Shown: positions 1 through 32,000 of the stretch, one piece after another
Numbering within the stretch: position 1 is the stretch's first letter
Layout: each line of letters opens with the position of its first letter
DNA from: Longivirga aurantiaca
GTDB taxonomy: Bacteria; Actinomycetota; Actinomycetes; S36-B12; CAIYMF01
Reading direction: 5' to 3'
Length of the DNA: 32,000 bases
NCBI RefSeq assembly: GCF_042660085.1
Contig: NZ_JBHSTI010000003.1
Coordinates: forward strand, 1 to 32,000
Program-made: the position numbers and the translations under genes
Notes under the pieces: model-generated
What the model was told of the DNA's origin: nothing
Seen by the model: only the letters and a program-made list of their open reading frames with translations
Database searches by the model: none

Positions 1-26
1 CCTCGACCCGGACGACGAAACGCTGC

Positions 27-69
27 GCCGCCCGCCCTCCGACGTCCCTCCGACCGGAGGGCGGGCGGC
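27..69 (-). terminator. GC-rich stem-loop directly 3' of the minus-strand small ORF
   Basis: gccgcccgccctccg (27-41) pairs perfectly with cggagggcgggcggc (55-69), giving a 15-bp stem and 13-nt loop. It starts 9 nt after the minus-strand TGA (78-80). The trailing U-tract on the minus strand is weak (gcgTTTCg). Confidence 0.55.
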
Positions 70-77
70 CGACGCCT

Positions 78-240
78 CAGGTCCGCGCGGGGATGAGCCC
101 CGAGCGGCCCGAGCCGTTCGTGAGGTCGACCGCATCGATGGTGAACGAGTGCTTGCCCTTGCCGAGGCCGGTCCGGCGGCGACGAGCCCCACCAGCGGGA
201 CGGCGACGGCGGCGGCGCCACTGACGGTGGATCGCTGCAC
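78..240 (-). pseudogene. Small signal-peptide-like ORF with an apparent frame break (possible frameshifted small secreted protein)
   Basis: AGGAGG sits 4 nt upstream of a GTG at 240. The first ~26 codons (VQRSTVSGAAAVAVPLVGLVAAGPAS) have high GC3. From about 165 downward the high-GC3 frame switches to another frame (..GKGKHSFTIDAVDLTNGSGRSGLIPART*), which ends at TGA 78-80 just before a strong hairpin. No single uninterrupted frame links the start to the stop. Confidence 0.3.
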
Positions 241-430
241 GGTTCCTCCTTCCACGCAGGCTCCGTCGCCCGGCTCGTCGCGCGGTCCCCGAGCCCTGTG
301 GCTCTCCGCTGCGGCAGCCTGCGACGCCGACGGGGCAGCGCGGTACGGGACGAAGGTGCCGGTACCCGGGAACACGACGGCCGAGGATTGAGTTGACGGT
401 TCAACCACCGAGCCGACCGGAAGGCCCCCG

Positions 431-1216
431 ATGACCGAGCCCACGCACGTCGACTGGATCCGCGCCGCCCGCGCCTCGCACGAGCGCCTGTCCGGGATCG
501 CCGCCGGTCTCACCGAGGACCAGCTCGTCGCGCAGTCGTACGACACCGAGTGGACCGTGGCCCAGGTGCTCTCGCACATCGGCAGCGGCGCCGAGATCTT
601 CGGGCTCATGGCCCAGGCCTCGCTGGCGGGTGCCGACTCGCCCGGCAGCGAGCAGTTCCAGGCGGTCTGGGCGGTCTGGAACGCCAAGAGCCCCGTGGCG
701 ATGCGCGACGACGCGCTCGCGTCGAACACCGCGCTCGTCGAGCTGTTCGAGGCGATCACCCCCGAGCAGGCGGCCTCGGTGCAGATCTCGTTCGGCCCCT
801 TCTCCGTCGACATCGCCGGACTCGTCCGCATGCGGCTGAGCGAGCATGCGCTGCACACGTGGGACGTCGCGGTCTTCCTCGACCCCGCGGCCGCCGTCGC
901 CCAGGACGCCGCGGCCCTGCTGCTGCCGGGCCTCGGTCAGATGGCGGAGCGGGCGGGCAAGCCGGCCGACCCTGCGTTCTCGGTGCGGCTCGTGACCACC
1001 GACGGCCTCGGCGCCTGGGCGGTGCGGGCCGGCGCGACGGCGGAGTTCGGCGCGGCCGACGAGACGGCGTCGTACGACGGAGAGGTGTCCCTGCCCGGCG
1101 AGGCCCTGCTGCGCCTCATCGCGGGTCGGCTCGACGTCGACCACACACCTGCCGGCATCACCGAGTCCGGCGTGCGCGGGCTGGCCGACCTCCGCCGGGT
1201 CTTCCAGGGGCTCTAG
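431..1216 (+). CDS. DinB/MDMPI-family protein (mycothiol-dependent maleylpyruvate-isomerase-like N-terminal domain type)
   Basis: 261-aa ORF with GGAAGG 8 nt upstream of the ATG and strong GC3. The N-terminal segment 'EWTVAQVLSHIGSGAE' is a DinB-type helix with the conserved His, and the overall architecture is typical of the TIGR03083-like family. Confidence 0.8.
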   Translation: MTEPTHVDWIRAARASHERLSGIAAGLTEDQLVAQSYDTEWTVAQVLSHIGSGAEIFGLMAQASLAGADSPGSEQFQAVWAVWNAKSPVAMRDDALASNTALVELFEAITPEQAASVQISFGPFSVDIAGLVRMRLSEHALHTWDVAVFLDPAAAVAQDAAALLLPGLGQMAERAGKPADPAFSVRLVTTDGLGAWAVRAGATAEFGAADETASYDGEVSLPGEALLRLIAGRLDVDHTPAGITESGVRGLADLRRVFQGL

Positions 1217-1296
1217 CGCTCGAGCTGGATGCCTGTGCGTCACCTCTGGGGGCCTCCCAGGCATCCAGATCAGGAAGCCCCGGCTAGGTTCGCGGC

Positions 1297-2517
1297 GTGG
1301 GCGAGCAACGGGTTGTCGTGGTCGGGGCAGGTCTCGGCGGGCTGCGCGCGGCCGAGGCCCTGCGGGCGCAGGGGTACGCCGACGAGCTCGTGGTGGTCGG
1401 CGACGAGCCCTACGCGCCGTACAACCGGCCGCCCCTGTCGAAGGAGGCGCTGGCCGACGAGATCGCGCACGACCGGCTGGAGTTCCGCCGCCGGGCCAGC
1501 GTGGACGACGTGGTCTGGCGGCTCGGGGAGACCGTGACCTCGCTCGACCTCGACGGGCGGACGGTCGCGCTCGGCTCCGACACCCTCGCCTGGGACGCGC
1601 TCGTGCTCGCCACCGGCGTGAGCGCACGTCGTCTGCCCGTGCCGGGGCCGCCGGCGACCGCGGCCGCGGGCCGGCACGTGGTGCGCACCCTGGACGACGC
1701 CGTGGCGCTGCGCGAGGCGCTGCGCCCGGGCGCCCGCGTGGTGGTGCTCGGAGCGGGGTTCATCGGGTGCGAGGTGGCGGCGACAGCGATCGGCCTCGGC
1801 TGCCACGTCCGCGCGGTGGCGCTCGACCCCCTGCCGATGGTCCGCCCGCTCGGCCCGATGCTCGCCGCCGAGCTGCAGCGCCGGCACGAGGCGCACGGAG
1901 TGGTGTTCCACCTGGGCGTGGGGGTGGCGGAGATCGTCGGCGGCGACCGCGTGACCGGCGTCGTGCTGTCGGACGGCACCGCGCTCGAGGCGGACGTGCT
2001 GGTCGAGGCGCTCGGATCCCTCTGCAACGTCGGGCTGCTCGAGGGGAAGGGCTTCGACCTCTCCGACGGCGTGCTCGCCGACACCGCGCTGCGCCCGCTG
2101 CAGGACGGGGTGCCGCTCGACGGCGTGGCCGTCGTGGGCGACATCGCGCGGTTCCCGCACCACCGGTTCGCGGACGGCGCGCAGCGTGTGGAGCACTGGA
2201 GCGTGCCGACCGACACGGGCAAGCGGGCCGGTGCCGTGCTGTCGGCGTACCTCGCCGGGGAGGGCTACGACGCGGTCGTCGCGGCACCGTTCGACCTGCT
2301 GCCGTCGTTCTGGTCGGACCAGTACGACATCCGGATGCAGTCCTTCGGGATGCCCGGCCTCGCCGACCCGGACGGCATCCGCCTGCTCGAGGGCGACCTT
2401 GCCGCCGACTGCATCGTGGGCTACCACCGCGGCCACGACCTCGTGGGCGTCGTCGGCCTCGGGATGCTCCGCGAGCTCACGGCCTACCGCCCCCGGCTCG
2501 GCCGCACCCGCCCCTGA
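1297..2517 (+). CDS. FAD/NAD(P)H-dependent ferredoxin-reductase-type oxidoreductase
   Basis: VVVVGAGLGGLRAAEALRAQG is the FAD GxGxxG motif and VVVLGAGFIGCEVAA is the NAD GxGxxG motif. 'PYNRPPLSK' and the C-terminal reductase domain are typical of putidaredoxin/ferredoxin reductases that partner P450s. GTG start. Confidence 0.9.
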   Translation: MGEQRVVVVGAGLGGLRAAEALRAQGYADELVVVGDEPYAPYNRPPLSKEALADEIAHDRLEFRRRASVDDVVWRLGETVTSLDLDGRTVALGSDTLAWDALVLATGVSARRLPVPGPPATAAAGRHVVRTLDDAVALREALRPGARVVVLGAGFIGCEVAATAIGLGCHVRAVALDPLPMVRPLGPMLAAELQRRHEAHGVVFHLGVGVAEIVGGDRVTGVVLSDGTALEADVLVEALGSLCNVGLLEGKGFDLSDGVLADTALRPLQDGVPLDGVAVVGDIARFPHHRFADGAQRVEHWSVPTDTGKRAGAVLSAYLAGEGYDAVVAAPFDLLPSFWSDQYDIRMQSFGMPGLADPDGIRLLEGDLAADCIVGYHRGHDLVGVVGLGMLRELTAYRPRLGRTRP

Positions 2518-2541
2518 CGCTGCCGGATCCTGCGGGGACCC

Positions 2542-2570
2542 TTGACGGCTCGGCGACACCCCCCTAGTGT
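2542..2570 (+). promoter_or_regulatory. Housekeeping-sigma-type promoter candidate for the P450 operon
   Basis: TTGACG (2542-2547), a 17-nt spacer, then TAGTGT (2565-2570, fits TANNNT). It lies ~60 nt upstream of the P450 ATG. GGATCC sites flank it at 2524-2529 and 2576-2581. Confidence 0.45.
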
Positions 2571-2629
2571 CCCGTTCGGATCCAAACGATCTCCCAGCAC
2601 CGTCGCCGGACCCGACCCGAGGAGCCCTC

Positions 2630-3892
2630 ATGCAGCCGACCCCCGTGCCCCTGGACCAGGTCGACCTCGCCGATCTCGACGCGTTCGAGAGCAACCAGGC
2701 GTGGGGGATGTTCGACACGCTGCGGCGCGAGGCCCCCGTGCACTGGAACCCCGAGCACGACGGCGGCTCCGGCTTCTGGTCGGTCACGCGGTACGACGAC
2801 ATCGAGATGATCGACAAGGACCCCGAGACCTTCACCTCGATGAAGTTCACCAACCTCGAGGAGCCGCCGGAGGAGTTCCAGGAGCTCCGTCGCTCGATCC
2901 TCGAGACCGACGGCCCGCGGCACCTGTCGCTGCGCAAGCTCCTCATGCGCGACTTCAACCCCGCGCAGCTCCGCCGCTACGAGGACTTCCTTCGCGGCCT
3001 CGCCGCGCTCACCGTCGAGACGGCGCTGCAGCAGGAGGAGATGGACTTCGTCGACGCCATCGCCGCCGACTACCCGATCGCCGTCCTCGCCCGCCTGCTC
3101 GACACCCCCGAGGAGATGACGCCGCAGCTCATCTCGTGGGGCAACGAGATCGTCGGCTTCTCCGACCCCGAGTTCGCGCGCGTGCTGGTCAACAGCGAGG
3201 AGGCGGAGAAGTACCGCCACCTGCCGTTCAGCTCGCCGGTCTCGCAGGAGATCTTCGAGTACGGCCGCAAGCTCGCCGCCGAGCGCAAGGGCGGCGACGG
3301 CGAGGACCTCGTCAGCAAGCTCGTCAACCGCATCCCCGAGGACGGCATCCCGCTCTCGCCCGAGCACTTCGACAACTACTTCCTGCTGCTCGTGGTCGCC
3401 GGCAACGAGACCACGCGTCAGGCGATCAGCCACTCGATGAAGGCGCTGATCGACAACCCCGACCAGATGCAGTGGCTGCTCGACAACCCGGACAAGTACC
3501 CGCAGGCCATCGAGGAGCTGCTGCGCTGGGCCTCGCCGGTCTACCACTTCCGCCGTACGGCGACCAAGGACGTCGAGCTGCACGGGAAGACCATCAAGGA
3601 GGGCGACAAGGTCGTCATGTGGTTCGCCTCGGGCAACCGGGACGAGACCAAGTTCGACGACCCGTACCGCCTCGACCTCAGCCGATTCCCCAACGACCAC
3701 ATGACGTTCGGCAAGGGCCCGCACACCTGCATGGGCTCGAACCTCGCGCGCTTCGAGATGCGGATCATCTTCGAGACCCTGCTCCCGCGGCTCGTCTCGA
3801 TCACCCAGACCGGCGACATCCGTCGCGTGCGCAGCAACTTCGTGAACGGCATCAAGGGCTTCCCCGTCCGTATCGAGTCGAAGAAGGCCTGA
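2630..3892 (+). CDS. Cytochrome P450 monooxygenase
   Basis: Heme-thiolate loop FGKGPHTCMGSNLA (FxxGxHxCxG), I-helix AGNETT and an ExxR-type region (EELLRW). GAGGAG lies 6 nt upstream of ATG 2630; the ORF-track GTG at 2567 is a less likely start. Confidence 0.95.
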   Translation: MQPTPVPLDQVDLADLDAFESNQAWGMFDTLRREAPVHWNPEHDGGSGFWSVTRYDDIEMIDKDPETFTSMKFTNLEEPPEEFQELRRSILETDGPRHLSLRKLLMRDFNPAQLRRYEDFLRGLAALTVETALQQEEMDFVDAIAADYPIAVLARLLDTPEEMTPQLISWGNEIVGFSDPEFARVLVNSEEAEKYRHLPFSSPVSQEIFEYGRKLAAERKGGDGEDLVSKLVNRIPEDGIPLSPEHFDNYFLLLVVAGNETTRQAISHSMKALIDNPDQMQWLLDNPDKYPQAIEELLRWASPVYHFRRTATKDVELHGKTIKEGDKVVMWFASGNRDETKFDDPYRLDLSRFPNDHMTFGKGPHTCMGSNLARFEMRIIFETLLPRLVSITQTGDIRRVRSNFVNGIKGFPVRIESKKA

Positions 3893-3894
3893 GC

Positions 3895-4869
3895 ATGACG
3901 GGCACGAAGACGACCGTCCGCGAGTACGAGGGCGACATGCTCGTCGAGGCGGCCGACGTGGTCGCCGAGGACGTCGTGGCCCTCACGCTGGTCGACCCCG
4001 ACGGCGACCCCCTGCCGGCCTGGACGCCGGGCGCCCACGTCGACCTGATCATGGAGGGCGGCCTGGTCCGCCAGTACTCCCTCTGCAGCAGCCCTGGCGA
4101 CAGCCGCACGATCCGGCTGGGCATCCTGCGGGCGCCCGAGAGCCGGGGCGGTTCCGCCTACGTGCACGAGAAGCTCTCCGTCGGCTCGGTGGTGCGCGTC
4201 CGAGGGCCGCGCAACCACTTCCCGCTCGTGGCCTCGCCGCGCTACATCTTCATCGGCGGCGGCATCGGCATCACCCCGATTCTGCCGATGGTGGCCGAGG
4301 CGGAGGCTTCCGGCGCGGACTGGCACCTCTACTACGGCGGTCGCGCCCGGTCGTCGATGGGCTTCGTCGACGAGCTCGCGCAGTACGGCGGCAAGGTCAC
4401 GCTGGTGCCGCAGGACGAGGTCGGCATGCTCGACCTCGCCACCGTGCTCGGCGACCCGCGCGACGACACGCTCGTGTACGTCTGCGGCCCCGAGGGCCTG
4501 CTCTCCGCCGTCGAGGCGAAGTGCGGGGCCGACTGGCCGGCGGGGGCGCTGCACCTCGAGCGCTTCGCCGCCAAGGAGATCGAGGCCCCGGCCGAGGGTG
4601 AGCGCTCGTTCGAGCTCGAGCTCGCGGCCTCCGGGGTCACCCTCACGGTGCCGCCGGACAAGTCGATCTTCGACGTGATCCTCGACGCCGGCATCAGCGT
4701 GCTCGGCTCCTGCCACGAGGGCATCTGCGGCACCTGCGAGCAGATCGTGCTCGAGGGCGAGGTCGATCACCGCGACTCGGTGCTCAGCGCGTCCGAGCGC
4801 GCCGCGAACGACGCGATGATGGTCTGCGTCTCGCGCTGCACGTCCGACCGACTCGTGCTGGACCTGTAG
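3895..4869 (+). CDS. PDR/VanB-type oxidoreductase (flavin-binding, NAD-binding and C-terminal plant-type [2Fe-2S] ferredoxin domains)
   Basis: RQYSL flavin motif, GGGIGITPILPM NAD(P)H motif, and C-terminal CHEGICGTCE...C cluster ligands. The ATG is 2 nt after the P450 stop. The upstream part of track ORF 2542-4869 is an out-of-frame read through the P450 gene. Confidence 0.9.
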   Translation: MTGTKTTVREYEGDMLVEAADVVAEDVVALTLVDPDGDPLPAWTPGAHVDLIMEGGLVRQYSLCSSPGDSRTIRLGILRAPESRGGSAYVHEKLSVGSVVRVRGPRNHFPLVASPRYIFIGGGIGITPILPMVAEAEASGADWHLYYGGRARSSMGFVDELAQYGGKVTLVPQDEVGMLDLATVLGDPRDDTLVYVCGPEGLLSAVEAKCGADWPAGALHLERFAAKEIEAPAEGERSFELELAASGVTLTVPPDKSIFDVILDAGISVLGSCHEGICGTCEQIVLEGEVDHRDSVLSASERAANDAMMVCVSRCTSDRLVLDL

Positions 4870-4880
4870 AGGAGATGACC

Positions 4881-5936
4881 ATGAGCTCTCCGCGTCGCGC
4901 CTTCTCCGCCGCCTTCCCGTCCGACTGCTGGTACGCGCTCGCGCGCTCCGGCGACGTCGACCAGGAGCCGCTCGGCCTTCGGGCCCTGGGCCTTCCCGTC
5001 GTGCTCTTCCGCGCGGCCGACGGCAGCGCCGTCGCGCTCGAGGACCGCTGCGCCCACCGCGCCTACCCGCTGTCCGCCGGCGTCGTGGTGGACGGCGGCC
5101 TGCGCTGCGGGCTCTGCGGCTTCGTCTACGACGCCGACGGCCAGTGCGTCTCCGTGCCCACGCAGCCGCGCGTGCCGTTCGGCGCGAAGGTGGCGTCGTA
5201 CCCCGTCCAGGAGCGCGACGGCCTCGTGTGGGTCTGGCTCGGCGAGCCCGGCCGGGCGCGCCTGGCCCGCGTGCCGGAGCTGCCGTGGCTCGACGACGAG
5301 GCGTGGGCCGGCGTCGGCGGCTCGTCCGTCGTCGCGGCCGGCTACCTCCTGCTCCACGAGAACTTCGCGGACGTGACCCAGGTGCCGTTCGTCGCGCCGG
5401 AGATCGCGCCCAGCGTGATCGCCGTCGCGCCGCCGCTCGACGTCGTCGTCACCGAGACCACGGTGACCCTGCGCCGCGAGTTCGCGCCCGCGCCGCTGCC
5501 GGCCTGGCAGGCCGATCTGCTCGGTGCGGGCGACGCCGCCTTCGAGACGCTGCAGGAGGGCTACTTCCTCTCGCCGGCGGCGTGGGTCGACCGCTGGGAC
5601 GTGACGGGCGCCGATGGCACCACGGCACGCCTCCGCTTCACGCACCTGGTGACCCCGCTCGACGAGGGGCTGTCGCAGCTGCACTGGCAGGTGGACCGCG
5701 ACTTCGCCGTGGGCGACGACGGCGCGGACGACCTCATGCTCGAGATGTTCGGCGACTACTACGACCGCGTCCTGGTCGCGATGGAGACCGCCCAGGAGGT
5801 GCTCGACGTCGACGGCCCCGGCCCCGAGGTCAACGTGGCGGCCGACGTCGCCGCGCTCAAGGTCCGCGAGATCGTCCTCGCCATGCTCGCCACCGAGTCC
5901 CCCGCCGTCATCACCACCCGCCGAGCCCGCCTCTGA
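4881..5936 (+). CDS. VanA-like Rieske-domain protein with degenerate metal-ligand motifs (probable pseudo-oxygenase)
   Basis: N-terminal WYALARSGDV...ALEDRCAHRAYPLSAG...LRCGLCGFVYDADGQC aligns with the Rieske CxH...CxxH box, but the second His is Cys. The catalytic-domain motif reads ENFADVTQVPFVAPE where relatives have EN..D..H....H. GAGGAG precedes the starts; ATG 4881 has better spacing than ATG 4875. Confidence 0.85.
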   Translation: MSSPRRAFSAAFPSDCWYALARSGDVDQEPLGLRALGLPVVLFRAADGSAVALEDRCAHRAYPLSAGVVVDGGLRCGLCGFVYDADGQCVSVPTQPRVPFGAKVASYPVQERDGLVWVWLGEPGRARLARVPELPWLDDEAWAGVGGSSVVAAGYLLLHENFADVTQVPFVAPEIAPSVIAVAPPLDVVVTETTVTLRREFAPAPLPAWQADLLGAGDAAFETLQEGYFLSPAAWVDRWDVTGADGTTARLRFTHLVTPLDEGLSQLHWQVDRDFAVGDDGADDLMLEMFGDYYDRVLVAMETAQEVLDVDGPGPEVNVAADVAALKVREIVLAMLATESPAVITTRRARL

Positions 5937-6054
5937 CGTTCGCGATGAAGGCGACCGTCATCCAATAGAACCGAACAATCCCGGCCATCATCCAGCGTTC
6001 TGGATGAAGGCGACCTTCATCCAATAGAGCCGAACAATCCCGGCCATCATCAAA
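5937..6054 (+). repeat. Two tandem 59-bp copies (A1 5937-5995, A2 5996-6054) of repeat family A
   Basis: Unit: CGTTC-NN-GATGAAGG-CGA-CC(G/T)TCATCC-AATAGA(A/G)CCGAACAATCCCGGCCATCATC. A2 has a perfect 9-bp stem and 3-nt loop (6002-6022); A1 has one stem mismatch. The element is AT-richer than its surroundings and lies between the Rieske-like stop and the ADC start. Confidence 0.85.
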
Positions 6055-6065
6055 CGATCCGTGCT

Positions 6066-6120
6066 CCGCCGTACGGCGGCCACCGCAGCACCAGCCGCAG
6101 CACCGACCGACCGCAGCACC
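6066..6120 (+). promoter_or_regulatory. 14-bp perfect palindrome followed by three direct CCGCAGCACC repeats in the ADC 5' region
   Basis: CCGCCGTACGGCGG at 6066-6079. CCGCAGCACC at 6083-6092, 6095-6104 and 6111-6120, immediately before the AAGGAG RBS of the ADC gene. Confidence 0.3.
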
Positions 6121-6134
6121 GACAAGGAGATCCC

Positions 6135-6935
6135 GTGTCCGAGCTCCAGGGGTTCGCCCCGCCGTACACCGTGAGCGGCCGCAGCGCGCTGATCCCGAAC
6201 CCGCCGTGGTTCTACAGCGGCGACCTGCTGACCGTGGAGTACCGCACCGACGTCGAGAAGGTCCGCGCGCTGCTGCCCGCGGACGTCGAGCTCGCGCCCG
6301 AGGACCCGGGCGCGGTCGCGTTCATCTGGGCCGACTGGCAGTCGTGCTCGACCGGCGGCGAGGAGCTGCTGGACCCGGCCCGGTCGCAGTACAAGGAGGC
6401 CTTCGCGGTCGTCCGCTGCCAGTTCGAGGGCGTCACCTACTCGCGCTGCGCGCTCATCTGGGTCACCACCGACTTCGCGATGGCCCGCGGCATCCACCAG
6501 GGCTACCCCAAGAAGCTCGGCTCGATCCACCAGACCCGGCCCATGCCGTACGGCGCCGGCGCCCCGAGGATCGAGGCGGGCGGCCGGTTCGGCGCCTCCG
6601 TCGCGGCGTACGACCACCGCCTGGCCCAGGCCGTGATCACCCTGACCGAGCCCAGCGACACCAACGGCTTCGTCAACGCCCTCCCGATGCTGCACCACCG
6701 CCAGGTGCGCCCGATCGAGCGCGGCGCCACCGGCTGGGCGCTCGACGAGGTGCTCACGATGAGCGGCGCGTCGTTCGAGCGCGGCCAGGCCTGGAAGGCC
6801 GACGCGACCCTCGAGCTCTTCGACTCCCCGTGGGACGACGTCGCCTCCACGCTGCCGGTGCGCGAGATCATCGGCGGCTACTACTGCCAGGTCGGCACGA
6901 GCTGGGACGGCGGCAGCACCCTCGCCCACCGCTGA
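6135..6935 (+). CDS. Acetoacetate decarboxylase (ADC) family protein
   Basis: AAGGAG lies 5 nt upstream of the GTG. N-terminal 'PPWFYSGDLLTVEYRTD' and 'GYPKKLG' (Lys pair) are typical of the ADC-like beta-cone family. Strong GC3. Confidence 0.85.
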   Translation: MSELQGFAPPYTVSGRSALIPNPPWFYSGDLLTVEYRTDVEKVRALLPADVELAPEDPGAVAFIWADWQSCSTGGEELLDPARSQYKEAFAVVRCQFEGVTYSRCALIWVTTDFAMARGIHQGYPKKLGSIHQTRPMPYGAGAPRIEAGGRFGASVAAYDHRLAQAVITLTEPSDTNGFVNALPMLHHRQVRPIERGATGWALDEVLTMSGASFERGQAWKADATLELFDSPWDDVASTLPVREIIGGYYCQVGTSWDGGSTLAHR

Positions 6936-6961
6936 CCCCCTGCACGACGAGGTGCGCGAGG

Positions 6962-6990
6962 CCCACCGGACAGCGGACCTGTCCGGTGGG
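6962..6990. terminator. Bidirectional stem-loop between convergent genes
   Basis: cccaccggacag (6962-6973) pairs perfectly with ctgtccggtggg (6979-6990), giving a 12-bp stem and 5-nt loop. It lies between the ADC stop (6935) and the stop of the minus-strand small gene (7036). Confidence 0.6.
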
Positions 6991-7035
6991 TGCCGAGCAC
7001 CTCGCGCGGCGCTGGCGCGGACGGCGTCCGGCGGG

Positions 7036-7200
7036 CTACTCCCACGCGCGGGTGAGCGTCTGCGCGCTGCAGCGCTGGGCGATCGTGCCCACGGCGGCCC
7101 GGCGACGGCGCTCGCGCAGGGCGCGGAGCACGCGCTGACGGCGCTCGACGTCGTCCTGGGTGGCCTGGTCGGCGATCGGCGGGATCGTGTGGCTGCTCAT
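7036..7200 (-). CDS. Small basic hypothetical protein (54 aa)
   Basis: AGGAGG lies 5 nt upstream of the ATG at 7200 (MSSHTIPPIADQATQDDVERRQRVLRALRERRRR...). GC3 is high, it is divergent from the LAL regulator, and a terminator hairpin lies downstream. Confidence 0.55.
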   Translation of the reverse strand: MSSHTIPPIADQATQDDVERRQRVLRALRERRRRAAVGTIAQRCSAQTLTRAWE

Positions 7201-7211
7201 GGGGTCCTCCT

Positions 7212-7236
7212 GGGGCACGTCCGTTCTTCGTGCCCC
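7212..7236 (-). promoter_or_regulatory. 5'-UTR hairpin abutting the RBS of the 54-aa ORF
   Basis: ggggcacg (7212-7219) pairs with cgtgcccc (7229-7236). On the minus strand the hairpin ends directly at the AGGAGG Shine-Dalgarno. Confidence 0.35.
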
Positions 7237-7368
7237 GAGCCTTCCCGGACGGGCGGCAGGGGGCCTGAGTAGTCACTACCCAGATCCGGCGCCACCCATG
7301 CGAGTGACCCCGCGCGGAGTCCGCGACCCCCTACCCTGGCGTCCGGGCGGAGCACGGGGAGGGCGCGG

Positions 7369-10077
7369 ATGGGCACGACCACGGTTCTCACGTGGCCCCT
7401 CGTCGGACGTACCGCCGACCTCGAGCGCATCGTCTCCGCCCTCGCCGACGACTCCGTCCGGGTCGTCCACCTCGTCGGCGACGCCGGCACCGGCAAGTCC
7501 CGCCTCGCCGAGGAGGCCCTGCGCGGCGCCGAGCTCGACGGCTACCCCGTCGCCCACGTCGCCGCCTCCGAGGCGGCGGCCGTCGTCCCCCTGTCGGCGC
7601 TGTCGCCCCTGCTGCCTTCCGGTACGTCGCCCGCGCTCGACCCGGGCGCCGTCCTCGACAGCGTCGTCGACCATGTCCGCGAGCTCGGGGACGGCGCCCG
7701 CGTGGTGGTGCACGTGGACGACATCGACCAGCTCGACGTCGTGTCGGCCGACCTCCTGGCCCGGCTCTGGCGCGACGGGCTCGTGGCCGTCGTGGCCACG
7801 CAGCGCACCGGCACCGCGACCCCGGGCGTGCTGATGACCGAGCAGCGCCGCGGCGGAGTCCTGCGCATCGATCTCGGCGACCTGCCGCGCCCGTCGGCCT
7901 CCTCGCTCCTGCACCACGTGCTGCGCGGGCCCGTCTCGGCGGGCGCCGAGCACGCGCTCTGGGACGTCGCGCAGGGCAACCCGCTCTACCTGCGCGAGCT
8001 GGTCACGAGCGCGGTCCTCGCCGACAGGCTCGCGCCGGTGGACGGCGTGTGGGTGCTCGACGGCGCCCTCGACGTGAGCGGAGGCCTCGCGGGGCTCGTC
8101 GCCGAACGCATCGGGCACCTCGACGCCGACGAGCGCGACCTGGTCGAGCTGCTCGCCCTCTGCGCCCCCCTCGGCGTGGACGAGCTCGCCGCGCACGCCC
8201 GGCTCGACGTCCTCGAGTCGCTCGAGGCCGGCGGCGTCATCCGTGTGAGCGCCGACCGGCGCCGTCAGCTCGTCACGCTCGCGCACCCCGTGCACGTGCA
8301 GGTGCTGCGCGGATCGCTCCCGCGGCTTAAGGCACGCCGGCTGCTGCTCGACCAGGTCGCGCGCACCGAGGCGCACGGATCCCGTCGCCGCGACGACGTG
8401 CTCCGCGTGGCCGCGTGGCGCCTCGACGCCACGGGAACGGCAGACCCGCGGCTACTCGTGGCAGGTGCCGAGCTCGCCCGCACGTCGCACGACTACCTGC
8501 AGGTCGAGCGGCTCGCGCGCGCCGCGCTGCTGCTCGAGCCCGACGCCGTCGCGAGCACGCTGCTCGGCGAGGCGCTGTACGAGCAGGGCCGGTTCGACGA
8601 GGCCGACGAGACGCTCGCCTCCGCCGCAGCGGCGCTGGGCGACGACCAGGCCTCGGGCGACGCCGTCCGGATCGCGCTCATGCACGGGATCGTGCTGTTC
8701 TTCGGGCTCGGCAGGTCCGAGGCGGCGCTCGACCGGCTCGGTGCCGCGTCGTCGGCCGTCGCAGGCGCGGGCCTCACGGACGACGAGGCGGCCGAGCGGA
8801 CGGCGGTGCTCGAGTCGATGCGGGCCCTGCTGCTCACCCAGGGCGGGCGCAGCCGTGAGGCGCTCGACGCCCTGCCCGCGGAGCCGCCGTCCGACCCGGT
8901 GATGCGCGCGGTGCACGCCCGCGCCCACGCCTGGGCCCACTACCGCACGGGCGAGGCCGAGGCCGCGGCCGAGTCCGCGCTCGCCGCCTGGGAGGCGGGG
9001 ATCCGCGAGGACGCGCCCGCCGGGCTCCTGCACCCCGCGGGCGACCTCATGGTGGCTGCCCTCGCCCACCTCGAGCTCGGCCGGCCGGAGGAGGCGCGCG
9101 CGCTCGCGGCCAAGGGCCGTGACGTCGCGATCGCCCAGGGCGTGCCCTTCCAGGCGGCGTGGCTCGCCTGGGCCGTGGCCACCGTCGACCTCGTCATGGG
9201 GTACGCCGAGGACGCCGAGGCCGCGTTCCGCGAGCTCGCGGCCACAGCCGGGCGAGGCGGCTTCGCGCAGGTGGAGCACCTCGCCGCCCTCGGGCTCACC
9301 GAGTGCCGCGCTCTCACGGGCGACGCCGCGGGTGCGCACGCCTGGTTCGACCGTGCGGAGGCGCTCCCGGCGGCGGCGCCGGCGTTCGCCCCCGCGACCG
9401 TGATGGCACGCGCGTGGCTCGCCTCGGCCGACGGCGACACCCGGCAGGCGGCGGCGCTGCTGCACGACGCCGGGCTCGAGCTGGCTGCCCGCGACGAGCT
9501 GCGCGAGGCCGCGGTGCTGCTCGACGAGGCGGTGATGTTCGGCGACCGCGATGCCGCCGAGGCCCTGCTCGTCGTGATCGACCGCGTGCCCACGCCCGTC
9601 GGGCGGGCGCGCAGGCTCCGGGCCCAGGCGCTGCTCACGGGTGCGCCGTCCGACCTCCTGGCCGCGGCCGAGGGCTTCGCCGGCTGCGGCTTCGTGCACT
9701 CCGCCGCCACGATGGCCGCGCGTGCCGCCCAGGTGCTGCGGGCCGATGGCGACCCGCGCGCGGCGGCCGCCGCCGAGGCCCAGGCGCGCGCCTGGGCCGA
9801 CCTCTCGCCGGGCATCCAGGTGGAGGGCCTCGGCTCGACCGCCGGCGCCGCGCTCCTCACGCCGCGCGAGCGCGAGATCTCCTCGCTCGTCGCACGCGGC
9901 CGCAGCAGCAAGGAGGTGGCGACCGACCTCGTGCTCTCCGTCCGCACGATCGACAACCACCTCGCCAACGTCTACGCCAAGCTCGGCATCGCGGGGCGTG
10001 CCCAGCTCGCACCGGCGCTCGGCCTGGTCGATGCGGCGACCGCCGTACCGGCCGCGAGATCCGGGAGGGACCGATGA
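7369..10077 (+). CDS. Large ATP-binding LuxR-family regulator (LAL/MalT-like)
   Basis: N-terminal Walker A GDAGTGKSRL, a long helical/TPR-like middle, and a C-terminal LuxR HTH (LTPREREISSLVARGRSSKEVATDLVLSVRTIDNHLANVYAKLGI). 902 aa. Confidence 0.9.
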   Translation: MGTTTVLTWPLVGRTADLERIVSALADDSVRVVHLVGDAGTGKSRLAEEALRGAELDGYPVAHVAASEAAAVVPLSALSPLLPSGTSPALDPGAVLDSVVDHVRELGDGARVVVHVDDIDQLDVVSADLLARLWRDGLVAVVATQRTGTATPGVLMTEQRRGGVLRIDLGDLPRPSASSLLHHVLRGPVSAGAEHALWDVAQGNPLYLRELVTSAVLADRLAPVDGVWVLDGALDVSGGLAGLVAERIGHLDADERDLVELLALCAPLGVDELAAHARLDVLESLEAGGVIRVSADRRRQLVTLAHPVHVQVLRGSLPRLKARRLLLDQVARTEAHGSRRRDDVLRVAAWRLDATGTADPRLLVAGAELARTSHDYLQVERLARAALLLEPDAVASTLLGEALYEQGRFDEADETLASAAAALGDDQASGDAVRIALMHGIVLFFGLGRSEAALDRLGAASSAVAGAGLTDDEAAERTAVLESMRALLLTQGGRSREALDALPAEPPSDPVMRAVHARAHAWAHYRTGEAEAAAESALAAWEAGIREDAPAGLLHPAGDLMVAALAHLELGRPEEARALAAKGRDVAIAQGVPFQAAWLAWAVATVDLVMGYAEDAEAAFRELAATAGRGGFAQVEHLAALGLTECRALTGDAAGAHAWFDRAEALPAAAPAFAPATVMARAWLASADGDTRQAAALLHDAGLELAARDELREAAVLLDEAVMFGDRDAAEALLVVIDRVPTPVGRARRLRAQALLTGAPSDLLAAAEGFAGCGFVHSAATMAARAAQVLRADGDPRAAAAAEAQARAWADLSPGIQVEGLGSTAGAALLTPREREISSLVARGRSSKEVATDLVLSVRTIDNHLANVYAKLGIAGRAQLAPALGLVDAATAVPAARSGRDR

Positions 10078-10478
10078 CGCCCGAGGAGATCGATCTCGTG
10101 ACGGCGAGCGCCGCGCGCGTCGCCCCGGCGCTGGGGGAGGTGTCGGCCGACTTCTACGGCCGGTTGTTCGCCGCCCACCCCGAGGTGCGCGAGATGTTCC
10201 CGGCCGACAACAGCGGCCAGGAGACGAAGTTCGCCGCCTCGATCGCGGCGATCGTCGAGGCCATGCCCGACTTCGTGGCGTTCGCCGACCGCACGGGCCA
10301 GCTCGGGCGCCTGCACGCCGCGCACCGCGTCACCGCCGGCCAGTACTCCGCCGTCGGCGCAGCCCTGCTCGAGGCGCTCGCCGGGGCCGATCCCGGCTTC
10401 GACGACGCGACGCGGGCCGCGTGGGCCACGGCGTACGACCTGCTCGCGGAGTCGATGCAGCTCGCCGCCCGCGGGTGA
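10074..10478 (+). CDS. Single-domain sensor-type globin
   Basis: ATG 10074 overlaps the LAL TGA (ATGA at 10074-10077). 'FYGRLFAAHPEVREMF' and 'LGRLHAAHRVTAGQYSAVGAALLEAL' match the globin B-helix and the F/G region with the proximal His, as in globin-coupled-sensor or Hmp-type globins. Very strong GC3. Confidence 0.8.
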   Translation: MTPEEIDLVTASAARVAPALGEVSADFYGRLFAAHPEVREMFPADNSGQETKFAASIAAIVEAMPDFVAFADRTGQLGRLHAAHRVTAGQYSAVGAALLEALAGADPGFDDATRAAWATAYDLLAESMQLAARG

Positions 10479-10651
10479 GGCCGGTCACCGCCGGACGACC
10501 CCGCCTGCAGGCCCCTGACCTGCGACGACGACCCTGGTCGCGCGGCCGGTCGGCTGCCGGGCCATGATCAGCCCGTTTGACAGACCGCCCCGTGGTGCCG
10601 TCAGACTCCCTGCGTACCGCGAGCGCGGTGCACCGCTAGATAAGGAGTGTC

Positions 10652-13387
10652 GTGCCCCCCAAGTCGAAGGCTGTCCGCCGTCTCGTGATCGTCGAGTCGC
10701 CGGCCAAGGCCAAGACCATCCAGGGCTACCTGGGTGACGGCTACGAGGTCGAGGCCTCGGTGGGGCACATCCGCGACCTCCCCAAGCGGGCCAGCGACAT
10801 CCCGGCCAAGTACAAGGGCGAGTCGTGGTCGCGGCTCGGCGTCGACGTCGACCACGGCTACCAGGCGCTGTACGTCGTGGACGCCGACAAGAAGACCAAG
10901 GTCGCCGAGCTGAAGAAGAAGCTCGCGGACGCCGACGAGCTCCTCCTCGCGACGGACGAGGACCGCGAGGGCGAGGCCATCGCGTGGCACCTGCTCGAGG
11001 TGCTCTCGCCGAAGGTGCCCGTGAAGCGGATGGTCTTCCACGAGATCACCAAGGACGCGATCCAGCGCGCCGCGGAGGAGACCCGCGACCTCGACCAGAA
11101 CATGGTCGACGCCCAGGAGACCCGCCGGATCCTCGACCGCCTCTATGGCTACGAGGTCTCGCCGGTCCTGTGGAAGAAGGTCATGACCGGCCTGTCCGCG
11201 GGCCGGGTGCAGTCCGTCGCCACGCGCCTCGTGGTCGACCGCGAGCGCGAGCGCATCGCGTTCCGCTCGGCGTCGTACTGGGACATCGAGGGGCTCTTCG
11301 ACCCGCAGGCGTTCACCGCCAAGCTCGTCGCGGTCGACGGCAAGCGGGTGGCGTCGGGCAAGGACTTCGACGACCGCGGCACGCTGACCCGGGCCGATGC
11401 CGCGCACCTGTCGGAGGAGGCCGCCACCTCGCTCGCGGCTGCGCTCCAGGATTCGTCGTTCGCCGTGCGCTCGGTCGAGGACAAGCCCTACAAGCGCTCG
11501 CCCGCGGCACCGTTCATGACCTCCACGCTGCAGCAGGAGGCCTCGCGCAAGCTGCGCTGGGGCGCCCAGCGCACAATGCGCGTGGCGCAGGGGCTCTACG
11601 AGCGCGGCTACATCACCTACATGCGTACCGACTCCACCACGCTGTCGGAGTCGGCCGTGCAGGCCGCGCGCCGGCAGGCGTCCGAGCTGTACGGCGCCGA
11701 CCACGTGTCGGAGGTGCCGCGCCGCTACGACCGCAAGGTGAAGAACGCGCAGGAGGCGCACGAGGCCGTGCGCCCCGCGGGCGACTCGTTCCGCACGCCG
11801 GCCGACGTCGCCGGCGAGCTGCGCGGCGACGACTTCGCGCTCTACGACCTCATCTGGAAGCGCACCGTCGCCTCGCAGATGGCCGACGCGCGCGGCCAGA
11901 CCGCCACGATCCGCCTCGGCGCCCGTGCCGCCGACGGTCGCGACGCCGAGTTCTCGGCGTCCGGCACGATCATCACGTTCCGCGGTTTCCTCGCGGCGTA
12001 CGAGGAGTCGGTCGACGACGACCGCGAGAAGGACGACGACGACGCCGAGCGCCGGCTGCCGAACGTCTCGGTCGGCGACACGATCACCGCCGTTCGGCTC
12101 GAGGCCGAGGGCCACTCGACCAACCCGCCGCCCCGCTACACCGAGGCGTCGCTGGTCAAGGCGCTCGAGGAGCGCGGCATCGGCCGCCCGTCGACGTACG
12201 CCTCGATCCTCGGCACGATCGTCGACCGCGGCTACGTCGTGAAGCGCGGGTCGGCCATGGTGCCGTCGTTCCTCGCGTTCTCGGTCGTGCGCCTCATGGA
12301 GGAGCACTTCACCCGGCTCGTCGACTACGACTTCACCGCGCGGCTCGAGGAGGTGCTCGACACGGTTGCGTCGGGCGAGACCGACCGCGTGGCCGTGCTC
12401 GACCGCTTCTACCGCGGCGACGCCGACTTCGCCGGCCTCCACCCGCTGGTGAACGACCTCGGCGAGATCGACGCGCGCGAGCTGGCGTCGTTCCCGATCG
12501 AGGGCTCGGACATCGTGCTGCGCGTCGGGCGCTACGGCCCCTACATCGAGCGCGACGGCGAGCGCGCCAACGTGCCGGCCGAGCTGGCCCCCGACGAGCT
12601 CACCGCCGAGAAGGCCGCCGAGCTCATGGCGATGCCCTCGCACGACCGCGAGCTCGGCGTCGACCCGGAGACCGGCCTCACGATCCTCGCCAAGAACGGC
12701 CGCTACGGCCCGTACGTGACCGAGGTGCTCGCCGAGGGCGCGCCCAAGTCGGCCAGGCCGCGCACGGGCTCGCTGTTCTCCGACATGTCGCTCGACACGA
12801 TCACGCTCGAGGACGCGCTGCGCCTGCTGTCGCTCCCGCGCGAGGTCGGCGCCGACCCGGCGGACGGTGTGCTGATCACGGCGCAGAACGGCCGCTACGG
12901 CCCGTACATCACCAAGGACAAGGACTCGCGCTCGCTGCCCGACGAGGCGTCGATCTTCACGATCGACCTCGACGGTGCGCTCGCGCTGCTCGCCCAGCCC
13001 AAGCAGCGTCGCGGCCAGGCCGCGGCAAAGCCCGGCATCGTGGTCGGCATCGACCCGGCGACCAACCGCGAGGTCACGCTCAAGGAGGGCCGCTTCGGCC
13101 CGTACGTGACCGACGGCGAGACCAACGCCTCGCTGCGACGCGCGGACGACCCGGCCACGATCGGCATCGAGCGCGCCGCCGACCTCCTCGCCGAGCGACG
13201 CGCCAAGGAGCCGGCGCCGAAGAAGAAGGCTGCGGCCAAGAAGACCGCCAAGAAGGCCCCGGCGAAGAAGGCGGCTGCGAAGAAGACCACCGCCAAGAAG
13301 ACGGCTGCTGCGAAGAAGATCGCAGCCACCGCCGACCCTCAGCCCCCCACCGGCGGCGGCACCACCACCACCCTCACCGTCGACTGA
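10652..13387 (+). CDS. topA: DNA topoisomerase I (type IA) with lysine/alanine-rich C-terminal tail
   Basis: AAGGAG precedes the GTG. TOPRIM 'LVIVESPAKAKTI', 'ATDEDREGEAI', the active-site region 'GYITYMRTDS', and repeated 'GRYGPY' C-terminal domains. The tail is KKKAAAKKTAKKAPAKKAAAKK, as in actinobacterial TopA. Confidence 0.97.
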   Translation: MPPKSKAVRRLVIVESPAKAKTIQGYLGDGYEVEASVGHIRDLPKRASDIPAKYKGESWSRLGVDVDHGYQALYVVDADKKTKVAELKKKLADADELLLATDEDREGEAIAWHLLEVLSPKVPVKRMVFHEITKDAIQRAAEETRDLDQNMVDAQETRRILDRLYGYEVSPVLWKKVMTGLSAGRVQSVATRLVVDRERERIAFRSASYWDIEGLFDPQAFTAKLVAVDGKRVASGKDFDDRGTLTRADAAHLSEEAATSLAAALQDSSFAVRSVEDKPYKRSPAAPFMTSTLQQEASRKLRWGAQRTMRVAQGLYERGYITYMRTDSTTLSESAVQAARRQASELYGADHVSEVPRRYDRKVKNAQEAHEAVRPAGDSFRTPADVAGELRGDDFALYDLIWKRTVASQMADARGQTATIRLGARAADGRDAEFSASGTIITFRGFLAAYEESVDDDREKDDDDAERRLPNVSVGDTITAVRLEAEGHSTNPPPRYTEASLVKALEERGIGRPSTYASILGTIVDRGYVVKRGSAMVPSFLAFSVVRLMEEHFTRLVDYDFTARLEEVLDTVASGETDRVAVLDRFYRGDADFAGLHPLVNDLGEIDARELASFPIEGSDIVLRVGRYGPYIERDGERANVPAELAPDELTAEKAAELMAMPSHDRELGVDPETGLTILAKNGRYGPYVTEVLAEGAPKSARPRTGSLFSDMSLDTITLEDALRLLSLPREVGADPADGVLITAQNGRYGPYITKDKDSRSLPDEASIFTIDLDGALALLAQPKQRRGQAAAKPGIVVGIDPATNREVTLKEGRFGPYVTDGETNASLRRADDPATIGIERAADLLAERRAKEPAPKKKAAAKKTAKKAPAKKAAAKKTTAKKTAAAKKIAATADPQPPTGGGTTTTLTVD

Positions 13388-13406
13388 CCCCCCGCCACCT
13401 GCCCTT

Positions 13407-13494
13407 GTCGACCCTGAGGGTCGATCACGGCAGTTGAACCGCAGTTCTCGACCCCTAGGGTCGATCTAGGCAGTTCGACTGCACGTTCTGACCC
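13407..13494 (+). repeat. Repeat family B: about two tandem units of a 37-nt nested palindrome, 20 nt after the topA stop
   Basis: GGGTCGA-tcacg-GCAGTTGAACCGC-agttc-TCGACCC (13418-13454) and GGGTCGA-tctag-GCAGTTCGACTGC-acgttc-TGACCC (13458-13494). Alternative 7-bp hairpins TCGACCC-N3-GGGTCGA lie at 13408-13424 and 13448-13464. Confidence 0.8.
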
Positions 13495-13646
13495 GTCCTC
13501 GTGATCTGGGTACGCCTGCAGCACCCGTGACTCCGCTCACCCGGAGGCCGTCCGCGCGTGCTCAGCGCCGCACGCCAGCACCGGTCGAGGCGGATCCGGC
13601 GTCCGGCAGCGACCCACGGACGTCCGGATCGTGCGAGGCTCACCCG

Positions 13647-14462
13647 ATGACGAGACGGATCGAGGTCGGCTGCGACTTCATCTACGACTCCGCCGTCGCC
13701 ACACCCACGATCTTCCAGGTACAGCCGTCGCCCTCGCCGGTCGTGACGCACGTGGTCGAGTCGTGGACGGCGCAGCCCACCATGGACCTCCGGTCGTACG
13801 TCGACGTCTACGGCAACCGGTGCACGCGCGTGGTGCTCCCCGCCGGCCGCTCGAGCTTCCGGTACGCCGCGGAGGTCGAGGTGCCCGACACGACCGAGGA
13901 CTTCGACCTCTACGCGCCCGAGGTCGCACCGGACGACCTGCCGGACGACGTCCTCGTCTATACGCTCCCCAGCCGCTACTGCCTCCCCGACGTGCTCGCC
14001 AACGAGGCGTGGACGCTCTTCGGCGACGTCGCCCCCGGCTACGGCCGCGTGCAGGCGATCTGCGACCACGTCAACCAGCACCTCACCTTCCAGTACGGCA
14101 GCTCCACCGCATGGTCGACCGCGGCCGACGTCAACAGCACGCGCCTCGGCGTCTGCCGCGACTACACGCACCTCGCGATCTCGTTCTGCCGCGCCCTCAA
14201 CATCCCCGCGCGGTACGTCTTCGGCTACCTGCCGGACATCGACGTCGCGGTCGAGCAGGTCGAGATGGACTTCGCCGCGTGGATGCAGGTGTGGCTCGGC
14301 GACCGCTGGTGGACGTTCGACCCGCGCAACAACGTGCGGCGCAAGGGCCGCGTGCTCATCGGCGTCGGGCGTGACGCGGCGGACGTCGCGATGGCCACGA
14401 CCTTCGGCGGCCCCATCCTCGCCTCGATGCACGTGACCGCCCGCGATATCCCGCAGCAGTAG
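13647..14462 (+). CDS. Transglutaminase-like (cysteine-protease fold) family protein
   Basis: Core 'GVCRDYTHLAISFCRALNIPARYVFGYL', then 'DFAAWMQVWLGDRWWTFDPRNN' and 'GRDAADV'. GAGG lies 8 nt upstream of ATG 13647; the track ORF start at 13527 is unlikely. Confidence 0.85.
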   Translation: MTRRIEVGCDFIYDSAVATPTIFQVQPSPSPVVTHVVESWTAQPTMDLRSYVDVYGNRCTRVVLPAGRSSFRYAAEVEVPDTTEDFDLYAPEVAPDDLPDDVLVYTLPSRYCLPDVLANEAWTLFGDVAPGYGRVQAICDHVNQHLTFQYGSSTAWSTAADVNSTRLGVCRDYTHLAISFCRALNIPARYVFGYLPDIDVAVEQVEMDFAAWMQVWLGDRWWTFDPRNNVRRKGRVLIGVGRDAADVAMATTFGGPILASMHVTARDIPQQ

Positions 14463-14474
14463 AGGAATCGGCTG

Positions 14475-15194
14475 CTAGGCAGACGGCACGAAGGCGACGT
14501 ACACCGAGTTGGTCGCCGCACGCTCCTGCAGCGGGTTGGGGAACTCGACGACGTCGCAGCGCACGTCGACGAACGCCGTGCGCAGCACCGCGAGGTAGTC
14601 GTCGTCGGGCGGGTCGTTCGACCACAGCGTGAAGACGCCGCCGGGCCGCAGCCGCGACGCCAGCACCCGCACGCCGTCCGCCGTGTAGAACGGCGCGTGG
14701 CTCGGGTGCAGCAGGTGCCGCGGCGAGTGGTCGATGTCGACGACGATCGCGTCGTACCGGCGTACGGGGTCCCCGGCGGAGTAGCCGCCGGATGCCGTGA
14801 GCGCGAAGAAGTCGCCGTGCAGCAGGGTGCAGCGCGGGTCGGACGCCGCGGACACGCTCACCGGCACGAGCCCGCGCTGGTGCCAGTCGATCACCGGCGC
14901 GAGCGCGTCGACCACGACCAGTGACGCCACGCGCGGGTCGTCGAGCACTGTCTGCGCGGTGTAGCCGAGGCCGAGGCCGCCCACCACCACGTCGAGCGGC
15001 CGGTCGGGCGCCGCCGCGAGGGCGAGGCGAGCCACCTCGACCTCGGCGACGGTGAACACGCTCGACATGAGGTACTCGTCGCCGAGCTTCACCTCGTAGA
15101 TGTCGTCGCCGCCGGACGGGTTGATGCGCCGCCACAGGCTGATGTCGCCCATCGGCGTGGGCACCAGGTCGAGCACCTCGAACCGAGCCGCCAC
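14475..15194 (-). CDS. Spermidine-synthase-like class I SAM-dependent methyltransferase-fold protein
   Basis: 'FEVLDLVPTPMGDISLWRR...YEVKLGDEYLMSS' is a spermidine-synthase-like N-terminus. 'VVVGGLGLGYTA' is the GxGxG motif, followed by 'DAIVVDIDHSP'. The GTG start at 15194 was chosen just before FEVLD; the track start at 15554 would overlap the divergent gene. Confidence 0.75.
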   Translation of the reverse strand: MAARFEVLDLVPTPMGDISLWRRINPSGGDDIYEVKLGDEYLMSSVFTVAEVEVARLALAAAPDRPLDVVVGGLGLGYTAQTVLDDPRVASLVVVDALAPVIDWHQRGLVPVSVSAASDPRCTLLHGDFFALTASGGYSAGDPVRRYDAIVVDIDHSPRHLLHPSHAPFYTADGVRVLASRLRPGGVFTLWSNDPPDDDYLAVLRTAFVDVRCDVVEFPNPLQERAATNSVYVAFVPSA

Positions 15195-15306
15195 CGCTCT
15201 GCACCCGCCTGCTGGTCGTGCCCTGCCCGCTGCAGCGATCCGCCAGGACGTCCCGGCGCTGCCACGAGTCAACCGCACCCACGCCCTATCCACGAGTAGC
15301 CGCCCG

Positions 15307-15339
15307 AGTCCTCGGTCCTGGGGCGCCACACCGAGGACT
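15307..15339. promoter_or_regulatory. 10-bp perfect inverted repeat in the divergent intergenic region
   Basis: agtcctcggt (15307-15316) and accgaggact (15330-15339), separated by 13 nt, between the divergent starts at 15194 and 15427. Confidence 0.3.
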
Positions 15340-15426
15340 GCGGCGGTTGCTCGGGGGCTCTCGCGGGGAACAATGCGCGCACGCCCGTGCGTTGACCAGG
15401 GTCCGCCGACGAAAGGACCGCAGCCC

Positions 15427-16014
15427 GTGCCGGCAGCCACCACCACAGCGCCCACCTTCGACGAGCAGGCAGCCCTCCTGCGCAGCGTCGGCGTGGGCGC
15501 CGACCTCGAGGCCCTCCGTCCGTACGCCGACAACGCAGCGGCGACCGACCCCACCCACCTGCCGTTCGTCCTGGTCGCCGGCGGCCTCGACCTCGACGCC
15601 GCGATGGCTCACGTGATCGCGAAGGGCAAGCCCGGGCGGGTCGACATGACCCCGCTGCGGCCGCACGACTTCGCGCCGATCGAGGGCACCGAGCCGCCTG
15701 CCTCGCCGTACCTCCTGCTCGACGTCGATCTCGGTGCGCGGTTCCGCAACGCGACGCCGGAGGCCGCGCTGATCGCGCTGCGTGCGGAGGGCCGTACCCC
15801 GCTGACGATCGACGAGGGAGTGAGCATGCTGCTGCAGGTGCCCGATGCGCTGCACGCGCGCACGGCGTACAGCCTGCTCGCGAGCCGCCGGGCCGACCAG
15901 CGGGTGCCCGCGCTCTGGATGTCGTACGGCGCCCCCCGGCTCGGCTGGTGCTGGGACCGCAACCCCCACACCTGGCTCGGCTCCGCGTCTGCCGCCGCCC
16001 GCATCACCGTCTGA
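15427..16014 (+). CDS. Hypothetical protein (about 196 aa)
   Basis: High GC3 with a non-low-complexity sequence (..LTIDEGVSMLLQVPDALHARTAYSLLASRRADQRVPALWMSYGAPRLGWCWDRNPHTWLGS..). GAAAGGA lies 9 nt upstream of GTG 15427; ATG 15373 is an alternative start. I recognise no family. Confidence 0.6.
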   Translation: MPAATTTAPTFDEQAALLRSVGVGADLEALRPYADNAAATDPTHLPFVLVAGGLDLDAAMAHVIAKGKPGRVDMTPLRPHDFAPIEGTEPPASPYLLLDVDLGARFRNATPEAALIALRAEGRTPLTIDEGVSMLLQVPDALHARTAYSLLASRRADQRVPALWMSYGAPRLGWCWDRNPHTWLGSASAAARITV

Positions 16015-16035
16015 CACGGCACCAAGATCGCGAGT

Positions 16036-16098
16036 GGGGGTCGAGGAGTGCAGTTCAACTGCCGTGATCGACCCTAGGGGTGCAGAAGTGCAGCGAGG
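16036..16098 (-). repeat. Repeat family B, inverted copy, 24 nt after the stop of the preceding gene
   Basis: GGGTCGA-ggagt-GCAGTTCAACTGC-cgtga-TCGACCC (16038-16074). Its reverse complement matches the 13418-13454 unit (GGGTCGA-tcacg-GCAGTTGAAC.GC-...-TCGACCC). Flanking tgcagaagtgcag resembles the partial unit at 13479-13494. Confidence 0.75.
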
Positions 16099-16180
16099 GC
16101 GGCGTGGGAGGCCGTCGTACGCCGGCCCAGCCGCCCGAGGTGCGCGGCGTTGTGTCGCTGCGGGGTCGTAGGGTGCCGGG

Positions 16181-16906
16181 GTGAGCACCGAGCCCCCCAC
16201 GAGCGCCGCGCCCACCGCTGGCGCGCTGCCGGGGCTGTTCGTGGCGTTCGAGGGTGGCGACGGCGCGGGCAAGTCGACCCAGGCGCGCGCGCTCGCCGCA
16301 GCGCTGGAAGGCGCGGGCCGCGAGGTGGTGCTCACCCGCGAGCCGGGCGGCACCCCCGCCGCCGAGGCGATCCGCGACGTCGTGCTCACGCCCCAGTACG
16401 CCGGCCTCGACGCCCGGGCCGAGGCGCTGCTGTTCGCGGCCTCGCGCGGCGAGCACGTCGCGCGCCTGGTGCGCCCCGCCCTCGAGCGCGGCGCCGTCGT
16501 CATCACCGACCGCTACCTCGACTCCTCGATCGCCTACCAGGGGATCGCCCGCGGCCTCGGCCTCGAGGTCGTGGAGCAGCTCAACCTCTGGGCCACGCGC
16601 GATCTCCTGCCCCACCTCACCGTGCTGCTCGACGTCGAGGCCGGCACGGGCCTCGACCGCGTCACCGACCCCAACCGGCTCGAGGACGAGCCGACGTCGT
16701 TCCACGCCGTCGTCGTCCAGGCGTTCCGCGACCTGGCCGCCCGTGAGCCCGGGCGCTACCTCGTGATCCCTGCGTCGGGAAGCCGCGAGGAGATCGCCGC
16801 CACCGTGCTCGCCCGAGTGCAGACCCTCCTCGCTGACACTGATCAATCCGTCGCTTCCGGGGCTGGGAAGCAGCGGATTGACCAGTCTGAGCAGGGGGTG
16901 TCATGA
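16181..16906 (+). CDS. tmk: Thymidylate kinase (dTMP kinase) with a C-terminal extension
   Basis: P-loop 'FVAFEGGDGAGKSTQ', 'TREPGGT' and 'DRYLDSSIAYQG'. GTG start. TAGGGT (16169-16174) lies 6 nt upstream, which suggests a leaderless transcript. The stop overlaps the holB ATG (ATGA at 16903-16906). Confidence 0.93.
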   Translation: MSTEPPTSAAPTAGALPGLFVAFEGGDGAGKSTQARALAAALEGAGREVVLTREPGGTPAAEAIRDVVLTPQYAGLDARAEALLFAASRGEHVARLVRPALERGAVVITDRYLDSSIAYQGIARGLGLEVVEQLNLWATRDLLPHLTVLLDVEAGTGLDRVTDPNRLEDEPTSFHAVVVQAFRDLAAREPGRYLVIPASGSREEIAATVLARVQTLLADTDQSVASGAGKQRIDQSEQGVS

Positions 16907-18087
16907 GCGACGTCTTCAGCGGGCTCGTCGGGCAGGACAACGCCGTCGCGCTGCTGCGCGCCGCGGCCGCCGACGCCCCTGCAGCCCGCGCCGGGCAGCA
17001 CTCCACCGCGATGACGCACGCCTGGCTCATCACCGGCCCTCCCGGGTCGGGCCGCAGCACAGCCGCGCTCGCCTTCGCCGCGGCGCTCGTCTGCCCGCAG
17101 GGCGGCTGCGGCACCTGCCAGGAGTGCACGTCGGTGCGGCACTCCGCGCATGTCGACGTCGAGCACGTCGTGCCCGAGTCGGTCACCTACGCCGTCGACG
17201 AGACGCGCGAGCTCGTACGCCGGTCGAGCATCTCGCCGTCGCGCGCGCCCTGGCACGTGTTCGTGCTCGAGGACGCCGACCGCCTCAACCCCGAGAGCGC
17301 CAACACTCTGCTCAAGTCGATCGAGGAGCCCACGCCGGGCACTGTGTGGATCCTCTGCGCGCCGAGCACCGAGGACGTGCTCCCCACGATCCGCTCGCGC
17401 TGCCGCCACCTCATGCTCGCCACCCCCACCACCGCCGAGGTGGCCGATGCGCTGCAGCGGGTGCTCGGGGTCGATCCCGCGATGGCGTCGTTCGCCGCCC
17501 GCGCCGCGCAGGGCCACATCGGCCGCGCCCGCGCGCTCGCCACCGACGAGAGCGCGCGCCTGCGCCGGCAGGACGTCCTGCGCATCCCGAGCCAGCTGCG
17601 CGACCTCGGCTCGTGCCTCGCGCTCGCCGCCGACCTCGTGGCCACCGTCACCGAGGACGCCGCCTCGATCTGCGACCCGCTCGACTCCGACGAGATGTCG
17701 GCGCTGCGGGCGGCGTACGGCGAGGGCTCGGAAGGACGCGGCATCGGCACCGTCGAGCGCCGCGCGAAGGGCGCGCTGAAGGCGTTGGAGGACAGGCAGA
17801 AGCGGCGCCGGCGCCGGGTCGTGCGCGACCAGCTCGACCGCGCGATCGTCGACCTCATCGCGTTCTACCGCGACGTGCTCGTCGTGCAGCTCGGGGCGGC
17901 GTCGCCGCTCGTGAACGACGAGATGCGCCCGCAGATCGAGCGCCTCGCGGCCGAGTCGTCGCCCGAGGACACGCTGCACCGCGTCGACGCGCTCGAGCGC
18001 ACCCGCAACCTGCTCGAGGCCAACGTCGCGCCGCTGCTCGCCTTCGAGTCGCTCACCGTGAGCCTGCGCGACCCCTCGCTCGTCTGA
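16903..18087 (+). CDS. holB: DNA polymerase III delta' subunit
   Basis: 'HAWLITGPPGSGRSTAALAFAAALVC', the zinc module 'CGTCQECTSV', and 'NTLLKSIEEP' followed by 'SRC' (sensor motif), typical of clamp-loader delta'. Confidence 0.92.
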   Translation: MSDVFSGLVGQDNAVALLRAAAADAPAARAGQHSTAMTHAWLITGPPGSGRSTAALAFAAALVCPQGGCGTCQECTSVRHSAHVDVEHVVPESVTYAVDETRELVRRSSISPSRAPWHVFVLEDADRLNPESANTLLKSIEEPTPGTVWILCAPSTEDVLPTIRSRCRHLMLATPTTAEVADALQRVLGVDPAMASFAARAAQGHIGRARALATDESARLRRQDVLRIPSQLRDLGSCLALAADLVATVTEDAASICDPLDSDEMSALRAAYGEGSEGRGIGTVERRAKGALKALEDRQKRRRRRVVRDQLDRAIVDLIAFYRDVLVVQLGAASPLVNDEMRPQIERLAAESSPEDTLHRVDALERTRNLLEANVAPLLAFESLTVSLRDPSLV

Positions 18088-18106
18088 GACCGAGCCTGGT
18101 ACCTCG

Positions 18107-21100
18107 TCAGACGGTGCGGCGGAACTGCCCGCCGACGTCGAACAGCGCCTGCGTGATCTGCCCGAGCGAGCACACGCGCACGGCCGACAGCAGGGCCTCG
18201 AACAGGTTGCCGCCCGAGACCGCGGCGTCCTGCAGCGCGGCGAGCGCCTCGGGTGCCTCCGCCTGGTGCCGCTCCTGGAACGCGCGCAGCCGGTCGAGCT
18301 GCGACTGCTTCTCGTGCTCGGTCGCACGGGCGAGCTCGAGTCCGTGCGCGGTCTCGCAGTCGGAGGACGACGCGGGCGCGAGGAACGTGTTGACGCCGAT
18401 GATCGGCAGCGAGCCGTCGTGCTTGCGGTGCTCGTAGAGCATCGACTCGTCCTGGATCCTGCCGCGCTGGTAGCCGGTCTCCATCGCGCCGAGCACACCG
18501 CCGCGGTCGGAGATGCGCTCGAACTCGGCGAGCACGGCCTCCTCGACGAGGTCGGTGAGCTGCTCGACGACGTACGAGCCCTGGAGCGGGTTCTCGTTCA
18601 TCGACAGGCCCCACTCCTTGTCGATGATCATCTGGATGGCGAGCGCGCGGCGCACCGACGACTCGCTCGGCGTGGTGACCGCCTCGTCGTACGCGTTGGT
18701 GTGCAACGAGTTCGCGTTGTCGTAGAGGGCGCAGAGCGCCTGCAGCGTGGTGCGGATGTCGTTGAAGTCCATCTCCTGCGCGTGCAGCGAGCGGCCGCTG
18801 GTCTGCACGTGGTACTTCAGCTTCTGCGCGCGCTCGTCCGCGCCGTACTTCTCCTTCATCGCCACGGCCCAGATGCGGCGCGCGACGCGGCCGATCACGG
18901 TGTACTCGGCGTCCATGCCGTTGCTGAAGAAGAACGACAGGTTGGGCGCGAAGTCATTCACGTCCATGCCGCGCGCGAGGTACGACTCGACGTAGGTGAA
19001 CCCGTTCGACAGCGTGAACGCGAGCTGGCTGATGGGGTTCGCCCCGGCCTCGGCGATGTGGTAGCCGCTGATCGAGACCGAGTAGAAGTTGCGGACGTCG
19101 TGCTCGATGAACCACTGCTGGATGTCGGCCATCGCGCGCAGCGAGAACTCGGTCGAGAAGATGCAGGTGTTCTGGCCCTGGTCCTCCTTGAGGATGTCGG
19201 CCTGCACCGTGCCGCGGACGGTCGACACCGTGCGGGCGCGGATCGCGTCGAGCTCGCCGGCGTCGGGCTCACGGCCCTCGTCGGTGCGGAAGCGCTCGAC
19301 CTGCTGGTCGATCGCGGCGTTGAAGTACATCGCCAGGATCGTGGGCGCCGGGCCGTTGATGGTCATCGAGACCGACGTGGTCGGCGAGCAGAGGTCGAAC
19401 CCTGCGTACAGGTCCTTCATGTCGTCGAGCGTCGCGATCGAGACGCCGGACGTGCCCACCTTGCCGTAGACGTCGGGCTGCGGCGCGGGGTCGCGGCCGT
19501 AGAGCGTGACGGAGTCGAACGCCGTCGACAGGCGCGTGGCCGGCTGACCCTGCGAGAGCAGGTGGAAGCGCCGGTTGGTGCGTGCGGGGTCGCCCTCGCC
19601 GGCGAACATCCGCGCGGGCGCCTCGCCCTCGCGCTTGAACGGGAAGACGCCGGCGGTGAAGGGGTAGGAGCCGGGCAGGTTCTCCGCGCGAAGGAACCGG
19701 AGCAGCGAGCCGTGGTCGTCGTCCGGGGGGAGTGCCACGCGCGGCACGTGGCTGCCCGAGAGCGTCTCGCGCGTGAGCGGCGTCGTGATCTCCTTGCCGC
19801 GCACGACGTACACCTGGTGGTCGCCGGTGTACGACGCCCTCACGGCCGGCCAGCCGTCGAGCAGCTCTCGGACCGAGGCGGGCATCGACTCGTGGGCAGC
19901 GCCGAGCAGACGACTGACGGCAGCGGCTGCGGAGGACTCGCCCTCGGCGGCGAGCAGGTCGAGCGTGGCCGAGAGCTGCTGCGCCTGGCGGGCGAGGGCT
20001 GCGAGCCGCTGGGTCTCCGCGTGGTAGCCGCGGACGGTGCTGGCGATCTCGGCCAGGTAGTGCTCGCGGCCGCGGGGGAGCACACGGGCGATGTGGGTGG
20101 AGAAGCGCGTGGTCACCGGCGCGAGCGTGCCGTCGAACTCGCGCAGGCCCTTCGCGGTGAGCAGGCTCTTGAGCTCCTGGTAGAGCGCGGTCACGCCGTC
20201 GTCGTCGAAACGCGCTGCGCTCGTGCCGAAGACGGGCATGTCCTCCCACGGCGTGCCGAACGCCTCGCGGTTGCGCACCATCTGGCGCGCGACGTCGCGA
20301 CGCGCGTCCTCGGCGCCGCGGCGCTCGAACTTGTTGACCGCGACGACGTCGGCGAAGTCGAGCATGTCGATCTTCTCGAGCTGCGAGGCGGCGCCGTACT
20401 CCGGCGTCATGACGTAGAGGCTCACGTCGGCGTGCGACGAGATGGCGACGTCGCCCTGGCCGATTCCGGGCGTCTCGACGATCACGAGGTCGTAGCCGGC
20501 GGCGCGGCAGGCGGCGACGGCGTCGTCGAGCGACGGCGGGACGACGGTGTTGGCGTCGCGCGTGGCGAACGAGCGGAAGAAGACGACGTCGGGATCGATC
20601 GAGTTCATGCGGATGCGGTCGCCGAGCAGGGCGCCGCCGCCGCGGCGGCGCGTGGGGTCGACGGCGAGGACGGCGATACGGAGCTTGTCCTGGCTGTCGC
20701 GGCGCAGCCGGCGTACGAGCTCGTCGGTGAGCGACGACTTGCCCGAGCCGCCTGTGCCGGTGATGCCGAGCACGGGCGCGGGGTGAACCGCGGTGGCGGT
20801 GCGCAGCTCGGCCGCGAGCTCGGGCCGGCGTCCGGACTCGAGCACGGTGAGCGCGCGCGCGAGCGCAGTGACGTCGCCCGTGCGGAGCGCGGTGACGTCG
20901 ACCTCGCCGCCTGCGAGATCGACGTCGCAGGTGCGGATGAGCTCGTTGATCATTCCGGGCAGTCCGAGGCGCTGGCCGTCGGCGGGGGAGAAGATGCGCA
21001 CGCCGACGGCGGCGAGCGCGTCGATCTCCTCGGGCACGATCACGCCGCCACCACCGCCGAACACGCGCACGTGGCCGGCGCCGCGCTCGCGCAGCCGCTC

Positions 21101-21352
21101 GACGAGGTAGGTGAAGTACTCGACGTGCCCGCCCTGGTACGACGAGACCGCGATCCCCTGGACGTCCTCCTGCACCGCGGCGGTGACGACGTCCTCGACG
21201 CTGCGGTCGTGGCCGAGGTGCACGACCTCGGCGCCCTGGGCCTGCAGCAGCCGCCGCATGATGTTGATGGCGGCGTCGTGCCCGTCGAACAGGCTCGCGG
21301 CCGTGACGAAGCGGACGGGGTTCACGGGTGCGTGCAGGGCGGCCGGGTCCAC
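18107..21352 (-). CDS. icmF: Fused isobutyryl-CoA mutase (B12-binding domain + MeaB-like G-protein + mutase domain)
   Basis: The N-terminal B12 domain has 'DGHDAAIN' (DxHxxG). The central P-loop is 'GTGGSGKSSL' with 'NKFE'. The C-terminal methylmalonyl/isobutyryl-CoA-mutase barrel includes '...YHIAEAGA...'. 1081 aa; GAGGAGGAG precedes the GTG at 21352. Confidence 0.93.
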   Translation of the reverse strand: MDPAALHAPVNPVRFVTAASLFDGHDAAINIMRRLLQAQGAEVVHLGHDRSVEDVVTAAVQEDVQGIAVSSYQGGHVEYFTYLVERLRERGAGHVRVFGGGGGVIVPEEIDALAAVGVRIFSPADGQRLGLPGMINELIRTCDVDLAGGEVDVTALRTGDVTALARALTVLESGRRPELAAELRTATAVHPAPVLGITGTGGSGKSSLTDELVRRLRRDSQDKLRIAVLAVDPTRRRGGGALLGDRIRMNSIDPDVVFFRSFATRDANTVVPPSLDDAVAACRAAGYDLVIVETPGIGQGDVAISSHADVSLYVMTPEYGAASQLEKIDMLDFADVVAVNKFERRGAEDARRDVARQMVRNREAFGTPWEDMPVFGTSAARFDDDGVTALYQELKSLLTAKGLREFDGTLAPVTTRFSTHIARVLPRGREHYLAEIASTVRGYHAETQRLAALARQAQQLSATLDLLAAEGESSAAAAVSRLLGAAHESMPASVRELLDGWPAVRASYTGDHQVYVVRGKEITTPLTRETLSGSHVPRVALPPDDDHGSLLRFLRAENLPGSYPFTAGVFPFKREGEAPARMFAGEGDPARTNRRFHLLSQGQPATRLSTAFDSVTLYGRDPAPQPDVYGKVGTSGVSIATLDDMKDLYAGFDLCSPTTSVSMTINGPAPTILAMYFNAAIDQQVERFRTDEGREPDAGELDAIRARTVSTVRGTVQADILKEDQGQNTCIFSTEFSLRAMADIQQWFIEHDVRNFYSVSISGYHIAEAGANPISQLAFTLSNGFTYVESYLARGMDVNDFAPNLSFFFSNGMDAEYTVIGRVARRIWAVAMKEKYGADERAQKLKYHVQTSGRSLHAQEMDFNDIRTTLQALCALYDNANSLHTNAYDEAVTTPSESSVRRALAIQMIIDKEWGLSMNENPLQGSYVVEQLTDLVEEAVLAEFERISDRGGVLGAMETGYQRGRIQDESMLYEHRKHDGSLPIIGVNTFLAPASSSDCETAHGLELARATEHEKQSQLDRLRAFQERHQAEAPEALAALQDAAVSGGNLFEALLSAVRVCSLGQITQALFDVGGQFRRTV

Positions 21353-21390
21353 GGCTCCTCCTCGGGTCGGCCCGGGATCGCCGGGTGGGA

Positions 21391-21414
21391 AAATAGTAGG
21401 ACGTCCGACTATTT
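21391..21414. promoter_or_regulatory. 24-bp near-perfect palindrome; candidate MarR operator in the icmF/marR divergent region
   Basis: AAATAGTAGGAC|GTCCGACTATTT matches at 11 of 12 positions per half. It is AT-rich in a 94-bp GC-rich intergenic region, 39 bp from the icmF start and 33 bp from the marR start. Confidence 0.55.
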
Positions 21415-21446
21415 GAAGGCAATGGGCCAGCGGCTACGATCGGACG

Positions 21447-21944
21447 GTGACCGAGGAGCCGCGCGACCCCATCGCCGAGGCCCACCGCCAGTGGGTCGCG
21501 CACGGGTGGGAGGACGCCGCCGACGGCATGGCCGCGATCACCTCGCTCATGCGCGCGCACCAGATCGCGATGTCGCGGGTGGAGGCGGTGCTGCGGCCGC
21601 TCGGGATCTCGTTCGCGCGGTACGAGACGCTCATGCTCCTGCACCTGTCGCGGCGGCACGCGCTGCCGATGCGCGTGCTCGGGTCGCGGCTGCAGGTGCA
21701 CCAGACGAGCGTGACCAACGCCGTCGACCGGCTCGAGGCCGCAGGCCTCGTCGTACGCACGCCGCACCCGGACGACCGCCGCTCGACCCTGGTCGAGATC
21801 ACCCCCGAGGGCTCCGCGCTCGCGGAGAAGGCCACCGCAGCGCTGAACGAGCAGGTCTTCGCCGATCCCGGGCTCCCGGCGTCCCAGGTGACCAGCCTGG
21901 TCTCGGTGCTGCGCCGCTACCGCCAGGGCGCCGGCGACTTCTGA
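21447..21944 (+). CDS. MarR-family transcriptional regulator
   Basis: Winged-helix core 'ISFARYETLMLLHLSRRHALPMRVLGSRLQVHQTSVTNAVDRLEAAGLVVRTPHPDDRRSTLVEIT'. 165 aa, GTG start. Confidence 0.88.
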   Translation: MTEEPRDPIAEAHRQWVAHGWEDAADGMAAITSLMRAHQIAMSRVEAVLRPLGISFARYETLMLLHLSRRHALPMRVLGSRLQVHQTSVTNAVDRLEAAGLVVRTPHPDDRRSTLVEITPEGSALAEKATAALNEQVFADPGLPASQVTSLVSVLRRYRQGAGDF

Positions 21945-21962
21945 CCCCGCGTCGTCGTTCGC

Positions 21963-22022
21963 GAGTTACTGCCCGAATGGTCGTTGAAGGGCATCGCTCA
22001 GCGACCCTTTGGGCAGTAACTC
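21963..22022. terminator. Long-range perfect 12-bp inverted repeat (36-nt interior with a nested stem) between convergent genes
   Basis: gagttactgccc (21963-21974) pairs with gggcagtaactc (22011-22022). The interior contains ggtcg...cgacc. It lies between the marR stop (21944) and the stop of the minus-strand gene (22039). Confidence 0.4.
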
Positions 22023-22038
22023 GAGACGCCTGCCGGCG

Positions 22039-22899
22039 TCAGGACGATGCGGTGCGCAGGCCCTCGGCGTACGCCGTGAGCGCGTCGGCGGCCGGGCCGA
22101 GCACGTCGTCGCCGCTGCGGCCGAGGTCGGGCGAGGCCAGCATCGTGGAGGCGGCGGCGAGCAGCCGGTCGTAGACCGCGACGCCCTGCGCGAGCCGGCC
22201 GCGCACCTGCTCGGCGGCGTCCGTGGCGGCCGTCGCGGCGGTCGAGCCGGGCAGCTCGCGGCGCACCTGGTCGAGCACGGCGAGGCGGGCGACCTGCGCG
22301 GTGAATGCGGGCGCGGCCTCGTCGTCGGCAGCCTTGAGCTCCTTGCCGGCGTCCGGGTGGAGCGAGGCGACGGCCGGCACCATGCTGACGAGCTGCCGGC
22401 GTACGGCGGCCAGGCCCTGCGACTCGGTGAATCCGATGGCGTCGCGGCGCAGGTCGTCGGCGCGGGTGATGGCAGACATCGTGGGCGGCTCGGGCGGGGT
22501 GATCGTGCGCGAGCGGTGCCGGGCGCTGACGGCACGGACGGCGAACAGGGCCGACCCCAGCAGCCACCACCATGGTGCGCCGGGGATGACGCCGTTGTCG
22601 GTGGCGACGGTGGCGGCGTCGATGAGGCCGAGCGTGCCTGCCGAGGCGGCGATCGCGGTGCTGGTGACCGCGCGCGACCGGAGGTCGACGACGCGCTTCT
22701 GGTGCTTGGTGACGGCCTTGGCGTGGGCCTCCATCGCCTTCGCGTGCTCTCGGGTGGCCTTGGTGCCCGATCCCTGGGCGAGCGCGTACGCCTCCGCGAC
22801 GTCGAGCCCCTGCTCGACGAGCGCGGTCACCCGCTCGGCCAGCTTGGCGACGTCCTTGCCCACACCCCCACGGTAAGCCCGCACCCCCGCCCCGGTCAT
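22039..22899 (-). CDS. Hypothetical membrane protein (287 aa: helical N-terminal region, two hydrophobic segments, Ala-rich C-terminal domain)
   Basis: The start was chosen at ATG 22899 (MTGAGVRAYRGGVGKDVAKLAERV...). Hydrophobic stretches are 'AVTSTAIAASAGTLGLIDAATVA' and 'APWWWLLGSALFAVRAV'. GC3 is strong. The upstream part of track ORF 22039-23343 looks like low-quality read-through. Confidence 0.7.
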   Translation of the reverse strand: MTGAGVRAYRGGVGKDVAKLAERVTALVEQGLDVAEAYALAQGSGTKATREHAKAMEAHAKAVTKHQKRVVDLRSRAVTSTAIAASAGTLGLIDAATVATDNGVIPGAPWWWLLGSALFAVRAVSARHRSRTITPPEPPTMSAITRADDLRRDAIGFTESQGLAAVRRQLVSMVPAVASLHPDAGKELKAADDEAAPAFTAQVARLAVLDQVRRELPGSTAATAATDAAEQVRGRLAQGVAVYDRLLAAASTMLASPDLGRSGDDVLGPAADALTAYAEGLRTASS

Positions 22900-23093
22900 G
22901 CCCGATCCCCGACCCGGCAGTTTGCGATGAAGGAGTCCTTCATCCAATAGACCCGAACAATCCTTCCCACCATGAGACAAGGGAAGCGGGCCCGGTCGGG
23001 GCCGGTCGTGCCCACGGCGTGATCTGTGCGGGTGTACGCATCCGACCAGAAGGCCCAGATCCAGTGCACGTCCGCCGCGGCAATCCGGCTCAC
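22896..23093 (-). CDS. Candidate small ORF (65 aa, Trp-rich); weak call
   Basis: GTG at 23093. The first ~37 codons have very high GC3 (VSRIAAADVHWIWAFWSDAYTRTDHAVGTTGPDRARF). The stop overlaps the ATG of the downstream gene (ATGA at 22896-22899). There is no SD, and the 3' third is encoded by repeat A3, so it may be fortuitous. Confidence 0.25.
   Translation of the reverse strand: MSRIAAADVHWIWAFWSDAYTRTDHAVGTTGPDRARFPCLMVGRIVRVYWMKDSFIANCRVGDRA
22919..22975 (+). repeat. Repeat family A, copy A3
   Basis: gtttgcGATGAAGG-agt-CCTTCATCCAATAGACCCGAACAATCCttcccaccatgag. The stem is kept (22926-22933 / 22937-22944) and the loop differs from A1/A2. It lies 20 nt from the start codon at 22899. Confidence 0.8.
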
Positions 23094-23150
23094 GACGATG
23101 ATGGGAACCTGAGTACTGCTCTATTGGATGAAGGTCGCCTTCATGTGGAA
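23090..23150 (-). repeat. Repeat family A, copy A4 (inverted orientation)
   Basis: The reverse complement reads ggttccacATGAAGGCGACCTTCATCCAATAGAGC-agtactcaggttc-CCATCATC. This is identical to A2 across the hairpin and CCAATAGAGC, with a different 13-nt block and the same CCATCATC end. The hairpin (23128-23144) lies 24 nt upstream of the hydrolase start. Confidence 0.8.
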
Positions 23151-23167
23151 CCCCGTAGGCTCGGGGG

Positions 23168-24022
23168 ATGCCGGTGGAGAGCGCGGAGCTGCATCTGGAC
23201 GACCCGGTGCTGGGTTCGGTCGTGCTGGACGCGGTCATGGCGGGGGCGGACGACGGCATCCCCGTGCTCCTGCTGCACGGCTGGCCGCAGACCTCCCTGT
23301 CGTGGCGGCAGGTCATCCCGCCGCTGGCGAGCTCGGGCTGCAAGGTCGTGGCGGTCGACCAGCGCGGCTACTCGCCGCAGACCCGCCCCGTCGACGTCTC
23401 GGCGTACGCGCTGCCGCACCTCGTGCACGACGCCGTCGGCATGATCGAGGCGCTCGGCTGGGAGAGCGCGCACGTCGTGGGGCACGACTGGGGCGCGGTC
23501 GTCGCCTGGGCCCTCGCCGCCCAGCGCCCCGAGCTCGTCCGCACCCTCACCGCCGTCTCGGTGCCGCACCCGCAGGCGTTCAACGCCGCGCTGAAGTCCG
23601 ACCCCGTGCAGTGGAAGAAGTCGGCGTACATGGCGCTGTTCCGCACCGCGCCCGGCAAGGCCGCGCAGGTGCTGCTGCGCGACGGCGCGAAGGCGCTGCG
23701 CGAGGTGTACGGCGATGCCGTGCACAAGGTCGACGTCGAGCGGTACGTCGAGTTCTTCAGCGACGACGACGCGATGGAGGCGTCGCTGCGGTGGTACGCC
23801 GCGATGGGCGGCGACCAGTTCAAGGACATCGGACCGGTCGACGTGCCGACCACGTTCGTGTGGGGCAACGACGACGTCGCGATCGGCGCGCAGGCCGCGC
23901 GCGGGTGCGGCGAGTGGTGCCGCAACGACTTCGAGATGCGCGTGCTCACCGACCGCGGCCACTGGATCCCTGACGAGGACCCCGACGCGCTCGTCGACGC
24001 GATCCTCGCCCGGATCGGCTGA
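23168..24022 (+). CDS. Alpha/beta-fold hydrolase (epoxide-hydrolase/haloalkane-dehalogenase-like)
   Basis: 'VLLLHGWPQTSLSWRQVIPPLA' is an HGxP-type oxyanion motif, 'VVGHDWGAVVAW' is the nucleophile elbow with Asp, and 'GHW' lies near the C-terminus. Confidence 0.9.
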   Translation: MPVESAELHLDDPVLGSVVLDAVMAGADDGIPVLLLHGWPQTSLSWRQVIPPLASSGCKVVAVDQRGYSPQTRPVDVSAYALPHLVHDAVGMIEALGWESAHVVGHDWGAVVAWALAAQRPELVRTLTAVSVPHPQAFNAALKSDPVQWKKSAYMALFRTAPGKAAQVLLRDGAKALREVYGDAVHKVDVERYVEFFSDDDAMEASLRWYAAMGGDQFKDIGPVDVPTTFVWGNDDVAIGAQAARGCGEWCRNDFEMRVLTDRGHWIPDEDPDALVDAILARIG

Positions 24023-24100
24023 GGTGCAGAGGATCCCGCGGATGACGAGCCACGTGGACGTGCAGCGACCGTCGTACGCCGACGGCAGGAGGTGCGCGTC

Positions 24101-24931
24101 GTGCCGATGATGATGGCGGTGACGTTCACCCGTGCCGGTCGCCTCTACTACCTCGACGCCGGGGACGTGACGGCGAAGGTCGGCGACAAGGTGCTCTACC
24201 CGACGTCGTCCTCGCCCGAGGTGGCCGAGGTGGTGTGGGGCCCGGAGTGGGTCAGCGACGATGTCGGCGGCCTGCCCGTCTGCGCTGGCAGAGCGGGGCA
24301 GGAGGACGAGCGCCGCGACGAGACCAACAAGAAGAAGCGCGCCGAGATCCAGGTGGCGGCGCAGAAGCTCATCCGCGCGTCGAAGCTGCCGATGAAGGTG
24401 AGCGGCGTCGACTGGTCGGACGTCGGCCACGAGTCGGGCCGCGCCACCGCCACGGTCTACTTCACCGCTCCCACCCGCGTCGACTTCCGCCAGCTCGTCC
24501 GCGACCTCGCGCAGACGATCGACGCGAAGGTGGTGCTCACGCAGCTGTCGGCGCGCGACGACGCGCGCGTGCAGGGCGGGATCGGCTCGTGCGGCCGCGA
24601 CACGTGCTGCTCGACGTTCCTCGTCGACTTCGAGCCGGTCACGGTGCGCATGGCGCGCGACCAGGACCTGCCCGCCAACCCGATGAAGATCTCGGGTGCC
24701 TGCGGCCGGCTCATGTGCTGCCTGAAGTACGAGCACCCGATCTACGACGAGTTCCGCGCGACCACGCCGGCCGTCGGCACCAAGGTCGAGACGCCCGAGG
24801 GCGACGGCAAGGTCGTGGCGCACGACGTGCCGCGCGACCAGGTCGTCGTACGCCTCGAGGCGGGCGGCAAGGCCACGGTCTGCGACCGCGCCTCGGTCTG
24901 CGCGAGCCGCGCGGCCTACGACTCCCGCTGA
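24101..24931 (+). CDS. PSP1 C-terminal domain protein (RicT/YaaT-like)
   Basis: 'GRLYYLDAG...GDKVLYPT', 'AEVVWGPEW' and the Cys-rich 'GSCGRDTCCSTFL...ISGACGRLMCCLKYEH' are typical of PSP1 domains. AGGAGG lies 8 nt upstream of GTG 24101; starts at 24092 and 24107 are alternatives. Confidence 0.88.
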   Translation: MPMMMAVTFTRAGRLYYLDAGDVTAKVGDKVLYPTSSSPEVAEVVWGPEWVSDDVGGLPVCAGRAGQEDERRDETNKKKRAEIQVAAQKLIRASKLPMKVSGVDWSDVGHESGRATATVYFTAPTRVDFRQLVRDLAQTIDAKVVLTQLSARDDARVQGGIGSCGRDTCCSTFLVDFEPVTVRMARDQDLPANPMKISGACGRLMCCLKYEHPIYDEFRATTPAVGTKVETPEGDGKVVAHDVPRDQVVVRLEAGGKATVCDRASVCASRAAYDSR

Positions 24932-25068
24932 CCACCGGCTGCTCGAGCTGCTCGCGTGCCATACGGCGTCACGCGCGGTGACGTCGGCCACCCGGGACGG
25001 CCCGCCCGTGCGGGTGACGGCGGAACTCGCGGCGTCGGCGGGGCGTCCCACCTTCGGAAGATGGCAGG

Positions 25069-26694
25069 GTGGTCCTGCCCCACCGTCTGCAGTCCGGAGC
25101 CCGCGCAGTGACCTCTCGCCCGAACCGACTGTTCCCGGGCTCGCGCACCCGGCGTGTGCTCCACGGGTCGGCGGCACTCATATCGGTTGCGCTGCTCGCC
25201 GCCTGCACGCAGGCCCCGGACCCCGGCACGTCGGTCACGCCCACCACTACGCCGAGCGGCTCGTCGTCCGAGTCGCCGTCGTCGGGCGGTGACGGGCTCG
25301 CGCAGTTCTACGGCCAGAAGATCGCGTGGAAGGGCTGCGGCGGGTCGTTCCGCTGCGCCGATCTCACGGTGCCGCTCGACTACTCCCAGCCCGACGGCGA
25401 CACCCTCGCCATCGCCCTCATCAAGCTGCCCGCGGCCGACGAGGCCAACCGCATCGGCTCGCTCGTGCTCAACCCCGGCGGCCCCGGCAGCTCGGGCGTC
25501 GACTACGCGCGCGCAGCCCGCGCCGTCGTCGACGAGAAGGTGCGCGACGTCTACGACGTCGTCGGCTTCGACCCGCGAGGCGTGGGCAGGTCGGACGCCG
25601 TGAAGTGCCTGACGGACGCGCAGACCGACGCCTTCATGGCAGCCGACGCGACGCCCGACACCCCCGAGGAGGTCGCGCAGCTCGAGAAGGACTCGAAGAA
25701 GTTCGCCGACGCCTGCGCGAAGAACTCCTCGAAGCTGCTCGCCCACATCGGCACCGAGAACGCCGCCCGCGACATCGACGTGCTGCGCGCGGCGCTCGGC
25801 GACAAGCAGCTCAACTGGCTCGGCGCGTCGTACGGCACGCTGCTCGGAGCGACGTACGCCGGCCTCTTCCCGGACAAGGTCGGCCGGATGGTGCTCGACG
25901 GCGCGCTCGACCCGGCGCTGTCGAACAACGAGCTCTTGCACGGCCAGGCCAAGGGCTTCGAGCTCGCGTTGCAGCACTTCGTCGAGGACTGCGCCAAGCA
26001 AGCCGACTGCCCGCTGCCGCGCGACGAGCAGGCCGGCGTCGACCGCATCAAGCAGTTCCTCGACGACCTCGACGCGAACCCGCTCGCCACCGGCGACCCG
26101 AAGCGCCCGCTGACCCAGGCGCTCGCGGCCAACGCGATCCTCGGCTATCTCTACGTGCCGCCGTTCGACTGGGAGCAGCTGCGCTTCGGCCTGCAGCTCG
26201 CCTTCGAGGGCGACGGCTCGGTGCTGCTGTCGATGCTCGACGCGCGCGTGCAGCGGACCGAGGACGGGAAGTTCGCCTACAACCCCTACTCGTCGTTCCT
26301 GTCGATCAGCGCCGTCGACCGGCCGGACCGACCGACGACGGCGGAGTCGGCCGACATGGCCGCGATGTGGGAGAAGGAGTCGCCGGTCTTCGGCGCTTAC
26401 CTCGGCTGGGGCACCCTCGTCTTCGGCTACTGGCCGGTCGAGGCGACCGGCACGCCGGGCGAGATCACGGCGCCCGGCACCGGGCCGATCCTCGTCGTCG
26501 GCACCACGTACGACCCGGCCACGCCGTACCCCTGGGCGCAGGCCCTTGCCAAGCAGCTCGAGGGCGGTGTGCTCCTGACCCGCGTCGGCGACGGGCACAC
26601 GGCGTACGGCATGGGGTCGCCCTGCATCGACGAGGCGATCGACACCTACCTGGTGACCGGTGAGCCGCCGGCCGACGGCACCATCTGCCGCTGA
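25069..26694 (+). CDS. Secreted lipoprotein alpha/beta hydrolase of the TAP-like (tripeptidyl-aminopeptidase) family
   Basis: Signal peptide with lipobox 'SVALLAAC', a Ser/Thr/Pro linker, 'NPGGPGSSGV', the nucleophile elbow 'GASYGT', and the C-terminal TAP-like domain 'GDGHTAYG..SPCID'. GTG 25108 is an alternative start. Confidence 0.88.
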   Translation: MVLPHRLQSGARAVTSRPNRLFPGSRTRRVLHGSAALISVALLAACTQAPDPGTSVTPTTTPSGSSSESPSSGGDGLAQFYGQKIAWKGCGGSFRCADLTVPLDYSQPDGDTLAIALIKLPAADEANRIGSLVLNPGGPGSSGVDYARAARAVVDEKVRDVYDVVGFDPRGVGRSDAVKCLTDAQTDAFMAADATPDTPEEVAQLEKDSKKFADACAKNSSKLLAHIGTENAARDIDVLRAALGDKQLNWLGASYGTLLGATYAGLFPDKVGRMVLDGALDPALSNNELLHGQAKGFELALQHFVEDCAKQADCPLPRDEQAGVDRIKQFLDDLDANPLATGDPKRPLTQALAANAILGYLYVPPFDWEQLRFGLQLAFEGDGSVLLSMLDARVQRTEDGKFAYNPYSSFLSISAVDRPDRPTTAESADMAAMWEKESPVFGAYLGWGTLVFGYWPVEATGTPGEITAPGTGPILVVGTTYDPATPYPWAQALAKQLEGGVLLTRVGDGHTAYGMGSPCIDEAIDTYLVTGEPPADGTICR

Positions 26695-26816
26695 CCTGCG
26701 GTTTCGCTCCCGTTCACGGGTGCAGCGGTCGGCCGCGAACGGCGTACGGCCGATTCGGAGGCATGGCCGGGGGTCGGGTATCGTTCCGACTCGTGCTCGC
26801 CGCCTGCGGCGACCAC

Positions 26817-26893
26817 GCCGCCTTAGCTCAGTCGGTCAGAGCGACGCACTCGTAATGCGTAGGTCATCGGTTCGATTCCGATAGGCGGCTCCA
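26817..26893 (+). tRNA. tRNA-Thr (anticodon CGT), CCA encoded
   Basis: The cloverleaf can be read directly. Acceptor GCCGCCT/AGGCGGC, D arm GCTC-AGTCGGTCA-GAGC, anticodon arm ACGCA-CTCGTAA-TGCGT, T arm ATCGG-TTCGATT-CCGAT, discriminator T, then CCA. Confidence 0.95.
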
Positions 26894-26894
26894 C

Positions 26895-26927
26895 AGCGCC
26901 ACCTGCGGTGATACCGCCGGTGGCGCT
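26895..26927. terminator. Stem-loop between the tRNA 3' end and the integrase stop
   Basis: agcgccacc (26895-26903) pairs with ggtggcgct (26919-26927) and is followed by TTTC. It starts 2 nt after the tRNA CCA and ends 2 nt before the integrase stop codon (26929-26931). Confidence 0.55.
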
Positions 26928-26928
26928 T

Positions 26929-28071
26929 TCAATTGGGCTGGCTTTCCGGGTCACTCGTCCCCATCTCGTCCCCGATCATCGTGTCGAGCCTGCGAACGGC
27001 GCTGTTGAGGTGGTCGGCGGACAGCAGGTGCCCGTAGGTGTCGTGGGTGGTCCGGCTGGACTGGTGGCCGAGCAGCGACTGGACGCTCTTGAGGTCGGCG
27101 CCGGCGGCGATGAATAGCGACGCCGCCGTGTGGCGCAGGTCGTGGGGCCGGTGACCGACAGCGGTCGTCCAACCGACGGCGCGCCTCCAGTTCGACTCGC
27201 TGATCAAGCCGCCGCCGGGTGCCGAGAAGAGCGGCTCATTATGGCCCTTGCCTTCCATGCGGGCGAGCACCAGCGGCACGGCGGCGTTGGCGACGGGGAC
27301 GCTCCGGCGCCGGCGCCCCTTGGGGTACGGCTTCAGGCTGGCTTTGCCTCCGCCGTGGTCGTAGATGACGGTCCGGCTCACGTCCAGCGTCATGGTCGTC
27401 CCTCCCGTGACGGAGGTGCCGATCATGACGTCGCCGACGCGCAGCCCCGCGACCTCGCCCCAGCGAAGGCCGGTGAGGCCGAGCACCAGCGTGATGTCTG
27501 CCTGCGGGCTGCGTTCAAGCTGCTCCTGGTACAGCGCGCGGAGGGCTGTGAGCGTGAGGGGTCGTGCCCGCTGAGCCTGTTCATCTCGGCCGCGTCCGGG
27601 TGCGCGGCGGACGGTGACGTCGGAGGCGACGTTCTGGGTGATCCGGCCGTCGCGGGTGGCGAAGCTGAGCAGGGCCTTGAGCGTGGCAAGGACGCGCGTC
27701 GCCGTTGCCGGCGACAGCCGCTTGTCGCTGACCAGGGTGCGGGCGAACTCCTCGACGTCGGTGCGCCGAATGACGCCGATGGGCTTCTTGCCGAGGGTGG
27801 GCAGGATGTGGACGGCGAGTGCGCTCTGGTCGCTCTGGAAGGTTCGGCGTTCGACCTGAGGCTCGCGCACCGGCAGCCACTGCGCGGCGAGCTCGGCGAG
27901 CGTCGCCCGGCCCAGGGCGGGATCGACCCAGCCCGAGCTGTCGATGCGGGCGCGCTGCTGCCGCTCCCAGGCTTCGGCCTGGCGGCGCTGCGCGAAGGTC
28001 TGGTCGGCGACGACGCGGCCGCGGACCTTCACGCGGACGCGGTAGCGGCCCGCCTCGGTCTTGTTGATCAT
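26929..28071 (-). CDS. int: Tyrosine-type site-specific integrase
   Basis: C-terminal catalytic box 'HDLRHTAASLFIAAGADLKSVQSLLGHQSSRTTHDTYGHL' (HxxR...H...Y). N-terminal 'AGRYRVRVKVRG' arm-binding-like domain. AGGAG RBS. Convergent with and adjacent to the tRNA-Thr 3' end. Confidence 0.93.
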   Translation of the reverse strand: MINKTEAGRYRVRVKVRGRVVADQTFAQRRQAEAWERQQRARIDSSGWVDPALGRATLAELAAQWLPVREPQVERRTFQSDQSALAVHILPTLGKKPIGVIRRTDVEEFARTLVSDKRLSPATATRVLATLKALLSFATRDGRITQNVASDVTVRRAPGRGRDEQAQRARPLTLTALRALYQEQLERSPQADITLVLGLTGLRWGEVAGLRVGDVMIGTSVTGGTTMTLDVSRTVIYDHGGGKASLKPYPKGRRRRSVPVANAAVPLVLARMEGKGHNEPLFSAPGGGLISESNWRRAVGWTTAVGHRPHDLRHTAASLFIAAGADLKSVQSLLGHQSSRTTHDTYGHLLSADHLNSAVRRLDTMIGDEMGTSDPESQPN

Positions 28072-28171
28072 GGTGAGACTCCTGGAGCACGGTTTCCTCC
28101 GGTATCGCAGCCACCGCCGACAGCGGACAAGCAGTGGGCGCGCCGGCCTGTGGACGACACGCGGAGATCGC

Positions 28172-28405
28172 TCAGCGCTGGCGGTCGGCGACGCTGGGCG
28201 CAGCCTCCGTCAGCACCTCGCCGTCCAGCACCCGCCGAAGGCAGGCGGTGGGGATGCGGATGAGCTTGCCCATGCGCACGACCGGGGTGGGCCAGGCGCC
28301 GGTGCGGACAAGCTCGTAGGCCAGCCCGCGACCGATGCCCAGGACGCTTGCAGCTGTGGGGAGGTCGACGAGAGGCGGGAGCTGCGCGAGTTCGATGTGG
28401 GTCAT
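28172..28405 (-). CDS. Excisionase-family helix-turn-helix DNA-binding protein (Xis/RDF-like)
   Basis: 77 aa starting at ATG 28405, with AGGAGA 6 nt upstream. 'LVDLPTAASVLGIGRGLAYELVRTGAWPTPVVRMGKLIRIPTACLRRVL' matches the MerR-like excisionase HTH pattern. It sits directly upstream of int on the same strand. Confidence 0.8.
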   Translation of the reverse strand: MTHIELAQLPPLVDLPTAASVLGIGRGLAYELVRTGAWPTPVVRMGKLIRIPTACLRRVLDGEVLTEAAPSVADRQR

Positions 28406-28495
28406 GGGCGTCTCCTGGCGGGTGGGTGCCACCTGGCAGCGGCAGGTACCACCAGGTGCGCGTCGAGAGGCCTCGACACGCATCGGCCGCTGCCC

Positions 28496-28707
28496 GAGTC
28501 CGTCACCGAGTCCGTCACGGACTCCGTCATCAGTGGACGATGGTGCGTGACTCCGTCACCAACTCCGTCACCGACTCCGTCACGACATGGACGGTGGCGC
28601 CGGCGCTGTCATGGAGTCCGTCACCGACTCCGTCACGGCGTCAAGGGCGGTGCCGGCGCTGTCATGGAGTCCGTCACCGACTCCGTCAGTGCGTCCATGG
28701 GCTCCCG
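28496..28707 (+). repeat. Array of 12-bp direct repeats GA(C/G)TCCGTCAC(C/G) organised as four 53-bp higher-order units
   Basis: Good copies start at 28496, 28508, 28520, 28549, 28561, 28573, 28614, 28626, 28667 and 28679. Degenerate copies (ggcgctgtcatg) start at 28602 and 28655. Each unit ends with a 17-bp spacer. An inverted core copy lies at 29298-29308. Confidence 0.9.
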
Positions 28708-28822
28708 CACGTTGAGGACCCCGACTCCGGCCGCGGCATCGAGGTCGTTGCCTCGCTGTTTGATCGACGCATTCGGCTTCGCGTGTTGTCCACAGGTGGG
28801 CACGTGACGTTGACGCGGGTTC

Positions 28823-28848
28823 GTTCGCCATCGGTCACCTTGGCGAAC
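28823..28848 (+). promoter_or_regulatory. 8-bp inverted repeat immediately upstream of the RBS of ORF 28860
   Basis: gttcgcca (28823-28830) and tggcgaac (28841-28848), separated by 10 nt that contain ggtcacc. It is followed by ctGGAGG and ATG 28860. TTGACG at 28810-28815 lies upstream. Confidence 0.3.
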
Positions 28849-28859
28849 TGGAGGCCACC

Positions 28860-29222
28860 ATGGACGACGTCGACGATGCGGGAGCCCCCGCGCGGGCGGC
28901 GCTGGAGATTGCTTTGGTGGGCCTTCTGGCCGATCTGCGCCGGCACAGGCGCGACCACGTCGTGTCCCTCGGCGTCGTCGGCGCCACGGGGCGCCTGAGC
29001 GCCATCCTGCAGACTCTGAGCACGAGGACGACGGGCCACGGCGTGCGCTCCGGCGGGCCGGCCGAGCGCTTGGTGTCGGCGCGTGCCGCCGTGGCCTTCC
29101 TGGTCGACGACGCCGAAGCCTTGGGGCTGTCAGCCCACCTGCTCCTGCTGCTGGCCCGGGCGGCGCACGCTCTCTCGGAGGCCGAACGCGTGCTCCTCCC
29201 GGGCTCCTGGGAATCAAGCTGA
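28860..29222 (+). CDS. Hypothetical protein (120 aa, Ala/Leu-rich, helical)
   Basis: GGAGG lies 5 nt upstream of the ATG. The codon-position GC pattern (position 1 high, position 2 about half, position 3 highest) favours this frame over the overlapping minus-strand ORFs. I recognise no family. Confidence 0.5.
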   Translation: MDDVDDAGAPARAALEIALVGLLADLRRHRRDHVVSLGVVGATGRLSAILQTLSTRTTGHGVRSGGPAERLVSARAAVAFLVDDAEALGLSAHLLLLLARAAHALSEAERVLLPGSWESS

Positions 29223-29519
29223 CCGGCGAGTGGACCACCCGACCGCTGGCGCCGGGGTATCCAGATACCAGTGTGTGCGGCGTTCTAGGTCTTGCCCGTG
29301 ACGGAGTCGGCGGCCGTCATCGTTCGCCTTGTGGCTCGGCTCCTGACGCCCGCAAGGCGCACCGCAACTGCACGAGGGGCCAGTTGACCGCACCGCTCGA
29401 GCCGTGCCGGGTTGTGACATCTGCTGCGGCATGGTTTGGGCGCCAGAGTGCCTGCTGTGGCTGCGGAATCGGGCCGCGACGGCCGAATGCTCCTTGGAGC
29501 CAGAGGAGTGGACGCTGCC

Positions 29520-29740
29520 GATCTTGATCGTTTCACCGTGGTGGTGAGAATGGGTGGGTCACTCGGCGACGTCGTAAAGACTCTGGTGCGGCTGAGCCCG
29601 TAGAACAGTGCGGTGCGGGGTGCCCGGGTCGCCGGATTGCTGCCGTTGAGCGCGTGGGTCTGTCTCCCGTCCAGAGCTCCCTCCGGGTGGCGCCGTGGCG
29701 CCGGTGCAGTGCCGGGGCCATGAGGGTGCGGAGGCGCGTG
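29520..29740 (+). ncRNA. Putative IS110-type bridge (guide) RNA region in the left end
   Basis: Position and length match the non-coding left end of IS110-group elements. Alignment with copy 2 (31073-31276) shows conserved blocks (gatcttgatcgtt, tgagaatgg.tggg, ctcggcgacg, actctggtgc, gagcccg.agaa, cggtgcgggg, cgtgggtctgt, tccctccgggtggcg) alternating with non-conserved blocks. I did not compute a fold. Confidence 0.4.
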
Positions 29741-30829
29741 ATGGATGTCGTCTTCGATCGGGTGGCGGGGCTCGATATCGGGAAGAAGCTGGTGGTGGTG
29801 TGCGTGCGCACACCGGGGGAGCGGGGGCGGCGGGTCTCGCAGATCCGCACGTTCCGCACGATGACCCGCCACGTCGAGGTGCTGGGCGAGTGGCTGGTCG
29901 AGGAGGGTGTGCAGGTCGCGGCGATGGAGTCGACCGCCACCTACTGGAAGCCGGTGTTCTACGGCTTGGAGGACCGGGTGGAGTGCTGGCTACTCAACGC
30001 GGCTCACATGAAGGCGGTGCCGGGCCGCAAGACCGACGTGCGTGACGCGGAGTGGATCGCGCAGTTGGTCGAGCACGGGCTGGTGCGGCCCTCGTTCGTG
30101 CCTCCGCCGTCGGTGCGCCGGCGGCGGAACCTGACCCGCTACCGGGTGCAGCTGATGGGTGACCGGACCCGGCATGCGGGCAGGCTGGAGAAGCTGCTCG
30201 AGGATGCCTCGATCAAGCTGTCGTCGGTGGCCTCGAACATCACCGTGACCTCCTCGCGGGAGATGCTGGCCGCGCTGGTGGCCGGTGACCGGGACCCTTC
30301 GGTGATGGCCGACATGGCGCACTCCTCGCTGCGCCGCAAGATCCCTGACCTGACCGAGGCGCTGATCGGCCGGTTCGACGATCACCACGCGCTGCTGGTG
30401 GGGGCGATGCTGCGTGAGCTCGACCTGGTCGATGAGGCGCTGGTCCGGCTCGATGCGCAGATCGAGGCGGAGATGACGCCGTGGGCCCACGAGCTCGATC
30501 TGCTGCGCACGATCCCCGGGATCGGTCCGGTGGTGTCCCAGGCGTTCATCGCCGAGACCGGCGGGGACATGTCCCGGTTCGGGTCGCCGGAGTCGCTGGC
30601 GGCGTGGGTCGGTGTCGCACCTGCGGTGCACGAGTCCGCCGGCAAGCGCACACCCGCCGGCTCGCGGCGGGGCAACAAGTGGCTGACCGCGGCGCTGGTC
30701 GAGGGTGCGCACTCCGCAGCGCAGTCCAACGGGACCTACCTCGCCGCTCAGTACGCGCGCCTGGCCTCGCGTCGCAGCGGCAAGCGCGCTGCGGTGGCGG
30801 TCGCGCACTCCATGCTCGTCTCGGCCTAG
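29741..30829 (+). CDS. IS110-family transposase, truncated by an in-frame TAG (homologous frame continues to 30970)
   Basis: N-terminal DEDD domain (VAGLDIGKK, MESTATYWKP, KTDVRDAEWIAQL). C-terminal domain has 'IPGIGPVVSQAFIAETG' and 'HESAGKRTPAGSRRGNKWL'. After TAG 30827-30829 the same frame encodes WMLVRDEPYQDLGPDW...LERLGHTVVLDPVA*, the usual family C-terminus. Confidence 0.9.
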   Translation: MDVVFDRVAGLDIGKKLVVVCVRTPGERGRRVSQIRTFRTMTRHVEVLGEWLVEEGVQVAAMESTATYWKPVFYGLEDRVECWLLNAAHMKAVPGRKTDVRDAEWIAQLVEHGLVRPSFVPPPSVRRRRNLTRYRVQLMGDRTRHAGRLEKLLEDASIKLSSVASNITVTSSREMLAALVAGDRDPSVMADMAHSSLRRKIPDLTEALIGRFDDHHALLVGAMLRELDLVDEALVRLDAQIEAEMTPWAHELDLLRTIPGIGPVVSQAFIAETGGDMSRFGSPESLAAWVGVAPAVHESAGKRTPAGSRRGNKWLTAALVEGAHSAAQSNGTYLAAQYARLASRRSGKRAAVAVAHSMLVSA

Positions 30830-31072
30830 TGGATGCTGGTCCGTGACGAGCCCTACCAGGACCTCGGCCCTGACTGGTTGTCCAAGCGCAACGACCAGGC
30901 GCACACCCGACGCCTGGTCGCGCAGCTCGAGCGGCTCGGCCACACCGTCGTCCTGGACCCCGTCGCCTAACACCTACGACCGCCGGAAACCGTTCCGGGC
31001 CAGTTCATCCGGGCTGCGCCCGGATGCTGTCGCGCCCTGGTGCACTTCATTCTCGGGTCAGTCCGCGCTGGC

Positions 31073-32000
31073 GATCTTGATCGTTGGGTTGTGGGGATGA
31101 GAATGGTGGGGCCGCTCGGCGACGCCCTTTCACTCTGGTGCCGGAGAGCCCGAAGAAGAGTCCGGTGCGGGGACCTCGGGTGTGTCGAAGTTGTTGCTGC
31201 GAGCACGTGGGTCTGTATCCATGGCAGAGGTCCCTCCGGGTGGCGTCTCGTTCGCTGATGGTCGGGGGTGGTCGTGATGGATGTGTTGTTCGGCCGGGTT
31301 GCCGGGATCGATGTCGGCAAGGCGACGGTGACGGTGTGCGTGCGGACACCGGGCACCGGTCGTCGGAAACGCGGATGTTCGGCGACGATGACCAGGTCGC
31401 TGGTGGTGATGGCGGACTGGCTCGAGGAGTGCGGTGTGACGCTGATGGCGATGGAGTCGACCGCGACGTACTGGAAGCCGACCTTCTACTGTCTCGAGGA
31501 AGGGATGGAGTGCTGGCTGCTCAACGCCGCGTATATGAAGGCGGTCCCCGGCCGCAAGACCGATGTGCGTGATGCGGAGTGGATCGCTCAGCTCCTGGAA
31601 CACGGGCTGGTGAGTCCGTCGTTCGTGCCGCAGCCGGAGGTCCGCACCTTGCGGAACCTGACGCCGTACCGGCTCCAGCTGATGGGGGATCGGACCCGGG
31701 CCGCGGGTCGGTTGGAGAAGCTGCTCGAGGCGCCTCGATCAAGCTGTCGGTGGTCGCGTCGAACATCACCGCGACGTCGTCGCGGGAGATGCTCGCTGCG
31801 CTGGTGGCCGGCGAGCGGGACGCGGCGGTGATGGCCGACCTCGCGCACTCACGCTGCGGCGCAAGATCCCGATCTGACCGATGCGTTGACCGGGCGCTTC
31901 GACGATCACCACGCGGCGATCGTCGGGCAGCGGCAACCAAACTGGAGCAGACCGAGACCGGACTTCGGGGCATCGACGCCGAGCTCGAGATCCGGATGGT
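31073..32000 (+). mobile_element. IS110-family insertion sequence, copy 2 (diverged; runs off the window)
   Basis: It starts with the same gatcttgatcgtt and directly follows copy 1 head-to-tail. Its left end and transposase are homologous to copy 1. Confidence 0.75.
31277..32000 (+). pseudogene. IS110-family transposase pseudogene (multiple indels)
   Basis: It aligns with copy 1 (MDVLFGRVAGIDVGK..MESTATYWKP..KTDVRDAEWIAQL). There is a 1-nt deletion at about 31731 (gaggcgcctcgatc versus gaggatgcctcgatc in copy 1). Further indels downstream break the frame repeatedly. Confidence 0.85.

Follow-up and report, generated by a model that had tools for sequence, protein, structure and literature searches.

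Two short hairpin elements, A3 and A4, face each other between two divergently transcribed genes in the window (the whole 32,000-nt stretch of Longivirga aurantiaca DNA that was analysed), which raises the question of what kind of sequence they are, what has kept them in place and whether they act on the promoters that they adjoin.

The divergent intergenic region

A combination of sequence checking and repeat searching confirmed that A3 and A4 are real, inverted, facing copies within the 268-bp region between the starts at 22899 (−) and 23168 (+) (Table 1). The repeat search of the window returned the pair as 47-nt arms, 77% complementary and 124 nt apart, which can be folded as one long hairpin (z −3.8). 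The original prediction had the elements occupying almost the whole intergenic region; the inverted pair stands, whereas the two units cover ~110 of the 268 bp, and the palindrome, put at 21 bp, is shorter in both units, at 19 bp (A3) and 17 bp (A4). A3 is composed of the 5' module GTTTGCG, the hairpin GATGAAGG-AGT-CCTTCATC at 22926-22944 and the tail CCAATAGACCCGAACAATCCTTCCCACCATG; folded as DNA, its hairpin gave −7.5 kcal/mol (z −3.0). The A4 hairpin has 7 bp (ATGAAGG-TCG-CCTTCAT, 23128-23144), and the match of A4 to family A is limited to ~27–38 nt, with the tail diverged.

Table 1. Coordinates of the repeat units, neighbouring genes and partner gene (window positions unless a contig is given)
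Feature	Position	Strand	Remarks
A1, family-A unit	5938..5992	+	1 nt past stop codon; first of tandem pair; nhmmer
A2, family-A unit	5997..6051	+	Second of tandem pair, 59-nt period; nhmmer
Left flanking gene, 286 aa	22039..22899	−	No Pfam family
A3, family-A unit	22920..22974	+	Pattern match; nhmmer E 1.4e-13
Spacer, 121 bp	22975..23095		Between A3 and A4; single occurrence in genome
A4, family-A unit, tail diverged	23096..23153	−	Pattern match; nhmmer E 1e-08
TAGGCT, candidate −10 box	23156..23161	+	6 nt before hydrolase start codon; putative promoter role
Right flanking gene, alpha/beta hydrolase	23168..24022	+	PF00561, E 7.6e-30
Partner gene, single copy	G000 (this genome), contig C8:113648-114634		Outside window; bracketed by inverted family-A units

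The hairpins lie 26 nt (A3) and 23 nt (A4) from the nearer start codon, and it had been anticipated that both mRNAs would carry the same 5' stem-loop if transcription starts further upstream. For the left gene, a conserved GGGGA Shine–Dalgarno-like box is found between A3 and the start codon, and the A3 hairpin probably falls within the leader. For the hydrolase gene a shared stem-loop is doubtful. The 5' module of A4 ends beside the candidate −10 box, which was seen as TAGGST in five relatives whether the elements were present or absent; because this TANNNT box comes directly after A4 and so close to the start codon, the arrangement suggests a leaderless transcript with the A4 hairpin outside it. 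A metagenome scan returned a single relative.

A dispersed family of hairpin repeats

Family-A units are ~55 nt long, with a 5' module followed by the hairpin GATGAAGG-N3-CCTTCATC and then a tail beginning CCAATAGAGCCGAAC; across the related forms an optional 45-nt loop insert and an extra TCCACAG module also occur. In the window a 24-nt core pattern was found five times, where 100 shuffles gave an expectation of 0.00, and with up to two mismatches it matched 31 times in the genome, while a reversed control gave none, placing A3 and A4 in a dispersed REP-like family as had been proposed. Family A amounts to ~30 copies in the genome, or ~68 units when B and long-hairpin forms are included, 61 of which do not overlap called genes. 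The repeats are confined to a single genus, their variants differ from species to species, and as short, imperfect, multi-copy, extragenic and lineage-specific palindromes they are REP/BIME elements in the broad sense. A coding role for the unit (mini-ORFs MKATFIQ* and, on the other strand, MMGRIVRLYW) was rejected on account of stops in variants and a long form that varies by 1 nt. A sigma-70-type promoter within the unit was likewise rejected, the hexamers being inconsistent and the distance to TANNNT boxes variable.

Elements of this kind might act at the RNA level, as terminators, mRNA-stabilizing stem-loops or 5'-UTR stem-loops. In keeping with such a role, 37 units begin 1–60 nt past a stop codon in sense orientation, two extra G-U pairs can form in the B-type stem on just one of the strands (from our reading of the sequences), and the left gene's leader probably holds the A3 hairpin. 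Units nevertheless lie both with and against the direction of the genes beside them, including between divergent starts, and several are preceded by a separate GC-rich terminator-like hairpin. The most conserved part of the unit is the non-palindromic tail. A terminator would combine a sense stem-loop at gene 3' ends with a termination signal, and no U-tract was found at the units; an Rfam scan of 22000–24000 returned chance matches only, even at E 10. We regard an RNA-level function as quite unlikely.

The arrangement of neighbouring units bears on the proposed REPIN architecture. Ten neighbour pairs in this genome are (+,−), as against no non-overlapping (−,+) pair, such that the tails face inward; other inverted pairs genome-wide, which had been anticipated, are thereby confirmed. 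Many short doublets also occur in the genomes of relatives, all forward-then-reverse. This recurrent tails-inward geometry is the part of the REPIN claim that held, whereas replication of the pair as a unit and a RAYT did not. A search of the genome for further copies of the A3/A4 spacer gave only chance matches of 14–19 nt, doublets in relatives (150–230 bp) are similar in spacing with unrelated spacer sequences, and the two positions vary independently in relatives. Mobilization by a RAYT (a Y1/HUH transposase) would fit the inverted doublets, the hairpins, the intergenic placement and the single-copy partner gene flanked by repeats (see below). PF01797 was, however, not found in this genome or in any of 28 genomes of the genus, with six control genomes positive; the GTAG tag sought at the 5' end of A and B hairpins was absent, and the partner gene product has an unrelated fold. 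A classical RAYT-mobilized REPIN is considered refuted as far as the Pfam Y1_Tnp model is sensitive enough to show.

The probable partner gene

A single-copy gene elsewhere in this genome is bracketed by inverted family-A units (C8:113526-113581, +, and C8:115131-115205, −). Its product matched the PADLOC AbiEi model over residues 9–184 (E 2.7e-9), and all 12 of 12 orthologs matched AbiEi_4. An AlphaFold model (pLDDT 82.6) was compared with known structures using Foldseek, which returned AbiEi (6Y8Q, E 7e-5) and, for the C-terminal domain, the DUF559-like 3HRL (probability 0.95) and the catalytic domain of the homing endonuclease I-Bth0305I (3R3P, probability 0.89). Sequence matches of the nuclease domain were sub-threshold (DUF559, E 0.018; MTES_1575, E 0.003). 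P244, D245, D258, S259, E261 and H263 are invariant in partner orthologs, and E256 is present in at least 90% of sequences. By predicted fold and these sub-threshold matches, the partner appears to be an AbiEi-type winged helix fused to a Vsr/DUF559-like PD-(D/E)xK endonuclease.

An AbiE type IV toxin–antitoxin system is not indicated, with no AbiEii (DUF1814) gene downstream; the next gene is yjbR or none. The partner gene unit was found in three different contexts and on either side of yjbR. Inversion of a nuclease–yjbR segment between repeats was not supported, with yjbR orientation constant and the nuclease gene on either side, and no inversion of the partner gene between its repeats was seen at the compared loci. 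Among five compact cassettes, four (G001, G042 and G044, with G012 a looser case; G-numbers other than G000 denote the genomes compared) have the partner gene's stop codon at or inside the start of the right inverted repeat, and the conserved ...TCAY end of the family is explained by this overlap.

Matching of gene flanks and repeat variants across genomes

Fourteen partner orthologs were found (53–81% identity, plus 48% in another genus). Upstream DNA could be read at 14 loci, namely this genome and 13 others, the G020 gene being cut off by a contig end. At 14 of these 14 loci the genome's own repeat variant lies ~100 nt upstream of the partner gene, and at 13 of the 14 an inverted copy lies downstream (G024 has just a 13-nt match). 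The variant at the gene flank is the one scattered through the same genome, so across relatives the gene is bracketed by an inverted dispersed repeat with flank and dispersed variants matching. Second-tier paralogs with flanking repeats of their own were present in 7 of 11 further genomes. In the low-copy genomes, two of the three detected copies in G041 flank the gene, and one of the four to five in G004 and G017 adjoins it.

Five variants were then predicted from the flank alone, those of G005 and G022 from second-tier paralog flanks. The respective genomes contained 14 copies (G042), 31 copies (G015), 31 matches (G044), 33 copies (G005; 8 more were in G006, which carries a similar variant of its own) and 26 copies (G022; 5 more were in G023, again with a similar variant of its own). 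None of the five was found in any other tested genome.

Among 27 other genomes of the genus, 13 have gene and repeats, 11 have neither ortholog nor A/B repeats, and 3 have A/B repeats without a partner ortholog; as gene and repeats are confined to the same clades, this co-occurrence is not phylogenetically independent. In G018 the partner gene has been lost, with a remnant visible, yet at least 16 well-conserved B copies persist, and the genome of the window (G000) holds ~20 B-family copies without a B-type partner gene. The recognition helix covaries with the repeat core, A/L-W/H-S/E-E/Q-Q-V accompanying CCAATAGAG cores and S/G-R-S-x-x-L accompanying GTTGC..AGAG..GCAAC cores; this covariation is inseparable from phylogeny. 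We found no published description of a nuclease–repeat partnership of this kind.

The same observations could be read as an operator regulon, whereby the AbiEi-type protein would mainly be a transcription factor that represses or coordinates some 60 loci, among them the membrane-protein and hydrolase genes beside A3 and A4, with the nuclease irrelevant or inactive. A3 and A4 may likewise be a symmetric pair of operators for both genes, the alternative first suggested. AbiEi antitoxins bind inverted repeats in the antitoxin promoters to regulate their own expression (PMC7319586), a precedent that suits a partner with an AbiEi-type DNA-binding domain and the consistent unit upstream of its gene. 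A4 abuts the hydrolase −10 box, several other units lie 4–12 nt upstream of TANNNT boxes, and the 35-nt core is far better conserved than the flanks. Against a regulon, 37 of 66 units face stop codons and 29 face start codons, many are placed between convergent genes, and the genes flanked by units are functionally unrelated. Whole 55-nt units, tandems and doublets differ from sets of degenerate operators, the promoters at orthologous loci in G042 and L108 work with no unit present, and the putative catalytic residues vary little or not at all. A dedicated regulon is, in our judgement, unlikely.

Core switching at orthologous sites

Comparison of orthologous sites between species showed two patterns. 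At A–A pairs the 35-nt core has 0–3 differences while the flanks are 6–27% diverged; at other sites an A unit in one species corresponds to a B or long form in another, and several of these core-switched sites retain a copy-specific distal end. The A3/A4 locus is itself switched, with a B-type pair at the same two positions in G018. Elements occupied 26 of 28 tested sites across species; since most positions are common to species, recent movement is not demonstrated. That orthologous sites keep the element and switch the core from A to B suggests nuclease-driven homogenization.

These data also bear on the possibility that the units are MITEs, or solo terminal repeats from a conventional DDE insertion sequence, and that the transposase acting on them in trans was lost or left unassembled. 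The inverted pairs with a fixed outer end and the short doublets resemble such elements, and insertion sequences could be missing from a metagenome-assembled genome in 71 contigs. Inspected junctions, however, showed neither a target-site duplication, which had been sought at orthologous regions, nor a precise empty/filled junction. Only the nuclease gene is consistently bracketed from one genome to the next, with no bracketed transposase, other bracketed genes are resident genes that are element-free in relatives, and element positions are mostly common to species while cores switch. We hold this origin to be very improbable.

Three further candidates were discarded. Site-specific integration (attB as a palindrome of two 5' modules, attP as a tail-hairpin-tail 'double') was rejected because both pair members carry the loop CGA in unit orientation, where conservative recombination would be expected to leave complementary loops; the same loop arrangement spoke against the hairpin as a target-site duplication. 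A mobile gene cassette was rejected for the bracketed genes, as the dienelactone hydrolase gene and yjbR occur at the same positions, element-free, in G042 and G009.

Proposed explanation

Taken together, we consider it probable that A3 and A4 are dispersed non-coding copies of family A whose cognate partner is the AbiEi–nuclease gene. The winged helix of the partner protein would bind the hairpin core, and the protein may cut at or near this core; repair templated by another unit would then spread the core and keep copies alike, with older variants converted in place. A more tentative proposal, which we rate as possible, is that the AbiEi–Vsr nuclease is a domesticated keeper of its own sites, comparable to a RAYT and different in mechanism. 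It would preferentially cut non-cognate units, with templated repair overwriting the 35-nt core, a homing-like conversion rather than transposition. On either reading, A3 and A4 would be an older B-type doublet, as kept in G018, whose cores were overwritten. The strict tails-inward orientation is left unexplained by conversion.

Locally, A4 would replace the sequence upstream of the hydrolase −10 box, and A3 would sit either inside the leader of the left gene or ahead of it, making both putative protein-binding sites beside the two promoters. This proximity looks like a side effect with no dedicated regulatory design.

Significance and comparison with known systems

Few non-coding features are as common in bacterial genomes as REP-type repeats. 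To our knowledge, the RAYT is the only kind of enzyme so far tied to them, mainly in Proteobacteria. The present genus offers a comparative case for an unrelated enzyme in the partner role in high-GC Actinobacteria, built on matched variants at 14 loci from two genera and on five flank-derived predictions that were borne out. Conversion, if true, would explain why the copies of a short repeat do not drift apart over long evolutionary spans, why DUF559 genes lie between inverted repeats more often than expected, and how promoters can be rewired by repeats, as at the hydrolase gene. The nuclease–repeat pairing would also give annotators a recognition rule for such repeat families.

REPIN–RAYT systems combine REP doublets with REP-associated tyrosine transposases (Nunvar 2010, PMC2817692; Bertels & Rainey 2011, PMC3116915; bioRxiv 10.1101/2021.07.10.451892). 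The present system resembles them in several ways: the hairpin repeats are short, intergenic and present in tens of copies, the doublets are inverted, the partner gene occurs once, is inherited vertically and lies between inverted copies of its own repeat, the variants are genome-specific and match the partner gene flanks, and the repeats persist for long at conserved sites. The partner here, in contrast, is an apparent AbiEi winged helix with a Vsr/DUF559-like nuclease and not a Y1/HUH transposase, the units lack a GTAG tag and carry a long, conserved tail that is not palindromic, the spacer is not conserved from one doublet to another, and orthologous sites switch core type. The REP/BIME mosaic elements of Di Nocera et al. 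in 2013 reportedly carry GTAG/CGTC-tagged palindromes. Their modular make-up, tandem and inverted arrangements and species-specific sequence at conserved intergenic positions are shared by the present family, which differs in having no 5' tag tetranucleotide, a lower copy number and another associated protein.

AbiEi proteins of type IV AbiE systems are represented by S. agalactiae AbiEi (PDB 6Y8Q) and M. tuberculosis homologs (PMC7319586). The N-terminal 180 residues of the partner match AbiEi models and fold, and, just as AbiEi proteins bind to inverted repeats situated upstream of the genes that encode them, the partner gene has a repeat upstream. Unlike those systems, it has yjbR as the next gene in place of an AbiEii nucleotidyltransferase gene, a C-terminal nuclease domain is fused, and the binding-site-like repeat is dispersed genome-wide. 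DUF559 genes have been predicted as targets of programmed inversion (odds ratio 14.3; PMC9881135), and the tendency of such genes to lie between inverted repeats is shared here; that survey drew no link to dispersed repeat families and proposed no partnership. The predicted C-terminal fold resembles the Vsr-like (EDxHD) I-Bth0305I (PDB 3R3P) and DUF559 proteins (PDB 3HRL), with a conserved acidic/histidine motif that reads PD...EVDSREHH in the partner. By analogy with I-Bth0305I, the selfish-element logic proposed here is one of cutting followed by templated repair that spreads sequence. The partner gene differs in having no intron or intein context, and what would spread is a 35–55-nt non-coding site, not the nuclease gene.

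A3 and A4 are facing copies of a dispersed hairpin repeat

The original prediction that the divergent intergenic region holds two facing copies, A3 and A4, of one hairpin-repeat family (family A) was borne out. A repeat search of the window recovered an inverted pair with 47-nt arms, 77% complementary and 124 nt apart, and the 24-nt family core, with an expectation of 0.00, occurs five times in the window. Across the assembly (3.67 Mb, 71 contigs) the core was found 31 times and its reversed control 0 times. As single-stranded DNA, the two hairpins are each modestly stable (-6.5 to -7.8 kcal/mol, z about -2 to -3); a fold of the full pair into one long hairpin is likewise possible (z -3.8), as for any inverted repeat.

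Coordinates and composition of the repeat units, and states of the A3/A4 locus in relatives
Feature	Position	Strand	Description
Intergenic region	22900-23167		between minus-strand gene start 22899 and alpha/beta-hydrolase start 23168
A3	22920-22974	+	GTTTGCG-GATGAAGG-AGT-CCTTCATC-CAATAGACCCGAACAATCCTTCCCACCATG
A4	23096-23153	-	plan as A3; 7-bp stem 23128-23144; tail diverged
Candidate hydrolase -10 box	23156-23161		directly abuts A4
Family-A 5' module			GTTYGCG
Family-A hairpin			GATGAAGG-CGA-CCTTCATC
Family-A tail			CAATAGAGCCGAACAAT; non-palindromic, strongly conserved
Family-A distal end			variable stretch, terminus CC(A/T)TCA(T/C)
Solo unit			single unit
Tandem pair	5938-6051		two units in window
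Doubles			one 31-bp perfect palindrome common to two tails
Long form			loop replaced by 45-nt GC-rich hairpin
Sister family B			GATGAAGG-GGG-CCTTCGTTGC-TCAGAGC-GCAAC...
G042 locus			empty; ~55 nt from start codon to start codon
G007 locus			long-form unit remnant only, hydrolase side
G021 locus			complete long-form unit at A4 position; A3 position degenerate
G018 locus (flanks 89-91% identical)			inverted B-unit pair at A3 and A4 positions
Metagenome relative L108 locus			~210 nt unrelated sequence

Alignment of copies gave a unit of ~55 nt, and a profile search placed ~68 units in the window's own genome (G000), 61 of the 68 lying clear of genes called on GC3. Units usually have their 5' end 1-30 nt away from a gene boundary, which is a stop codon in 37 cases and a start codon in 29. 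Nothing in Rfam matched the unit region. The tandem units in the window run head to tail with a 59-nt period, beginning 1 nt past the upstream gene's stop codon, and base pairing is possible between the end of unit 1 and unit 2's 5' arm.

Ahead of several units, part of the 5' module is repeated (e.g. GTGTGCGATGAAGC/GTGTGCGATGAAGG); at C8:102799-102826, C8:1024640-1024680, C8:1550745-1550780 and C8:1719290-1719335 of G000 (C denoting contigs) this partial tandem duplication takes in the 5' stem arm as well and lies immediately before a full unit. Such stutters may mark new sequence joined onto an older unit. Tail-less palindromes, with one hairpin between two 5' modules (GTGTGCGATGAAGG-GGG-CCTTCATCGCACAC), were seen at C18:5679-5709 and C25:5171-5201. 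A separate palindromic family, CGTCGA(C/T)GCGTGATCA...TGATCACGCGTCGACGG, contributes one or two copies to the same intergenic slot in three genomes (G020:C18, G012:C55, G022:C6).

Sampling of 24 other genomes of the same genus showed family A in 4; in 16 genomes from the order's other families it was not found. When species representatives were scanned for exact words, matches were confined to two MAGs labelled 'Candidatus Nanopelagicales bacterium'. B-like variants were seen in 12 of 27 genomes of the genus; every such genome has a homogeneous version of its own, in some cases with compensatory stem changes (e.g. GAATG-TGC-CATTC in G020).

Paired units follow an orientation rule, and no RAYT transposase was found

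In G000, 10 pairs of neighbouring units (with less than 4 kb between them) were (+,-), with tails inward and 5' modules outward, against 0 non-overlapping (-,+) pairs; 7 further pairs shared one orientation and 5 were overlapping doubles. In several related genomes short doublets predominate, forward then reverse, and the inverted-pair architecture proposed for REPINs (inverted REP doublets) therefore holds. The proposal that a REPIN is copied here as a doublet unit fared otherwise: the 121 bp separating A3 and A4 had no second copy in a genome-wide search. Mobilisation by a RAYT, the Y1 transposase of REP elements, also fails, as PF01797 was not detectable in G000 or in any of 28 genomes of the genus by a search that was positive in six control genomes. 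The REPIN/RAYT reading is correct about the architecture but not about the enzyme.

The DNA bracketed by (+,-) pairs ranges from 30-121 bp (A3/A4 included) to one or two ordinary genes, in G000 an MFS transporter, a CDGSH protein, a dienelactone hydrolase, an SDR, and PadR with inositol-phosphate synthase. That these are mobile cassettes was rejected because the dienelactone hydrolase gene and yjbR are identically placed, without elements, in G042 and G009. One slot between two conserved genes (C8:1777000-1781800), bounded by long-form units in G000, varies in content: the dienelactone hydrolase gene in G000, G007, G021, G018 and G042, a RidA-like gene in 7 other genomes, and 1-7 kb of different DNA in still others. 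An A-unit pair at C21:1943-2919 encloses only ~870 bp, which reads as a broken PatB/MalY-type aminotransferase gene whose N-terminal and C-terminal portions are out of frame with each other.

The A3/A4 locus adjoins two putative promoters

The orthologous intergenic region was found in five different states among relatives (Table). In 6 of 6 sequences compared (window plus five relatives) the hydrolase start is preceded, at a distance of 6 nt, by a TANNNT box (TAGGST), an arrangement typical of leaderless actinobacterial genes. Because the box keeps this place in all five relatives, the hydrolase transcript is probably leaderless, its promoter having a -10 box that adjoins A4. The left gene's leader probably extends into A3, since a GGGGA box is retained 6 nt ahead of its start. 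A3/A4 is best read as a doublet of a nuclease-partnered family placed next to two promoters. It may have a regulatory role, probably as a by-product.

A predicted nuclease gene is the probable partner of the repeats

One single-copy gene of G000 (C8:113648-114634, outside the window) is bracketed by units. AbiEi models match residues 9-184 of its 328-aa product (PADLOC E 2.7e-9), and AbiEi_4 was matched in 12 of 12 orthologs. Sequence matches of the C-terminal domain were sub-threshold only (DUF559 and REase_MTES_1575). The AlphaFold model (pLDDT 82.6) is similar to AbiEi 6Y8Q (E 7e-5), and its C-terminal part to DUF559-like 3HRL (probability 0.95) and to the catalytic domain of homing endonuclease I-Bth0305I (probability 0.89), so that by fold the domain is a putative nuclease. 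A PD...EVDSREHH motif is invariant or nearly so. Homologs came from metagenomes only, labelled hypothetical, 'very-short-patch-repair endonuclease' or 'AbiEi family antitoxin domain'. AbiEi is known to bind the inverted repeats of its own promoter (PMC7319586), and the DNA-binding half of the partner protein may be likened to it.

Orthologs were found in 13 further genomes of the genus (53-81% identity) and in a second genus (48%). The G020 ortholog is cut off at a contig end, leaving 14 loci with readable upstream DNA; in all 14 the genome's own variant of the unit lies ~100 nt upstream of the gene, followed by a conserved TCCACAG box. An inverted downstream copy was detectable in 13 of the 14, just past the stop codon or beyond yjbR; G024 has a 13-nt match only. 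The copy upstream of the gene in G000 carries an extra module after its tail, GACGGCGTYGTCCACAGG (C8:113582-113610), similar to the DnaA box TTATCCACA; it also follows several dispersed copies (C24:155-175, C24:2830-2850, C41:1443-1460, C2:290989-291005), as if a gene-flanking template had been copied out to varying lengths.

The variant at the gene flank is the one dispersed in the same genome. Two of three detected copies flank the gene in G041, and one of 4-5 adjoins it in G004 and G017. It was predicted beforehand, from the flank variant alone, that each would be multi-copy in its own genome only, and all five predictions agreed with the counts. The variants of G042, G015 and G044 (second genus) gave 14, 31 and 31 own-genome matches, respectively, and 0 in four others tested. 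That flanking a 37% paralog in G005 gave 33, with 8 in G006 (own variant similar) and 0 in three others; that flanking a 39% paralog in G022 gave 26, with 5 in G023 (own variant similar) and 0 in three others.

In 7 of 11 other genomes, more distant paralogs are likewise flanked by inverted repeats of their own. Within G000, a 29%-identical paralog with an in-frame TGA (C8:1168627-1169520) is flanked on both sides by a separate 62-bp-spaced GTTACCCGGGTAAC / CGTTACCCGGGTA family, a second gene-repeat pair. Among 27 other genomes of the genus, gene and repeats occur together in 13; ortholog and A/B-type repeats are both absent in 11, some of which have a second-tier paralog with its own repeats, and 3 have A/B-type repeats without the ortholog. 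These counts are phylogenetically non-independent. The gene-repeat association is strong in these sequence comparisons. A literature search on such a partnership found nothing relevant beyond one trace, the enrichment of DUF559 genes among predicted inversion targets (PMC9881135).

Signs of mechanism and comparison with known systems

As a sign of mobility, the partner gene unit occupies the radA-yjbR slot in 7 genomes, the yjbR-geneX slot in opposite orientation in 6, and lies elsewhere in 2; radA-yjbR-geneX is empty in G009, G005 and G006, and in G018 a remnant of the region upstream of the gene marks a deletion. In 4 of 5 compact cassettes (G001, G042, G044 and, more loosely, G012) the gene's TGA stop coincides with the beginning of the right repeat or falls inside it. 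This explains the conserved ...TCAY terminus of the family and is reminiscent of insertion sequences. No target-site duplication was found at the A3/A4 locus in relatives or at the cassette junctions.

Of 28 placeable unit sites in G021 and G007, 26 also hold a unit-sized insert in G000. Orthologous A-A pairs differ at 0-3 positions in a 35-nt core against 6-27% in the flanks. At ~11 sites the partner genome has B or the long form instead of A, and several switched sites retain the copy-specific distal end; the A3/A4 locus is a case of this kind. These signs, the 5'-module stutters included, fit a nuclease that would recognise the hairpin core and provoke repair templated by other unit copies, giving homing-like conversion rather than transposition. 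This reading is possible rather than probable. Against it, G018 keeps at least 16 good B copies after losing the partner gene, the B family of G000 lacks a B-type gene, the tails-inward rule does not follow from it, gene and repeats co-occur only within the same clades, and the nuclease call is fold-based.

The family-A system would function much like REPIN-RAYT systems (PMC2817692, PMC3116915, bioRxiv 10.1101/2021.07.10.451892): the partner gene is single-copy and lies between copies of its own repeat, variants are specific to each genome, units form doublets, and the system persists vertically. Its enzyme, however, is unrelated, and the system therefore stands outside the REPIN-RAYT family.

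Follow-up and report, generated by a model that had tools for sequence, protein, structure and literature searches.

Within the window, i.e., the whole 32,000-nt stretch of Longivirga aurantiaca DNA that was analyzed, an array of abutting 12-bp direct repeats between positions 28496 and 28707 is confirmed to be a real, non-coding, and helically phased cis-element that belongs to an integrated island. The array is conserved as a DNA motif across a family of mobile elements and is previously undescribed; the members of this family are small, tRNA-integrating mobile elements of uncultivated actinobacteria. Mobile elements recruit proteins for excision, maintenance, or transfer via short phased repeat arrays. 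Judged from its sequence and its neighbors, the array might be the place where an excisionase-fold protein, acting in cis or in trans, nucleates, a reading that we favor only tentatively; a close rival, possible though doubtful, is that the array is associated with transfer and that its reader is a helper or host factor. It is the binder and the effect of its binding that we infer.

Copies, Geometry, and Non-coding Status of the Array

The array lies on the forward strand and is composed of four 53-bp units starting at 28496, 28549, 28602, and 28655, each of which consists of two to three abutting 12-mers of the form GA(C/G)TCCGTCAC(C/G) followed by a 17-bp spacer. If the whole 32,000-nt window is searched with the pattern GASTCCGTCAC, allowing at most one mismatch, ten same-strand copies are encountered (at 28496, 28508, 28520, 28549, 28561, 28573, 28614, 28626, 28667, and 28679), and the four units become complete once two degenerate copies (GGCGCTGTCATG), at 28602 and 28655, are counted. 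One exact copy in inverted orientation exists at 29298-29308. The window contains 15 matches, as compared to 3.6 ± 1.8 in shuffled sequences, and a count of 15 was reached in none of 100 shuffles. With Tandem Repeats Finder, 28564-28695 shows a period of 53 bp (score of 201; 2.5 copies with 88% matches), and 28494-28529 and 28550-28583 show periods of 12 bp. Motif search and Tandem Repeats Finder thereby bear out the original prediction of ten 12-mers plus two degenerate ones in four 53-bp units, and the inverted core copy that it had listed is an exact match. No 12-mers are found by the motif search of the window near the tRNA-side attachment site.

A third-position GC signal is absent over 28420-28780 but present in int, xis, and ORF120. 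At the 92%-identical locus L063, the array is shorter by 65 bp (53 + 12) and possesses three units instead of the four in the window; therefore, a reading frame is not kept across the array. Both the missing codon signal and this indel agree with the earlier claim that no believable protein is encoded there. The array folds no better than shuffled sequences (z = -0.32), and the conserved non-coding region to its right, described below, folds worse than shuffles (z = +1.63), so that a role as a single-strand DNA structure is unsupported. A sigma-70 promoter scan detected no promoter, and one terminator-like hairpin at 28740-28755 is not kept in relatives. GC content is 64-70% throughout, with no A+T-rich stretch, and BLAST searches with 28100-29500 against plasmid and phage collections gave zero matches.

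An Island With an Excisionase-Like Gene and an oriT-Like Region

The integration target is a tRNA-Thr(CGT) gene at 26817-26893 on the forward strand (ARAGORN; Rfam tRNA, 73 bits), and the 46 nt of its 3′ end (26848-26893) act like an attachment-site repeat. In L064, only window positions 26848-26934 are present to the left of int and are preceded by Fic and Lsr2 genes, and therefore a second island in tandem is indicated there. A right-hand att repeat of the tRNA 3′ end (at least 12 nt) was found neither in the window nor in L063, L064, and 13 other loci, and the right boundary of the element is therefore set only by the end of homology, as similarity to the uninterrupted L063 ends at window position 29530. 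Directly thereafter, two IS110-family insertions follow in tandem on the forward strand. Copy 1 (29531-31059; transposase at 29654-30829; Pfam DEDD_Tnp_IS110 and Transposase_20) occupies an insertion point that is also used in L002, L006, and L042. Copy 2 (31060-32000; recognized by direct repeats and Pfam DEDD_Tnp_IS110) leaves the window, its ORF being broken after 187 aa, and is 91% identical to the IS copy of L002. An Rfam search over 26700-32000 identifies only the tRNA.

Next to the tRNA gene, a tyrosine integrase of 380 aa is encoded on the reverse strand at 26929-28071 (Pfam Phage_integrase, 2.1e-14; Phage_int_M and SAM-like domains; third-position GC signal). It is followed by a 77-aa Xis-like winged-helix protein with an excisionase fold (28172-28405, reverse strand), for which HTH_17 and TIGR01764 score below cut-offs. 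Its AF2 model has a pLDDT of 83.6, and the best PDB folds are those of the excisionase RdfS (8dgl), P2 Cox (4lhf), Pukovnik Xis (4j2n), and BldC (6ama); in databases, homologs are named excisionase or AlpA. The Xis-proximal control region (28406-28495), according to its sequence and an inverted-repeat search, contains two small palindromes, CACCTGG..CCAGGTG and, at 28460-28481, GTCGAG-AGGCCT-CTCGAC, and is conserved in loci whose integrase is of the same type, and not conserved in L042 and L011.

On the other side of the array, the region upstream of ORF120 (28708-28859, forward strand) is highly conserved in a 7-locus alignment and includes a DnaA-box-like 9-mer TTGTCCACA at 28786-28794, which is the sole exact TTGTCCACA in the window, a count not above chance. 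ORF120 itself (28860-29222) is supported on the forward strand by codon-position GC and is predicted by AF2 to form a four-helix bundle (pLDDT of 80.6), for which no PDB match better than an E value of 0.5 was obtained; it has 22 homologs and no Pfam matches. The neighbors of the array are thus the HTH gene and ORF120 as had been proposed, and the gap of about 450 bp between them measures 454 bp. A distant relative of ORF120, ORF127, is the first gene of an ORF127-p460-p382 operon in L005 and L034.

Beyond ORF120, a conserved non-coding region (NCR; 29240-29530) shows 67% mean column identity in a 7-locus alignment, with long invariant blocks. It holds the inverted 12-mer and a degenerate partner, GGCGGCCGTCAT, at 29310-29321, and this pair (29298-29321) is situated about 210-230 bp from the apparent right end at 29530. 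The NCR is kept in L015 and L049, both of which are devoid of ORF120. An invariant 21-mer, GCTCCTTGGAGCCAGAGGAGT, at 29489-29509, with the reverse-complement core GACTCCTCTGGCTC on the reverse strand, is a candidate oriT/nic-region core. This 21-mer is identical or one mismatch off in all NCR-bearing loci, and the core GACTC(C/G)TCTGGCTC occurs about 90-110 bp upstream of TrwC relaxase starts in L002, L012, and L086 and may correspond to an oriT. In relatives, the array is 0.3-1.5 kb away from the candidate oriT core, and its orientation with respect to the oriT-like core and the relaxase is variable, being antiparallel in the window type and L012 and parallel in L049, L086, and L002. The NCR has no Rfam match; its plus-strand consensus fold reaches -70 kcal/mol with a positive covariation term, the support coming mostly from one divergent sequence. 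Judging by its sequence, the window element, with Int, Xis, array, ORF120, oriT-like NCR, and IS110 copies, seems to belong to a mobilizable family as a member that lacks a relaxase.

Conservation of the Array Among Related Elements

About eight distinct related loci carry the array (15 sampled), and a spacing lattice of 12, 41, 53, 65, 106, and 159 bp is present in the 15 related arrays. Although the integrases are only 26-29% identical, target tRNAs differ (Thr, Ser), and copy number varies, the 53/106/159-bp lattice persists, which strengthens the earlier proposal of an island cis-element with helical phasing. In 124 units from the 15 arrays, T3, C4, and G6 are invariant and six more positions are at least 96% identical, whereas the spacers diverge. 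A near-invariant 11-mer and a lattice kept amid diverged spacers imply a common reader. Elements bearing the motif number about four per genome. Outside of such elements the motif is rare, since 12-mer dimers occur in only 62 places in 596 Gb of genomes. About 16 of these places lie within the element family or in MAGs carrying the family, the 16 inspected non-family actinobacterial matches are coding low-complexity repeats, and the remaining ~30 belong to Myxococcales and others. A scan of viral contigs for the motif dimer gave a single match, at a contig end.

On elements with a TrwC relaxase, the array is found in L002, L009, L012, L022, L029, L032, L081, and L086, full-length members of the family having the order UPF0158, TrwC relaxase-helicase, Xis-like HTH, Int, and tRNA. 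In L009, L029, L032, L081, and L086, the array resides inside the relaxase gene, about 2.4 kb from xis, and in L005, L034, and L053 it is positioned between p460 and p382 (a 382-aa gene), away from the xis promoter. For p460, p382, ORF127, and UPF0158, searches of Pfam (except for UPF0158 itself), NCBIfam, PHROGs, and PADLOC gave no matches, and neither did comparisons of p460, p382, and UPF0158 with PDB sequences. The original prediction had counted a coding sequence reading through the array in homologous loci as evidence against a cis-element, and in the relaxase-bearing relatives such a sequence does exist, as the in-frame repeats encode D/E-S-V-T peptides with the same codons throughout. 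Even there, however, the codons indicate selection at the DNA level: in 22 relaxase linker copies, Ser is always encoded by TCC (background 31%) and Val always by GTC (background 57%), and the changes that are seen are non-synonymous. Frozen synonymous sites therefore suggest that the DNA sequence is under selection even inside ORFs. The spacing of the embedded repeats is 75 bp, i.e., 25 codons or about seven helical turns. Truly coding versions of DSVT/ESVT exist in unrelated genomes.

It is unusual that an 11-base motif and a five-turn lattice outlast the exchange of integrase, target tRNA, excisionase type, and relaxase clade, that the array persists in relaxase-less derivatives alongside an oriT-like core, and that it is tolerated in frame within relaxase genes with synonymous sites frozen.

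An Excisionase-Fold Protein as Candidate Reader

Two products of the island are poor candidates for reading the array. The integrase, which might recognize arm-type sites, is rejected as reader, given that at least three unrelated N-terminal arm domains go together with an identical motif and that the array is 0.8-1.6 kb from either end. ORF120 is an unlikely reader as well, being absent in L015, L049, L009, L022, and L029 and being predicted to form a four-helix bundle without RHH or HTH.

For the Xis-like protein, it is suggestive that the distance between an HTH_17 gene and the start of the array upstream of it is 90-140 bp in the window (91 bp from xis), L022, and L049, and L049 genomes encode window-type Xis on other elements, too. 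RdfS oligomerizes and binds attP and its own promoter (PMC11963761), the direct repeats of RDF sites usually follow each other at one helical turn (PMC7498355), and BldC forms cooperative multimers on direct repeats (PMC5859096). Like the arrays of lambda Xis (X1-X1.5-X2), P2 Cox boxes, 186 Apl, ICEMlSym RdfS, and mycobacteriophage Xis, the window array accompanies a small excisionase-fold gene beside int and has head-to-tail repeats, in clusters of two to three, upstream of the RDF gene, while one more copy is located in the direction of the element's far end. Unlike them, it has a period of 12 bp with a 53-bp super-period instead of the 10-11 bp usual for RDF sites, comprises 10-12 sites, far more than known RDF sites, has copies in relaxase ORFs, and none at the tRNA-side att. 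Furthermore, the motif does not co-occur with the Xis family of the window and is found with three unrelated HTH_17 types and with integrases of about 25% identity: Xis homologs that are 64-77% identical and carry the same recognition helix, GIGRxLAYxLVR, in L077, L082, L085, L087, and L093 have 12-mers at background level only, the intergenic region between Xis and ORF127 in L005 and L075 is motif-free, and the identical 11-mer adjoins HTH_17 proteins very unlike in sequence in L049, L022, and L029. The notion of a Xis/Cox-type operator keeps its support from the excisionase fold and the adjacent int, but the motif is not tied to this particular Xis. A private operator of the two flanking genes, which the original prediction had implied, is not what the related loci reveal, as ORF120 is missing in many array loci, some Xis homologs have no motif nearby, and unrelated HTH_17 proteins accompany the motif elsewhere; the array does not covary with the Xis-like protein.

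The array is probably a docking platform of double-stranded DNA for a sequence-specific protein, and its basic site would be two or three 12-bp units arranged head to tail, with the invariant core GA-S-TCCGTCA. Clusters would end at two to three units because a 12-bp step drifts off one helical face, and as the next cluster begins exactly 53 bp (five turns) further on, all clusters come to lie on the same helical face. Such a geometry would suit a filament formed cooperatively, or else a protein core around which the DNA is wrapped. The platform is a portable module of small tRNA-integrating mobilizable elements, of which the window element appears to be a relaxase-less derivative consisting of Int, Xis, array, ORF120, and oriT-like NCR. 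The reader that we favor, an excisionase-fold winged-helix protein, could be the Xis-like protein whose gene lies 91 bp from the array, or its equivalent provided in trans by a co-resident element, and it would multimerize on the clusters, their occupancy setting transcription from the divergent promoters of xis-int and ORF120. Along with the single inverted copy close to the far end, the array would tie excision to the state of the cell's sibling elements. Should the neighboring Xis read the array, RDF nucleation sites would have an unusually large representative, with which filament-forming winged-helix proteins could be studied.

More broadly, the 12-mer array may be a portable DNA address tag for co-resident integrative elements, by means of which one trans-acting reader from a helper or sibling synchronizes or hijacks excision and conjugative transfer, an idea that we advance with considerable reserve. 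With equal reserve we suppose that such a tag could work in intergenic DNA or in frame, and in either orientation, in the disordered linker of a TrwC relaxase. If true, there would be a helper-satellite network in uncultivated actinobacteria and a clear case of a cis-acting DNA element constraining synonymous sites in a relaxase gene.

Possible Recruitment to a Transfer Machinery

Because of the island's place in a TrwC-relaxase mobilizable family, a role in transfer is as plausible as a Xis/Cox-type operator. According to this possible but uncertain explanation, a factor that is not encoded by the island, i.e., an accessory protein or coupling-protein adaptor of a helper conjugative element or a conserved host protein, would bring the excised element, or its relaxosome assembled on the oriT-like core, to the transfer machinery, and the window element would, by analogy to TraM-sbmA-C, StbA-stbDR of R388, and TraB-clt, be a hitch-hiker equipped with oriT plus array. 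The array travels with four TrwC relaxase clades, mutually 31-51% identical, either in their inter-domain linker or directly upstream, and relaxase-less derivatives (window type, L049, and L015) retain just two non-coding features, namely the array and the NCR ending in GACTCCTCTGGCTC. Besides xis, the array is the sole DNA common to window-type and relaxase-bearing elements. That elements unlike in Int, HTH, and relaxase, about four per genome, bear an identical motif fits a single trans-acting reader that they share, the free position and orientation of the array are compatible with recruitment, and the array is optional in the family (L093), as expected if it is matched to a particular helper. 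However, the helper is hypothetical, genes for TraM, StbA, TraB, or a coupling protein were not found in the annotated loci, the window lacks a relaxase, and the distance of 0.3-1.5 kb between array and oriT-like core, whose status as oriT is itself a matter of inference, is larger than that of sbm sites from nic.

Two precedents exist. The sites of TraM of pED208 are GANTC motifs that form pairs at a 12-bp interval on DNA that is underwound (PMC3159463), and StbA binds the stbDRs, 9-bp repeats in two groups of five next to oriT of R388, which act in cis with a trans-acting protein (PMC3098194). As in TraM-sbmA/B/C (F, pED208) and StbA-stbDR (R388), there are multiple short repeats linked to TrwC/MOBF relaxases and to an oriT, which is a candidate here, and the present motif starts with GA(C/G)TC and has a 12-bp period as well. 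In contrast to those arrays, the repeats are direct and not inverted-symmetric, 11 bases are conserved instead of 5, hosts are actinobacteria, the elements are integrated and mobilizable and not plasmids, and the array can sit in a relaxase coding sequence. A domain like that of the accessory proteins TraM or StbA was not detected in the annotated loci, where p460, p382, and UPF0158 have no informative matches.

Closer in terms of hosts are the clt/TRS loci of Streptomyces conjugative plasmids and AICEs, which reportedly are cis-acting, consist of co-oriented short repeats with 8-bp units, and are read by TraB. They share with the array the actinobacterial hosts and a co-oriented short-repeat cluster needed only in cis that may overlap a coding region, and a site specified by a helper would let gene-poor elements be mobilized. 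However, the 8-bp TRS units differ in sequence and spacing from the 12-bp unit with its 11 conserved bases, no FtsK-like TraB is present in the annotated related loci, and the TrwC relaxases of the family imply single-strand transfer, unlike TraB systems. With a shared reader, the array would be the mark of a network of small mobilizable elements among soil and freshwater actinobacteria, which are poorly studied, and would supply a sequence tag by which its members can be found.

Maintenance, Relic, and Host-Regulator Explanations

It is improbable that the array serves to maintain the excised circle, i.e., as iterons or as a centromere-like tether or partition site of the parC, tubC, or stbDR type. 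Iterons and plasmid centromeres are classically built of phased clusters of short direct repeats, and the 12-bp unit of tubC is bound by a winged-helix protein. The array has the same anatomy as parC of R1, tubC of pBtoxis, and iterons, where phased blocks of short direct repeats nucleate protein filaments. A conserved DnaA-box-like T(T/C)GTCCACA is located 80 bp from the array in all window-type loci, and position independence would fit a centromere. In spite of this, the partner genes that define the iteron and centromere readings of the original prediction are missing, as no Rep, ParA, ParM/ParR, TubZ/TubR, or centromere-binding operon is present in the window island or in the annotated related loci. 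In addition, there is no A+T-rich unwinding region, the number of DnaA boxes in the window is not above chance, the elements are chromosomally integrated, many family members are without the array, and identical iterons or centromeres on about four co-resident elements would bring incompatibility.

Still less probable is that the array has no present function, being a self-propagating minisatellite or a relic of a DSVT relaxase linker after deletion of the relaxase. The in-frame D/E-S-V-T repeats of relaxase-bearing relatives, the appearance of L049 as a relaxase deletion that retained the array, and a unit number varying between close relatives would agree with such an origin. A neutral relic should decay, however, but the 11-mer is near-invariant although spacers have diverged and flanking proteins are 26-80% identical. 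Concerted evolution acts inside one array and cannot hold separate arrays to one consensus, synonymous sites are frozen inside ORFs, and arrays are also intergenic, upstream of the L022 relaxase and of p382, which in L053 is 46% diverged. A relaxase pseudogene at the window array is likewise unsupported, as tblastn with three relaxases matches the repeat only, with no flanking remnants.

The consensus of the OmpR/PhoB-type response regulator MtrA consists of two GTGAC-type 6-bp direct repeats with 5 nt between them (PMC5650626), and a motif GTCACAgcg is cited for it elsewhere (PMC2945938). Least probable of all is an operator for such a conserved host regulator, tying island genes to host physiology, for even if the invariance of the motif over unrelated backbones suggests a conserved reader and the reverse strand (GTGACG-N6-GTGACG) resembles the MtrA consensus, a resemblance that is a literature lead, the half-site is similar but the spacing fails (12 bp versus 11), conservation spans 11 bases and not one 6-bp half-site, 10-15 sites are far above known regulator operators, and the 12-mer is not enriched in the 26 kb of host DNA of the window.

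The named species Longivirga aurantiaca has an NCBI genome record to itself, and so it is possibly culturable. It encodes homologs of the Xis-like protein and of ORF120, which may make experiments feasible.

The Array in the Window and Its Sequence Constraint

The window has the high-GC base composition of an actinobacterium. Searching it for GASTCCGTCAC with up to one mismatch yields ten co-oriented copies at 28496-28689 and, at 29298-29308, one exact copy in inverted orientation, and the 15 matches in the whole window compare with 3.6 ± 1.8 in shuffled sequences, none of 100 shuffles reaching 15. Once two degenerate copies (GGCGCTGTCATG at 28602 and 28655) are counted, the array comprises four units, one starting every 53 bp. 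The search and a re-reading of the window thus bear out the original prediction as to the coordinates of the array (28496-28707), its 53-bp unit structure, and its neighbors, an HTH gene on one side and a 120-aa ORF (ORF120) on the other. A tRNA-Thr(CGT) gene (26817-26893) is followed by genes for a tyrosine integrase (Int; 26929-28071, minus strand) and a 77-aa Xis-like HTH protein (Xis; 28172-28405, minus strand). Beyond the array lie ORF120 (28860-29222, plus strand, as supported by codon-position GC), a non-coding stretch, and a tandem pair of IS110-family copies, which begin near 29530 and 31060. No codon-position GC signal is found across 28420-28780, and in L063, a 92% identical IS-free relative, the array is shorter by 65 bp (53 + 12); this difference leaves no conserved reading frame through the array, which, judged by its frames, is non-coding in the window. 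Single-strand DNA structure is not supported as its role. Between array and ORF120, TTGTCCACA at 28786-28794 matches the actinobacterial DnaA-box consensus exactly; it is the sole exact copy in the window, a count not above chance, and relatives carry a conserved T(T/C)GTCCACA at this position.

Among 124 units taken from 15 arrays, T3, C4, and G6 of the motif are invariant, identity is 96% or higher at G0, A1, C5, T7, C8, and A9, and either C or G occupies position 2. Arrays differ from one another in spacer sequence and in their number of units (2-6). Such a motif, fixed amid diverged surroundings and on different backbones, implies that one reader common to the arrays recognizes the sequence and keeps it under selection; concerted evolution, which acts within a single array, cannot explain why separate arrays share one consensus. 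Copy-to-copy distances peak at 12, 41, 53, 65, 106, and 159 bp. Each 12-bp step turns the next site by roughly 50 degrees, which would limit clusters to two or three units, and a restart after 53 bp, five turns of 10.6 bp, puts clusters back on one face. A cooperative filament, or a protein core around which DNA is wrapped, has this geometry.

Distribution of the Motif Among Related Elements

A scan of 596 Gb, with one genome per species, detected the 12-mer dimer at 62 places. About 16 of them come from a small number of MAGs of actinobacteria (Candidatus Nanopelagicales and relatives), each of which contributes about four contigs. Among the rest, which include matches in Myxococcales, inspection covered 16 actinobacterial matches outside the family, and all 16 were coding low-complexity repeats of the SVTESVTE or GDGLGDGL type in unrelated proteins. 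Further loci (numbered with L) came from ORF120 homologs, exact-protein look-ups, and a metagenome scan with the Xis alignment. At least five further lineages (L042/L090, L011/L091, L006/L089, L092, and L056) have the window order Int, Xis, array, ORF120, single inverted 12-mer, and conserved non-coding region (NCR); in these, Xis is 57-75% and ORF120 73-86% identical to the window proteins; integrases of lineages with this architecture are just 26-30% identical, and the integration targets are tRNA-Ser(CGA) or tRNA-Thr. The array occurs in several gene contexts. L049 and L015 keep it without ORF120, and in L022 it fills the divergent region immediately upstream of a relaxase gene and an HTH_17 gene. 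In L005 (2241-5311), L034 (260-3330), L076, and L053, which share a conserved gene set for a distant ORF120 relative (ORF127) and proteins of 460 aa (p460) and 382 aa (p382), it always occupies the p460-p382 intergenic region downstream of ORF127, a position retained at 46-51% protein identity. Searches with these three proteins gave no detectable family, defense-system, or PDB match.

Copies also lie within TrwC relaxase-helicase ORFs, those of L002, L009 (in frame at 930-1110), L029 (5350-5450), L032 (2010-2125), L012 (505-627), L081, and L086 (both also in frame), with Xis and Int following the relaxase. They occupy the disordered linker that joins the TrwC domain to the AAA_30 helicase domain, where they translate as D/E-S-V-T repeats, and the array-bearing relaxases have a mutual identity of just 31-51%. 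In all 22 linker copies the Ser codon is TCC (background 31%) and the Val codon GTC (background 57%), and every substitution seen there changes the amino acid (D to N or E, T to A). The embedded array of L012 runs in the opposite orientation, and embedded clusters are spaced by 75 bp, i.e., 25 codons or about seven helical turns. Frozen codons, reversed orientation, and spacing together argue that the constraint acts on DNA inside these ORFs, so that the array in the linker appears to be a DNA element living within coding sequence. The original prediction had set a coding sequence reading through the array against its role as a cis-element; none is conserved in the window, and the one present in relaxase-bearing relatives is constrained at the DNA level. 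What is unusual is that the motif is portable, occurring in intergenic DNA as well as in frame in a relaxase linker, and invariant across elements that have exchanged every protein module.

A Probable Relaxase-Less Member of a Mobilizable Element Family

Full-length relatives such as L029 are ordered UPF0158, TrwC relaxase, HTH_17, Int, and tRNA, and in the window lineage ORF120 stands in the relaxase slot. Array and xis gene are the only DNA common to window-type and relaxase-bearing elements, and the most fitting description of the window island places it in a family of integrative mobilizable elements, as a member that lacks the relaxase. The UPF0158-family gene (L063 10757-11446, after the NCR; L011 2515-3312; L049 2569-3303; L029 6924-7610) repeatedly flanks an oriT-like core or a relaxase across elements with different integrases and seems to belong to the element family.

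The NCR (29240-29530, about 290 bp) is conserved in at least seven loci and ends in the invariant 21-mer GCTCCTTGGAGCCAGAGGAGT. The reverse complement of this 21-mer has a core, GACTC(C/G)TCTGGCTC, that is also found in L002 (1948-1968), L012 (about 2002-2014), and L086 (1042-1054), each time 90-110 bp ahead of the start codon of a TrwC relaxase gene, and this position marks it as a candidate for an oriT or nic region. Core and 12-mer have their first six bases, GACTCC, in common. The consensus RNA fold of the NCR plus strand reaches -70 kcal/mol, with weak evidence of covariation. Homology between lineages ends about 20 bp past the 21-mer, and IS110-family copies sit at this same point in four independent loci (the window, L002, L006, and L042). 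The tandem copies in the window have diverged (about 77-87% identity), and the sequence just within the window IS, CGCTGNCGATCTTGATCG, is similar to CGCGCCGATGATCTTGAACG, the flank of the uninterrupted target in L063; the shared insertion point and this similarity suggest a site-specific IS110 target. A right-hand att repeat of the window island was looked for and not found. In L064 (1-3250, versus window 26848-26934), the only part of tRNA-Thr ahead of int is its 3′ 46 nt, to the left of which are Fic and Lsr2 genes. These 46 nt act as a junction between tandem islands; a second island seems to have integrated there next to the first, into the same tRNA.

Candidate Readers and Function

By analogy, we infer that the array may work in the manner of those repeat arrays of mobile elements that are known to nucleate proteins. 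It departs from iterons, centromeres, clt, and MtrA sites in the tests that define each of the four and agrees only in part with RDF operators or relaxosome accessory arrays. Plasmid and phage collections and Rfam yielded no description of the motif or element family; the literature search was aimed at the comparator systems.

We tentatively favor an excisionase-fold protein as reader of the array, which would control the divergent xis-int and ORF120 promoters and, by way of the isolated 12-mer copy in the NCR, excision. The Xis model (pLDDT 83.6) best matches RdfS excisionase, P2 Cox, Pukovnik Xis, and BldC. Multimerization on direct repeats is known for proteins of this fold class (PMC11963761, PMC7498355, PMC5859096), and RdfS binds att as well as its own promoter (PMC11963761). 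In three contexts the array starts 90-140 bp upstream of an HTH_17 gene, and the earlier idea of a private operator of the two neighboring genes is right only in part. However, ORF120 is often absent, five loci with the same Xis recognition helix have background 12-mer scores (L077, L082, L085, L087, and the 10-kb L093), the motif is absent from the xis promoter region in L005/L075, and it adjoins three very different HTH_17 sequences; the expected co-variation of the array with the HTH or the 120-aa protein is not seen across related loci. If sibling elements provided window-type Xis in trans, these facts could be reconciled; JAIUOK, in which L049 lies, encodes three such proteins. A helper- or host-encoded factor explains the facts equally well. 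ORF120 itself, modeled as a four-helix bundle (pLDDT 80.6) without significant structural neighbor, is an unlikely reader, as is the integrase, since the motif stays the same alongside N-terminal arm domains of at least three unrelated kinds.

A recruitment array associated with transfer, for which TraB-clt offers an analog, is almost as probable as an excisionase-fold reader. Other analogs would be TraM, with GANTC motifs paired at 12 bp (PMC3159463), and StbA, with stbDR repeats beside oriT of the TrwC plasmid R388 (PMC3098194). Readers or functions outside those considered here, including a role at the RNA level, are improbable. Iterons or a centromere are a little more so: the one conserved DnaA-box-like 9-mer is not above chance, Rep and Par genes and an AT-rich region are absent, and co-resident elements with identical sites would clash. 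Very unlikely is a neutral relic or minisatellite, contradicted by the fixed motif amid diverged surroundings, its portability, and the frozen codons in relaxase ORFs. Least probable of all is an operator of a host response regulator, whose GTGAC half-site resembles MtrA sites but whose period is 12 bp versus 11 for MtrA.

Other Repeats in the Window

At 5937-6051, where the DNA is intergenic and lower in GC, a 59-bp unit is repeated 1.9 times with 92% matches; every copy contains the operator-like palindrome GGATGAAGGCGACC(G/T)TCATCC. Repeats of the AAGAAGGCCGCGGCC type, with a period of 15-45, extend over 13201-13319 and would encode a Lys/Ala-rich stretch if the region is coding. At 13408-13494, a 40-bp unit is present twice, each with a hairpin TCGACCC-NNN-GGGTCGA, possibly representing terminators or a REP-like element.
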